A stretch of 64,000 nucleotides of DNA from an uncultured delta proteobacterium. GTDB taxonomy: Bacteria > Myxococcota > Myxococcia > Myxococcales > Myxococcaceae. Below are positions 1-64,000 of this stretch, one piece after another. The notes beneath the pieces are model-generated. The model did not search any database. It was not told the DNA's origin and saw nothing but the letters and a program-made list of their open reading frames with translations. The position numbers and the translations under genes were made by a program. The stretch covers positions 608,001-672,000 of the forward strand of contig CAVYSY010000032.1 of the NCBI GenBank assembly GCA_963771175.1. Direction: 5' to 3'. Positions within the stretch are counted from its first letter, which is position 1, and every line of letters begins with the position of its first letter.

Positions 1-307
1 GGAGCCGATGACCATGGCCACGCCGCGCTCGGCGCACTGGCGCGCGTGGGCCACGCTGGCCTCCGCGCTGGTGAAGTCGATGACCACCTGCGCCCGTCCC
101 ACGTCGAGCACCCGGCCGAGGTCATCGCCCACGGTGAGGCCAAGCGAGGTCGCCCAGGCGCGCGGCCTGCCCGGCGTCCTGGCCCACGGCGGTCGAGCCC
201 GTGCGCGCGGTGGCTCCGGCCAGCTCCAGGTCCTGCGCGTCGCGGACGAGGCGCAGCAGGGTGCTGCCCATGCGACCGGTGACGCCGGTGATGACGGTGC
301 GGATCAT
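1..307 (-). CDS. dapB: 4-hydroxy-tetrahydrodipicolinate reductase (5' part, runs off the window; apparent frameshift near 130)
   Basis: N-terminus [14 protein letters not shown] (Rossmann GxxGRMG); [10 protein letters not shown]...AMVIG continues in another frame; directly downstream of dapA. Confidence 0.9.
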
Positions 308-334
308 GGTGTCCTCGGCCCCGTGACTCCGGGT

Positions 335-1221
335 TCAGCCCTGGAGGAGGCCCAGCTTGCGCAGCTCGGCCTCCAGCTTCTTCGCGTTGGGCTCGGTCAT
401 CGGCACCAGCGGCAGACGCAGCTCCGGACCAAAGAGCCCCAGCTTGTGCAGCGCCCACTTCACGGGGATGGGGTTGGACTCGACGAAGAGCAGATGGTGC
501 AGCTCGTTCATCCGCACCTGGAGCTCGCGAGCCTCCGCCATCCGCCCCGCGCGCGCGGCGGCCACCAGGTCCGCCATCATCCGCGGCGCCACGTTGGAGG
601 ACACCGAGATGACACCCTTGCCGCCGCAGGCGATGAAGGGCAGCACGGTGAAGTCGTCACCGGACAGCAGCGTCAGCCGCTCGCCGCACTTCTCCACCAG
701 GTCCACCGCGCGAGCCATGTTCCCCGTGGCCTCCTTGATGGCCACCACCTCGGGGATGTCGCACATCCGCAGCGCCGTCTCCGGCAGCAGGTCCACCCCC
801 GTCCGGCCCGGCACGTTGTAGGCGATGATGGGGAAGCCCGGGTGCGCCTTGGCGATCGCCCGGTAGTGCTCCACCAGGCCCGCCTGCGTGGGCTTGTTGT
901 AGTAGGGCGTGACGATGAGCGTGCCGTCCGCCCCGGCCTCGCGCGCGCGCTTCACGCCTTCAATCGTCTCCGCGGTGCTGTTGGAGCCCGCGCCGGCCAC
1001 CACCGACACCCGACCCGCCGCCTCCTCCACCACCACCCGGATGGCGCGGAAGCGCTCCTCGGGGGACATGGTGACCGCCTCGCCCGTCGTGCCCATGGGG
1101 ATGAGCACGCTCGTCCCCCGGCGATCTGCTGCCGGACGAGCGCACGGTAGGCGGCCTCGTCGAGCGCGCCATCCCGGAAGGGGGTGGCGAGCGCGGTCAT
1201 CGAGCCTTCGAAGGTCTTCAT
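335..1221 (-). CDS. dapA: 4-hydroxy-tetrahydrodipicolinate synthase (one apparent frameshift near 1115)
   Basis: MKTFEGSMTALATPF joined to GTTGE, TPYYNKP, YNVPGRTG, IKEATG, SGDD, ESNPIPVK motifs. Confidence 0.95.
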
Positions 1222-1237
1222 GAAGCGGCTTATATGT

Positions 1238-2480
1238 TCAGGGCCGCTCGCCGCGCCAGAGGTCCTCGACGCTCTCCCGCTCGCGCACCACCCGCCAGGC
1301 CTCCCCGTCCACCAGCACCTCGGCCGGCCGCGGGCGCGAGTTGTAGTTGGAGGCCATGCTCATGCCGTAGGCCCCGGCGCTCATCAGCGCGAACAGGTCG
1401 CCCTGCTTGGGGAGCACCAGGGGGCGCTGGCGGGCCAGCACGTCGGTGGACTCGCACACCGGCCCCACCACGTCCACCTCCACCGCCTGGCCGCGGCGCT
1501 GGACGAGCGGCTCGATGCCGTGGTGGGCGTCGTAGAGGGCGGGGCGCATCAGGTCGTTCATGCCCGCGTCCACCACCACGAAGTGGCGGGCCGGCGTCTT
1601 CTTGCGGAACAGCACGCGGGTGACGAGCAGCCCGGCGTTGCCCACCAGCAGCCGGCCCGGCTCGAAGACGAGGGTGGCGCCGGTGTCGCCCACCGCCGAC
1701 AACGCGGTGCGCGCGTACTCCTCGGGCGAGGGCGGCGTCTCCGACGTGTAGGTGATGCCCAGGCCACCGCCGATATCCAGGTAGCGCAGCGCGTGCCCCT
1801 TGGCCTTCAGCGCCGTGTAGAGCCCGCCCACCTTGGACAGCGCGGCCTTGAAGGGCGCGGTGCGCGTAATCTGGGAGCCGATGTGGCAGTCCACCCCCAC
1901 CGCCTCCAGGCCCTTCATCCGCTTCGCGCGGGTGTAGAGGGCCATGGCCTCCTCGAAGGGGACGCCGAACTTGGACGTCTTCAGGCCGGTGGAGATGTGG
2001 CGGTGCGTGCCCGCGTCCACGTTGGGATTGACGCGGATGGCGAAGGGGGCGCGCTTGCCCTTGGCGCGGCCCACCGCGTCGAGGAGCTCCAACTCCTCGG
2101 GGCTCTCCACGTTGAAGAAGAGGATGCCGGCGTCGAGGGCCTGGGCCATCTCGTCCACCGTCTTGCCCACCCCGGCGAACACCGATCTTCCCCGGCTGGC
2201 CGCCGGCCGCCTTCACGCGGGCCAACTCGCCGCCCGAGACGATGTCGAAGCCACTGCCCTGCTCGGCCAGCAGCTTCAGCACGGCCAGGTTGGAGTTGGC
2301 CTTCACCGCGTAGCACACCAGGTGCGGGTGCGACCCGAAGGCCTCCGTCACCACCCGGAAGTGCCGGCGCAGGGTGGCGGTGGAGTAGACGTAGACAGGG
2401 GTGCCCACCGCCTCGGCGATGGCGGGCAGGGGCACGTCCTCGGCGTGGAGGACGCGCTTGCGGTAGCTGAAGTGATTCAC
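1238..2480 (-). CDS. lysA: Diaminopimelate decarboxylase (apparent frameshift near 2185)
   Basis: GTPVYVYS, YAVKANSN (PLP lysine), DIVSGGEL, HIGSQ, EPGR, VGPVCES, GAYGMSMASNYNSRPR; GTG start at 2480. Confidence 0.95.
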
Positions 2481-2680
2481 GGAGTTCCGGCGTCCGGAGG
2501 GGGAAGCGACGAAGGCAGCGGACCGCTCGGCGGGTTGGCCGGCGGTTGCGCCTCCGCGGGAGGAGCCTGCGTCTCCGAGGTGGGAGGAGGCGGCTCCTCG
2601 GGAGGACGGGGCGGCGCCTTGATACCGCAGGCCGCCCCCCCCAGCGTGAGCAGCACGACGATGACGTGCAGTCGCCGCAT
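2477..2680 (-). CDS. Small Pro-rich lipoprotein, LptM/LppL(YifL)-like
   Basis: Signal peptide, lipobox GAAC, then CGIKAPPRPP (compare CGxKGPLxxP); sits directly upstream of lysA, the usual position for this family. Confidence 0.6.
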   Translation of the reverse strand: MRRLHVIVVLLTLGGAACGIKAPPRPPEEPPPPTSETQAPPAEAQPPANPPSGPLPSSLPPPDAGTP

Positions 2681-2691
2681 GGTGTGCCCGC

Positions 2692-4482
2692 CTAGAAACG
2701 GATGCCCAACACGCCACGGACGGACTGGGCCGTCGCCAGCTCGGCGGGACGGAGGGCCTCCTCCACATCCTGCAGGCCGCTGAGCGGGAAGAGCACGGAC
2801 CACTCCACCTTCGCGATGAAGCCATCCTCCGTCTCGTAGCGGGCCCCCAGGTTCGTCTCGATGCCCAGGGCCCTGCTCTCGTTGGAGGGCGTGGACTCGG
2901 GGTAGAGGGCCTGCGAGTAGATGACGCTGCCGAAGACGTCGAAGCCCTGGGTCAGCGTGTAGCGCACCGTGGGCTTGAGGTAGAGGGCGTCGGTGACGGT
3001 ACCGACGAGCTCGCGCCAGAGGATGTTGTCCACGCGGTAGGCGCGGTTGAAGCGGAAGTTGCGGATCATGCTGTCGGAGCAGCCGCCTCTGCCGCAGGCG
3101 AACTGCGGGCCGTCCACGTCGCCCGGCTCGGTGTTGCCCGAGCCCTCCTGGCCCGGGTAGGCGCCGAAGCCCGGCGCCCGGTCACCCGAGGCGAAGCCCA
3201 CCTCGGCCTGGATGTTGAGCTGACCGTTGAGCAGCCGGTACTCGCCCTGCAGCACGCCGCCGAAGTTCAGCACGTCCAGTGCCTGGTTCTGGCGGGCGCC
3301 ATCAACGGAGACCACCGTCTCGACGTTGCCGAAGTAGGCAGCCGCCTCGAACTCCACGCGGAAGTTGCGCTCCTCGTAGCGCAGCCACACGTCGGGGATG
3401 TAGAGGGTGGCGTCGCGCCGGATGAGCCCCAGACTCGGGTCCACCGCCCCCTCATCGTTGCGCGCCTGGCTGTAGCGCTCGTTGCGCCAGGAGAAGTGCA
3501 CGCCGTAGTTGAGGACGCCCTGGTTGTTGTCCAGCTTGGCCTTCACCTGCTGCGGGGTGTCGCGGCGCGCCACGGCCAGCACCCAGCTATGGCTGTCGTC
3601 CGCGTTGGTCGCGTCGTACTGCGGGCCCTCGGAGCTCTTGTTGTAGAAGCCGGCGCCCTCGTCGTTGAACTCCAGCATGGGCGTCACGTAGAAGCCATCG
3701 AGGGGCTCCGTGACGAACATGACGCGGTCCACCCGGTCCCCGAAGTCGCAGTCCAGGCACGAGCCGTCGTTGCGCAGGATGCCCAGACCCCACTGCGCGT
3801 TCATCCGACCGAAGCGCAGCAGACCCACCGGCGTGGACACCTCGCCGTAGGCCTCGCGCACCATCACCGAGTCCTTGATGGAGTTGATGGCCGAGCGGGG
3901 CGGAGTCTGCCCGTCGTTGAAGATGTCGAAGAGGTAGAAGGCGTTGTCGGGGTAGCTGCTCAGCGGCGTGGAGCCCAGCAGCACGTTGTCCAGCGCGTCG
4001 AGCTGGACCTTCACCCGCACCTCCTCGGAGATGTTGAAGGTGGGCTCCAGGCGCAGGCGCATGTCGGCGCCGGACTGGGTCCGCTCGGTGGCGCGGGGCG
4101 AGTGCGGGAAGAGCTCGCGGCCGGGCGCCCGGCCCAGATCGAACTGATAGAGGAGGTTGGGGCGCAGGCGGTAGTAGCCGTCCATCGTGAAGATTTCCAG
4201 CTTGCGCTTCTCCTCCACCCACTCCTCCTGCCAGTCACTGGAGAGCGACTGGGTGGCGAGCTGGGCGCGGATCTCCTCGCGCATCTCCTGCTTGGCGGCC
4301 TCGAGGCGCTTGTCCACCTCCTGGCGGATGCGCTCCTCGGTGGAGTCGGCGCCCTCCTGGGCCGGAGTGGCGGGCGCGTTCTCCTGGGCGGGAGCCGGGG
4401 TACCGGTCTGCGACTCCGGCGTCTGGGCGGTGGCCGTAGCGGAGGCGACGAGCAGGGCCGCCAGCAGGGCGTTGGACGACAT
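2692..4482 (-). CDS. Myxobacterial outer-membrane beta-barrel protein (TIGR04551-like)
   Basis: Signal peptide, coiled-coil N-region, amphipathic beta-strands, WGLGILRNDGSCLDCDFGD motif, C-terminal Phe (GVLGIRF). Confidence 0.65.
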   Translation of the reverse strand: MSSNALLAALLVASATATAQTPESQTGTPAPAQENAPATPAQEGADSTEERIRQEVDKRLEAAKQEMREEIRAQLATQSLSSDWQEEWVEEKRKLEIFTMDGYYRLRPNLLYQFDLGRAPGRELFPHSPRATERTQSGADMRLRLEPTFNISEEVRVKVQLDALDNVLLGSTPLSSYPDNAFYLFDIFNDGQTPPRSAINSIKDSVMVREAYGEVSTPVGLLRFGRMNAQWGLGILRNDGSCLDCDFGDRVDRVMFVTEPLDGFYVTPMLEFNDEGAGFYNKSSEGPQYDATNADDSHSWVLAVARRDTPQQVKAKLDNNQGVLNYGVHFSWRNERYSQARNDEGAVDPSLGLIRRDATLYIPDVWLRYEERNFRVEFEAAAYFGNVETVVSVDGARQNQALDVLNFGGVLQGEYRLLNGQLNIQAEVGFASGDRAPGFGAYPGQEGSGNTEPGDVDGPQFACGRGGCSDSMIRNFRFNRAYRVDNILWRELVGTVTDALYLKPTVRYTLTQGFDVFGSVIYSQALYPESTPSNESRALGIETNLGARYETEDGFIAKVEWSVLFPLSGLQDVEEALRPAELATAQSVRGVLGIRF

Positions 4483-4559
4483 AGAGGGTTCTTCTCCGGT
4501 GCCGCGCGAGTGCGGCGGGTGCAAAGGGCCGGCGAGTCAAGCGGAGTGCGCCGGGGGTG

Positions 4560-5417
4560 TCAACGACGTCGAGAAACCGTCTTCCGCCGTGCGTCCGGGG
4601 GTTTACGGCCCGGGTGCAGTGGCTGGCAGCGCGGACAGCAATGGGTGGTGCGCCCTCCCTGGAGGAAGGACTCCACCGTCGCCCCACAGCGCGCGCAAGG
4701 CGTCCCGGCGCGACCGTAGACGAGGAAACGGTTCTCCGCGCCATCCTCCAGGTACGCGGGCTCCTCGCCCTGCTGCTCCTCGAGGCCGAAGGCGATGGAG
4801 GCGTGGATGGCATCCGCCAGCCGTTGCCACTCCTCGGGGGAGAGGGACGCGGGCTTGCGCGAGGGGTGAAGGCCGGCGCGGTAGAGCGCCTCGGCGGCAT
4901 GGATGTTGCCGAGTCCCGTGACGCGTCCCTGGTCCATCAGGGCCACCTTGAGGTCCTGCCGGGAGGTGCCCACGGCCTGCTGGAGTTGCTCGGCGGAGAG
5001 GCCATCGGCGAGCGGATCCCTCCCCAGCTCCTTCACGGCCTCCAGCGAGTGCAGGCGCGAGGCGGCGCAGGGCTCCATGCGGCCGAAGAGGCGCGAGTCG
5101 GCGAAGTGGATGACGTCGCCGGAGTCCAGGTGGAAGCGGGCGCGGCTGTAGGGGACGGGGACGCCCTCGGGGCGGCGGACGAACCGGCCCGTCATGCCCA
5201 GGTGGGCCAGCAGCCCCCGGCCCCCCTCGAAGGTGAAGAGGAGGTATTTGCCGCGCCGCTCCAGGGACTCCAGCCGGCCTCTAATGGAGGCGAAGTCCTC
5301 CCGGCGGGCCCCGCGGAAGACGCGGGAGGCGTCCGCCTCGGCCCTCACGACGCGGCGACCGTCCAGCCAATGGACGAGGTTGCGCCGGGCGATTTCGACT
5401 TCGGGAAGCTCGGGCAT
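4560..5417 (-). CDS. mutM: Formamidopyrimidine-DNA glycosylase/AP lyase (Fpg)
   Basis: MPELPEVE N-terminus, RRGKYL, HLGMTG, GLGNIHAAEAL, C-terminal CxxC...CxxC zinc finger. Confidence 0.95.
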   Translation of the reverse strand: MPELPEVEIARRNLVHWLDGRRVVRAEADASRVFRGARREDFASIRGRLESLERRGKYLLFTFEGGRGLLAHLGMTGRFVRRPEGVPVPYSRARFHLDSGDVIHFADSRLFGRMEPCAASRLHSLEAVKELGRDPLADGLSAEQLQQAVGTSRQDLKVALMDQGRVTGLGNIHAAEALYRAGLHPSRKPASLSPEEWQRLADAIHASIAFGLEEQQGEEPAYLEDGAENRFLVYGRAGTPCARCGATVESFLQGGRTTHCCPRCQPLHPGRKPPDARRKTVSRRR

Positions 5418-5440
5418 GGCGGGTGCGGCATACCACTTCA

Positions 5441-5458
5441 CTTCTGGACGTCCAGAAG
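5441..5458. repeat. Perfect 18-bp palindrome CTTCTGGACGTCCAGAAG (copy 1 of a 4-copy motif)
   Basis: Read directly from the sequence; same core at 9566-9585, variants at 9611-9630 and 9722-9740. Confidence 0.9.
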
Positions 5459-5606
5459 CACACCACGCTACTCTCTGGGTGGAGGACTCCTATAGGCGGG
5501 AGTATACTTCACCTCAGCCGTAGGGCTGAGTGGGATGACCTCGCCCGTCGAACAATGTATTTCTGGATGGCGTTCCGACGCGACTCGAAGGCATCCTGCC
5601 TGGACG

Positions 5607-6053
5607 ATGAATGACAAGGAGTTGCTGGAGAAGGCGCTGCATGTGGCGAAAGAAGCGGGCCTTCTCCTGCTCCGCAAGTACGACTCCGTACCCCCGTTCG
5701 GGCTGACCCTCGACCCGGCAGGTGACAATCCAAGAACCTGTTTTCCCCGGGACCAACTGCCACGCGCCTCATGGGACGAGCTGCTCGACGCCACCATCGC
5801 GCATCTCGAGAGCAGCATCGGTTCGGCCGGTGTCGGGGCAATCGCACTCGTCACCACGCTCGAGTCAGGAAGCGAGTCCGGCATTGGCGTCCAGGTCGAG
5901 ACACACGCCTCCTCGCTGTTTCTGGTGTACCCCTACAGCGGAACCGGGCAGAGCCGGAGCCTCGGGCAACCCCTGACGGCGAAGGAGTTGCTCGTTGGCC
6001 CGCTCCTGGCAGGACGCCGAAGGCGCTGGTGGTCCTTTTTCAGCCGGAAATAG
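5607..6053 (+). CDS. Hypothetical 148-aa protein, possible orphan immunity protein
   Basis: Clean ORF (MNDKELLEKAL...) with lower GC than neighbours, basic/aromatic tail RRRRWWSFFSRK, convergent on the immunity array. Confidence 0.55.
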   Translation: MNDKELLEKALHVAKEAGLLLLRKYDSVPPFGLTLDPAGDNPRTCFPRDQLPRASWDELLDATIAHLESSIGSAGVGAIALVTTLESGSESGIGVQVETHASSLFLVYPYSGTGQSRSLGQPLTAKELLVGPLLAGRRRRWWSFFSRK

Positions 6054-6099
6054 TGTCCTGACGGGCTTGAGTGGTTGACGTCTACATCTCCCGGTTCTC

Positions 6100-6155
6100 A
6101 AGAACTCGCCCGCCATGCCGCGCCAGATTCGACGCTGTTCCGGAGGGAATCTCGT
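6100..6155 (-). repeat. Degenerate third copy of the toxin 3'-end (tail) sequence
   Basis: AAGAACTCGCCCGCCATG-CCGCGCCAGATTCGAC...GAATCTCGT aligns to 7559-7625 with an 11-nt deletion; the stop codon and RBS part is missing. Confidence 0.85.
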
Positions 6156-6160
6156 CCTCG

Positions 6161-6793
6161 TCAGTAGACGATGCAGTCGAACTTCTCGATGACGGCGCGG
6201 ATCTCTTCGAGCGGCGCCTCAAGCCTTTCAGCCAGGACGGGGGCGTAATAGGTCAGCGATTGGGTAGGGGCCGGTTGGGTGTGAAGCTCATCCACGATGA
6301 CACTTCCAAAGAGACCCGGCCACTTGACGCCGCGTAGCTCGGGGGCGCGGCGGATCGGGTCCAGGAAGGTGAAGCAGGGCCACTTGGGAAAGCGAATGGT
6401 GGCGGGGTCGCACCCCATGATGCGGCAGCCATCCAGGCGGGCCTCGGTGAAGTCGCAGTCCTCGATAGAGCCGTGCTGATACCACGGTTCACTCCCGTAC
6501 TCAGGCCAGTGCCCGAAGTCGCACCCAGAAAAACGCCCCTTGAAGCGACAGCCCTTCAGGGATGCGCCTACCCAGCTCTGATGGTTCTTCAACTCCTGCT
6601 TCACCTCGAAAGAGCAGTCGATGAACCTGGCCCCGAGGAGGTGCAGGCGTCTCGCGGATACCTTCAAGACGACAGTGCAGTTGCGCAGCGTCAGGTTGGG
6701 GCCGAGGAAATAGAGCGAATCCTTGTCCGTCACCTCGAACCGCTCGTTTGCAATCTCCCTGTCCGCGACGAGGACGTTCTCCAACCACCCCAT
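6161..6793 (-). CDS. Pentapeptide-repeat-like putative immunity protein, paralog 2
   Basis: 210 aa with CDFTE-ARLDG-CR type repeats; about 65% identical by manual count to 6896-7528; downstream of toxin. Confidence 0.8.
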   Translation of the reverse strand: MGWLENVLVADREIANERFEVTDKDSLYFLGPNLTLRNCTVVLKVSARRLHLLGARFIDCSFEVKQELKNHQSWVGASLKGCRFKGRFSGCDFGHWPEYGSEPWYQHGSIEDCDFTEARLDGCRIMGCDPATIRFPKWPCFTFLDPIRRAPELRGVKWPGLFGSVIVDELHTQPAPTQSLTYYAPVLAERLEAPLEEIRAVIEKFDCIVY

Positions 6794-6794
6794 G

Positions 6795-6890
6795 GCCGCC
6801 CCTTTCAGAAGGTGAGCATCCGGAAGAACTCGCCCGCCATGCGCCTGCCGTGACGCGCCAGATGCGACTCCGTTCCGGAGAGGCTCTCGT
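6795..6890 (-). repeat. 96-bp copy of the toxin gene 3' end, including its stop codon and the RBS for the next gene
   Basis: 7 mismatches in 96 nt versus 7530-7625; offset exactly 735 bp. Confidence 0.92.
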
Positions 6891-6895
6891 CCGCG

Positions 6896-7528
6896 TCAGT
6901 AGACGATGCAGTCGAACTTCTCGATGGCGGCCTTAAACGCTTCCGGGGTGGTCTCGTATCGCTTCGCGAGAGCCGAGGCCAGGAGGGTCACTGCCCTCGT
7001 GGACGAAGGGTCCCTGTAACGACCCTCGACGTGAATCGGGGTGAAGTTCCCCGGCCACTGGACGCTGTTGAGCTCACGGCTCCTGCTGATGGGCTCCAGG
7101 ATGGTGAAGCAGGGCCACCTGGGAAAACGCAGGGTCTGCGGGTCACATCCATGGAACCGGCAACCGTCCAGGATTGCCTCGGTGAAGTCGCAGTCCTCGA
7201 TGGAGCCGTGCTGATACCACGGCAGGCTCATGTATTCAGGCCAGTGGCCGAAGTCACACCCTGTCAACCGCCCCTTGAACCGGCAGCCCTTGAGGGACGC
7301 AGCCAGCCAGCCCTGGTGATTCTTCAACTCCTGCTTCACCTCGAAGGTGCAATCGATGAAGCGGGGCTGCTTGAAGCTCAGGCGCCGAGCGGACACCTTC
7401 AGCATGAGGGTACAGTTCCTCAGCGTCAGGTCGGGGCCGAGGATGTAGTTGGCCTTCGTGTCCGTCAGTTCCAGTCGCTCGTTTTCGATTTCCCGGTCCT
7501 TGAAGATGACATTGCCGAGCGAATCCAT
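6896..7528 (-). CDS. Pentapeptide-repeat-like putative cognate immunity protein, paralog 1
   Basis: 210 aa; starts 11 nt after the toxin stop, RBS AAGGGG. Confidence 0.8.
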   Translation of the reverse strand: MDSLGNVIFKDREIENERLELTDTKANYILGPDLTLRNCTLMLKVSARRLSFKQPRFIDCTFEVKQELKNHQGWLAASLKGCRFKGRLTGCDFGHWPEYMSLPWYQHGSIEDCDFTEAILDGCRFHGCDPQTLRFPRWPCFTILEPISRSRELNSVQWPGNFTPIHVEGRYRDPSSTRAVTLLASALAKRYETTPEAFKAAIEKFDCIVY

Positions 7529-7539
7529 CGCCGCCCCTT

Positions 7540-9232
7540 TCAGAAGGTGAGCATCCGGAAGAACTCGCCCGACATGCGCCTGCCATGCCGCGCCAGGTTC
7601 GACTCCGTTCCGGAGAGAATCTCGTACCGGGTGCCCGTTGCCGGGTCAACCACATCGACCCCCTTGCTCAGGCTGAAGTCGTAGAGGTGCTCGAACTGCT
7701 CCTTCACCTTGCGCTGTACGTAGCGTCCCCGGGCCTCGCGCTCCAGCAGCCGCGCCAGCCAGTATTCGCCCCGCTTCAGTGCCCGGTCGATGGCATCCAG
7801 TTCTTGCGGCGAGAGCTTGTCAGGCCCCCATTGCTTCGCGGCCCGGGTGATGGCCTCCTGGAACATGTCCCCCACCGTGTCCTTGGCGGGGATGTCCGCC
7901 ACCGACTTGCCGCGCGACAAGTGCCAGCGCTGGCCATCGCTGAGCGCCACCTGCTGGTTGCCGCCCCGGTGCCGCAGCACGGTGGTGGCGGAGCGGCCTC
8001 CCGGGGCCTGTCCCGCCCCATTGCCCTGCCCCTTCTTGAACATCACCACGGCCAGGGGGCCCTGGGGAGAGGTGGCCACCGTCTCCGCCGCCGCCACCGC
8101 CCGGGCCAGCGCCGTCTCCTGTACCAGCGCCGTCTCCGCCGCCACTTCGGGCGCCAGCAGTGCCGCCCCGCCCTGGGCCTCGAACTGCGCCCCCGCCAGG
8201 GAGTAGCCCGGAAGCGACTTCACCCGCGCGGCCACCTGCCCCAGCGTGTGTCCGGCTGAGGGTGGCCACCGCCAGAATCATCGCCCGGGCCGAGTCCTCG
8301 CCCAGCACCCTGCCGAATTCCTCGCCCGCCGCGCGCAGCTCCGCGAAGGTGGTGGCCTCGTGGGCCGCGTTGGCCATGCGGGCCCAGCCGTCCATCAGCC
8401 CGTACACCGTCTCGAGGCCCAGGTAGCCCATGAGGAGGAGGGTCAGGCTGGCGGCCACCGCCTTGGTCGTCGGCTCGGGCACCATCCACAACATGCAGTA
8501 GAGGGCCACCGTCCAGACGACCATGGAGACGAGCGCCCGCACGTCCAGCAGCTCGCGGGATAGGGCCGCCTTCGTCTCGTCGAGCACGTTGCCGAAGGCC
8601 AGGGCCAGGGCCAGTGTCCGCCGGTCGTCCGTGCGCAGGTAGGGCCCGTCGTCCAGCAGGCCCATGCAGTCGCCGCCGCCCTGCCCCTCACACCACCCGA
8701 GGTACTTCGCCCTCAGCGCCTCCTCCGCCTCGGGGGTGAGGGCCACCGGGCCCTGCTGCCTCTCCGGCACCAGCGTGTAGGCCCGGCCCCGGTACATCTC
8801 CAGCCGCCAGTCCCCCGCGCTCGCCACCGTCTCCTCTCCTCCTGGCGGCGGCGGCAGGAGGCGCAGCAGTTCGAGGGCGGCCTCCCGGGGCGTCTTCCCC
8901 CCGAGCCTCACCTCCCGGTAGAGCCGCTGCACGGCCCGCTGGAACTCGGCCGGAGGGATGGGCACCGGCCGGGTGGCCACCGCGCCCGCTTCCAGGAAGC
9001 CCAGCTCATACACGCTGGCCCCTTCCAGGCCGGGCTCCGCCGTGTCGGCCACATGCTCTCGGGGGGCCGGTGGGGGCACGAGCGCCCTGTAGCGGTAGCC
9101 CGCCAGCATATCGCCGCCAGGGCCGCCCGTGGCGCACGCGGAGAAGAGAAAGAGGACGAGGAGAAACCAGCCGCCCAACAGGGGGCGCAGCCGCGCGCCT
9201 AACGGACGCGGGCCATGAAGACGGGGAGACAC
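7540..9232 (-). CDS. Myxobacterial lipoprotein polymorphic toxin (SitA5-like) with a probable nuclease C-terminal domain; one apparent +1 frameshift near 8250
   Basis: GGAGG RBS and GTG at 9232; lipobox FSAC; conserved blocks WCxxxGGGDCxGLLDDGP, RRTLALALAFG, LWMVPEPTTK, ATTFAELRAAGE; removing one C near 8252 joins ATLS to GHTLGQVAARVKSLPG. Confidence 0.8.
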
Positions 9233-9391
9233 GGCGCACCTCCAGGAGCGACGCGGCGTACACGCCGTCGCTCCGGGATTACACGGAAACGCGGGTGCGC
9301 CCGTCAAGCCGTTGGGTAAGCCAGTGTCTGAAGGACTCAATAGGTAGGCAGGTAGGCCGCGAACGGAACCGCGGCCCCTCGCGCGGCGGCG

Positions 9392-9490
9392 CTACGGGAA
9401 CGTCACTCTCTCCAGGATGACGGAGCGCCCGTCCGCGTCCCACAGCGTCAGGGTGTTCGCGCCTCCCGGGCCTCCTCGTAGAAGGCCACC
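9392..9490 (-). pseudogene. 3' remnant of a DUF2381-like gene
   Basis: Minus strand reads ...TLTLWDADGRSVILERVTFP*, resembling the DUF2381 C-terminus; no upstream body. Confidence 0.55.
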
Positions 9491-9563
9491 AGGCGCGTGT
9501 GTCAGGCGAAAACGCCAGGACACCGACGCGGCGACAACGGCTGAATCAGCGACCAGAGCCGCC

Positions 9564-9632
9564 TCACTTCTGGACGTCCAGAAGTAATTATGCATTTTAA
9601 ATGCAACATAACTTCCAGACGTCCAGAAGTGA
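9564..9632. repeat. 69-bp composite inverted repeat: two 20-bp palindromes around an AT-rich palindromic core
   Basis: ACTTCTGGACGTCCAGAAGT (9566-9585) - AATTA - TGCATTTTAAATGCA (9591-9605) - ACATA - ACTTCCAGACGTCCAGAAGT (9611-9630). Confidence 0.9.
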
Positions 9633-9720
9633 AGCCGCCAGAATGGGGGAAAACGGGGCCCGTCCAGGGGCGGAGACTGGCGCGGGAGCGCTCTGGATGG
9701 CGCCGTGGCACGCCGGCCGC

Positions 9721-9742
9721 CACTTCCACCGTCCAGAAGTGA
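9721..9742. repeat. Degenerate fourth copy of the palindrome (CACTTCCACCGTCCAGAAGTGA)
   Basis: Right half GTCCAGAAGTGA identical to the copy at 9621-9632. Confidence 0.75.
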
Positions 9743-9912
9743 AACGCCCGGGGGCTGCCTTCGTTCTCGCACTCCGGAATGCGCGCATCAGAAGCATTTC
9801 TTACTTGTTGCCGCGCTCACACCTGCGCGAAGACACGTCCCGAAAGACGGCGTCCCCCCCAGTACAAGGGACGCCCTTCCACTCAACCGCTTCTCTTCAT
9901 CGGAGGCCCCAC

Positions 9913-10518
9913 ATGGCCGACATCCAGAAGAAGTACACGCCGATGCAGTTCACCCACCTCAAGGGTCTCAAGGGCATCAGCGACGCGGTGCTCGAGTCTC
10001 ACTTCAAGCTGTACGAGGGCTACGTCAACCGCACCAACAAGCTCACCGAGCTGCTCTCGGGCCTGCAGGCCAAGGGCGAGGCCCTCGGCGCCAACCCGGC
10101 CTACGCCGAGATGACCCGCCGTCTGGGCTTCGAGTACAACGGCATGGTCCTGCACGAGTACTACTTCGGCAACATGAAGCCGGGCGCCACCACCACGCCG
10201 GGCGGCAAGCTGAAGCAGGCCATGGAGCAGAGCTTCGGCTCCTACGAGAACTGGCTGACGGACTTCAAGGCCGTGGGCACCTCGCCGGGCATCGGCTGGG
10301 CCGTGACCTTCCAGGACCCGCGCACCGGCTGGCTCTCCAACCACTGGATCACCCTGCACGAGAACGGCAACATCGCCGGCTACACCCCCATCATCGTCAT
10401 GGACGCGTGGGAGCACGCCTTCGTCCCCGACTACAAGCCCTTCGAGCGCGCCAAGTACGTCGAGGCCTACTTCCAGAACCTCGACTTCGAGGCCTGCGAG
10501 GCCCGCCTGAAGAAGTAG
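9913..10518 (+). CDS. Fe/Mn superoxide dismutase family protein
   Basis: GGAGG RBS; HFKLYEGYV, LHEYYF and DAWEHAF metal-ligand motifs; SFGSYENW. Confidence 0.9.
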   Translation: MADIQKKYTPMQFTHLKGLKGISDAVLESHFKLYEGYVNRTNKLTELLSGLQAKGEALGANPAYAEMTRRLGFEYNGMVLHEYYFGNMKPGATTTPGGKLKQAMEQSFGSYENWLTDFKAVGTSPGIGWAVTFQDPRTGWLSNHWITLHENGNIAGYTPIIVMDAWEHAFVPDYKPFERAKYVEAYFQNLDFEACEARLKK

Positions 10519-10539
10519 TCCTTCAGGTGCTTTGCTCTC

Positions 10540-10576
10540 GGCGGCGGATGGGCTCGACACAGGCCCGTCCGCCGTT
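10540..10576. terminator. Hairpin between convergent sod and ku genes
   Basis: GGCGGCGGATGGGC...GCCCGTCCGCCGTT stem. Confidence 0.55.
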
Positions 10577-10597
10577 GTCGTTTCAGGGCTCCCCCCG

Positions 10598-11557
10598 CTA
10601 CTTCTTCCCGGTGCCGGAGCGCCCCTTCTTCCGCCGGGTCCGCGGCGTGGCCGTGCTCTCCACCCGCTTGCCTCGCGCCTCTCGCGCCTCTCGCGCCTCT
10701 CGCGCCTCGCGGGCCGCCTGCTGGCGCATCCGCAACGAGCCCCGGGTGAGCTCCCGCACCTCGCCACGCACCGGCTCGGGAGCCTTTTCGGCCGCCCTGC
10801 CCGCTCGGGCGGTCCGGGGCGCGGCCGCCTTCGTGGGTGCCGGAGCCTCCGCGGGCACCTCGCGCAGCCCCCGTGCCATGGCGCGCCGGTCGAGGAAGGC
10901 CAGCATCCGCTCGCGGTGCACGTCGTGGTAACGCTGCGGCTCGAAGCGGATGGTGCGCGCCTCGATGATGTCCAGGACGGACTCCACCTCGCTCTCGACG
11001 GGGCGGGGTCCAGGCACGGAGAACTCGGAGAAGCTCTCCTGCGAGACGACCTCGTCCGCGTAGTGCAGGGTGGACAGGACGAGCCCCCGCCCATGCGGCC
11101 ACACCGCGCACAGGTGTCCCTTCATGTGCATCACCAGCCGTCCGATGCCGACCCGGCCCGCGGCGCGCAGGGCCATCGCCATGGCCGCGTAGGGCTTCCA
11201 GGCGCCCTCGCCCGGCATGAGGTGGTAGGTGATGTCGAAGTAGATGGGATCGATCTCGGAGAGCTCGACGAAGTCCTCCAGGGCGATGGTGCGGCTGGAG
11301 CGGGGCTCGAAGGCCTCCAGCTCGCCCTGCGACACCTCCACGTAGCGGCCCCGGCCCAGGTCGTAGCCCTTCACCACGTGCTCGTAGGGCACCTCCTCGC
11401 CATCGGCCGAACACACCCGCTTCTGCTGGATGCGGGCTCCGTCCGCGTCGTGCAGGAGGTGGAACTGCACCTGTTTGGGAGAGACGGCACCGTAGAGCCG
11501 CACCGGAACGTTCATGGGCCCGAAACCGAGCGAGCCGGTCCAGACAGGACGAGACAT
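10598..11557 (-). CDS. ku: Non-homologous end-joining protein Ku
   Basis: WTGSLGFG..VPVRLY, VKGYD, IDPIYFDITYHL, TLHYADEV; basic C-terminal tail. Confidence 0.9.
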   Translation of the reverse strand: MSRPVWTGSLGFGPMNVPVRLYGAVSPKQVQFHLLHDADGARIQQKRVCSADGEEVPYEHVVKGYDLGRGRYVEVSQGELEAFEPRSSRTIALEDFVELSEIDPIYFDITYHLMPGEGAWKPYAAMAMALRAAGRVGIGRLVMHMKGHLCAVWPHGRGLVLSTLHYADEVVSQESFSEFSVPGPRPVESEVESVLDIIEARTIRFEPQRYHDVHRERMLAFLDRRAMARGLREVPAEAPAPTKAAAPRTARAGRAAEKAPEPVRGEVRELTRGSLRMRQQAAREAREAREAREARGKRVESTATPRTRRKKGRSGTGKK

Positions 11558-11799
11558 GTGGGGCCTCCCTGGCACCCGGGTGGGCGCCGTCTCCTAAGGT
11601 CCGTACCGCTCGGGCGGACGGCAAGGCACTCCGCGCACCCGGACGGGGGCCCGCAGGGACGGTTGCTCCCGGCGACCTCGCATATCCGTCCACGGTGGAC
11701 GTCCCAGAAAAGACATCTTACGGAAGGCTTGCCGGGGCCACTCGCCGCTGAGTACGAGGCCGGGTCATCCGGCAGTCACACAACCAGGAAGGAAGCGGC

Positions 11800-12624
11800 A
11801 TGCAGCGGATTCTCTTGGCGGTTCTGGGCCTCACCCTGACCATGAACCTGACGACGGGGTGCGCGACGCTCAAACGCGCGAACGTGGGGCGCACGGCGGC
11901 GTCCATCTTCATCTCCGACGAGCAGGAGGAGCAGCTCGGCCGGCAGGTGAAGACGGAGCTCGAGACGAAGGAGAAGATCAAATACGTCGAGGACCCGGTG
12001 GTGGTGGAGTACGTGCGCACCGTGTCCACGCGCCTCCTCCAGCAGGCGAACAAGGACCGGCCGAACGTGAAGTGGAAGGTGAACGTCATCGACGATCCGA
12101 AGACGGTGAACGCCTTCGCCACGCCGGGCGGCTACCTGTACGTGTACACCGGCCTGCTGCTGGCGGCGGACAACGAGGCGGAGCTGGCCGGGGTGCTGGG
12201 GCACGAGGCCGGACACGTGGTGGGCCGGCACTCGGCGCAGGCGCTGATGCTCCAGTACGGCCAGCAGGCCCTCACCGAAGCGGCGCTCGGGAAGGACGCG
12301 AACACGGTGGCGCAGATCGCCGCGAACCTCGCGGGCACGGGCACGGGGCTGGCCTTCAGCCGCAGCAACGAGACGGAGGCCGATGAGCTCGGCGCGAAGT
12401 ACACGTCGGCGGTGGGCTACGACCCGCACGGGCTGGTGACCTTCTTCAACAAGCTGGCGGCGCAGGAGGGCAAGACGCCGGGCGTGCTGAAGTGGCTGAG
12501 CACGCACCCGCCGAGCGCCGACCGCGTGACCCATCTGAACGCCTACATCTCCCAGAAGGGGCTGTCGGGCAAGGACCTGGGGGCGGACCGTCTGACCCCC
12601 ATCAAGCAGCGCCTGAGCAAGTAG
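11800..12624 (+). CDS. M48 family zinc metalloprotease lipoprotein
   Basis: Lipobox TTGC; NAFATPGG, HEAGH, ETEAD, STHP motifs. Confidence 0.92.
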   Translation: MQRILLAVLGLTLTMNLTTGCATLKRANVGRTAASIFISDEQEEQLGRQVKTELETKEKIKYVEDPVVVEYVRTVSTRLLQQANKDRPNVKWKVNVIDDPKTVNAFATPGGYLYVYTGLLLAADNEAELAGVLGHEAGHVVGRHSAQALMLQYGQQALTEAALGKDANTVAQIAANLAGTGTGLAFSRSNETEADELGAKYTSAVGYDPHGLVTFFNKLAAQEGKTPGVLKWLSTHPPSADRVTHLNAYISQKGLSGKDLGADRLTPIKQRLSK

Positions 12625-12633
12625 GCCCCTGCT

Positions 12634-13692
12634 TCAACGCACCGGGGGAGGCGGCCCCCGCACCTCCCCGTCGGGCTCATCGTGGAGCTCGGCGGGGGGC
12701 TCGACCTCGGACGAGGCGTGCTCCGCCATGCGTCGGCGCCAGCGCCAGAAGGCGAGCCGCTCCCGTCCCGAACGGCGCCCCTCGACGGGGCCGCCCTTGA
12801 GGTGGGGCAATTCGAGGGGTGGGGGCTTGCCGGCCGCCCGCGCCGCCTCGGCCTCGGCCTGCTCGAGGACGGCATTCACCTCGCCGCCGAGGATGAAGAT
12901 GAGACCGGTGAGGTAGAGCCACAGCAGCAGCACGACGGCGCCACCGAGGGAGCCATAGGTGACGTTGTAGCGGCCGAAGTGCTCGACGTACTGCGTGAAG
13001 CCCCAGGTGGTGAGCAGCCACAGGAGGCTGGCGAGCAGCGCGCCCGGGGAGAGGAACTGGTAGCGGTGCCGCACGGCGGGCAGGCGCCAGTAGCACAGGG
13101 CCAGCATCAGCATGACGAGGCCCGCGGTGAAGGGCCAGCGCAGCCACGTCCACACGGCCTGGTAGAAGGCGAGGACGTGGAGGTGATCGGCGATCCACTC
13201 GCCCAGCCGCCCGCCCAGGAGGAAGAGGGCGAAGGCCAGGGGGAGGACCAGCGAGCCCGCCACCGTCATGAGGATGGCGAGCCCCTGCGTCTTCCAGAAG
13301 GGCCGGTACTCGGGGACGTCGTAGGCGAGGTTGAGCGCCCGGCGGAACGCGTCCACGCCGCGCGAGGCCGACCAGAGCGCCACCAGCAGGCCAAGGGTGA
13401 TGAGGCGGGGCCGGCTCTGGGTGACGAGCGACTCGAGGTGCTCCCGCACCACCCGCAGGGCCTCGGCCGGCATGAGCGGGCCGAGCCGCTCCATCATGGC
13501 GTCCACGGCTCCCGGGGCGAACGGCAGGTACGCCGCGAACGTCACGAGGAAGAAGAGGAACGGGAACAGGGCGAAGAGGAAATAGAAGGCGAGCTGCGCC
13601 GCGCACTCGGTGACGGCGTCCTCCCGCAGCTCCACCCAGAGACGTCGGAAGAGCTCACGCCATGTCAGGTGCCTGGGCTTGCGGAACCCCAT
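12634..13692 (-). CDS. YihY/virulence factor BrkB family membrane protein
   Basis: AAQLAFYFLFALFP, LWSASRG, YNVTYGSLGG, GGEVNA motifs. Confidence 0.92.
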   Translation of the reverse strand: MGFRKPRHLTWRELFRRLWVELREDAVTECAAQLAFYFLFALFPFLFFLVTFAAYLPFAPGAVDAMMERLGPLMPAEALRVVREHLESLVTQSRPRLITLGLLVALWSASRGVDAFRRALNLAYDVPEYRPFWKTQGLAILMTVAGSLVLPLAFALFLLGGRLGEWIADHLHVLAFYQAVWTWLRWPFTAGLVMLMLALCYWRLPAVRHRYQFLSPGALLASLLWLLTTWGFTQYVEHFGRYNVTYGSLGGAVVLLLWLYLTGLIFILGGEVNAVLEQAEAEAARAAGKPPPLELPHLKGGPVEGRRSGRERLAFWRWRRRMAEHASSEVEPPAELHDEPDGEVRGPPPPVR

Positions 13693-13802
13693 CCATCCTC
13701 CGTGTGGTCCCGGGGAGCGGCAAGGAAGGTGGGCACGAGTGGGCGCCCCCGCAGCCCCCCCGCGCCAGAAAGGGAGGATGCCTGCTAGCCTCCCCTTCCA
13801 CC

Positions 13803-14393
13803 ATGCATCCCCTACCGCTCGTCATCTTCCTGACGCTCGCCGCCGGTCCCAACCGTCCCATCCCCGCGGGATGCCGCGAGGACCATGGAACGTGCCGCGA
13901 GGACTGCACCATCGAATACGGTGGCGGCACGACGAAGTACCGCCAGCTCACCGAGTGCCTCGTCCGCTGTGAACAGGCGCAGAAGGAGTGCACCGACGAG
14001 CACTACTTGCGCCTGGACGCGCAGTTCGACCCGACGCCCCCGCCCCCAGAGGATCCGGCCATGAAGCCCGCTCAGGACTCGGTGCGCCGTGGCGTCTACC
14101 GGGCCTCTGAGGCGGAGCCCCCCACCCCCGTCGAGCCTCCCGAGCCCGCCGCGAATGAGGAACCCGTCGCCGCGCCCGAGCCGAAGTCGCAGCCCGCGGC
14201 CCCGGCGAAGCCCGTATCGGAGCCGGCGTCGAAGGACAGCGCGGACGACACCAGCTCCGACGAGCCCGAGCCCGAGCCCGAGCCGGCGCCCGCGCCGAAA
14301 CCGGCTCCGAAGCCCGTGGAGCCCACGAGGCCACAGCCTCCACCGGAGCCCAAGAAGAAGGACATCTCCGACTGGGACCCGAACGGGGACTGA
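13803..14393 (+). CDS. Secreted hypothetical protein with a 6-Cys N-domain and a Pro/Glu-rich tail
   Basis: Signal-like N-terminus; C-x6-C-x3-C...C-x3-C-x6-C; low-complexity tail ending DISDWDPNGD. Confidence 0.7.
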   Translation: MHPLPLVIFLTLAAGPNRPIPAGCREDHGTCREDCTIEYGGGTTKYRQLTECLVRCEQAQKECTDEHYLRLDAQFDPTPPPPEDPAMKPAQDSVRRGVYRASEAEPPTPVEPPEPAANEEPVAAPEPKSQPAAPAKPVSEPASKDSADDTSSDEPEPEPEPAPAPKPAPKPVEPTRPQPPPEPKKKDISDWDPNGD

Positions 14394-14402
14394 CTCGCCC
14401 GA

Positions 14403-15389
14403 CTACACGGACCGAGCGCCAGAGGAGGCGGGAGAGTCCCTCTCGCCGCCCTCCACCGACACCGGAGCTGCCCGCTCGACGGGAGCTCCCTGCGTCAGCC
14501 GCACGCCGGCGATGACCAGCACGCCACCGACAGCCAGCTCCCAATGCAGCGGCTCACCGAGCACCAGCCACGCGGCGAGCGCGGTGGCGGCGGGCTGGAG
14601 GTTGGAGAAGATGGCCACGCGAGAGGCGGGCACCTTGGACAGGGCGTAGTACCAGATGAGGTAGGCCACCACGGACGTGAGGATGGCCAGGTAGGCGATG
14701 CTGCCCAGGGCGGGCGCGCTGACGGCGAAGGTGCGCGCCGGCTCCAGGGCGAAGGGCATCACGGGCACGAGCAGCAGGGCCGCGGCCACCATGCTCCACG
14801 AGGTGGAGCGCACCGGGCCGTAGGTGGCGGCGAAGGGCTTGCCCTCGGTGGTGTAGCCGACCCAGGCGATCACGGCCCCGAGAATGAGGAGATCGCCCAG
14901 GAGCGAGCCACCCGCCGACGCGAGCCCGCGCCCCAACAGCAGCACCACCACCCCCGCGAGCGCGGTGAAGATGCCGAGCGTGGCGAGAGAGGACGGCCGC
15001 TCGTGCCCACGCGCGAGGCTCAGCAGGTACACGCCGAGCGGAGTGAGCGCGTAGAGGAGCGCCGCGTGGGACGCGCTGGAGTGGGCCAGCCCGTAGAAGA
15101 ACAGCATCTGGTTGATGGGGCCAGCGAGCAGGCCGAGCAGCAGCACGCGGCGCCACTCGGAGCGGGGCGGCAGCTTGGGGCCGGGCGTGAAGGCGATGAG
15201 CAGGCAGAAGACGGTGGCGCTCAGCAGGAAGCGCCACAGCACCACGGTGATGGGTGGGAGCTCCGCCATGGCCCGCTTGCCCGCCAGATAGGTGCCCGCG
15301 CTGATGGTCACCTGCAACAACATCGCGGCGTACACCTTGCCGAGCGGCGCCTGGTGAGAAGAGAGAGTCCCGGTGGTGGATGCGCCCAT
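14403..15389 (-). CDS. DMT/EamA family transporter
   Basis: About 10 TM segments; GDLLIL, FSNLQP, GEPL motifs. Confidence 0.9.
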   Translation of the reverse strand: MGASTTGTLSSHQAPLGKVYAAMLLQVTISAGTYLAGKRAMAELPPITVVLWRFLLSATVFCLLIAFTPGPKLPPRSEWRRVLLLGLLAGPINQMLFFYGLAHSSASHAALLYALTPLGVYLLSLARGHERPSSLATLGIFTALAGVVVLLLGRGLASAGGSLLGDLLILGAVIAWVGYTTEGKPFAATYGPVRSTSWSMVAAALLLVPVMPFALEPARTFAVSAPALGSIAYLAILTSVVAYLIWYYALSKVPASRVAIFSNLQPAATALAAWLVLGEPLHWELAVGGVLVIAGVRLTQGAPVERAAPVSVEGGERDSPASSGARSV

Positions 15390-15411
15390 CTTGGAGCGCC
15401 CAGTATCAGAT

Positions 15412-16443
15412 TTACGCGTCCAGGTGCAGGAGCGCCCACCGAGCGGCGTGGCGCACCTGCTCGCTCGGGTCCTCGCGCAGCCTCTCCAGCAGGGCACGGG
15501 CGTCCTGCTGCTTCGCGGCGCCCAGGGCGTACACGGCATTGCGGCGCAGGCCGTCGTACTTGGCCCGTCCGAGCGCCGTGCCGGGGATGAGCTGCTCGTA
15601 CTGCTCGGGGGTGAGCGCGGCCAGCTCCCTCACCCCGAGCTCCGCCACCGCTCGCGGCGCGAAGCGCTCGTTCGGCGTCAGCACGGGGGAGCGGTTGAGG
15701 GGACACACGTCCTGGCAGATGTCGCAGCCGAAGATGATGTTGTCCATCTCCACCCGGAAGGACTCGGGCACCTCGGCGTGGCGGTTCTCGATGGTCTGGT
15801 AGGAGAGACAGGCCCGCGCATCCACCCGCCCCTGGCCCAGCAGCGCGCCGGTGGGGCAGGACATGATGCACTTGCGGCAGTGGCCGCAGCGGTCCTCGGC
15901 GGGGCCACCCGCGTACGCATCCACCTCGGCGTCCAGGATGAGCGCGGACAGCAGCACCCACGAGCCGAAGGGCTCGGTGATGAAGCACCCGTTCTTGCCC
16001 ACGTAGCCCAGCCCCGCGCGCGCGGCCCACACCTTCTCCATCAGCGGGCCCGAGTCCACGCTGCCGTAGTGGTGCACCTCGGGGTACGCCTCCGAGAGCC
16101 GCTTGCGGAACGCCTTCAGCTTGTCGCGCAGGGTGGAGTGGTAGTCCCGGCCCCGCGCGTAGCGGGCGATGGGCGAGCCCGCCGTCTTCGGCTCATCGCG
16201 GTAGTAGTTGGTGGCGAAAGCAATGACCGTCCGCGCCCCGGGGAGCAGCTGGGAGACATCGAGCCGCTCGGCCGCCCGGGTGCTCATCCAGTCCATGTCC
16301 GCGGCGCAGCCGGCCTCGAGCCATTCGAGGAGCGTCCCGGAGGGGATGGGCTCGGCGCGAGCGAAGCCCACGAGATCGAAGCCGACCTGCTGGGAGAGCT
16401 GGCGGAGATGGGCGGTGGGCAGCGGCGTCACGGTCCCATACAT
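15412..16443 (-). CDS. queG: tRNA epoxyqueuosine(34) reductase
   Basis: ARYARGRDYH, VDSGPLMEK, CGHCRKCIMSCPTGA, FGCDICQDVCP Fe-S motifs. Confidence 0.95.
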   Translation of the reverse strand: MYGTVTPLPTAHLRQLSQQVGFDLVGFARAEPIPSGTLLEWLEAGCAADMDWMSTRAAERLDVSQLLPGARTVIAFATNYYRDEPKTAGSPIARYARGRDYHSTLRDKLKAFRKRLSEAYPEVHHYGSVDSGPLMEKVWAARAGLGYVGKNGCFITEPFGSWVLLSALILDAEVDAYAGGPAEDRCGHCRKCIMSCPTGALLGQGRVDARACLSYQTIENRHAEVPESFRVEMDNIIFGCDICQDVCPLNRSPVLTPNERFAPRAVAELGVRELAALTPEQYEQLIPGTALGRAKYDGLRRNAVYALGAAKQQDARALLERLREDPSEQVRHAARWALLHLDA

Positions 16444-16478
16444 AACCGCGTCGCCGCCTCAGGGGAGCCCCTACGGTG

Positions 16479-17040
16479 CTACTTGCCGGATTTCTCCGGT
16501 ATCCACTTCACATCCTCGACGCCCACCCGGTGGTTGGCGACCCGGGCCATGATGAAGAGCAGGTCCGAGAGACGGTTGAGGTAGACCACCGCCTCCTGGG
16601 CGGCCTCGCCCTCGCGCAGGGCGGCGACCACGCGGCGCTCGGCCCGGCGGCACACCGTGCCGGGAGAGGTGCAGCGCGGCGGCCGCCTGGCTGCCCCCCG
16701 GCAGGATGAAGTGCGTCATGGGAGAGAGCTCGGTCTCGAAGGTGTCGATGGCCCGCTCCATGTCCGTCACCCACTCGGGCTTGAGCTTGGGGATGTGCTC
16801 GGACGCCTTGGTGCCCACGGGCGTGGCCAGCACCGCGCCCACGGTGAAGAGCTGGTCCTGCAGCCGTTGGAGGAGCGCGTCCAGGTCCGTGGGCATGGAC
16901 AGCGAGCGCGCCAGCCCCAGCGAGGCGTTCAGCTCGTCCACCTCGCCGTAGGCATCCACGCGCGCGCTGTCCTTTCGCACCCGGCCCCCGCCGAACAGCC
17001 CCGTCTCCCCCGTGTCACCGGTCTTCGTGTAGATCTTCAT
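16479..17040 (-). CDS. PduO-type cob(I)alamin adenosyltransferase (apparent frameshift near 16660)
   Basis: [37 protein letters not shown] and [10 protein letters not shown] continue in the shifted frame. Confidence 0.92.
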
Positions 17041-17058
17041 GGCGCCTCGTCTAACCGC

Positions 17059-19710
17059 CTATTGGCAGTTCGTCACGGGAGTCGCGGGGTTGCCCGTGTT
17101 GCGCACGTCGTGCTGGAACTTCGGCCACGCAGCGGAGGCGTCCGGTCCCGGACTGTCCACCACGACGGCATACAGCCGCCCGTCCATGTTCGACGGGACG
17201 TAGAGCACCCCGGGGCGGTTCATGATCGGCGCGCCGGTGGTGGCATCCCGCGCGCAGTCGAGTGACAGCTCGCTACCTTCCACGCCCCTGCCCAGGTCCG
17301 CGCTCCAGCGTGGAGACAGCTCCGTCGTGGACCAGGCCATCAGCGCGCTCGGGCCGCTCGAAGTAGCGAGCGTGTACAGCGTCCCATCCCGTCCAAGCAC
17401 GGGAGTGATGCTCGAGGAGGGAAGCCCTTTACCGATGGTCGTCGTCCCACCGGCCAGCGGGAACTTGTGCAGCTCGTAGCCGGAGTAGTCGAAGACGGAG
17501 AAGAACGCCTCGTTCCCACTGCCCACCGAGATGCCGCTGATGCTGTTCGCATTGGGGAGCGCGTCTCTCAACGTCGACGTGCCTCCACTCGTTGGGAGGG
17601 AGAAGAGGCCGCGCGCGTCGACCTGGTTGCCCACCCCTGGCACGACGAGCTGGGAGCCCACCAGGACCGGGCTGCCCAGAGTGCCATCGAACTTCACCGG
17701 CCAGTCGCTCCGGGGCAGGCTGCCGCCGAACGTGTAGCTGACCACGTCGGTGAGCCCACAGCAGGTGGCGCTGTCGGCCACATAGAAGACGTTCGTCCCC
17801 TGAGACACGAAGCCAGGGGCCACCGGCACCTGGAGCTTGGTGGTGCTGGTGCCGAACTCGAGGCACCGCTCCGCGGCCAACGCCGCGTCCGGACGGATGG
17901 CCACGAAGCGGCTCGGGGCGCCACGGAGGAAGCCCACCACCGATTCCAGCTCCACACCGCTGGCGTTGGTGGTGAGCAGGGTGAGCGAGCCCATGAGCTC
18001 GCTCGCCCCGGACCATGAGGTACCCGTGGGCGGGCACCTCATGTGGGAAGTGCCCTTCTCTCCGTCATACGCATACAGCCCCAGGGAGGAGGAGGTCGAC
18101 CCCGCCGCGACGTAGACGAGCTCCGTGAGCTGTCCAAAATCACTGTCCCGGGTCTGCCCCACCACCGGCGTACTGATACGGTTGCTGGTGGTCGGCCTCA
18201 CCTCCCACTTCAGCTGTCCCTCGGAAGAGAGGGCCACGAGGGTGCTCCGGGTGGAGAGGTAGACATTGCCCCGGGCGCCGACGGCTGGCGTCGAATCGAT
18301 GTTGTCCGAGATGAAGTAGGCCCACTTCCAACGCGTCACCGGAATGGAACCGTTCTCCGTCTTCGTGTTGCCCACCAGGTCCCGGGCGCTGGCCACGAGC
18401 TTCATCTGCCCGCGGAACACATCGAACCGGGGCGTCCACAGCTGCACGTTGCCCTTGACGCAGAGGTTCGCGGCGCACGGCGCGGTGGACGTCACGGTCA
18501 CCGGCAGGCTCACGCCGTCGGTCCCCTGTACCGCGAGGGTGAGAGACGTCGGGTCGACGAAGGGGTCCCTCACCTGCACCTCGACCGGGACCTCCTGATC
18601 GCGCCGCCACGGATACGGCCCACCGAACCCCGTGTCCGGGTACGTCGTCCGGCCCGAGGGGTCATTCGGGAAGGACGGAGGAGGAATCACGAACGTGATG
18701 GCGGGGGGCGTGAGATCCACCTTCACGGTCACCGTGGCGCTCGGGCCACCCTCCGGCACGGCCGCGCTCAGCGTGTAGTCGCCATCCCCTCCCGGGGGCA
18801 CCCACTTCACCTCGTACACGTTGTCGACCACACTCAGGGAGGAGAAGGTGCCGCCCAGCCCACCCCCGACCCGCGTGTCGCTGAAGACGAGCTGGGACGG
18901 GAACCTCGGGTTGGAGGCGAACTCCGGCTTCACCTCGACCCGCACCCGCAGCGTCACCCCCTCGCTATTCGAGGGGCTGCCCTCCACCGGCGCCAGCACC
19001 GTCACCGAGGCGAAGCGGGACACACAGGACTCTCCGACGTACTCCTGCGTGGCCGCACAGGTGCATGCCGGGCCACCAAAGTCCTCGTCCTTCTGCCCGT
19101 CGCAGTCGTCATCCAGGGCATTGCACGTCTCGGGCGCACCGACATAGCGGGAGGCCCGGGTGTCATCGCAGTCGAGCGCATTGGGCGCATGGCCCGCCGG
19201 CTGCAGGCAGCTATCGATGCCCGCGGACCCCGGAGCACCCTGGCCATCGCGATCCTCGTCCGGGTGCCACTGGCCGGGCTTCACGACACAGGTGCGCCCC
19301 CCGCCCGACTCACAGGCCCACGTCCCCTTGCAGCCGGTGGTCATGTCGCAGAGGGCACCCAGGAAGAAGTCCTCGTCCGTCTGCCCATCGCAGTCATCGT
19401 CCCGGTCGTTGCACACCTCGGCCCTGGGGCCCACGTCCCCTTCGCAGGCACCCCAGTTGCCATCGTTCCCACAGCGACGCTGACCCTGCTCGCACTCGCC
19501 AGTGACCTTGCCACAGGCCTCCGTGGTGCCTGGCACGCACTCGTGGGGGACGCTCGTGGACAGGCATATTCCCCCGAGGCACTCATACCCCTGGGCGCAG
19601 GGGTGCGCCTCGTTGCAGGCGCGGATCTTCTCCTTCTCGAGGTCCCCCAGTTCCGGAACGGTGCACCCCACGAGCAGCATCAGGGCCGTGGCCCACGTGA
19701 AGCGTTTCAT
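17059..19710 (-). CDS. Large Cys-rich lipoprotein with putative metal-binding repeats, Ig-like region and PQQ-like beta-propeller
   Basis: Lipobox LVGC; EVCNDRDDDCDGQTDE and ETCNALDDDCDGQKDE repeats; C-terminal WPKFQHDVRNTGN. Confidence 0.75.
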   Translation of the reverse strand: MKRFTWATALMLLVGCTVPELGDLEKEKIRACNEAHPCAQGYECLGGICLSTSVPHECVPGTTEACGKVTGECEQGQRRCGNDGNWGACEGDVGPRAEVCNDRDDDCDGQTDEDFFLGALCDMTTGCKGTWACESGGGRTCVVKPGQWHPDEDRDGQGAPGSAGIDSCLQPAGHAPNALDCDDTRASRYVGAPETCNALDDDCDGQKDEDFGGPACTCAATQEYVGESCVSRFASVTVLAPVEGSPSNSEGVTLRVRVEVKPEFASNPRFPSQLVFSDTRVGGGLGGTFSSLSVVDNVYEVKWVPPGGDGDYTLSAAVPEGGPSATVTVKVDLTPPAITFVIPPPSFPNDPSGRTTYPDTGFGGPYPWRRDQEVPVEVQVRDPFVDPTSLTLAVQGTDGVSLPVTVTSTAPCAANLCVKGNVQLWTPRFDVFRGQMKLVASARDLVGNTKTENGSIPVTRWKWAYFISDNIDSTPAVGARGNVYLSTRSTLVALSSEGQLKWEVRPTTSNRISTPVVGQTRDSDFGQLTELVYVAAGSTSSSLGLYAYDGEKGTSHMRCPPTGTSWSGASELMGSLTLLTTNASGVELESVVGFLRGAPSRFVAIRPDAALAAERCLEFGTSTTKLQVPVAPGFVSQGTNVFYVADSATCCGLTDVVSYTFGGSLPRSDWPVKFDGTLGSPVLVGSQLVVPGVGNQVDARGLFSLPTSGGTSTLRDALPNANSISGISVGSGNEAFFSVFDYSGYELHKFPLAGGTTTIGKGLPSSSITPVLGRDGTLYTLATSSGPSALMAWSTTELSPRWSADLGRGVEGSELSLDCARDATTGAPIMNRPGVLYVPSNMDGRLYAVVVDSPGPDASAAWPKFQHDVRNTGNPATPVTNCQ

Positions 19711-20606
19711 CGGGTCTCTCCAGAAGAAGGGGTGGCCGCGTCGGCGGGCATGAGGAACCAGGTCACCACGGCTCCGGCGACGGCGAGCCCGGCGGTGCCC
19801 AGGAGAACGTTGGCGGCGGTGGCGCTGCTCCGCGCCTGCTGATGATGGGAGAGGAAATCGTCCTGGAACTCCGCGGTACGCGCGGCTTCCACCTGGCCTT
19901 GGGACGACAGACCGAAATACGTCCCCAACCCTCCGGCCACCGCGCCCGCGCCCACCAACGCCAGCGGCACCACGGGCAGTCGGCGCGGCCGCGCCTCCAC
20001 CGTCGGCGTGAGCGCGGGAGAAGGCGGCGCGGAGGGCACGAGCGCGCCCACCGGCTCGGATTTCTGCTCGGGCCTGTCGGTGGAGGCCGTCGGTGCGGGG
20101 ACCTGGGGAGTCGGCTCGGGGCCCACCGAGGGAGCCACGACCGGGCCGCTCGTGGACGCGGGCTTCTTCTGCCCCGGCTTGCTGGTGGCGACCGCTCCCC
20201 CCTTGTCCGCATCCTGCATGCGGTCCAGTTCCTGCCGCGCGCGCTCCCGCTGCTTCTCGAACTCGACCTCCACCTTGGGGGAGACGCGCAGGGGCAGCTT
20301 CGCCTCGGGGCTCAACAGGAGCGCCGTCTTGAACGTGTCGCGCGCCTCCTGCCACCGTCCCATTTCCGCGAGGATGATGCCCTCGTGGATCGCGATGGAG
20401 ACGTCCTCCTCGACGCCTCGCGCCACGCGCTTGGCCCGCTCGAGCTGCTTGAGCGCACGCTCGTATTCGAGGCTCTCATAGAGCCGGACGGCGGCGGTCA
20501 GGTAGCGCTTGAAGTCATTGGCCGCATGGGCGGAGCGCAGGGGGCTCCCCACCCACAAGAGGGCCAGGACGAGCAGCGCGAATGCTCGACTATTAGACAG
20601 GCACAT
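19707..20606 (-). CDS. Myxobacterial secreted TPR protein with a C-terminal hydrophobic hairpin
   Basis: Signal peptide, [14 protein letters not shown]-like helices, LPLRVSPKV, Pro-rich linker; ATGA overlap with the downstream lipoprotein. Confidence 0.7.
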
Positions 20607-20766
20607 GGCGCGGCATCCTACCGCGCATCCACGAGCGAACAGAGGCCGTGGCGACTCGGAATCCATCGATGTTCATGCACCCATTCACACCCGGCCATGG
20701 GCAGAGTGGCGGATGCTGGGCGATTTCTTGCCCGAGCCTTTTCCCCACCTGAGACTACATCGCCCC

Positions 20767-21561
20767 ATGAAGCAATATCTGGCCCTGCTCGAGCACGTCC
20801 TGAACCACGGGACCCGGAAGAGCGATCGGACCGGCACCGGAACGCTGAGCATCTTCGGTCATCAGATGCGGTTCGACCTCACGCAGGGGTTCCCGCTGGT
20901 GACGACGAAGAAGCTGCACCTCAAGTCCATCATCCACGAGCTGCTGTGGATGCTCGCGGGCGGCACCAACGTGAAGGACCTGCAGAAGCACGGCGTCACC
21001 ATCTGGGACGAGTGGGCGGACGCGGAGGGCAACCTCGGCCCCATCTACGGACACCAGTGGCGCTCGTGGCCCAAACCCGGCGGCGGCTCCATCGACCAGA
21101 TGACCCAGCTCGTCGAGCAGCTCCGCGAGAATCCGGACTCGCGGCGGCACATCGTCAGCGCGTGGAACGTGGCGGACCTGGACGCGATGAAGCTGCCGCC
21201 CTGCCACATCCTCTTCCAGTTCTACGTGGCGGAGGGCCGGCTCTCCTGCCAGCTCTACCAGCGCAGCGCGGACATCTTCCTCGGCCTGCCCTTCAACATC
21301 GCCTCCTACGCGCTGCTGACGATGATGGTGGCGCAGGCGACGGGGCTCCAGGCGCACGAGTTCATCCACACCACGGGTGATGCGCACCTGTACCTCAACC
21401 ACCTGCAGCAGGCCCGCGAGCAGCTCCAGCGCGAGCCGCGGCCGCTGCCCAGGATGACGCTCAACCCCGAGGTCCGCTCGCTGTTCGACTTCAAGTACGA
21501 GGACTTCACGTTGAGCGGCTACGAGCCCCATCCCGCCATCAAGGCGCCGGTCGCCGTATGA
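20767..21561 (+). CDS. thyA: Thymidylate synthase
   Basis: [38 protein letters not shown]. Confidence 0.98.
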
Positions 21562-22034
21562 GGATCTCCGCCATCGTGGCGATGGCCGCCAACCGGTGCA
21601 TCGGCAAGGACAACGCCCTGCCCTGGCGGCTGCCGGCGGACCTCAAGCGCTTCAAGCAGCTCACGATGGGGCACACGCTCGTCATGGGTCGCAAGACGTA
21701 CGAGTCCATCGGCCGGCCGCTGCCAGGAAGGAGCACCATCGTGGTGACGCGCCAGCGGGACTACGCGCCCGAGGGCGTCCAGGTGGCGCACTCCCTGGAG
21801 CAGGCGCTGGAGCTGGCACGCGGCGACGAGGTCTTCATCGCGGGCGGCGCGGACCTCTACCGGCAAGCGATGGACCGGGTGCGGCGCCTGTACCTCACGC
21901 GGCTCGACCGCGAGTACGCGGGCGACGCCTTCTTCCCCGCGCTGGACCTGTCCGGCTGGAAGCTCGTCGAGGAGGCACACCACCCCGCCACCGCTACCGA
22001 GCCGTCCTTCTCCTTCCTCACCTACGAGCGGTAG
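21558..22034 (+). CDS. folA: Dihydrofolate reductase
   Basis: [40 protein letters not shown] overlap with thyA. Confidence 0.97.
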
Positions 22035-22074
22035 ACGCGCGCACCGTCGGGCAGGACACACCCCCGTCCGGCTG

Positions 22075-22099
22075 AATTTTGATTTTGATTCTCAAAATT
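22075..22099. promoter_or_regulatory. Fur-box-like operator upstream of the iron permease
   Basis: AT-rich AATTTTGATTTTGATTCTCAAAATT (8-bp inverted arms; TGATTTTGATTCTCA core) 35 nt before the FTR1 gene. Confidence 0.7.
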
Positions 22100-22133
22100 G
22101 AAATATGGGGCTGGGACTGGTAGAGGGTGGACC

Positions 22134-23984
22134 GTGAAGCGCATCGGCCTCCTGCTCCTGTCCCTGCTGCTCGCGGTCCCCTGGCGCTCCGCCGAGGAGG
22201 GCGCGTCGAGGCGCGCACCTGGCACCGGCTGGTCGGCATCCTCCAGTACCTGGAGGCGGACTACCCGCTGGCGGTGCGAGCCGAAGTCGGCCTTCGAGCT
22301 GGCCGAGCAGCGGGCCTTCGCCGCGGAGGCGGTGGCCGCGGCGGCCCGAGCTGGGCCCGGAGGGCGAGCGCTTCGTCCCGCGGGTGCGCGCGCTGCAGGA
22401 GCAGGCGTGGCGGCGGCGGCCCCCGAGGGCGTGAGCCGCGACTGCGCGCGCTGGTGGAGGAGCTGGTGCAGGCGGGGGGCCTCGCGCGCGCGCCGCGCAC
22501 GGCGCCGGACCTCGCGCTGGGCCGCGAGCTCTACGCCGGCGCGTGCGCCGACGTGCCACGGCCCGGACGGGCGCGCGCAGGTGCCGCTCGCGAAGACGCA
22601 GGAGCCGCCGCCTTCCAACTTCCACGACGCGGACGTGATGGCGGGGCTCACCGCCTACCGGGCCTTCAACACCACCGCTTCGGCATCCCCGGCACCGCCA
22701 TGGCCGGCTTCCCCGCCCTGAGCGAGGAGCAGCGCTGGAGCCGTCGCCTTCTACCTCTTCACCCTGCGCCAGCCCCCCTGCGAGGGCACGCCGCCGCGCG
22801 CCCGCTGGAGCAGCTGGCCACCTCACGCGACCCGCAGCTCGCGCAGGCCTTCGGCGGCGAGGCGCAGCTGCCCTGCCTGCGCCGCAGCTGCCGCGAGGCG
22901 GACGAGGGCGCGCGCTGGCCAGCGCCCGCGCCGACGTGGAGCGCGCGCTGCGGCTGGGGCAGCAGGGAGACCTGGCGGGCGCGCGCTACGCGCTGCTGGA
23001 TGCCTACCTGAAGGGAGTGGAGCCCGCGGAGGCCACCCTGCGCCTGCGCAGCCCCGGGCTGGTGCAGGAGCTGGAGCGGGCTTCCTGGCGCGCGGCTACG
23101 CCGCCGAGCAGCGGCAGCCCGACACCTGCAGGCGAGGGCCGCGTGCCCTGTCGCCGCCTGGACAAGGCGCGCCGACGAGGGCGCGCCCACGCTTCCTCTC
23201 GGTGTTCTGGCTCACGCTGCTCATCCTGCTGCGCGAGGGCTTCGAGGCCACCCTCATCGTCGCGGCGCTGCTCGCGGTGCTGCAAGAAGCTGCAGGCCCC
23301 CGCGCAGGCGCGCCTGGTGCACGCGGGCTGGGTGTGCGCGCTGGTGGTGGGTGCGCTGGCCTTCCTCTTCGGGCGCCAGCTGCTGGCCGGCGCCAACCGG
23401 AGCTGATCGAGGGCCTCACCGCGCTCGTGGCGGTGGCGATGCTGCTGTACTCGGCGCTGTGGCTCAACGCGCGCGCCCACATCAGCCAGTTCATGGGCGA
23501 GCTGCGCCAGAAGATGCAGGGCGCGCTCGGCCGCGGCAGCCGCGTCGGCCTCTTCGTCATCTCCTTCAGCGCGGTGCTGCGCGAGAGCGTGGAGACGGCG
23601 GTGTTCCTCCAGGGACTGGCGCTCGACTCGGTCGAGCGGGGTGGCCGTGGGGCTGGCCGCGGGCGCTGGTGCTCACCGCGCTCGTGCTCTTCGTGCGCCG
23701 CGTGGGCTACAGGCTGCCCATGAAGACGCTCTTCAAGGGCGTCCACGGTGCTGATGGTGGTCACCGCCGTCATCCTGCTCGGCAAGGCGCTCCACGCGCT
23801 GCAGGAGGTGGCGGTGGTGCCGCCTCAGCCCATCCCCTTCGTCACGGTCGACCTGCTCGGCGTCTACCCGGATGCCATGTCGCTCATCCCGCAGGCGGTG
23901 CTGACGGCCATCCCGCTCATCTGGCTCGTCATCAAGCGGCGCGGCGGCACCACGCGGCTGGCGGACGCCTCGTCGCAGGGGTAG
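22134..23984 (+). CDS. Cytochrome c / FTR1 family iron permease fusion (many apparent frameshifts)
   Basis: Fragments across frames: WHRLVGILQYLEADY, C..CHGPDG, FGIPGTAM, LLREGFEA and LRESVET (two RExxE motifs), GKALHALQE, LGVYP. Confidence 0.85.
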
Positions 23985-23987
23985 GCG

Positions 23988-25924
23988 TCACGAGGCCAGC
24001 AGCGACTGCACCAGCCCGCGGAGCTCCTGGGAGGAGAAGGGCTTCTCCAGCCGGTGGTTGCTCACGCGGCCCAGGAACGCGCGGGCATTCGTCGTGAAGG
24101 CCCCTCCCGACAGGAACACGAACCGCTCGGCCAGCTCCGGCGAGTGGCTCGCGAGCTCCTGGTGCAGGTCCATCCCGCTCATCTCCGGCATCATCACGTC
24201 GCACAGGATGACGTCGAAGCGCTCACCGCCCGTGAGCCGCGCATGGGCCTCCCGCGCGCTCGTCAGCACCACGACCTCGTGCTCGCGCTGGAGCGTGCGG
24301 CGGATGGCCATGCCGATCAGCGGCTCGTCGTCCACGACCAGGATCCGCCCCCGCCGCGACACCGCGGGACGCCAGGGCGGGCGGCGGCGCCTCGGCGGCG
24401 AGTGAGGCCGGGAATGGCGGCGGGCAGGATGACCCGGAAGGTGGCTCCCCTTGCCCGACCTCGCTCTCCACCTCCATCCGTCCGCCGAAGCCGGTCACGA
24501 TGTCGTGGCAGATGGACAGGCCGAGCCCCGTCCCCACTCCGACGGGCTTCGTCGTGAAGAACGGCTCGAAGAGCTGCTCCAGGTGCTCCGGCGGACATGC
24601 CCGACGCCCGTGTCGCGCACCTCGATCAGCCACGCCCTCGGCATGGGGCCGCGTGACGATGCGGATCTCATTCCGCTCCACGTCCCCCTCGGGGATGGCC
24701 TGCGCCGCGTTGACGAGCAGGTTCAGGAACACCTGCCCGAGCCGGCCCTCGTTCGCCGCGACCACGAGCGGCTCGGTGTAGTCCGCACCAGCCGCGCGCG
24801 GTGACGGATCTCCGTTCGAGGCCATGCTGATGGCGGTCTCGAGCACCCGGTGGACGTCCACGGGCTCCGGCCGGGCGTCCTCTTCCGTGCGCGAGAACAT
24901 CTTGAGCTGCCGGACGATGTCCCGCACGCGGCCCGCCCCGAGCTGCGCATCGGAGAGCAGCTTGCGGACGTCCTCCCGGTGGCCGGCGGGCAACCCCAGC
25001 TCGGGGAGCACCTCCGACTCCAGGTGGGTGAGGTTGGCGATCGCATAGGCGAGCGGGTTGTTGATTTCGTGAGCGATGCCCGCCGCGAGCGTCCCGAGCG
25101 AGGCCATGCGATCCGCGCGCAGAAGCTGGACCTCCATCTGCTTGCGATCGGTCAGGTCGTGCACGATCCGGATCAGGCAGGGCCGGCCCTCGAACATGCC
25201 AGGAACCTGGGAGATCTCCGCGGGAACGACGCCTCCGGACTTGCGAAGGATACGGACCTCCCACGACGACACCGCCTTGCCCGCCCGCAATGCCTCGCGG
25301 ACCTCGCGAGGGACCGACGCGAAATCCTCCGGGTGGATGAAGGCGGTCGCCAGCTCCGCCGAGGACAGCCCCAGGAGTTCCTCCGGAGAACCGCACCCGA
25401 GCAGCGTGACGAGCGTGGGGTTGACGTAGACGAGCTGGTCGCCCTGCAGCACGGAGATGCCATCGGGCAGCCGCTCGATGAGCGTGTGGAAGCTCACCTG
25501 GGAGCGGCGCAGCGTCTCCCGCGTGCGCGAGTGCTGGAGCGCATAGCGGATCGCCCGCTCCAGGAGGGTCGGGAGTGAGCTGGGACTTCACGAGGAAGTC
25601 GTCGGCGCCGGCCTCCAGGGCCCGCTGGTCGATCTCATCATCCCCCAACCCGGTCAGCAGGATGACCGGGCCGCGCCAGCCCCGCTGCCGCACCTGCGCG
25701 AGCAGCTCGAGCCCCGTCATCGCACCGAGGTGATAGTCGAGCAGGCACACGTCGTGGCCCCCGGCCTCCACCGCGGCGAGCGCATCCTCTCCGGTCGACA
25801 CCCACTCGAGCACCATCCGCCCCGAGCCGATGGAACGCAGGGTGTCGCGCGTCACCACGAAGTCGTCCTCGTCGTCCTCGACGAGCAGGACCCGAATGGG
25901 TGGCTGGCCTCTCTCAGTCTTCAT
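23988..25924 (-). CDS. Hybrid histidine kinase REC-PAS-HisKA-HATPase-REC (several apparent frameshifts)
   Basis: VLLVEDDEDD receiver; AHEINNPL; QVFLNLLVNA; FFTTKPVGVGTGLGL; ILVVDDEP...CDVMMP...EKPF receiver. Confidence 0.9.
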
Positions 25925-25938
25925 GGGGAGCCGTCGCG

Positions 25939-27225
<1,287 letters not shown>

Positions 27226-27375
27226 GCAAATCCCTCGCGAGACGCCTTGTTGCGCACCGTCTCGAATACAGTAGCGCCAGAAAAAGGGAGCGAAAGCGTA
27301 GCATGGGCACCGTGAATGTAAAGGCGGGCCACGGCCAGAAGAGGGCCTCGAGGGAACAAAAGTCCCCTCCTCCGC

Positions 27376-28891
27376 TCAGGTTGGGAAGTAGCGGCCGGCG
27401 GCCTCTCGCACCCGGCCCTCGCCCTGCAGCTTCAGCAGCACCGCCAGTGCGCTCCGCTCAGCCACTGGGTACAGGAACGGAGGCGTCTCCGCGTAGGCCC
27501 GCGCCACCACCTCGGCCAGCGTCGCGCCCCCGGTTGGCACCGCCTCCACGATGCGAGCCTCGCGCGCGGCGCGGTGGTCCAGGTACTCCTGAAGCTTCCC
27601 GGGCCCGTCCGGAATCGCCGTGCCGTGCGACGGGTGCAGCGTCGTCACCGGCCAGTCCCGCAGCCGAGCGAGCTGCTTCAGGTACTCGCCCATGTCGCCC
27701 TCGGGAGGATCGATGACGATGGTGCCCACGCTCGCCACCATGTCGCCCACCACCGCCGCGTGCGTCCGCTCGTCCACGAGACACAGGTGGCCCCGCGCGT
27801 GACCCGGCGTGTGCAGCACCCGCCAGCGCTGCGGCGGAGTCCCCGCCAGTTCCAGCACCTCGCCGTCCTCCAGCAGCCGCTCCGCCGGCACGTCCAGCCG
27901 ATCCGCCGTCCGGGCGTGGCACCACAGCGGCACCTTCAGCCGCTCCATCACCCGACGCACCCCGCCCACGTGGTCCTCATGGTGGTGCGTCAGCATCACC
28001 GCTCGGACCCGGCACCCGTCCGCCACCAGCCCCTCCACCATCGCCAGGAGCCGTGCCACCTCGGCCTCGTCGTCCGTCCCCGGGTCCACGATGAGCAGCT
28101 CGCCGTTGCCCAGCACGTACGTGTTGGTGTGCGTGGCCGGCGGCAGCGTGGCGGTCCGCAGCGGGAACACCCGCACGCCCTGGTGGAACTCGATGCGCTG
28201 CGCGATGAAGTCCGGGCAGTGGGGCTGCTCGCACAGGCGCGCCCTCGCGCCCTCGGCCGTGTCGAAGCGAGCCATCACCCGCAGTACGTGCAGCGCGGGC
28301 GGGTGCAGCAGCGCCGTCCCCTGCTCCCAGCGGGCCAGCGCCTCGGCGGGCGTCACCCAGGCCGCCTCCGACAGCTCCCCGGGCCACCACTCCGCCAGGG
28401 CGTGCGCCGGCGCCTCCACCAGGTAGAAGAAGGTGTCGAAGCGGACGGGCGCGAACTCGGGCGTCACCCAGCGCCCCGCCTCGGGGAAGTCCTCCGCCCT
28501 CAGTGCCAGCTCGTGCCGCAGCAGCAGCTCCGCCCACGAGCTCCGCTTCTCCAGCAGCGCGCGGCGCGCTTCCCGGAGCTGCTCGGCACTCAGCCGCTCG
28601 GCGCCCTCGGCCACCAGCACCCCGGTCTCCTCGAAGAGCTCGCGCGCCGCCGCCACGCGCAGCGCCGCCTCCTCGCCCCGAGGCCCCGCGCACCGGCACC
28701 GCCGCGTCCGCCTTGTCCACCTTGCCGCCGGGGAAGGCGTAGAAGCCCCCCGCGAAGGCGAGCGCCTTCTCGCGCTTCACCCAGAAGACCTCCACGCCCT
28801 CGCGCGCCTCGCGGTACAGCACCACCACCGACGCGGGCCGCGTCGCCGCGACCGGAGGCGGCGGAGGCATCCCGGGAATCGCTTCGCTCAT
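27376..28891 (-). CDS. NUDIX hydrolase / MBL-fold metallo-hydrolase fusion (apparent frameshift near 28680)
   Basis: FPGGKVD...AAARELFEETG Nudix box; THHHEDH, HTPGHARGH, GDM, PSHG; C-terminal winged-helix-like tail. Confidence 0.88.
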
Positions 28892-30177
28892 GATTGCACC
28901 GTCTGGCCCAGCAACCGGACCATCATGTTGCGCGCATCTTCAATCTGGTCCGGCCGCACGTACAGGCGCGACAGCCGGACCGAGCCGCTGTAGCGCTGGT
29001 AGAGCGGCGTGTAGCGCGCCACCTCCGTCAGCCGGCCGGTGGATGCGTCGATGATGTAGAGGCTCGGGCTCGTGCCCTCCGCGAAGTACTTGGAGAGCAC
29101 CCCCTTCGACTCCACCGTGAAGTGCTCGAAGCCGCCCGTCACCAGCGCGCTGCGCAGCACGTCCAGGTCGTAGCCCACGTCGCGCTCGGTGAACTGCGCC
29201 AGCAGCTTGAAGCCCTGGCGCGTGGCGATGCGCTGGGCCCACGGGTTCTTCGAGCGGCGCAGCGTGTACCAGAGCGCCACGTCGTCGCAGAAGAGGAAGG
29301 CCTCCGGGTCGGAGGGAATCTCGAACTCGCCGGGCGCCTCCTCGTAGTAGCGCCGCAGCATGTAGTCGAAGTTCACCGAGGTGTGGTGGTAGTACACCGA
29401 GACGAACATGTGGTAGCGGCTGAGGAGGAAGTCCTCGAAGGCGAACGCCGCCGCCCGGCTCAGCGCCAGGTACGCCCGGCCGCCCTTCTCCGCCGGGTTG
29501 AGGTTGGAGACGATCCAGTCCATGTCGTACCGGCCGTAGTTCACTCCCGTGTAGAAGGAGTCGCGCAGCAGGTAGTCCATGCGGTCCGCGTCCAGCTCGC
29601 CGGACACGATGGCGCGCAGCAGCGGCGTCCAGTCCACCCCGGCGTGGGAGAAGTTCGGCTCCTGCGGCGGCCGGGCCCCGGTGATGAGCGCCACCGCCGC
29701 CGAGGGGGTGATGCCCAGCGGCCCATAGCGCTGCTCGATGATGGGGGTGAGCGAGCTGTCCAGGAGGAGCTTGGCGGTGAAGTCTTCGTGCGTGGCCTGC
29801 TCGCCCTCCGCCACGGAGTCCAGCCAGGGGGGCAACCTCAGGGACGCGCGCGGCGGGGCGATGCGTTCCGAGGCGTGGGAGAGGGGCATGTGCCCCAGGT
29901 CGTGACACAGCACGGCCAGACGCACCGCGGCACTGAAGCGCGCGCGGACATCGGAGGGAAGCGAGGAACGGCCTGCTACAGCGTGGAACAGCCGGGAGGC
30001 GACGTGCATGGCCCCGAGCGAGTGGGCGTGCCGGGTGTGGGTGGCGCCTGGGAAGGCCAGGTCGCCGAACCCGAGCTGCCGCACATGGCGCAGCCGCTGG
30101 TAGTAGCGGCTGTCGATGACGGCCTTCTCCTCGTCACTCACGTCGATGGTGCCGTGGATGGGGTCGCGAATCCGCAT
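28888..30177 (-). CDS. HD-domain phosphohydrolase (dNTP triphosphohydrolase-like)
   Basis: RDPIHG, QRLRHVRQLG, HTRHAHSLG, HDLGH, DADRMDYLLRD, VYYH. Confidence 0.92.
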   Translation of the reverse strand: MRIRDPIHGTIDVSDEEKAVIDSRYYQRLRHVRQLGFGDLAFPGATHTRHAHSLGAMHVASRLFHAVAGRSSLPSDVRARFSAAVRLAVLCHDLGHMPLSHASERIAPPRASLRLPPWLDSVAEGEQATHEDFTAKLLLDSSLTPIIEQRYGPLGITPSAAVALITGARPPQEPNFSHAGVDWTPLLRAIVSGELDADRMDYLLRDSFYTGVNYGRYDMDWIVSNLNPAEKGGRAYLALSRAAAFAFEDFLLSRYHMFVSVYYHHTSVNFDYMLRRYYEEAPGEFEIPSDPEAFLFCDDVALWYTLRRSKNPWAQRIATRQGFKLLAQFTERDVGYDLDVLRSALVTGGFEHFTVESKGVLSKYFAEGTSPSLYIIDASTGRLTEVARYTPLYQRYSGSVRLSRLYVRPDQIEDARNMMVRLLGQTVQS

Positions 30178-30286
30178 GGTTCTCCTCTCATACTTCCTGG
30201 GACTGCACGGCGGCCAGCCAATCAGCCACAGCAGACTGTCATCCCCCCAGGGGACGTGCTAACCCTGAATGCACTCAGCACCCCGC

Positions 30287-31412
30287 ATGCACATCGCCAT
30301 CCTGTACAACCGAGACCACGAGCTGTTGGAGGACGACCCGGGTCGGGAGGCGCGAGAAGACGTAACGCGCGTGGCCGCCGCGCTCTCCGAGGCCCTCTCC
30401 CGAGGCGACGTCCACGCCGAGCCGCTCGCCGTCGAGGGCTCCCGGCTGGAGTTCGTGGACCTGCTCGCTCGGATGCAGCCCGACCTGGTCATCAACCTCT
30501 GCGAGTCCATGGCCGCCGACAGCCGGGGGGAGATGATCGTTCCCTGCCTGCTGGACATGCTGGGCCTGCCCTTCACCGGCTCGCCCGCCCTGTCGCTGGG
30601 CCTGGCCCTGCACAAGGACAAGGCCAAGGAGCTGCTCCGGGCGCGCGGCGTCTCCACCCCGGGCTTCGCGCGGGTGGAGCGGCTCGAGGACGTGGGCACG
30701 GTGGACCTGCCCTTCCCCCTCATCGTCAAGCCCTCGCGCGAGGACGCCAGCGTGGGCATCAGCAACGACTCGGTGGTGCACGACCGGGCCGCCCTGGGCC
30801 GCGCGGTGGAGGCGGTGCTGCGCACCTTCCACCAGCCCGCCATCGTGGAGCAGTTCATCGCCGGGCGTGAAATCTACGTCCCGCTGCTGGGCAACCACCC
30901 GCGCCGGGCCCTGCCGCTCACGGAGATCCGCTTCGGGAAGATCTTCGAGGACCGGCCCAACATCGTCACCTACGCGGCGAAGTGGGAGACTGACCTCGGC
31001 CGACTACCAGCAGACCCCGTCGGGACTGTGCCAGCTCGAGGACCCCGCGCTGGAGGCCCGCATCGTCCAGACGGCGATGGCGGCCTTCGCCGCGCTGGAG
31101 TGCCGGGACTACGGGCGCGTGGACCTCCGGGTCTCGCCCCAGGGCGTGCCGTACGTCATCGACATCAACCCCAACTGCGACCTCCACCCCGAGGCGGGAT
31201 TCGCCAAGGCCGCGCGCGCGGCCGGCATCGACTACCCCGCCCTGGCCACACGACTGGTGGAGATCGCACTCGAGAGAACCCATGGACATCAGACCCCTCG
31301 AAGGAAAGGATCGGGAGCCACTCGCTTCGTTGATCCATCGAATCGAAACGTTCTCGCCGGAAGAAATGACGGTCGCCGTCGAGCTCGTCGATCTCGCGCT
31401 TCAGCCGAATAA
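30287..31412 (+). CDS. D-Ala-D-Ala ligase-like ATP-grasp protein (apparent frameshift near 30995)
   Basis: INLCES, PFTGS, IVKPSREDASVGI, EQFIAGRE, YGRVDLR, IDINPNCDL. Confidence 0.88.
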
Positions 31413-31750
31413 CCCCGACTACAAGATTCTCGTCGCGGACCGGGACGGGAAGCTCGTGGGCTACGTGTGCTACGGCCCCACGCCGATGACCGAGGGGACG
31501 TACGACCTGTACTGGATCGCCTCGGACCCGACGGTGCGCGGCCAGGGCGTGGGCGCCTCGCTGATCGCCGGCATGGAGGGGGACCTGCGCCGTCTGAACG
31601 CCCGCCTCATCCGCGTGGAGACGAGCGCCACCGAGGCCTACGGCCCCACCCGCGGCTTCTACGCCTCCATGAAGTACACGGAGGAGGCGCGCTATCCGCG
31701 ACTTCTACAAGGTCGGCGACGACCTGATCATGCTGACCAAGCGAATCTGA
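31282..31750 (+). CDS. GNAT family N-acetyltransferase (apparent frameshift near 31695)
   Basis: CYGPTPMT, DLYWIA, RGQGVG motif A, RVETS, DFYKVGDD in the shifted frame. Confidence 0.85.
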
Positions 31751-31786
31751 GCGGCTCCAGGTCCCCACACCGGAGCACGGTGAGTG

Positions 31787-33319
31787 ATGCGACTTCCCAG
31801 AAAAGCCCTCCTCCCGATGGGCGCCGCGCTCCTGAGCCTGGCGCTCGTGCAGTGCAAGCAGCAGGACAAGGCGCCCGAGGCCGCCCCCAGGGCCCAGACG
31901 CAACAGGTCCAGCCAGCCCCCCAGGCCCAGGCTCCGGCCGAGCGCTCCGACGTGCTCGCGGCGCGCCGGCCCCAGGGCGGCGAGTACATGGGGCTGTACC
32001 TGGTGGACAAGAAGGTGGGCTACGTCTTCACCGACGTGGCTCCCGTGCCTGACCGGACCGACCGGGTGCGCAGCATCAACGAGCTCCACTTCAAGGCCCA
32101 GGTGGGCGCGCGAATCTCCGAGCGCATCCACCGAGAGGAGCGCATCTACGAGGCCCGGCCCGGCGGGAGGCTCGTGGCCTTCACCATCGAGCAGCGCGGG
32201 GACGGCGGCAACCAGACGCTGGTGGGCACCGCCACGCCCACCGGAATGAGCGTGGTGCGCAAGCGTCCGGGGATGCCGAACGAGACGGTGAACCTGCCGC
32301 CCACCACGGAGGTGGTGGAGGACGCCGACCAGGTCCGCGTGGCGCTGCTGCGCCAGAAGAAGGTGGACGGCCACGCGCTGGATGGGACGGACCTCGGCAC
32401 CTACCCGGTCAGCACCACGGTGGAGGGCACGGAGGAGCGGCTCATCAGCGGGGTGAAGGTGAAGCTGGGAAAGACCGTCACCCTCTCGCAGAAGGAGAAG
32501 GTGCCCGTCACCACCTACGTGACCGACGACGGGCAGGTGCTGGAGGTGCAGTTCGGCGAGACGATGCAGGCCCGCGCCGAGCCCGAGACGGTGGCGAAGC
32601 GGCTGGACCTGGTGGAGGTGTTCGGCCTCACCCGCGTGGTGCTGCCCAAGGCGCTGCCGGAGCAGGCGCACGCCATTCCCGGGCAGGTGACGCTGGTGAT
32701 GACGAACCTGCCGGAGAAGTTCCATCGCGACACCTACCGGCAGAAGTACCAGCGGCAGCCGGACGGGCGCGTGCAGGTGACGATGTCCGCGCGAGCCCCC
32801 GAGCCGAAGAACCTCAAGCCCCGGCCGCTCGCCGACCCCGAGGGCGGTGAGAACCTCAAGTCCTCCATCATCGTCGAGAGCGACAGCCAGCAGATCCGCG
32901 AGCAGGCGGAGCAGCTCGTAGGCGGCGAGAAGGACGCCTACTCGGCGGCGAAGAAGATCGTCACCTGGGTGGCGACCACGCTGCAGAAGGACTACGGGGC
33001 GAGCGCGGACCGGGCCACGGACGTGCTGCGCCAGCGCAAGGGGGACTGCACGGAGCACTCGCTGCTGGCGGTGTCGCTGCTGCGCGCGGCCGGCATCCCC
33101 GCTCGGCGCGTGGACGGCGTCGTCTACATGGTGAACCAGGACGGCGTGCCCGCGCTGTACTGGCACGAGTGGGTGGAGGCCTATGTGGGCGAGTGGACCC
33201 AGATGGACCCCACCTTCAACCAGGTGGTCGCGGATGCTACCCACTTCGGCGTGGGCCACGAGGCGAACGCGGAGATCACCCCCCTCATCGGCCAGCTCAA
33301 GGTCGTCGAGGTGAAGTAG
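31787..33319 (+). CDS. Transglutaminase-like domain lipoprotein
   Basis: Lipobox LVQC; GDCTEH, HEWVE, MDPT catalytic Cys-His-Asp triad. Confidence 0.88.
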   Translation: MRLPRKALLPMGAALLSLALVQCKQQDKAPEAAPRAQTQQVQPAPQAQAPAERSDVLAARRPQGGEYMGLYLVDKKVGYVFTDVAPVPDRTDRVRSINELHFKAQVGARISERIHREERIYEARPGGRLVAFTIEQRGDGGNQTLVGTATPTGMSVVRKRPGMPNETVNLPPTTEVVEDADQVRVALLRQKKVDGHALDGTDLGTYPVSTTVEGTEERLISGVKVKLGKTVTLSQKEKVPVTTYVTDDGQVLEVQFGETMQARAEPETVAKRLDLVEVFGLTRVVLPKALPEQAHAIPGQVTLVMTNLPEKFHRDTYRQKYQRQPDGRVQVTMSARAPEPKNLKPRPLADPEGGENLKSSIIVESDSQQIREQAEQLVGGEKDAYSAAKKIVTWVATTLQKDYGASADRATDVLRQRKGDCTEHSLLAVSLLRAAGIPARRVDGVVYMVNQDGVPALYWHEWVEAYVGEWTQMDPTFNQVVADATHFGVGHEANAEITPLIGQLKVVEVK

Positions 33320-33369
33320 GACCGGGCCTTGGGGACCCCCTTTGCAAGACGTTCGGAAGTCGACTATTC

Positions 33370-33404
33370 AACCCCCGTCTTTGTGACATTTGGATGGGGG
33401 TTTT
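33370..33404 (+). terminator. Hairpin after the transglutaminase gene overlapping the next gene's RBS region
   Basis: AACCCCCGTC-N13-GATGGGGGTT followed by TT. Confidence 0.4.
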
Positions 33405-33405
33405 C

Positions 33406-34680
33406 GTGAACAAGTTGACTCAGAAGTTCCTGGTGGTCTCGCTGCTTGCCCTCGCGGGTTGTGAGCATGAGGCCAACAGCGGCCGGCTCGTGGGCTTCAT
33501 CGTGGATGGCCAGACCGGGCAGCGGCTGAACTTCTTCCAGAAGGACGGCAACAAGAACAACCTGGACGACGACGCGGACAGCCAGAGCCAGGTGTACGCG
33601 GTCATCGACGGCGAGTTCCGTCGCGCGGAGCCGTGCGGCAGCGGCGACGCGAATGACGACAACGGTATCGAGGCGGATGGGTGCTACCAGATCGATGGCA
33701 TCCCCGAGGGGATGATCGTCCCCATCTTCGCGCAGGCCCCGGGCTATGAGCGGTTCGTGGGGCAGTTCTCGTACCCCCTGCTCGACACGGACCAGGAGCG
33801 CGCGCAGCACGTGGGGAACATTCGGCTGTTCCCCAAGGGCTTCGCGATGGACTACCGGTTCAACGTGTCCTTCAACAACCAGCCGGTCGCCAAGGCCCAG
33901 GTCATCTGCCAGTACCTGAACGAGAGCAGCAACTCGCTGAGCGTGGTGGGCGACTTCGACAGCTTCCTCAAGCCGAAGAACACCGGCACCACCACGGTCA
34001 CCGCCACCTCGGGTGATGACGGCGTGGCGGTCATCCCGGGCGCGCAGCTCGTCAATGGCGCCGCCTACCACTGCGAGGCGGTGCTGAGCGAGGCCCTCGA
34101 CGGGCGGACGCTGGCGGGCCAGGGCGACATCACGGCCGGTGTGAGCCAGGCCGAGCAGCGGATGGCCCTGGCGGCCAATACCGCGACGGACTCCTACCTC
34201 TACGCCGTGCGCTCCAACGCGGACAACGCCGACACGCTGATGGGCGGGAATGGCAAGCTCGTCATCAGCTTCAACCGTCCGGTGGAGATCGTCCCGGGTA
34301 CGGTTGACTGCCAGGTGGCCACCGCGAGCATTCTCTACCCGGACGGCGACACCACGACCGGCCTGCTCAACGGGAACAACCCAAACAACAATGCATCGGA
34401 GCAGGTCACGACTGACCTTTCCGCCGATGGGCTCACGCTGACGGTGGGATTCAAGGCGGAGTCCGCGTTCGACCCGGATGACCGGGGAACCTCCATCGCC
34501 TTCAGCGGCATCGTGCTGCGCCCGCGCGGCAGCGGCGACACCCAGCAGGTGCGCAGCATCGGTGGCGTGGGCACCTGCTCGGCGGCCGCTGGGCTCTCGA
34601 CGACGCCTCTGGCGAATCAGCGTCTCACCACGGATTACCGCTTCCCCGAGGACCAGCCCAGCACCATCAATCTCTACTAG
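33406..34680 (+). CDS. Hypothetical beta-rich lipoprotein (carboxypeptidase-regulatory/Ig-like domains)
   Basis: Lipobox LAGC; DGCYQIDGIP, APGYE, ISFNRPV motifs typical of beta-sandwich domains. Confidence 0.7.
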   Translation: MNKLTQKFLVVSLLALAGCEHEANSGRLVGFIVDGQTGQRLNFFQKDGNKNNLDDDADSQSQVYAVIDGEFRRAEPCGSGDANDDNGIEADGCYQIDGIPEGMIVPIFAQAPGYERFVGQFSYPLLDTDQERAQHVGNIRLFPKGFAMDYRFNVSFNNQPVAKAQVICQYLNESSNSLSVVGDFDSFLKPKNTGTTTVTATSGDDGVAVIPGAQLVNGAAYHCEAVLSEALDGRTLAGQGDITAGVSQAEQRMALAANTATDSYLYAVRSNADNADTLMGGNGKLVISFNRPVEIVPGTVDCQVATASILYPDGDTTTGLLNGNNPNNNASEQVTTDLSADGLTLTVGFKAESAFDPDDRGTSIAFSGIVLRPRGSGDTQQVRSIGGVGTCSAAAGLSTTPLANQRLTTDYRFPEDQPSTINLY

Positions 34681-34698
34681 AGCCATTGATGCTGTCCC

Positions 34699-34734
34699 GG
34701 GGCGAGCATGCATTCCATGCTCGCCCCTTTTTTT
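34699..34734 (+). terminator. Rho-independent terminator
   Basis: GGGGCGAGCATG-CATTC-CATGCTCGCCCC perfect 12-bp stem followed by T7. Confidence 0.9.
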
Positions 34735-35142
34735 GCGGCATAGCTCATGCCGAGCATTTCCATGAACTGCGTCAGCTTCCCTTCAAGCAGGTCCGTGAAG
34801 GAGCAGCGCTGAGCATCCTGTCCTCTGCCCTGCTGATGGCTGGCCCGCCGGTCCTGATCAGCTGGATGCGAAGGACAGACCGTCTCACATGACGGACGCC
34901 AGTATGCGATCCGGGATACATCTTGGGTCTCTTGGCCGCGTAAAGGCGCGAAATAACAGGGGCGTGGTACTGGCGTCCGAATTGCTGAGCCCCGGACAGC
35001 CGCACTCCAGCGGCCAGCCCGCAAGCACCTTCACCGAGGTTTGCGAACAACCTTCGGCCGCCTCGGCCAGCTCCGGTCTTGCGTGGTCTCACCCACTGCG
35101 CAGGTCCGCTTCTTCTTGAACCCACTTCAAGGAGCATACGCA

Positions 35143-36867
35143 ATGCGTTTGAAGCTGTTATTGCCACTCATCGTTACGGCGACTCTTGGACAAGCATGTA
35201 TCGAATTGCCTGATATCGACAGTCCAAGCAATGCGGGAGGAGACAACCCGAGCAATGATGACGATGCGGGAACAACGCCCCAGAAGCACCCACCTGAAGT
35301 GATGGAAACCCGCCAAACAGCCAATTCGATTCCAGGTGGAGGTATCATCACCCTCCGCATCGGTGCTCGGGACCCACAGGACAGCTTGCTCGGTTTTTCG
35401 TGGGAAGCCAGCGCTGGAACGCTCGGCGCTCAAGCGAGCACCGCGACCTCCAGCGAAGTGGGTTGGACGGCACCGACCTGTGGCTCCTCGCCCCTCCGAA
35501 GCAACAGCCACCATCACGGCCACCGTAACCAACGCACTGGGCCTATCCATCACCAAGAGCTTCAACGTCAAGGGGACCTGCTACTCGCCGGAGATCGCAG
35601 AAACCCAACAGTCGGCCCTCGGTCGCATCGGACGGAGCAACGGTCACGCTTCAGTCTCACCGCGCGTGACCCCCAGAGCAGTGCGCTCAGCTTCTCGTGG
35701 CGTTCCACTGGCGGAAGCCTCGGCACTCCGACAAGCACAAACACCGTCAGCGAGATTATTTGGGCAGCGCCGACCTGCAGTTCTTCATCTCCGAAGGCAA
35801 GCGACCACGACCATCACGGGTCACGGTAACCAACGCACTGGGCCTCTCCACGTCTGCGAGTTTCAACGTCACGGCCACTTGTCCGAGGTGGCTCCCAACC
35901 CCCGTCATGGCCTCGGCTCGCGCTGCAGCCACACGGCCACCCTGCTCTCATCAGGGAAGGTACTCGTAACGGGCGGAGCCGCGAACATCGCTACGGCAGA
36001 GCTATACGACCCGACCACCGGCACATGGTCTTCCACCAAGCAGCATGGCCTCCGCTCGTTCCTTTCACGCCGCCACCCTGCTCAATTCTGGCAAGGTACT
36101 GGTCACAGGCGGGACCAGCGATGGCACAACCTTCCTGCAAACGGCGGAGGTGTATGACCCTGCTACTGGCACCTGGTCATCCACTGGCAGCATGGCTTCT
36201 GCCCGTTATCGCCACACCTCCACTTTGCTGCCCTCAGGTAAGGTGCTGGTCACGGGCGGATACAGAGGCAGTGGCGACCGCAACTGCAGCGGAAATATAC
36301 GATCCCAGCACTGGCAGTTGGGCTTCTGCTGGCAACATGACCGCAATACGCACTGGGCACACCGCTACCGTTCTCAACTCTGGCGAAGTGTTAGTGGCTG
36401 GTTACGGCTCGGCGGATTTGTATAACCCGACTACCGGCACATGGAAGCCCACTCCCACCCGAATGGTCTTCGATCGCAACGGCCACACCGCCACCCTACT
36501 ACCCTCGGGCACTGGTACTCGTGACGGGTGGAGAATCAGCGGCAGCAGCAATCTCTCCACAGCAGAGGTGTATGACCCAACCACTGGAATCTGGACCTCT
36601 ACCGGTAGCATGGCGTCCGTACGAGCCTATCACACCGCCATATTGCTTCCCTCAGGCAAGGTACTGGTAACAGGTGGATCCCAAGATTCGGGCGGTGCCG
36701 ACAAAGTCGCCACGGTGGAGTTGTATGACCCAACCACTGGCACCTGGTCTTCCACAGTCAGCATGTTGGCGGCCCGTTCGCGTCACACCGCCACCCTGCT
36801 GCACTCGAATAACGTGCTAGTCGCTGGCAGCAGCAACAATCCCATGGCTGAAGTCTACGAGCCTTGA
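35143..36867 (+). CDS. Kelch-repeat lipoprotein with two N-terminal Ig/PKD-like repeats (several apparent frameshifts)
   Basis: AAGGAG RBS; lipobox GQAC; duplicated ARDPQ..L.FSW...G.LG...WxAPTC; six [16 protein letters not shown]...AExYDP repeats. Confidence 0.85.
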
Positions 36868-36946
36868 TTCTCGCCCTGAACCCAGAGGGCGGCGAGTCCT
36901 GCGGAACTTCAGCTATCGCATCCGCTGCTGGACAAGAGCCATGCCA

Positions 36947-39088
36947 TCAGGGTGTGGCTCTTGTCGCTCGAGCGCGGTCATGACCGCATGTGCTCAACAC
37001 CCCGCTGGACACCAGGGCCAACTTCTTCGCGAGCTCGCCCGTCTCCGTGATGGGCGGCTCGCAGGCGAAGTGGCGGCACAGGTACGCGGCTCCCCGGCTG
37101 CCCACCGGCTCGCGTCCCTCGAAATTCTCGCACATCGACGGTGGCACCGGCGCTCCCGGCTCCTTCCAGGCGAAGCCGAACGTGGGGGCGTAGGTCGTCC
37201 GTGTCACCGCCAGCAGCGGCGCCACTGCTTCTCGCGTCCCCGCGAAGGTGACGCTCGGCGCTCCCTCCACCAGTGCGTCCGCGGCCATGCCCAGGTGCCC
37301 GTAGCCCATCGGGTTCTCCCGGAGCTGGTCCCGCATCCGTGACACGTAGCTCTCCGGCAGGTCCAGGTACTTCTTGTTCCCCGTGAGTGCCGCCAGCGCC
37401 ACCTGCGCCTCCGTCAGCGTCGAGGCCCCCGAGGGGAAGGCGTTGTCGAACGTCGCGTAATTGGCCACCACCAGGTCCTGCTGCCCCACCGGTGCCGTCA
37501 GATAGGCCTGCTTCCGTGCATCCCAGAAGTGCGCCTCCGCCACCTTCACCAGCGCCTCCGCCGCCTCCAGGTACTTCGGCTCGAAGGTGGCCTGGTACAG
37601 CGCGGTGAGTCCCGCGGCCAGGTCTCCGTAGTCCTCGATGAAGCCAGGAATGCGCGCCTGCCCCTCCTGGTACGAGCGCCGCAGGTTCTGTCCGTCCCAC
37701 AGCTCCTTCAGGACGAAGTCCGCTGAACGCCTCGCCAGCGCCACCCAGTCCGCTCGGTCGAAGACGCGCCCCGCGAAGGCCAGGCCCCGAATCATCAGCC
37801 CGTTCCACCCCGCGAGGATCTTCTCGTCCCGCCCTGGCTTCACCCGCTTCTCCCGCGCCTCGAAGAGCCGGCGGCGTGCCTCGCTCAGTCGGCGCTCCAC
37901 TTCCTCCACCGGGAGCTGCAAGTCCCTCGCGAGCTCCTCCACCGAGACCACCGCCTCCAGCACCGTGGCACCGTGCTCGAAGTTGCCTCCCGGGGTGATG
38001 CGGAAGTGGCGCAGCGCCACCTCGGCCAGCTCGGGCGGGAGCACCTCGCGCACCTGCTCGGGCTTCCAGACGAAGAACTTCCCCTCCTCGCCCTCGCTGT
38101 CCGCGTCCTGGGTGGCGTAGAAGCCGCCGCGCGCGTCCGTCATCTCGCGCCGCACGTACTCCGCCGTCTCCTCCACCACCTTGCGCCACAGCGGCCGCGG
38201 CTCCACCTGGTACGCCTCCGTGTACAGGTGCAGCAGTTGCGCGTTGTCGTACAGCATCTTCTCGAAGTGCGGCACCGTCCACCGCTCGTCCACCGAGTAG
38301 CGGTGGAAGCCGCCTCCGAGCTGATCGTAGATGCCGCCCCTCGCCATCCGCTCCAGCGTCAGCAGCACCGCCTTCTTCAGCGCCTCGTTGCCACTGTTGC
38401 GCCTCCAGGCCCGCAGCAGGATCGCCACGTTCATCGGGTTGGGAAACTTGGGCGCTCCGCCAAAACCTCCGTTCACCCCGTCCACCCGGCGCAGCATGGA
38501 CTCGCCCATCGCCACGATGTCCTCGGCCTTCAGCGCCGACGGAGCCGCGTCCAGGCCGTAGCTGGCCAGCTCGCCCAGCCCCTCGCGGAACTCCTCCGAC
38601 TGGCGCCGCACGTCGTCCCGCTTCGTCTCCCAGGCGTTGTGCAGCGCCTCCAGCACCTTCGGGAAGCCCGGCCTCCCGTACTTGTCCTTCGGCGGGAAGT
38701 ACGTGCCTCCGTAGAAGGGCAGCAGTTCCGGCGTCAGGAACACCGTCAGCGGCCACCCGCCTCCCTGCCCCATGAGCTGCACCACGCCCTGGTAGATTTG
38801 ATCCACATCCGGCCGCTCCTCGCGGTCCACCTTCACGTTGATGAACCACTCGTTCATCAACCGGGCGATGGCCGGGTCCTCGAAGGACTCGTGGGCCATC
38901 ACGTGGCACCAGTGGCAGGCCGAGTAGCCCACCGACAGGAGGATGGGCTTGTTCTCCGCCCGGGCCCGCGCGAAGGCCTCGTCACCCCAGGCGTACCAGT
39001 CCACCGGGTTGCTGGCGTGCTGCCGCAGATAGGGCGAGGGCTCTCTCGCGAGGCGGTTTCGCGCACCGGACGACGGCGTCTGGGCCAT
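36947..39088 (-). CDS. Thioredoxin domain-containing protein, YyaL/SSP411 family
   Basis: [52 protein letters not shown]. Confidence 0.95.
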
Positions 39089-39250
39089 GGGGCTCTCCTG
39101 GCGTGGGGGGAAGGACGGGGTGAGATAAGGGACACCGACAGCGCGGGCAAGCTTCTCCAAGGGTATGTGTCCCCCGGTACGATGCGGAGCGTTCAGGGAC
39201 GGGCAGAAACAGGCTGGGCAAAGGCCCGCAAGTGCGCTTTGTCCAGGGAC

Positions 39251-40609
39251 GTGGTCGACCCCCGCCCCACCCGAGTCCCCTCCCCCGTGACGCTCAGCCT
39301 CGTGCTGCTGGTGCTGAGCGCCGGAGTGCGGCTCGTGCTCGCGCTGGGCACGGACGTCTACTTCGACGAGGCCTACTACTGGCAGTGGGGCCGGCACCTC
39401 GACTGGGGCTACTACGACCACCCGCCTCTGGTGGCCTGGCTCATCGCCGCGCTCGGCATCCGGCTCTCGGCCCTGCTGTGTGGAGCGGGGACCGTCGCCG
39501 CCGTGTGGGGGCTCGCTCGCGACGTGTATGGCGACCACTCGGCGGCCTGGCGCGCGGCCGCGCTGTGGAGCGTGGTGCCCGCGGGCATCGTCGCCGGCGT
39601 ATGGGCCACCCCGGACACGCCCCTGCTGCTCTGCTGGGCGCTCGCGCTGTGGGCGCTGTATCGCGAGCGGTGGGTGCTGGCGGGGCTCGCCTGTGGGCTG
39701 GCGCTGCTGTCCAAGTACCCGGGCGTGCTGCTCTCCGTGGCCTTCGTCGCCGCCTGCGTGCGCGCACGCCGCCTGCCCGCCGGAGCGTGGCTCACCGCGC
39801 TCCTCGGGGTGCTCCTCTTCCTGCCCGTGGTGCTGTGGAACGCGCGGCATGAGTGGGTGGGCTTCGCCTTCCAGCTCAAGCACGGCCTCGGAGGCACGGG
39901 CGGGTGGCGCACCTTCGGCGAGTTCCTCGCGGGCCAACTCGCGCTCGGTGGCGCGGTGCTGCTCCCGCTGACACTCGTGTACGTCTTCCGAGGCCCCCGC
40001 GAGCAGTTCCTCCTGCGCGCGGCGGCGCTCGCTCCCCTCCTCCTGTTCGGCTACGCCGCCCTCCGCACCCGAGGCGAGGCCAACTGGCCAGCGGCCGCGT
40101 ACCTCTCCGCGTGCGTGGGCATCGCCGGCATGCGCCCCGGGTGGTTCCGCGCCGCGGCCCTCGCCAACCTCGCCGTGGTGCTCGCGGTGGGCTCACACCT
40201 GCTCTTCCCCGTGCTGCGCTTCCAGCGCGACGTCCTCCTCGCGCGCACCCACGGGTGGGCGGAACTGGCGCAGCTCGGAGAGACCTCCCAGCTCTTCCCC
40301 GGCCTCACGCGCGAGGACGTGGCCGTGGTGTACGCACCCAGCTACCAGCTCGCCTCCGAGGTGGCGTACTACGCCCGGTTGCCCGTGGACACGGCAGGCG
40401 GGGCCCGCCGCAGCCAGTACGACCTCTGGCCGAAGCCGCCAGTGGCACCGGGGCAGGATGTGCTGTGGCTCTCCGAGGGCCGGGAGCCTCCCGAGGAGCT
40501 GGTCGCTCGCTTCTCCTCGGTGGAGGGGCCGGTGGTGCTGCCCGCCGACTTCCGCGGGCGACTCGTCCACACCTTCTCCGTCTGGCGCCTGCGCGACGCG
40601 AAGCCCTGA
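39251..40609 (+). CDS. ArnT/PMT-like (GT39/GT83) membrane glycosyltransferase
   Basis: [26 protein letters not shown] motifs and multiple TM segments. Confidence 0.88.
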
Positions 40610-40673
40610 GGACCCGGAGGCAAGAAGACCGAGGCGGGGAGACAGGTTCAAAGCCTGTCTCCCTGGCCAGCAT

Positions 40674-41399
40674 TCAGTACGCCTCGGCCGGACTCTCCCA
40701 GGCCGCCGAGCTGGACGGCTTCTCCGCGCGGCTCGACGTCAGCTCCGCGAGCATCCGCTCCCCCTCCAGCTCATCGATGGGGGTGAAGCGCTCGAGGTCC
40801 GGGCGGTAGGCATGCACCCGCGCGTTGCCGATGTCGAACCACCAGCCGTGCAGTCGCAGGGTGCCCGCCGCCAGGCGCTCGCGCACCAGGGGATAGGAGC
40901 GCAGGTGCTCGATCTGCTGCAGCACGTTGAGCTGGCTGAGCCGGTCCGCCGGAGGCAGCCCCTCGCCCACCTTTCCACCGCGCTCGAAGGCGGCCAGGGC
41001 GGGGCGGCCCACGTCCAGCCAGCTGCTGAGGTTGGGAGTCTTCTGGTCGTTGTACCCCGCCAGCACCGCCTTCATGGCGCCGCAGCCGGAGTGCCCGCAC
41101 ACCACGATGTCCTTCACCGGCAGGCTCAGCAGGGAGAACTCCAGGGCCGCCGCCTCGGAGCGGTCGCTCAGCGACAGGCCCGCCGCGTCCGAGGGCGGCA
41201 CCATGTTGCCCACGTTGCGCATGACGAAGAGGTCACCCGGGTTGGTGGACGCGAAGAGGTTGGGCACCACGCGGCTGTCGGAGCAGGCAATGAAGAGACA
41301 GTCGGGGGACTGTCCATGGGCCAGGCGCGCGAAGGTGGCGCGGTAGGCGGGAAAGCCGTGACGCTGGAAATCGAGGAGACCCTGAACGAGCTTCTTCAT
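40674..41399 (-). CDS. Beta-class carbonic anhydrase
   Basis: GQSP, CSDSR, RNVGN, GHSGCGAM zinc ligands. Confidence 0.95.
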   Translation of the reverse strand: MKKLVQGLLDFQRHGFPAYRATFARLAHGQSPDCLFIACSDSRVVPNLFASTNPGDLFVMRNVGNMVPPSDAAGLSLSDRSEAAALEFSLLSLPVKDIVVCGHSGCGAMKAVLAGYNDQKTPNLSSWLDVGRPALAAFERGGKVGEGLPPADRLSQLNVLQQIEHLRSYPLVRERLAAGTLRLHGWWFDIGNARVHAYRPDLERFTPIDELEGERMLAELTSSRAEKPSSSAAWESPAEAY

Positions 41400-42950
41400 C
41401 AGGCACCTTCCGTGGAAAGAGTGGGAGTCGTAGAAGAGGAAAGGGAAGCAACGGACCTGGAGGCGGCGGCGCCCTTGCGCGTCCACACCTCCTCGAGCGA
41501 CTCCATCCACACCTTGCCGCCCGTCTTGCGGTGGTTCTGGCACCAGCTCTCCAGCGCCTCGTAGCCGGAGTGGTCCAGCGTCTCCACCGCGAGGTCCAGC
41601 TCCACCTGCGCGCCATTGGGCACCTTGGCGAGCGCGGCGGACAGCTTGGGCACGCCCACGAAGGTGAGGGCGCCGCCCACGCGCACCTGGAGCACCTCAC
41701 CCGCGCGCTGCACCTCCACGTGCACCCGGCCCAGCCGCCACAGCAGCCGCGCCACCGCCACCGCGAACCCCAGCGCGATGCCGGCCAGCAGGTTGATGCC
41801 CACCACGCCGGCCACCGTCACCAGGTACACGGGCAGCTCCCCGCGCCGGCGCAGCTCCTGGATGTGGTGCATGTTGACCAGCTTCGCGCCCACGTGGACG
41901 AGCAGGCCGGCCAGCACGGTGAGGGGCACCAGGCCCAGATACGAGCCCAGCAGGGAGACGAAGAGCAGCATCCACACGCCGTGCAGGATGGCGGACGCGC
42001 GCGTCTTGGCCCCCGCGGCGATGTTGGCGGCGCTGCGCACGATGACGCCGGTGATGGGCAGGCCGCCCATCAGGCCCGAGAGGGTGTTGGCCATGCCCTG
42101 CGCGAACAGCTCCTTGTCCAGGTTGGCGCGCGGGCCGGTGTGCAGCTTGTCGGTGGCCACCGCGCTCAGCAGCGACTCGGCGCTGGCCACCAGGGCGAGC
42201 GAGAACACCGCGGTCGCGAAGGCGCCCCAGTTGCCCTGGGGCAGCGAGGGAAGCTGGAGGCTCTCGAAGAGACTCGCCGGCCAGCTCCACCCGCTTCACG
42301 TCCGCGCCCCACACCGCCGCGGCCACCGAGGCGCCCACCACCGCCACCAGCGGTCCGGGCACCTGCTTGAGGCGGCTCTTGGGCATGACCTGCCACAGCA
42401 CCAGGATGCCGATGGTGACGAGCCCGAGAATCGTCGCGGGGCCGTGCAGGTCGGCGAGCTGCCCCGGCAGCTCGCGCAGGTTCGCCCAGGCGTTGGACTG
42501 CGGCGCGCCGCCCAGCACGATGTGCAGCTGACCCAGGACGATGAGGATGCCGATGCCCGCGAGCATGCCGTGGATGACGGCCGGGGAGATGCCCAGCGCG
42601 GCGCGCGCCACCTTCAGCCCGCCGAGCGCCATCTGAATCAATCCCGCGGCGGCCACCGCCGCGCAGGTGGCGGCGAAGCCCAGCTCCTGGATGAAACCGA
42701 ACACCATCACCGCCAGGCCCGCGGCCGGACCGCTCACCAGCAGCGGCGCACCGCCAAACAGCCCGACCACCAGGCCGCCCACCACCCCGGCGATGAGGCC
42801 GGACATGATGGGGGCGCCCGAGGCCAGCGAGATGCCCATGCACAGAGGAAGAGCCACCAGGAAGACCACCAGGGAGGCGGGCGCATCGCTCGCCAGCACT
42901 CCCCGGAGTGAGCCGGCGGCGCCGACTCCCTGCTCGTTCGATTTCATCAC
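41399..42950 (-). CDS. SulP family inorganic anion (bicarbonate) transporter (apparent frameshift near 42270)
   Basis: VVFLVALPLCMGI, VSGPAAGL, ESLLSA, GLPITGVIVRS, STAS-like C-terminus; TGATG coupling to the carbonic anhydrase. Confidence 0.92.
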
Positions 42951-43021
42951 CTGACCGCCTCCACGATTCGCAGGCGCCACGCTCCTTTCGGAAGCCATGG
43001 CGCGTTGTCCGGGCCCTCCTT

Positions 43022-43037
43022 CGCAAAGGGCATGCCG
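43022..43037 (-). promoter_or_regulatory. Sigma-54 (-24/-12) promoter for the sulP-carbonic anhydrase operon
   Basis: Minus strand CGGCATG-CCCT-TTGCG with exact GG-N10-GC spacing. Confidence 0.65.
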
Positions 43038-43088
43038 GGGCGATGGGGCCCGGTGTCCCTCGGAAGAGGGCCGGGGGCGGCGGTCGGC

Positions 43089-43107
43089 ACTTCAAGAAAT
43101 TTGAAGT
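43089..43107. promoter_or_regulatory. Candidate upstream activator sequence
   Basis: ACTTCAA-GAAAT-TTGAAGT inverted repeat about 80-95 bp upstream of the inferred sigma-54 start. Confidence 0.5.
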
Positions 43108-43188
43108 CGCGGGTCTCGCGCTGAAAAAGCCTTGAATACCCGCCCTGTGGGCGAGCGAGCAGGCGCGGTCCTCACGGCAACAACAGTG

Positions 43189-44528
<1,340 letters not shown>

Positions 44529-44532
<4 letters not shown>

Positions 44533-46209
44533 GCGGCGCGCTCCAGGGGAAGCCGCAGGCAGAAGCGGCTGCCGTCAGGCAGGCGAGTATAGGTGAGGCT
44601 GCCTCCGTGAGCCTCCACGGCGGCACGAGCCATGGGCAGCCCCAGGCCCACGCCCTTGGCGCGCGCGGTGGCGAAGGGCTCAAACAGACGTGGCTCCAGG
44701 TTCGTATCCACGCCCCCCGCGTTGTCCTCCACCATCAGCACGGCCTCGCCGGCCTCGCGCGCGAGCGTCACCCGCACCCAGGGACCCGGCAGCAGCCCCG
44801 TGTCGCGAGCCACCGCGCCAGCCTCCACCGCGTTGCGCACCAGGTTGTCGATGGCGGACACCAGCAGCGCCGGGTCGGCTTCCACGGTGAGGCCCTCCGC
44901 CAGCGACGTGGTCACGGAGACGTCCTCGGACTCCGGCAACAGACGAACCGACTGCAGGGCCTCCTCCACCAGCAGGTGCAGCTCGCAGGAGCGGCGCGGG
45001 GCGACCCGCTGCGGTGCCCCGAAGGACAGCAGCGAGCGGGCCAGGTGTCCCAGCCGCTGTATCTGGGCACGAAGGGCGGGCAGGGCCACCTCTCCACCGG
45101 ACGCGGCGGGCCGGAGCAGGGAGAGGGCCGCCTGGATGCCGTTGAGGGCGTTCTTCACCTCATGGGCGATGAGCTGGCTGGCGGCGCCCAGCGCGGCCAT
45201 CGTCTCCTGGTGCCGCAGTCGCTCCTCGGCGGCGAGCAGCGAGTGATACGAGCGCCGCAGCAGGAGGGTGTAGATGAGGATGCTGCCGCCCAGCAGGGCG
45301 AGGTGGAAGAGGAGCTGACTGAGGAACCGGCGCCGCAGGAGCGCGGTGTCCCGAGCCTCGTCCTCCAGCACGGCCAGCAGCATGCCGCCCACACCATCGG
45401 GGACCGGAACCGGGGCCGCCGCGCCCAGCATGCTCGTGCCTCCCAGCACGATGAGACCAGGAGTCTCGATCAGGGCGCGCAGCTTCGAGGGAGCTCCCCG
45501 GAGCCCAGGCGAACGGTGGAGGAACGGGCAGCAGCAGGTGCCCGTCTCCATCCAGCAACAGCGAGACGTCCCCGCCCGCCATCCGGACCCCCGGGAGCGG
45601 GCGCGCGCCCGAGCGCAGCTCCCCCACCAGCACGCCCGTCACCTTTCCGGAGCGCAGGATGGGCACCGCCACCACCAGCGGCCCGCCCTCCCCCTCCAGC
45701 AGGTGGATGTCCGGGACGCCCTCGGACAGCACCCGGCGGAACCATGAGCGGGAGCTCAGAGGAGAGTCACCCAGTGCCATGTGGGGCGGGTCGCTCCACA
45801 CGCGGCGCCCCTCGGGGGTGAGCAGCGCCACCCCCTCGGAGAAGAGGGGCGAGTGGTAGAAGGCACCGTCCAGCACGGAGACGTCCGATGCGGAGAGGCC
45901 TCCCTCGGGGGAGAAATGCGGGTGCTCGGCCAGGCGACGCAGCTCCGCCTCCAGCAGGCCCAGGTGCACCCCCAGTGCCTCGGCCTGCACCTGGGCCTGA
46001 CTGGAGAGGTGCCCGAGGACCTCCTCGCGGGCGTTCTGCACGTCCTCCCGGTAGGCGAGCAAGGGGCTGGCCAATGCCGCCATGCCGAGCAGCGCCAGCC
46101 CCAACAAGGCGGAGCGGCCGGCACGCTGCTGCGCCCGGGCGAGCTCTCCTGGAGCGAGGGCTGGCGAAGGAACCGGAGGACGGGGCGACCGGGGCATGCG
46201 AGACATCAT
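44529..46209 (-). CDS. Membrane sensor histidine kinase with a Cache-like periplasmic domain (apparent frameshift near 45530)
   Basis: Two TM segments, AHEVKNAL H-box, NLVRNA, DNAGG, GVGLGL; ATGA overlap with the regulator. Confidence 0.88.
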
Positions 46210-46400
46210 GCGCCAACCGCCCGGGTCGACGCCTTCTTTCCGTGCGCCTCCTCCAGCGGCCTCCAGCACGACGCCGCGACCGGAGCCCTTCGCGCGGCAA
46301 ACAGAGGGAGGGGGCAGGCGGGCCCTGGAGAGCCCGGAGGGTGCGGTGCTTCTGAATGATTCCGTGCACCCGGCCTTCCCCCTACACTGCGCCCCTCCGC

Positions 46401-46943
46401 ATGAACCTGCTCCTCGTCGCCGTCGGATTGTCCAAGGTCGTCTTCGGTGGGCTGGTGGCCGCGCTCGGCATCTGGCTCGCGTTCCGCGGCCTCAACCGAC
46501 TCCTCGGCACCAATCCCACCGTGGAGCTCCAGCAGGGCAACGTGGCGGCCGGCATCGTCCACGCCGCCAGCCTGCTCGCGCTCGGGCTGCTGGTGCAGAA
46601 CGCGGTGAACGCCACCTTCGACGCGGTGGACCTCACCTTCCGCGGCGCCTCCCTCCAGCCCGGGGCGTTGGTGCGGCTCACCTTCTTCGCCCTCATGCAC
46701 GTGGGCGTGTCCCTCCTGGTGGGCACCGGCGTGCTCGCCCTGGGCATGCTCCTCTTCGACCGCATCACCCCCGGCATGGACGAGCTCGCCGAGGTGCGCC
46801 GCGGCAACGTGGCGCTCGCGCTCGTGCTGGCCGCCATCCTCCTCGTGATCGCCCTGCTCACCGCCCCGGGCCTCCAGGCCGCCCTCAACGGCCTCATCCC
46901 CTTCCCCGAGCTCCCCTCCTCCACGTACCGCCCCCCCTCCTGA
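46401..46943 (+). CDS. DUF350-family membrane protein (two repeats)
   Basis: ELQQGNVAAGI and EVRRGNVALAL motifs, four TM segments. Confidence 0.8.
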   Translation: MNLLLVAVGLSKVVFGGLVAALGIWLAFRGLNRLLGTNPTVELQQGNVAAGIVHAASLLALGLLVQNAVNATFDAVDLTFRGASLQPGALVRLTFFALMHVGVSLLVGTGVLALGMLLFDRITPGMDELAEVRRGNVALALVLAAILLVIALLTAPGLQAALNGLIPFPELPSSTYRPPS

Positions 46944-46947
46944 CTCC

Positions 46948-47853
46948 GTGGACTCCCCGCCGTCCAGCCCGGGGAAGACGCTCCTCAAGCTCTTCCTCGT
47001 CCTCTTCACCGCCGCGAGCTGCTGCTTCTTCCTGGGGCTGCAATGGCTCGTCTCGCTGGACGTCCACTCGATTGTCCCCGGCCCCGGCCCCGCCCCCGCT
47101 CCCATCCAGGAGCCCGTCCCCGACCCGACGCTCGAGACCTCGGGCTCCCGGGGAGTCCACCTCGGACTGGCCCTCATCCCCGCCTCCACGCCCCTGAGCC
47201 AGGCGCGCACCTTCGAGTGGCGCGCCGAGTCGCTCGCCCCTCCGGAGTACCGGGTGGGCTACGGCCTGGGCGAGTCCCTCGAGCGCTCGCTCGCGAGCAA
47301 CCACGTGGCGTACGGCCGCAAGATGCACTTCCGCGCGCTCGGCCCGGACCGCTTCACCTACCACGCGCCCCCGGGATGCCAGGCGGACATGCGCTGCATC
47401 TACGAGGAGCTGATGCGCAGCAACGCCGAGCCCGTGCGCATGCTGGGCAACCGCTTCGTCGAGCACATCCGCGCGCAGCGCCTCGGCCCCGTGGAGGCCG
47501 CCGAGCTCATCGTCACCTTCGTGCAGCGCATCCACTACGCGCAGCCCGATGACCAGCCCTTCGGCATCCTCCCGCCGGCGCTCGTCCCCGCGCAGAACCG
47601 AGGGGACTGTGACTCCAAGGCCGTGCTCGCGGTGATGCTGCTGCGTCAGGCGGGGCTCGACGCGACCATCCTCTACTCGGATCCGCTCTCGCACGCCGCC
47701 GTGGGCGTGGCCGTGCCCGTGCGCGGCCATGCCTTCCGCCTCGGCGGCCACGTGTACCGCTACGCCGAGCTCACCACCGAGGGCTGGCCCCTCGGGATGA
47801 TTCCTCCCCAACACGACAAGCCGCACCTCTGGAAGGTGCTGCCCGCGGAGTAG
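46948..47853 (+). CDS. Membrane-anchored transglutaminase-like cysteine protease fold protein
   Basis: N-terminal TM; FVQRIHY, GDCDSKA, HAAVGV, YAELT (Cys-His-Glu). Confidence 0.75.
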   Translation: MDSPPSSPGKTLLKLFLVLFTAASCCFFLGLQWLVSLDVHSIVPGPGPAPAPIQEPVPDPTLETSGSRGVHLGLALIPASTPLSQARTFEWRAESLAPPEYRVGYGLGESLERSLASNHVAYGRKMHFRALGPDRFTYHAPPGCQADMRCIYEELMRSNAEPVRMLGNRFVEHIRAQRLGPVEAAELIVTFVQRIHYAQPDDQPFGILPPALVPAQNRGDCDSKAVLAVMLLRQAGLDATILYSDPLSHAAVGVAVPVRGHAFRLGGHVYRYAELTTEGWPLGMIPPQHDKPHLWKVLPAE

Positions 47854-47856
47854 TCT

Positions 47857-48615
47857 TCACCGCACGGGCGCGTTCATCAGCCCCAGGACGTAGGCGTCGT
47901 ACTCCTCCTTCATAGGCAGGGACTCGTCCACGCGCAGCCGCCGCCGGGTGGTGCTCACCTTCTGGCCACTGCGCGGGTCCACGCCCTCCTTCTCGTACTG
48001 CTCCCACGTGATGCCCGTGCCTCGACGCTGCCAGAGCGGCAGCTCGTTGAAGTTGATGCCCCGCTGGAAGAGGAGCTCGTTCTTGAAGCCCACCGACTTG
48101 CCGTGCAGCGCGCGGGAGGCCTGCGCCACGCTCTGGCCCTCCTTGCGCAGCGTCCAGTAGCACCAGCCGTGCAGCGCGCAGCGGGCCGCATCCGCCTGCC
48201 TCCAGCGGAAGTAGTCCACCACCGCCTTCTCGTTCACGCCCATCCACACCCGGCTGTCGAACACGGCCGGCACCCCCGCCACATGCGTGAAGGTCGCGCT
48301 GGCCACACCCGCCGAGATGGACACCAGCTTCTCCACCTCGCGGTCGAAGAGCGACCACTCCGGCCGGAAGAGCACGGAGATTTCATCGCTCTCGGTGTAC
48401 GCGTAGAGGCCCTGCAAGTCCTCCAGCAGCGCCGAGGCGGTGCGCACCATCTGCTGGTGCAGCGTGGCATCGAAGGGCTTCTCGTACCGCTCCTCCGTGA
48501 AGCGCGAGAAGCCCCGCCCGTCCACCCGCAGCACACACCACGCCCCGCGCAGCAGCCGCAGCGAGTGGAAGAGCTCGCCCTCACGCATCCGGCTTTCGAA
48601 CTCGTTGGGATTCAT
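47857..48615 (-). CDS. tRNA(His) guanylyltransferase Thg1-like protein (3'-5' polymerase)
   Basis: RVDGRGFSRF, KPFD, YTESDEIS, FDSR, YFRWRQ, GINFNELP.WQRRG. Confidence 0.93.
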   Translation of the reverse strand: MNPNEFESRMREGELFHSLRLLRGAWCVLRVDGRGFSRFTEERYEKPFDATLHQQMVRTASALLEDLQGLYAYTESDEISVLFRPEWSLFDREVEKLVSISAGVASATFTHVAGVPAVFDSRVWMGVNEKAVVDYFRWRQADAARCALHGWCYWTLRKEGQSVAQASRALHGKSVGFKNELLFQRGINFNELPLWQRRGTGITWEQYEKEGVDPRSGQKVSTTRRRLRVDESLPMKEEYDAYVLGLMNAPVR

Positions 48616-49072
48616 CGTCCTGTCTCCACTCCCTCACGTGGAAGCCGCCCTGGGGATCGACCCGCACGTGGAACAACGCATCGAAGCCCTCGGCGTACGA
48701 GGGCCATCTCAGTTTCCTGCTCGTGATGTGGAGCGCCTTGTCCTCCACCCGCGCCCGCCCCACCCTCCCCGCGTTGCGCGCGAGGCACGTCTCCAGGTCC
48801 GACTCGAAGGCGTAGCCCACCACCCGCGCGCCATGCTCCCGGCCGATGGCGATGAGCGGCGCCCGGTCCTCGACCAACGGGTTGGTGTTGTCCACCACCA
48901 CCGAGCGTCCCTCCGCCAGCGCCTGGGCGATGAGCCGCTGCTGCCGGGCCTCGCGCCTGCGCGCGTTGGGCCACAGATCCTTGCTCACGTGGACGTGCGT
49001 GGCCGCGAGGCGCTCCCGGTAGAAGCTGCTCTTTCCCGAGCCCTGCAGGCCGATGAAAAGAACCAGTTCCAT
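48581..49072 (-). CDS. P-loop kinase of the AAA_33 / polynucleotide-kinase type
   Basis: GLQGSGKS Walker A, SKD, VVDNTN, RNAGR, PSYAEGFD. Confidence 0.88.
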   Translation of the reverse strand: MELVLFIGLQGSGKSSFYRERLAATHVHVSKDLWPNARRREARQQRLIAQALAEGRSVVVDNTNPLVEDRAPLIAIGREHGARVVGYAFESDLETCLARNAGRVGRARVEDKALHITSRKLRWPSYAEGFDALFHVRVDPQGGFHVREWRQDDESQRVRKPDA

Positions 49073-49186
49073 GGCGCGTCTCCTCCCAGACGGTGTGCAC
49101 GCCCGGGCCCTGACGTCCACGCTGGACCCGGGCAAGTGCTCACCTCCAGGCGAAGGACGGCCCCGCTGGGGGCTCGCCCCCCGTGC

Positions 49187-51226
49187 TCACGCCGAGGTCA
49201 TCCGCGTCTTCAACCGAGCCGCCTCCACCCGTTCCCCGGCGGCATCCAGGATGGAGGCGGCGCGCGCGTAGTTCGTGGCCGCCTCCGCCCGGCGCAGGTT
49301 GGACTCGTCCACCTGCGCCGCGGACAGCAGGAAAGGCACGGCCCGCCGGGACTCCCCACCTTCCAGCCAGTGCTGCGCGATGGTGGCCGGGGCCGCTCGC
49401 CTCCGCTCCAACTGTTGGGCCAGGCGCCGGTGCAGCAGCGCCCCCAGCGCCGAGGGAATGGTGCCGCGCACCGCCTCCAGCACGAGGTCGTGGGTGAAGC
49501 GCTCGCCCCGGAGTATCTGCGCGGCCTCCAGCTCGCGCAGCGGCTCGGCGAAGGACAGGGGGCTCACCTCCAGCACCTCGCCGGCCAGCTCCAGGCCGAA
49601 GTCCATGAGGGCCAACGCCACCACCTGGGCCAATTGCAGCGCCAGCGGGGACAGCCGCTCCAGCCGCTGCTGGATGAGCTGGCGCACCCGCCCCGGAGGA
49701 GGCAGCCGCTCCGGCCACCCCCGCTCCAGGCTCCCCGACTCCATCAGGTGCTTGAGCGTCTCGGTGATGAAGAGGGGGTTGCCGCCCGTGTAGCGCGTCA
49801 TCTCCCCCGCCAGCCCCGTGGCCCCTGGCAGCGCGAGGCTGTCCAGCAGCTCGCCCACCGCCGACGGCGACAGCGGCTCCAGGTACAGGTACGTCGCCAG
49901 CCCCGCCTGCTCCAGCCGATTCGTCATGGAGGTGGCCTCGGGGCCGAGCTCGCCAAGGCGGCAGCAGTCGATCATCACCGGGAAGTCGCCGGTATCGTGG
50001 AAGCGGGCATGGGCATAGGCCCCCACCTCCAGGCTGGCGGCGTCGGCGAACTGGATGTCGTCGGTAACGACGGAGGGCAGGCCCTCGCAGCAGCGGCGGA
50101 GCACCTCGCTGAGGGCATTCAAGTAACGGACCCGGTCCCCCTCGTCGCGCAGCGAGGAGATGTCGTCACCGGGCTCGGCGCACTCGGGGATGATGCGCGC
50201 CAGCTCGCGGCGGATCCACGGCTCCAGGCCCTGCCGCACCGAGGGCCGCTCGGCGAACGTCTGCCGGACGTGCCGCACGAACAGTGAGTAGGGCACCTCC
50301 GCGTCCCCGGGCCGCCCGGCGAACACGGTGTAGCGCCCCTTGGAAGCCGCGAAGTCCAGCGCGAGGCGTGACTTGCCCACGCCCGGCTCGGCCATCAGCA
50401 ACATGACGCGCCGGGCCTGAAAGGCCTCCTCCATCTGCGCCCACTCCCGCGCGCGCCCCACCAGCACCGGAGGGCGGAGCACGGTGAGCGGCAACGTCCG
50501 TCCAGGCGTGTCACTCACGGCGCGAGGCCGCACCTGCCCGCGCTCCACGTCCCGAGCCAGCGCGAGCGTGTCCGGGTGCGGCGCGGCGTCGTACTCCTCC
50601 CGCAGCATCGTCCGGCAGCGCTCGAACAGGCTCAGCGCCGCCATCCGATCCCCCGCGAAATAGTGCAGCCGCATCAACCGCCGGTAGGCCTCCTCGGAGA
50701 GTGGATCCAACCCCAGCAACCGCTCGGCGAATTGCAGCGCCCCGGACAAGTCGCCCCGCTGCTCGCAGGCGTCCGCCTCGGCGCTGGCGGCGCGGCGCCG
50801 CAGGGACTCGAGCTGCTCGCGGGCGCGGAGCAGCCATGCCTCGAAGTCCGGGCAGTCGTCGAAGTCCAGGGTGCCCAACAGCGAGCCCGCCTGCGCGAGC
50901 GCCTGGGCATGGCGACCGGCGAAGACGTGGGCCTCCAGCTCCACCGCGTCGGTGGCCACGCGCTCGGAAAGGGAGATGACATCTCCCCCGAGCACCAGGT
51001 CCGCCCCGGTGGACACCCGCAGCCGGCGCAGGAGCTGGCGCATGTTGTTGCGTGCCGTGTCCTCGCCGGAGCCGGGCCACAGCATGCCCGCCAGCCGGTA
51101 CTTGGGCGTGGGCCCCTCCAGCGCCAGCCAGGCCAGCACCGCCGCCACACGCCGCTGAAGCTCCAAGGGCTCCGCCAGCCCCAGAAGCCGGGCGCCCCCG
51201 AGTACTTCCAACCGCCAGTCCGTCAC
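49187..51226 (-). CDS. BTAD (SARP-like) transcriptional activator with AAA/NTPase domain
   Basis: LAGMLWP..ARNNMRQLL HTH, DPLSEEAYRRLMRL BTAD, LVGR, EPGVGKS, DDIQFAD, GGNPLF, FTHDL. Confidence 0.88.
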   Translation of the reverse strand: MTDWRLEVLGGARLLGLAEPLELQRRVAAVLAWLALEGPTPKYRLAGMLWPGSGEDTARNNMRQLLRRLRVSTGADLVLGGDVISLSERVATDAVELEAHVFAGRHAQALAQAGSLLGTLDFDDCPDFEAWLLRAREQLESLRRRAASAEADACEQRGDLSGALQFAERLLGLDPLSEEAYRRLMRLHYFAGDRMAALSLFERCRTMLREEYDAAPHPDTLALARDVERGQVRPRAVSDTPGRTLPLTVLRPPVLVGRAREWAQMEEAFQARRVMLLMAEPGVGKSRLALDFAASKGRYTVFAGRPGDAEVPYSLFVRHVRQTFAERPSVRQGLEPWIRRELARIIPECAEPGDDISSLRDEGDRVRYLNALSEVLRRCCEGLPSVVTDDIQFADAASLEVGAYAHARFHDTGDFPVMIDCCRLGELGPEATSMTNRLEQAGLATYLYLEPLSPSAVGELLDSLALPGATGLAGEMTRYTGGNPLFITETLKHLMESGSLERGWPERLPPPGRVRQLIQQRLERLSPLALQLAQVVALALMDFGLELAGEVLEVSPLSFAEPLRELEAAQILRGERFTHDLVLEAVRGTIPSALGALLHRRLAQQLERRRAAPATIAQHWLEGGESRRAVPFLLSAAQVDESNLRRAEAATNYARAASILDAAGERVEAARLKTRMTSA

Positions 51227-51291
51227 GACGTCATCCCCCCAACGCCGCCCGGCGGAGCAGCCACGGGCTCTGAGAGCCTCTCACGGGCTCC

Positions 51292-52461
51292 TCAGGTCCA
51301 GAACCCCGTCGGCTGCCCGAGGAGTGAGGCCCCGGCCTGGCCAAACCACCCCTCAGCGGCAGCCGCATGCTGCCTGAAGGTGTGGATGTCACGGAAGCGC
51401 CTCTGCAAGGACGAGCCATCCCGGAGCGAGCTGGCCCCCCCTGCCTGGTAGCAGGTTCCCACTACGCTGGCCGCCGTCTCCGTCACCCAGGCCAGGGTGG
51501 CCGAGAGGCGCGGAGCAATCGCGGCGGTGGCGGCGGGATTTTCCACGCACGCGGCCCAGAACTCGTCCGACGCATCGCGCAGGAGCGCCCGGGCGGCCCG
51601 GACGTCCATGTCGAGGCGGCCGAGCTGGAGCTGGAAGACGGGGGACTCGGAGAGCGAGGTGCGGGCATACAGCCGCCGCTTGCCCGTGGAGGCGAGCGTC
51701 ACCAGGTCATCCAGCGCGCCCTGGGCGATGCCCAGCACCACCGCGCCCATGTGGAGGACGAAGTGCGCCAGCGGCGCGACGAAGCCCGGCCCCTGCACGC
51801 TGGGCGTGCCGAAGAAGATGTCGAGGGATTGCTCCTCGGGGCAGAAGAGCCCCTCCATGGCGATGTCGTGGCTGCCCGTGCCCTTGAGGCCGAGCACGTT
51901 CCAGGTGTCGAGGATGCGCACCTCACTGGCCGGCAGGAGCATGCCCCGCGTCTTGGGCACGCCCGGCATGGGACCGGGGAGCGGCTGCCCATCCTCGAGG
52001 ACGACGCAGTTGCCGAACAGCCAGTCCGCGTGCTGGCAGCCGGTGGCGAAGCCCCAGCGCCCGGTGACGCGATAGCCGCCCTTCTCCGCCACCGCCTGCC
52101 CCTGCGCGTTGAAGGCGCCGCCCACGATGACGTCCGGCCCGCCCGAGTAGATGGCGTCGAAGCGCTCACGAGACAGGAGCGAGAAGAGGTGCGGGCTCTC
52201 CGAGCCGAGCATCACCGTCCAGCCGGTGGAGCCATCCGCCCGGGCGAGCGTCTCCAGGACCTCGTTGCCGGTGCGCAGGTCCACCTCGAGGCCGCCGTGG
52301 CTGCGGGGCAGGAACATCCGGAAGAAGCCCGCCTGCTTGAGCTGGCCGAGCAGCTCCAGCGGCAGCCGTCGCCCCGCCTCGATGTCCGCGGCCCGGGCCG
52401 TAATCACCGGAGCCAGGTCATGCGCGGCCGCCAGCACCTTCGTTGCCTCGGCATTCTTCAT
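51292..52461 (-). CDS. Acyl-CoA-dehydrogenase-like flavin-dependent hydroxylase
   Basis: DGSTGW, GRWGFATGC, WNVLGLKGTGSHD, QRRFRDIH. Confidence 0.88.
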   Translation of the reverse strand: MKNAEATKVLAAAHDLAPVITARAADIEAGRRLPLELLGQLKQAGFFRMFLPRSHGGLEVDLRTGNEVLETLARADGSTGWTVMLGSESPHLFSLLSRERFDAIYSGGPDVIVGGAFNAQGQAVAEKGGYRVTGRWGFATGCQHADWLFGNCVVLEDGQPLPGPMPGVPKTRGMLLPASEVRILDTWNVLGLKGTGSHDIAMEGLFCPEEQSLDIFFGTPSVQGPGFVAPLAHFVLHMGAVVLGIAQGALDDLVTLASTGKRRLYARTSLSESPVFQLQLGRLDMDVRAARALLRDASDEFWAACVENPAATAAIAPRLSATLAWVTETAASVVGTCYQAGGASSLRDGSSLQRRFRDIHTFRQHAAAAEGWFGQAGASLLGQPTGFWT

Positions 52462-52634
52462 TGCGTCACTCCCGGGTTGCGGGCGCAGGAGTCCCCCCAT
52501 GTCGCCCTTCAAGTGGAGGACAGCATTACCGGGAGGGGTGTGACGGGCTCGTGACGGCTCCACCCCGCCCTGGTCACAACGGATTGTCAGGCCTGATTCC
52601 CCATGGGAGCCTGACCGCACCCAGGGAGGGAACC

Positions 52635-53462
52635 GTGGACATCACCACGCTCGACAAGACGAACGAGAAGGTCCGGCTGGACGCCATCTCCGAAGCACCC
52701 CCGAAGGGAGCGGACAAGAACGCGGCGAATACGGAGTTCGAGTCGCTGGGCGCGGAGCTGTTCGACCTGCAGGACCTGCTGTGGGGCGCGCGCATGAACT
52801 CCGTGCTCATCGTCCTCCAGGGCCGTGACACCGCCGGCAAGGACGGGGCCATCAAGCACGTCGCGGGCTTCCTCAATCCCCGAGGCGTCAGCGTCACCTC
52901 TTTCGGCGTCCCCAGCGAGGAGGAGCGGGAGCACGACTTCCTCTGGCGCATCCACCGCCACACGCCGCGCCAGGGGGAGCTCGCCATCTTCAACCGCTCC
53001 CACTACGAGGATGTGCTCGTCGTGCGCGTGCACGACCTCGCCCCCGAGTCCCTCTGGAAGGAGCGCTACGGACACATCCGCGACTTCGAGGAGCTGCTCG
53101 TCGAGCACGGCACCATCGTCCTCAAGTTCTTCCTCCACATCAGCCGCGAGGAGCAGAAGAAGCGCCTCCTCGAGCGCGAGCAGGAGCCGCGCAAGGCCTG
53201 GAAGCTCAACGCCGGGGACTGGGAGGACCGAGAGCACTGGGACGACTACACGGCGGCCTATGAGGAGGCCCTCTCGCGCACGGCGACCAGGAGGGCCCCG
53301 TGGACCATCGTGCCCGCGGACTCGAAGTGGTACCGGAACCTGGTGGTGGCGCGCGCGCTCACCGAGGCGCTCCGGCCCTACCGCAAGGACTGGCAGAAGC
53401 GGCTCGACGAGGTGGGCACGCGCAAGAAGGCGGAGCTCGAGGCCTGGCGAAAGGGCCGGTAA
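52635..53462 (+). CDS. ppk2: Polyphosphate kinase 2 family (class III-like)
   Basis: QGRDTAGKDG, NPRG, HDFLWR, FNRSHYEDVL, PWTIVPADSKWYRN. Confidence 0.93.
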   Translation: MDITTLDKTNEKVRLDAISEAPPKGADKNAANTEFESLGAELFDLQDLLWGARMNSVLIVLQGRDTAGKDGAIKHVAGFLNPRGVSVTSFGVPSEEEREHDFLWRIHRHTPRQGELAIFNRSHYEDVLVVRVHDLAPESLWKERYGHIRDFEELLVEHGTIVLKFFLHISREEQKKRLLEREQEPRKAWKLNAGDWEDREHWDDYTAAYEEALSRTATRRAPWTIVPADSKWYRNLVVARALTEALRPYRKDWQKRLDEVGTRKKAELEAWRKGR

Positions 53463-53486
53463 GTGCGTCGCCGGGCTCCTCCGTCC

Positions 53487-55019
53487 ATGCATCCGGAAAC
53501 CGCCACCGCCCCGCGCGTCCCGCCGCTGCTCGTCCCCGGGCTCGCACTCGCCACGGCGGCACTGCACCTGCTCTTCGCCCACCGCTACGGCTACTTCCGG
53601 GACGAGCTCTACTTCATCGCCTGCGGCCAGCGGCTCGACTGGGGCTACGTGGACCAGCCGCCCCTCATCGCCGTGGCCGCCCGGCTCGCCACCGCGCTCT
53701 TCGGCGCACTCGCTCCCGGCTTGAGGGTGCTGCCCGCGCTCGCCGCCGCCGGCCTCGTGGCGCTCACCGGGCAGCTCACGCGACGCCTCGGCGGCGGAGC
53801 GCTTCGCCGTGGCGCTCTCCGCCGTGGCCACCGCGCTCGCCCCCATCTTCCTGCGTTCGAGGGCCACACCCTCACGATGAACGCCTTCGAGCCCCTCCTC
53901 TGGACGGGCTGCGCCGCCGTGCTGGTGCACATGGTCCGCACCGGGCGAACACCGGCGTGGCTCGCCCTGGGTGCGCTCGTCGGCGTGGGCCTGCTCAACA
54001 AGTACTCGATGGGTTTCTTCACCGCGTGCCTCGGGCTCGGCTCCTGCTCACTCCGCGCGCGCGGGCTGCTGCCAGCCGGTGGCTCGTGCTCGGCGTGCTG
54101 CTCGCCATCGCTGCTCGTGCTGCCCAACCTCCTCTGGCAGCACCAACATGGCTGGCCCATGCTCGAGCTGCTGCGCAACGGGCAGCTCTACAAGAACGCC
54201 CCGTTCGCAGCTCGGCGAGTTCGTCCGCGGGCAGCTCTTCATGCTCCACCCGCTCTCCGTGCCGCTGTGGCTCACCGGGCTCGGCTTCCTGCTGTTCGCC
54301 CCCGCCGCCCGCCCCTACCAGGCCCTCGGGCTCACCTACGTCTTCCTCTTCGGCCTGCTCGTCTTCCTGCGTGCCAAGGACTACTACCTGGCCCCCGCCT
54401 ACCCCATGCTGTTCGCCGCGGGCGCGGTCGCCGCCGAGCGCCTCATCTCACGCCCGGTGCTGCGTGCCGCGGTGCTCTCCCGGGACTGGCGGGCTTCGCC
54501 GCCCTCGCGCCGCTGGCGCTACCCGTGTTGCCCGTGGACACCTTTGTCGCCTACCAGCGTGCCCTGGGCCTCGAAGCGCCCCGCCACGAGCGCCACACGT
54601 TCGGCGCCCTGCCCCAGCACTACGCGGACCAGCACGGCTGGGAGGAGCTCGTCTCCTCGGTGGCCGGGGTGTACCAGCGCCTGCCTCCAGAGACGCGGGC
54701 GCGCACCGCCCTCTTCGCGCAGAACTACGGCGAGGCCGGCGCACTCGACTGGCTCGGTGGCGCCCAGGGGCTTCCTCCGGCCCGCTCGGGCCACAACCAC
54801 TACTTCCTCTGGGGGCCCGGCGAGGAGCCCGAGAACATCCTCGTGGTGGGTGGTGACCTCGAGGAACTCCAGCCGCTGTGCGAGCGCACCGAGGTCGCCG
54901 CGCATGTGCCGCCCAATCCCTACGTGATGCCCTACGAGGACAATCTGCCGATACACCTGTGCTCGGGGCTGAAGGTGCCGCTGGCCACGCTCTGGCCAGA
55001 CCTGAAGCACTACGAGTAG
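53487..55019 (+). CDS. ArnT/PMT-like membrane glycosyltransferase (several apparent frameshifts)
   Basis: RDELYF, GYVDQPP, LLNKY, PNLLWQ, KDYYL, NYGEAGA, SGHNHYFLWG. Confidence 0.85.
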   Translation: MHPETATAPRVPPLLVPGLALATAALHLLFAHRYGYFRDELYFIACGQRLDWGYVDQPPLIAVAARLATALFGALAPGLRVLPALAAAGLVALTGQLTRRLGGGALRRGALRRGHRARPHLPAFEGHTLTMNAFEPLLWTGCAAVLVHMVRTGRTPAWLALGALVGVGLLNKYSMGFFTACLGLGSCSLRARGLLPAGGSCSACCSPSLLVLPNLLWQHQHGWPMLELLRNGQLYKNAPFAARRVRPRAALHAPPALRAAVAHRARLPAVRPRRPPLPGPRAHLRLPLRPARLPACQGLLPGPRLPHAVRRGRGRRRAPHLTPGAACRGALPGLAGFAALAPLALPVLPVDTFVAYQRALGLEAPRHERHTFGALPQHYADQHGWEELVSSVAGVYQRLPPETRARTALFAQNYGEAGALDWLGGAQGLPPARSGHNHYFLWGPGEEPENILVVGGDLEELQPLCERTEVAAHVPPNPYVMPYEDNLPIHLCSGLKVPLATLWPDLKHYE

Positions 55020-55053
55020 ACCCACCACCTCGCGGGCCGAGCCGTGGACGAGA

Positions 55054-55637
55054 CTATTTCGACTCGTTGGCGAGGTACTGGTCCGCCTGGGCTTCCAGCT
55101 CGCGGGCAACGGAGGGGGAAACCCGGGAGAGGATCTGCCATTCCAGCTCCAGGTCCCGAACGAGCACCGGACGGGCATTCGAGAGAGGGTCGCCCTTGAC
55201 CATCATCTGAACGCCCGTTTTTTCATCCGTCCGGGGGAGGCCGGGTGGGCCGAGGTCCGCCCGATGGTGGTGTGGGTGAGGCGGTACGCGTTCAGCACGA
55301 AGCGGCCGTCATCGAGCTGCTTCCCCATGATGAAGCGCCGCTCCATGACTCCCCCGACGTCGAGGCTCTGGTCGATGCTCACCTTCCAGGCGGTACGCAC
55401 ATAGAGAGGGTCCGTACTCGGCACGAGGGTGTAACCCCGCTCCTCGAGGAGCTCGCGAGCCATATCCAGGACCTGCTCGGAGGGGAGCCGGTAGGCGACG
55501 TAGGCGGCACTGCGCTCGAGCAGGCCCTGGCGCTCGGTGGCACAGCCCGCCACCCCCAGGAGCAGCCAGCCGAGGAGCGCCACCGGGAACAGGGCATGGG
55601 TTCGCTTCCACTCGGACAGCCGGCGCGGGGAGTGCAT
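55054..55637 (-). CDS. Hypothetical lipoprotein (apparent frameshift near 55220)
   Basis: Lipobox VAGC; the C-terminus RDLELEWQILSRVSP...NESK* lies in the shifted frame. Confidence 0.65.
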
Positions 55638-55777
55638 CCATCTCTCCTGACGTAGATGAAGCGGGATGCTCCTGAAACGTGCTGGCGAGGCGCACATATC
55701 GAACGTCATGCACCGCGTCAGAGGAGAATGTGCGGACCCGTGGCAGAGCGATGACGTGGCGCGAGTAGACAACGCGC

Positions 55778-56782
55778 ATGTTCCTCCACGCGCTCGGACA
55801 CTTCCACCCGGAGACGGTCATCACCAACGGGTTCCTCCAGGACCTCGGCCTGGAGACGGACGACGCATGGATCGTCGAGCGGGTCGGCATCCGCACCCGG
55901 CACACGGTGCTGCCGCTCGACTACATCCGCGAGACGCGCAACCGCGACGTTCGCGGGGCGCTGGAGGCGGCGCGGTACTCCAACGCGGAGACGGGCAGGC
56001 GCGCGGCGCTGATGGCGCTCCAACGCGCGGGACGCGACGTGAAGGACGTGGGCATGGTGGTCGCTGGCGGCTGCTCGCCCGACGAGTGCATTCCCGGCGG
56101 AGGCCTGCCGCATCGCCGAGGCACTGGGCATCGAAGCGCCCGTCGCTGGACCTCAACGCGGCCTGCTCCTCCTTCGGCGCCCAGTTGCACTTCCTCGCCG
56201 GAATGCGGCCGGAGCGACTGCCGGACTTCATCCTCGTGGTGAACCCGGAGAACTCCACCCGCGTGGTGGACTACTCGGACCGCTCCAGCTGCGTGCTGTG
56301 GGGCGATGGCACCAGCGCCGCGTTGCTCAGCCCGCGAATCCCCGGTCCCTGGCGCATCACCCAGACCCTGCTCGGCGGAGACCCCTCGGGCGCGGACAAG
56401 GTGAAGGTGCCGCGCGCCGGCCACTTCACGCAGCAGGGCTCGGCGGTGCAGACCTTCGCCATCAAGCGCGCGAGCGAGACCTTCCTCAAGCTGCGCGAGC
56501 ACTACCTCGCGGCCTCCCCGGGACGCACCGCGGAGGGCCTGAGCCTCATCGGGCATCAGGCGAACCTGCGCATGCTGGAGGCGGTGCAGCGGCGCACCGA
56601 GGTGCCCGATGCGCGCCACTTCTTCAACGTGGAGCACCGCGGCAACTGCGGGGCCTCGGGCGCGCCCACGGTGCTCTCGGAGAACTGGGACAACCCCGCA
56701 GGTGGGAGACGCCGTGGCGCTCGCGGTGGTGGGCAGCGGCCTCACCTGGGCAGGCGCCCTGCTCGAGCGCTGCCGCGCGTAG
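55778..56782 (+). CDS. 3-oxoacyl-ACP synthase III (FabH-like; apparent frameshifts near 56100-56150 and 56700)
   Basis: GIRTR, DLNAACSSF, LWGDG, HQAN, GNCGAS, GSGLTW. Confidence 0.9.
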
Positions 56783-56899
56783 CGTCAGTCACGAGCCACG
56801 AGACGCCACGAAAGGGATATTTTCCCCCGGGTCCGGAATCAGGAAGGATGCGCGGCCCGTCGGGCGGAAGCCCGTCCCCACCTCAGTCCCGGAGCTCTC

Positions 56900-58831
56900 A
56901 TGCCGTCCTGGCCCATCCTGTCCCGAGCGCTCGCGACCGCGGCGCTCCTTCCCGCGCTGGCGCTGGCCTCACCGCCCCCGGCCGAGAAGGAACCGGCGCC
57001 AGCCACGGCCGCGAAGCCCACCGCGCGCCCCTCGAAGCAATATGCCTACGAGCAGTTCATGGAGACGATGCAGATGAACGGGGTGGCCTTCACCTCGGAC
57101 GAGAAGAAGCTCGTCTTCTCGTCGAACCAGACGGGCATCTTCAACGTCTTCAGCGTGCCGGTGGGCGGCGGCAAGCCCACGCAGTTGACCCGCTCCACCA
57201 CGGACGGCTTCTCCCTCGTCGGCGCCTTCCCCCGGGACGGCCGGGTGCTGTACCAGCACGACCAGGGCGGTAACGAACTGCTGCACGTCTACGTGCGAAT
57301 GCCGGATGGCAAGGAGCGCGACCTCACCCCCGGCGACAAGCTGCGCGCCACGTTCCTCGACTGGAGCCAGGACGGGTCCGCCTTCTACGTCCTCGGCAAC
57401 GAGCGCGATGCGCGCTTCATGGACCTGTACCGCTACGACGCGAAGACCTACGCACGCACGCGGCTGTACCAGAACGACGGGGGCCATCGGGTGCGCGGCG
57501 TCTCTCCGGACGAGAAGTGGATCGCCCTGGAGAAGCTCCGCACCACCGCCGACAGCGACGTATGGCTCTACCACGTCGATACGAAGGAGCTGAAGCACCT
57601 GACCGCGCACCAGGGCACCGCGCAGTACTCGGTGGCCGACTTCGACCCGGCATCCGGTGCGCTGTACGTGCTCACCAATGACGGCGCGGAGTTCACCCGC
57701 GTGGTGCGCTACGCGCCGCCCGCCTGGACGCCGGAGGAGGTGGAGAGGGCGAACTGGGACATCCTCTCCACCACCTTCTCCCGGACGGGCGCGTACCGCG
57801 TCACCAGCATCAACGAGGATGGCCGCACCACCGTACGACTCCACGACATGAAGGCGGGCACGCAGGTGGCGCTGCCCCAGTTTCCCGAGGGGAACATCAG
57901 CTCAGTCATCTTCGCGCCTGGCGAGAAGCGCCTGGCCTTCTTCCACGAGGGTGACCGCTCGCCGCAGAACCTCTACGTCTACGACCTCACCACCCAGAAG
58001 GCCACCCGCCTGACGAGCACCCTCAGCCCCCACATGGACCCGGAAGACCTGGTCGAGTCGCGGGTGGTGCGCTTCAAGTCCTTCGACGGGATGGAGATCC
58101 CCAACATCCTCTACAAGCCGCACCAGGCCACGCCGGAGAACAAGGCGCCCGCGCTCGTGTGGGTGCACGGCGGCCCCGGAGACCAGGAGCGCAAGGGTTA
58201 CGCGGTGCTGATGCAGTACCTGGCCAACCATGGCTACGTGGTGCTGGGCATCAACAACCGCGGCAGCTCCGGCTACGGCAAGACGTTCTTCACCGCGGAC
58301 GACCAGAAGCACGGCCGCGAGCCGCTGCGCGACTGCCTGGAGGCACGCAAGTACCTGGCCAGCCTGCCGTACGTGGACGGCTCACGCATCGGCATCATCG
58401 GCGCCAGCTACGGCGGCTACATGACACTGGCCGCCCTGACCTTCCACCCGGAGGCCTTCACCGTGGGCGTGGACGTCATCGGCTTCTCCAACTGGCTGCG
58501 CATCCTGAAGGACATCCCGCCCTTCCGGGAGGACGCCCGCGAGGCCCTCTACCGCGAGGTCGGCGACCCGGTGAAGCAGGAGGCAATGCTGCGCGAGGTG
58601 TCCCCCTTCTTCCACACGGAGAAAATCCGCAAGCCCCTGCTCGTCGTCCAGGGAGCCAACGACCCGCACGCAGTGAAGGCGGAAACGGACGTCCTCGTCG
58701 AGGCCGTGCGGAAGAACAAGGTGCCCGTCGAGTACATTGTCTTCCCCGACGAGGGCCACGGCTTCAGCAAGAAGAAGAACGAGGTGGAGGCGTCCACGCG
58801 CATCCTCCGCTTCCTGGACCAGCACCTGTAA
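56900..58831 (+). CDS. S9 family (dipeptidyl/acylaminoacyl) serine peptidase, secreted
   Basis: Signal peptide, beta-propeller, HGGP, GSSGYG, GASYGG nucleophile, QGAND, DEGHG. Confidence 0.95.
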   Translation: MPSWPILSRALATAALLPALALASPPPAEKEPAPATAAKPTARPSKQYAYEQFMETMQMNGVAFTSDEKKLVFSSNQTGIFNVFSVPVGGGKPTQLTRSTTDGFSLVGAFPRDGRVLYQHDQGGNELLHVYVRMPDGKERDLTPGDKLRATFLDWSQDGSAFYVLGNERDARFMDLYRYDAKTYARTRLYQNDGGHRVRGVSPDEKWIALEKLRTTADSDVWLYHVDTKELKHLTAHQGTAQYSVADFDPASGALYVLTNDGAEFTRVVRYAPPAWTPEEVERANWDILSTTFSRTGAYRVTSINEDGRTTVRLHDMKAGTQVALPQFPEGNISSVIFAPGEKRLAFFHEGDRSPQNLYVYDLTTQKATRLTSTLSPHMDPEDLVESRVVRFKSFDGMEIPNILYKPHQATPENKAPALVWVHGGPGDQERKGYAVLMQYLANHGYVVLGINNRGSSGYGKTFFTADDQKHGREPLRDCLEARKYLASLPYVDGSRIGIIGASYGGYMTLAALTFHPEAFTVGVDVIGFSNWLRILKDIPPFREDAREALYREVGDPVKQEAMLREVSPFFHTEKIRKPLLVVQGANDPHAVKAETDVLVEAVRKNKVPVEYIVFPDEGHGFSKKKNEVEASTRILRFLDQHL

Positions 58832-58919
58832 GCAGAGACGGCGTGGTGAATCCTTCCAGGGCCGCCTTGGCTCTGACTCTCGGGGAGGCCGGCGCGGTCC
58901 GGCCCCCAGGAGGACGCAC

Positions 58920-59153
58920 ATGGCGAGGTCGACTTTGGAGGAGCGCGGGCTCACGGCGGCTGCGCGCTGGAGGCGCTGGGGAGGGATGGCGCTCGGTGGC
59001 GTCGTGGGCGCCGGCGTCCTCGTGGCGCTCGGGCAGGCGTATGCTCGCGTGGGGGGCACGTGAAGCATCCTGTGTCGCCCGGCGGTCGCCGGGCTCTATG
59101 GAGCCGTGATGGGCGCGCTGCTGGTGGCCAATGTTTGGAGGAGCAAGTCATGA
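58920..59153 (+). CDS. 77-aa two-TM membrane protein with an in-frame TGA at codon 48: candidate selenoprotein (U-S-I-L-C)
   Basis: AGGAGG RBS; frame stays open after TGA(59061-59063) as SILCRPAVAGLYGAVMGALLVANVWRSKS; final TGA overlaps the next ATG (ATGA); SECIS-like hairpin follows the TGA. Confidence 0.65.
59077..59094 (+). promoter_or_regulatory. Bacterial SECIS-like hairpin
   Basis: GCCCGGC-GGTC-GCCGGGC, stem starting 13 nt after the TGA; G-initiated GGUC loop 20 nt after the TGA. Confidence 0.6.
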
Positions 59154-59734
59154 AGTTTCGCTGGATGGGGTGGAGCGCCGCGTTGGCGCTGGGTGCGGGC
59201 GCGCTGGCCTGCGCGCCGGTCGCGCCGCGCGTGCTGGAGCCGGTGCCCCCGCCGCTCGCCGACAAGGTGAAGGCCGCCGAGGGCGCGATGACGACGCTGC
59301 AGCAGCGCCTCTTCCTGCGACTGTCGGAGGAGCTGGCGCGCGGGGGCCCCGCCTCGGCGGTGACGGTCTGCCGGGACGAGGCACAGGCGCTCACCGCGGA
59401 GGTGGCCCGCGAGCAGGGGCTCGAGGTGGGGCGAACCAGCCACAAGCTGCGCAACCCGAAGAATGCCCCCCGCCCCTGGGTGGCGCCGTACGTCGCCGCC
59501 GCCGAGGGCAAGCAGGCCGCCGAGGTGAAGCCGGTGGTGGTGGACCTGGGCGACCGCGTGGGCGTGCTCAAGCCGATTCCGATGGGGGCGCTGTGCGTCC
59601 AATGCCACGGCGCCGCTGACGCGCTCTCGCCCGACGTCGCACGCGGGCTGAAGGCGAGCTACCCGAGGGACGCCGCGGTCGGCTTCGCCCCGGGCGACCT
59701 GCGGGGATTCTTCTGGGCAGAGGTTCGCAAGTAG
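59150..59734 (+). CDS. DUF3365 (Tll0287-like) monoheme c-type cytochrome lipoprotein
   Basis: Lipobox ALAC; AVTVC, RTSHKLRNPKNAP, CVQCH, YP.D.A.GF..GDLRG. Confidence 0.9.
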   Translation: MKFRWMGWSAALALGAGALACAPVAPRVLEPVPPPLADKVKAAEGAMTTLQQRLFLRLSEELARGGPASAVTVCRDEAQALTAEVAREQGLEVGRTSHKLRNPKNAPRPWVAPYVAAAEGKQAAEVKPVVVDLGDRVGVLKPIPMGALCVQCHGAADALSPDVARGLKASYPRDAAVGFAPGDLRGFFWAEVRK

Positions 59735-59759
59735 GTGGGGCGCGGCCTTTGCGTTACGG

Positions 59760-60180
59760 GTGCCGCGCGCACAGCACGGTGGACCGGCTCCGCTCCAGAG
59801 GGAGGTTTTCGGCACCGGAACGCGGTTGCCCTCCGTCAGGCCGTTGTACACCGAGCCAGCAATCAAATACCTGAGCACCTGGGGGGCATTGTTGCTCTTC
59901 AGTTGCCGCCCATGCGCCACTCCCATATCGAGGACTAACAAGCATCCAGACTTCCAAGAGAGGACAGAGCTCATCCTCAATGTGTTTGTCCTCGGAATAC
60001 TTGTAGTTCATCGCGGCGCAAACGTCGTCGAGCCACGACCCATTCAATGTCATGTCGAACTGACCAATGCGTCCCGCCAGCTCGGACATGCGAAAACGGC
60101 TCATCTGGAGCGCGTCATGTTCCGTCAACGTTGGCGCCAGGAGCGTCTTCGGCTCAGCGAGTTGAGGGGGGCTTCAGTCT
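59760..60180 (-). pseudogene. Lower-GC broken ORF fragments of unknown origin
   Basis: Protein-like stretches in two frames (…DDVCAAMNYKYSEDKHIEDELCP… and …QVLRYLIAGSVYNGL…) without a clear start. Confidence 0.3.
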
Positions 60181-60323
60181 ACATGCGCCTCTGTTGTCAG
60201 TCGACGTTGATTATTGAATCAAGGTGGAGCTGAGTCGGAGAGTGGAACCGAGTCGGCCGGGCAGTCACAGGCTTGCCCCCTGGGCTGCTTTCCCGACTCC
60301 TCGTGCTGAGCCAGCCCTCTCGG

Positions 60324-60344
60324 ATTTATCGTGAAATGATAAAT
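60324..60344. promoter_or_regulatory. AT-rich 7-7-7 inverted repeat, candidate operator
   Basis: ATTTATC-GTGAAAT-GATAAAT, ending 7 nt before the ATG at 60352. Confidence 0.5.
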
Positions 60345-60351
60345 ACGTGAC

Positions 60352-61571
60352 ATGAGCCACGTGCCTCCTCTCGTGCCCTCACGACCCGCCATCGGTTCGG
60401 ACTCACGACGAACCCGCCCTTGGCGTGTGCTCATCGTCGATGACGACGACTTCAGCCGGAAGACGGCCGAGGCGCTGCTGTCTCCCGCGGGCTACGCGGT
60501 GCTCCCCGCCAGAAACGGCGAGGAGGCCCTGCGGATGGCCAGCGACTCCGACCCCGACCTGGTGCTGCTGGATGTGATGATGCCGGGCCTGGACGGCTTC
60601 GAGGTCTGCCGCCGCCTGCGCGAGCGCCCATCGACGAACTACCTGCCCATCATCCTCCTCACGGCGCTGGATGGCCGGCGCGACGTCATCCTCGGGCTGG
60701 AGGCCGGCGCCGACGATTTCCTCGCCAAGCCGGTGTACGGGGCGGAGCTGCGCGCCCGCGTGGCCAACCTCCTCAAGGTGCGTGCCTACTACCAGCTCCT
60801 CGCCACCCAGCGCGATAGCGCCCTGGCCACGGTGGATGAGCTGCGTCAGCAACTGCTGCGGACCGACCGCCTGGCCACGCTCGGCACCTTCGCCGCGGGT
60901 GTCAGCCACGAGCTGAACAACATCGCCCAGGTGCTGCGGTGCGCCGTCTCCGAGCTGCCCGCCATGCCCGCCGACGCCGACGACCCGGACGGCGGGGACA
61001 CGCGCGAAGTGCTCGCCCAGGCGACCGAGCACGTCACCGAGCTGGCCCGCACCGTCCTGCGCATCGCCCGTCCCCAGGAGGTCGGCACGCCCGAGACCAA
61101 CCTGGGGCGGACGCTCGGCGAGGTGCGGGACATGTTGCGCCTCACCGGTCGCGCCCGGCACGTGCGCCTGTCACTCGCACTGCCCGAGCTGCCCTGCGTC
61201 ATCCGCGCCAACCCGGTGCATGCCCAACAGGTGTTCCTCAACCTGCTCGCCAACGCCGCGGATGCCCTGGGCAACACGGAGCGGCCGGAGATCGAGGCCG
61301 GGGTGCACCACCTCCCCGACGGGCGCATCGAGGCCTGGGTGCGGGACAACGGCCCCGGCATGAGCGAGGCGGTGCTCGCCCGCGTCTTCGAGCCCTTCTT
61401 CACCACCAAGCCCGTCGGCCAGGGCACGGGACTGGGGCTGCCCGTCGTCAAGCAGCTCGTGGAGTCGTGGGGCGGGCAGCTCCACATCCACAGCCAGCCC
61501 GCCCAGGGCACCCGCGTCATCATCGAGGTCCCGGCCGTCTGCGCCCCCCCTCACAGCTCGATTTCCTCCCC

Positions 61572-61575
<4 letters not shown>
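60352..61575 (+). CDS. Hybrid response regulator-histidine kinase (REC-HisKA-HATPase)
   Basis: VLIVDDDD, LDVMMP, AKP; SHELNN; QVFLNLLANA; DNGPG; FFTTK.GQGTGLGL. Confidence 0.93.
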
Positions 61576-63908
<2,333 letters not shown>

Positions 63909-64000
63909 CCTCGAAGAGCTCGCTGCCCGTGACGCACTGGGGTGGCCCGCGCGTAGCGTGAAAGTGATGATCGGCGCGCAGTGACTCCAGACCGCCGGGT

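Follow-up and report, generated by a model that had tools for sequence, protein, structure and literature searches.

The window, by which we mean the whole 64,000-nucleotide stretch of DNA analysed here, contains a single small gene that very probably encodes a 77-residue selenoprotein, with an internal UGA decoded as selenocysteine (Sec) via an RNA hairpin that lies just downstream of the codon (coordinates of all features are collected in the table below). Mechanistically, a ribosome arriving at this UGA would encounter the hairpin, which would recruit SelB carrying Sec-tRNA(Sec); selenocysteine would be inserted, and translation would then proceed as far as the terminal TGA, which shares bases with the next gene's start codon. 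Taken as a whole, the explanation that we favor and hold to be highly probable combines this selenoprotein with a putative redox role for a hairpin of two membrane helices and with a two-gene cassette that was probably acquired.

Gene layout

The frame opened by the ATG at 58920 stays open past its internal TGA until the TGA at 59151–53, a stop that shares bases with the following gene's ATG at 59150 (ATGA), and its read-through product of 77 residues holds U48 and C52 in a UxxxC arrangement. The hairpin pairs perfectly, with the stem arms GCCCGGC (59077–83) and GCCGGGC (59088–94) enclosing a GGTC loop (59084–87), and it is set 13 nt from the TGA to the stem and 20 nt from the UGA to the GGUC loop. 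A preliminary description of this DNA had given positions for the AGGAGG, the ATG, the internal TGA and the ATGA overlap, as well as a perfect 7-bp stem with a GGUC loop 13 nt after the TGA, and all of these were reproduced in the sequence. It had also supposed that ORF callers shorten the gene, in agreement with which a word-based protein database search returned as its sole match the window's own 47-aa ORF ending at the TGA, the only database form found.

Features of the predicted selenoprotein gene and its surroundings (positions within the window)
Feature	Position	Strand	Remarks
Probable selenoprotein gene	58920..59153	+	77 codons plus stop; predicted to encode a two-helix membrane hairpin
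TGA very probably read as selenocysteine (U48)	59061..59063	+	Aligned with TGA and TGC/Cys columns
TGT = Cys52, candidate resolving cysteine of UxxxC	59073..59075	+	Invariant in the 105-sequence alignment
SECIS apical hairpin	59077..59094	+	7-bp stem, GGUC loop; also encodes (R)PAVAG
5' leader with RBS AGGAGG (58908–58913)	58840..58919	+	Copy of a thioredoxin-gene leader
Predicted Tll0287-like (sCache_haem) c-type haem protein gene	59150..59734	+	CxxCH at ~59594–59608

Homologs carry TGA or cysteine in the same column

A search with the read-through protein matched 12 of 61 genomes (60 relatives plus this genome) and none of the 17 same-genus genomes, and a profile built from ten members gave matches in 80 of the 363 genomes of the order, again without a match in any of the 17 congeners. 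Once nine duplicates had been removed, the profile loci came to 44 unique loci at a score of at least 20 bits: 20 read TGA-xxx-C-x-P, 14 carry TGC in the same column, and 10 are without CxxxCxP. These last are mostly of the DUF6132 type, and two of them are variant Sec forms (L056, with U-x-x-C, and L065, which is DUF6132-like), both of which have the identical hairpin.

Some 185,000 species genomes were also scanned with a DNA pattern (TGA-N9-TGY-N3 plus 13 core bases), and 22 of its 76 matches proved to be family members by HMM (E<1e-5). Compared by peptide, 16 of these 22 were already-known loci and six were new, four of the six coming from Acidobacteriota MAGs. The other 54 matches were unrelated GC-rich DNA and were set aside. 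In total, TGA stands in the U48 column at 28 loci from Myxococcota and Acidobacteriota (20 found by the profile, two variants, and six found by the pattern). An exhaustive profile search of 1.84 billion representatives retrieved 130 proteins at E≤1e-3, of which 30 also passed E≤1e-10; 126 were aligned, the four omitted being much longer proteins, and CxxxCxP, with Cys in the U48 column, was present in 79 of the 126. The family is found mostly in uncultured Myxococcota and Acidobacteriota.

An alignment of 105 sequences has no variation at C/U48, C52 and P54 and conservation of at least 90% at G30, G61 and G65, and past the TGA the aligned DNA follows a GGn GCn wobble pattern in unchanged frame. 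The conservation of C52, P54, G61 and G65, together with this wobble, indicates that the reading frame goes on coding for protein beyond the TGA. Bacterial selenoproteins are recognized by pairing of Sec forms with Cys forms and by TGA orthologs in other Sec-using organisms, and here the Cys forms number 14 from genomes and 79 from the database, with 27 further loci supplying the TGA orthologs. Homologs with Cys or TGA at position 48, and conservation after it, were what the preliminary description had proposed to look for, and both were found.

These comparisons bear directly on the possibility that the TGA is a true stop, ending a 47-residue one-helix peptide or marking a decaying pseudogene, a reading that would account for gene callers yielding precisely the 47-aa product and would sit well with the gene's own terminal stop being UGA too. 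We consider it extremely unlikely, as the 29 codons that follow the TGA show protein-level conservation at the 28 loci in two phyla, full-length homologs have Cys in the column, and an identical stop plus a compensating hairpin would not persist in a pseudogene.

A probable SECIS hairpin confined to the Sec forms

All 20 Sec forms recovered by the protein profile contain CCCGGC-GGTC-GCCGGG, always equally far from the TGA. The 14 Cys forms all lack it, with one of them (L042) retaining part of the hairpin sequence. Energetically, the hairpin folded alone reaches −15.0 kcal/mol, and the 45 nt after the TGA reach −21 kcal/mol with a z of −2.18, 4 of 200 shuffles folding as well, so that the hairpin by itself is suggestive only and it is the comparative evidence that carries the case beyond chance.

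Covariation was scored over the 26 unique UxxxCxP Sec forms, including the six that were found by the pattern. The 7-bp helix was paired in 93.4% of cells in these 26 Sec forms, against 27–58% in slid controls, and compensatory changes occurred at three of the seven pairs, namely 26–43 (GC 11/AU 5), 27–42 (CG 23/GC 3) and 30–39 (GC 25/UA 1). None of 500 shuffles reached the covariation score of the Sec forms, shuffle statistics that overstate the case because the Sec-form sequences are related. The six pattern-found sequences had been selected for columns 28–40, which left columns 26, 27 and 41–43 free, and most of the covariation sits in these free columns. In the Cys forms, by comparison, the same columns showed 48.0% pairing, a level matched by their own slid controls; the SECIS-like hairpin noted at the outset is therefore conserved, with covariation, in Sec forms only.

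The SECIS of E. coli fdhF carries GGUC in its loop, and the hairpin described here is like the bacterial SECIS consensus of the E. coli fdh type in loop, stem, spacing and energy. Where it differs is in being unusually uniform, with the same 16-nt core in all 28 Sec forms of two phyla and the peptide P-A-V-A-G/A fixed; since the hairpin encodes this peptide, all Sec forms share it, whereas the Cys forms vary. The bSECIS model, in the form set out in a 2026 review (PMC13188914), describes a loop of 3–9 nt with G in the first two loop positions, a stem of 4–16 bp, a distance of 16–37 nt from the UGA and a minimum free energy of −7.5 kcal/mol or lower, and by the same measures the present element has a 4-nt loop that begins with GG, a 7-bp stem, a 20-nt spacing and −21 kcal/mol.

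Selenocysteine machinery and the reading of the codon

Functionally, the genome has what decoding of UGA as Sec requires, with a tRNA-SeC of anticodon TCA (71.4 bits), SelA split over frames, SelB in three pieces on one contig, and SelD at 380.8 bits. SelD has its own in-frame TGA at the canonical '...HCAG-U-AAK' site, which implies that the organism already decodes UGA as Sec. Thus all of selA, selB, selC and selD were found, the tRNA-Sec(UCA) included, with SelA and SelB frameshifted in the assembly. Within the order, 20 of the 21 Sec-form genomes have SelA, and the remaining one (G132, in 580 contigs) has a tRNA-Sec at 77.3 bits; the member-bearing genomes without SelA (G032, G045 and G060) all carry the Cys form, and two SelA-less genomes have tRNA-Sec scores of 51.2 bits, which are ambiguous. 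Because SelA is present in 317 of the order's 363 genomes (one unpublished genome, G274, is counted here and supports nothing else), its co-occurrence with the Sec form has little power.

The UGA might instead be read through without selenium, by near-cognate insertion of Trp, Cys or Arg, the hairpin merely slowing termination. A tryptophan does stand in the column in two database proteins (P0032 and P0066), most likely from a caller reading TGA as Trp. We regard such readthrough as very unlikely in view of a hairpin that fits a SelB-type SECIS of the published model in loop, stem, spacing and energy, a full Sec machinery that is present and used for SelD, a codon that replaces a conserved Cys in the classic Sec/Cys pattern, and the Cys form carried by each of the three member-bearing genomes that lack SelA.

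A further alternative is that the TGA is a sequencing or assembly error for TGC or TGT. The assembly had been described as prone to indels, and the splitting of SelA and SelB over several frames bears this out. At the codon itself, however, contigs of three studies (X1, X2 and X3) cover 59061–63 and read TGA, with no difference at the codon and no gap in the gene, despite differing from the window at 9–17 other places, none of which falls within 59055–59117. As for other data, run X7 has no coverage at the codon, a 200-nt contig of X3 (depth 2.8) that lies partly on the stretch reads 59102–59132 with two insertions, and the RNA runs have only 0.07–0.11 of words present. Since independent contigs read TGA, the codon is not an artefact of an error-prone assembly, and TGA recurs in this column at 27 further loci of other genomes; we give the error explanation almost no credence and retain selenocysteine as the reading of the codon.

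Protein structure and relationship to DUF6132

Structurally, an AF2 model built on the 105-sequence alignment, at moderate confidence (pLDDT 69.5, pTM 0.37), shows a helical hairpin with helices at 13–43 and 54–76 and with U48 and C52 in loop 44–53. The product is accordingly predicted to consist of two glycine-rich membrane helices with the Sec and Cys in the connecting loop, which is where the preliminary description had placed the TGA, between two helices and four residues before a Cys. By the positive-inside rule both termini would lie in the cytoplasm and the Sec loop in the periplasm.

A likeness to DUF6132 (PF19628) had also been proposed, and it stands in part. The Pfam scan of the window's protein gave no match to DUF6132 at E≤1 and did not reach the threshold of 23.2 bits. 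Against the same gathering threshold, one Cys homolog scored 15.9 bits and the fusion protein P0087, which has CxxxCxP, scored 26.4 bits, and scores that straddle the threshold in this way mark the family as a borderline sister branch. Comparison by hhalign of the family with a DUF6132-type set gave 99.1% (E 5.6e-19 over 70 columns), with U48 placed on the invariant Cys, although the set had been retrieved by the family's own profile and the 99.1% is not independent. DUF6132 proteins make up 44 of the 126 proteins retrieved by the family profile, and a natural Cys homolog placed in the protein Atlas has DUF6132 as its nearest clusters with a score of 0.89, which we take as a lead only.

The literature searched and Table 1 of PMC13188914 record no Sec forms of DUF6132. 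The two groups share their size, two glycine-rich helices and the '...G-T-C ... P ... LYGA..G' layout, but differ in the position of the partner Cys, which comes four residues after the invariant Cys here (CxxxCxP) and five before it in DUF6132 (CxTGxCP). Evolutionarily, profile comparison points to common ancestry, the family being a CxxxCxP sister branch of Pfam DUF6132, with Sec on the one Cys that is invariant across both. The proposed likeness therefore holds at the level of profiles, is distant, and does not extend to a match of the window's protein itself with the Pfam model.

Comparison with known selenoproteins

The window's protein matched no Pfam or NCBIfam model, and none of the 105 members matched any NCBIfam selenoprotein model. 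A study of groundwater MAGs by Deng et al. is said to report unvalidated novel candidates, which might include this family. A full-text literature search, outside which Haft & Tolstoy 2025 and Deng et al. 2026 lie, found no description of the family, and a 2006 census listed 11 selenoproteins in Anaeromyxobacter dehalogenans, none like it. Table 1 of the 2026 review (PMC13188914) lists 119 selenoprotein families, and within that table no entry has PF19628 or is a two-helix membrane protein. As measured against this 119-family inventory and the NCBIfam models, in neither of which it appears, this is a new selenoprotein family that uses the standard decoding mechanism.

The only one of the 119 entries with U-x-x-x-C spacing is TsoA (LULAXC motif, NF045695), whose model has 144 positions and a cut-off of 170 bits, and which is set apart here by the sequence model alone. 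NF045695 had no match in this genome or in any control genome, and 0 of the 105 family members matched it at E≤0.01. Several membrane selenoproteins in the same table, namely MerT-like proteins (PF02411, C/SxxU), SO_0444-type Cu/Zn efflux proteins, YeeE/YedE and SaoP, likewise have Sec in place of Cys at a membrane segment, but these are larger transporters with no sequence relationship, whereas the present protein is a bare two-helix hairpin of 60–80 residues. MerT (PF02411) was not among the hits at E≤1 of the window's protein and four homologs, nor among the families of the 126 relatives.

Neighboring genes and origin of the cassette

The gene downstream of the selenoprotein gene matches PF11845 at 48.8 bits (cut-off 24.1) and PDB 5B82 (Tll0287) at E 2.3e-7, with the haem motif and the 'VC' Cys column aligned, and its haem motif C149-x-x-C152-H153 is invariant in five sequences. 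By these comparisons it appears to encode a stand-alone Tll0287-like haem c protein, and the ATGA overlap suggests that it is translationally coupled to the small gene. The same order, a Sec gene followed by a Tll0287-like gene with stop/start overlap, is seen at three Acidobacteriota loci (MAGs), and cydA (cytochrome bd) comes next on the same strand in 3/3 Acidobacteriota loci with enough flank. In the present genome cydA is on another contig and not near the gene.

Family-wide, a scan of 69 flanking ORFs found no conserved neighborhood. The neighbors vary by clade, with DNA pol I, DivIVA and PAS kinases in one, MscS-cNMP channels in another, a Cys/Met PLP enzyme in a third, and MFS plus an AMP-binding enzyme in a fourth. 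The Tll0287-like neighbor is present at only 4 of 40 unique loci, with unrelated neighbors elsewhere, an observation that goes against a general haem link.

Conceivably, the selenoprotein is an accessory or assembly subunit of cytochrome bd or of the haem c protein, resembling CydX, in which Sec protects or matures the partner. The Sec gene, the Tll0287-like gene and cydA do lie on one strand at all three Acidobacteriota loci, and there is the stop/start overlap with the haem protein gene. We think this rather unlikely nonetheless, as that context is confined to one subclade and most members adjoin unrelated genes, cydA is on a separate contig here, and CydX-type subunits have a single helix and no pair of cysteines.

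Upstream, the leader, RBS and first codons (58840–58939) are 80% identical over 101 nt to G000:C46:210276-210375(-), a copy that precedes a WCAPC thioredoxin gene, and these are the only two leader copies in the genome. In 17 of 17 congeners the DNA similarity goes no further than the S9 peptidase gene (query 2–529), synteny with the genus stopping at the leader, and tblastx downstream of that gene at five congener loci found nothing. The cassette has a GC content of 0.70–0.79, with 0.63–0.69 and 0.55–0.60 in the flanks, and one of the independent contigs (X2) diverges from the window shortly before position 58842. In protein identity a Vicinamibacteria MAG comes closest, at 61%, ahead of 48–49% for the best from Myxococcota. 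In a tree made by a quick method from 66 columns, and poorly resolved, the window's protein joins a Vicinamibacteria MAG and two MAGs of Myxococcota in a weak grouping (aLRT 80), and the Sec label needs at least four changes, a single origin being compatible as well. Thus the two-gene cassette, which is absent from the congeners, was probably acquired and joined to a copied thioredoxin leader, and we claim no donor for it.

Possible function of the hairpin

In two relatives, P0087 and P0102, a CxxxCxP hairpin is joined to a thioredoxin domain with a CxxC motif. Sec on the invariant Cys with a fixed partner Cys, the thioredoxin fusions, the thioredoxin leader and the haem neighbor together suggest thiol/selenol redox chemistry. 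We posit, tentatively and as the likeliest of the roles considered, though one that is plausible rather than probable, that U48 and C52 act as a selenol/thiol redox hairpin at the membrane face which exchanges electrons with thioredoxin-fold or haem proteins. The two residues would form a selenenylsulfide/selenol-thiol couple, and the couple would pass reducing equivalents to and from such proteins, the partner both here and in Acidobacteriota possibly being the co-translated Tll0287-like haem c protein. In the fusions the thioredoxin domain comes after helix 2, which would put it on the opposite face from the Cys loop if the hairpin truly spans the membrane.

By analogy, CcdA/DsbD relays and thioredoxin-fused membrane oxidoreductases may offer a functional parallel: they share with the present family a Cys pair by a Pro in a membrane segment, and the fusion of relatives to a CxxC thioredoxin domain and the adjoining c-type haem protein gene add to the resemblance. 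Relays of the CcdA/DsbD type have 6–8 helices and two half-sites; with two helices and one site, a relay built from the present protein would need oligomers.

A selenoprotein of this shape could instead handle soft metals or chalcogens, binding Hg, Cu, Cd, selenide or sulfide or moving it across the membrane as the Cys pairs of MerT/MerF-type proteins do, rather than exchanging thiols and disulfides; this is a serious rival, although we hold it to be doubtful. The placing of Cys or Sec at i and i+4 next to a Pro, within a glycine-zipper hairpin, is similar to the metal sites of membrane helices, an analogy that may speak for such a role, and some members weakly match glycine-zipper families. 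Sec forms of MerT-like, Cu/Zn efflux and YeeE/YedE transporters also appear in Table 1 of PMC13188914. Set against these points, neither Pfam nor NCBIfam models for MerT or other transporter families gave a match, no metal-resistance genes adjoin the gene in the 40 loci examined, and the thioredoxin fusions and thioredoxin leader indicate redox chemistry.

Returning to the redox hairpin, stand-alone sCache_haem proteins are described in a 2026 preprint as looking redox-active and having no known gene partners. At its most speculative, and in our estimate decidedly unlikely, the hairpin could be the smallest known membrane selenol/thiol relay and the missing partner of stand-alone Tll0287-type (His/Cys-ligated) haem c proteins, passing or sensing reducing equivalents between a cytoplasmic thioredoxin and a periplasmic haem protein upstream of cytochrome bd.

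Implications

Selenoproteins are systematically mis-annotated, and the sole database record retrieved for this one stops at 47 residues. The uniform SECIS, which fixes PAVAG, offers a simple DNA signature for finding further members, and it is a clean case of RNA structure constraining protein sequence. With this family the bacterial selenoproteome gains a new kind of member, a membrane hairpin of two helices and nothing more, neither thioredoxin-like nor a large transporter. For the uncharacterised DUF6132 superfamily, Sec on the sole invariant Cys would mark that position as a functional residue, and thioredoxin, the Tll0287-like haem c protein and cytochrome bd are offered as testable partners. 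If the relay proves true, the stand-alone sCache_haem proteins would gain their first genetic partner, and selection may have favored the Sec version where the couple needs a fast reaction or resistance to over-oxidation.

Origin and surroundings of the cassette

The upstream part of the selenocysteine (Sec) gene has a counterpart elsewhere in its own genome (G000), with window positions 58840-58939 matching the minus strand of G000:C46:210276-210375 at 80% over 101 nt. This segment, which spans the leader, the ribosome-binding site, the ATG and about six opening codons of the Sec gene, recurs at just one other place in the genome, where it belongs to a gene for a WCAPC thioredoxin. Its left edge coincides both with the end of synteny with same-genus genomes and with the point at which the contig from X2, a sequencing run from one of three independent studies with contigs over the Sec codon, departs from the window. 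Judged from sequence, the shared leader and its position thus suggest that the Sec gene captured a promoter and would be co-regulated with thioredoxin. Downstream, a low-GC segment separates the cassette (the Sec gene and its Tll0287-like neighbor) from a response-regulator/kinase gene, and may represent the right edge of acquired DNA.

Locations of features in the window, the source genome (G000) and a homologous locus (L166)
Feature	Location	Strand	Remarks
Long ORF	window 55666-57273		ketoacyl-synthase-III-like mid-part; overlaps S9 peptidase gene start
GTG, alternative start of Tll0287-like frame	window 59060	+	overlaps Sec TGA; 90 nt upstream of ATG 59150
Low-GC segment	window 59750-60350		GC 0.55-0.60, about 0.70 in surroundings
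ORF, 124 aa	window 59754-60128	-	inside low-GC segment
SelA	G000:C39:363984-365067		broken across several reading frames
SelB	G000:C31:280302-282214		broken across several reading frames
Tll0287-like, then Cytochrom_C domain	L166:1177-2301	-	genome G364, one Vicinamibacteria MAG

Gene calling and assembly errors

If a gene caller chose the alternative GTG as the start, the part of the selenoprotein gene beyond the Sec codon, its second half, could go unseen. The long ORF is Arg/Pro-rich at both ends, resembling out-of-frame translation, and the gene there is probably frameshifted in the present assembly. As for the Sec machinery, SelD and tRNA-Sec are intact in the genome, and the splits in SelA and SelB therefore fit assembly indel errors rather than gene loss.

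Sec and Cys forms across the family

In L166, both domains of the fusion lie in a stop-to-stop frame after the Sec TGA; a 2026 preprint reports Tll0287-like/Cytochrom_C-type fusions from Flavobacteria only. Two public predicted family proteins, P0032 and P0066, carry W in the Sec column, and P0032 also contains the hairpin-encoded PAVAG peptide; most likely, a gene caller translated TGA as Trp, in which case both would be hidden Sec forms. In each of six genomes (G051, G351, G352, G353, G354 and G355), the profile search recovered both Sec and Cys forms, at separate loci, such that the two versions coexist as paralogs. Finally, a DUF6132-like member in genome G166 (L065, 'GCG-U-GGFSNPAVAG') has a TGA at locus position 1576, in the column of the invariant Cys, and shares the hairpin of the other Sec forms; thus, on sequence grounds, Sec forms may exist within DUF6132 proper as well.
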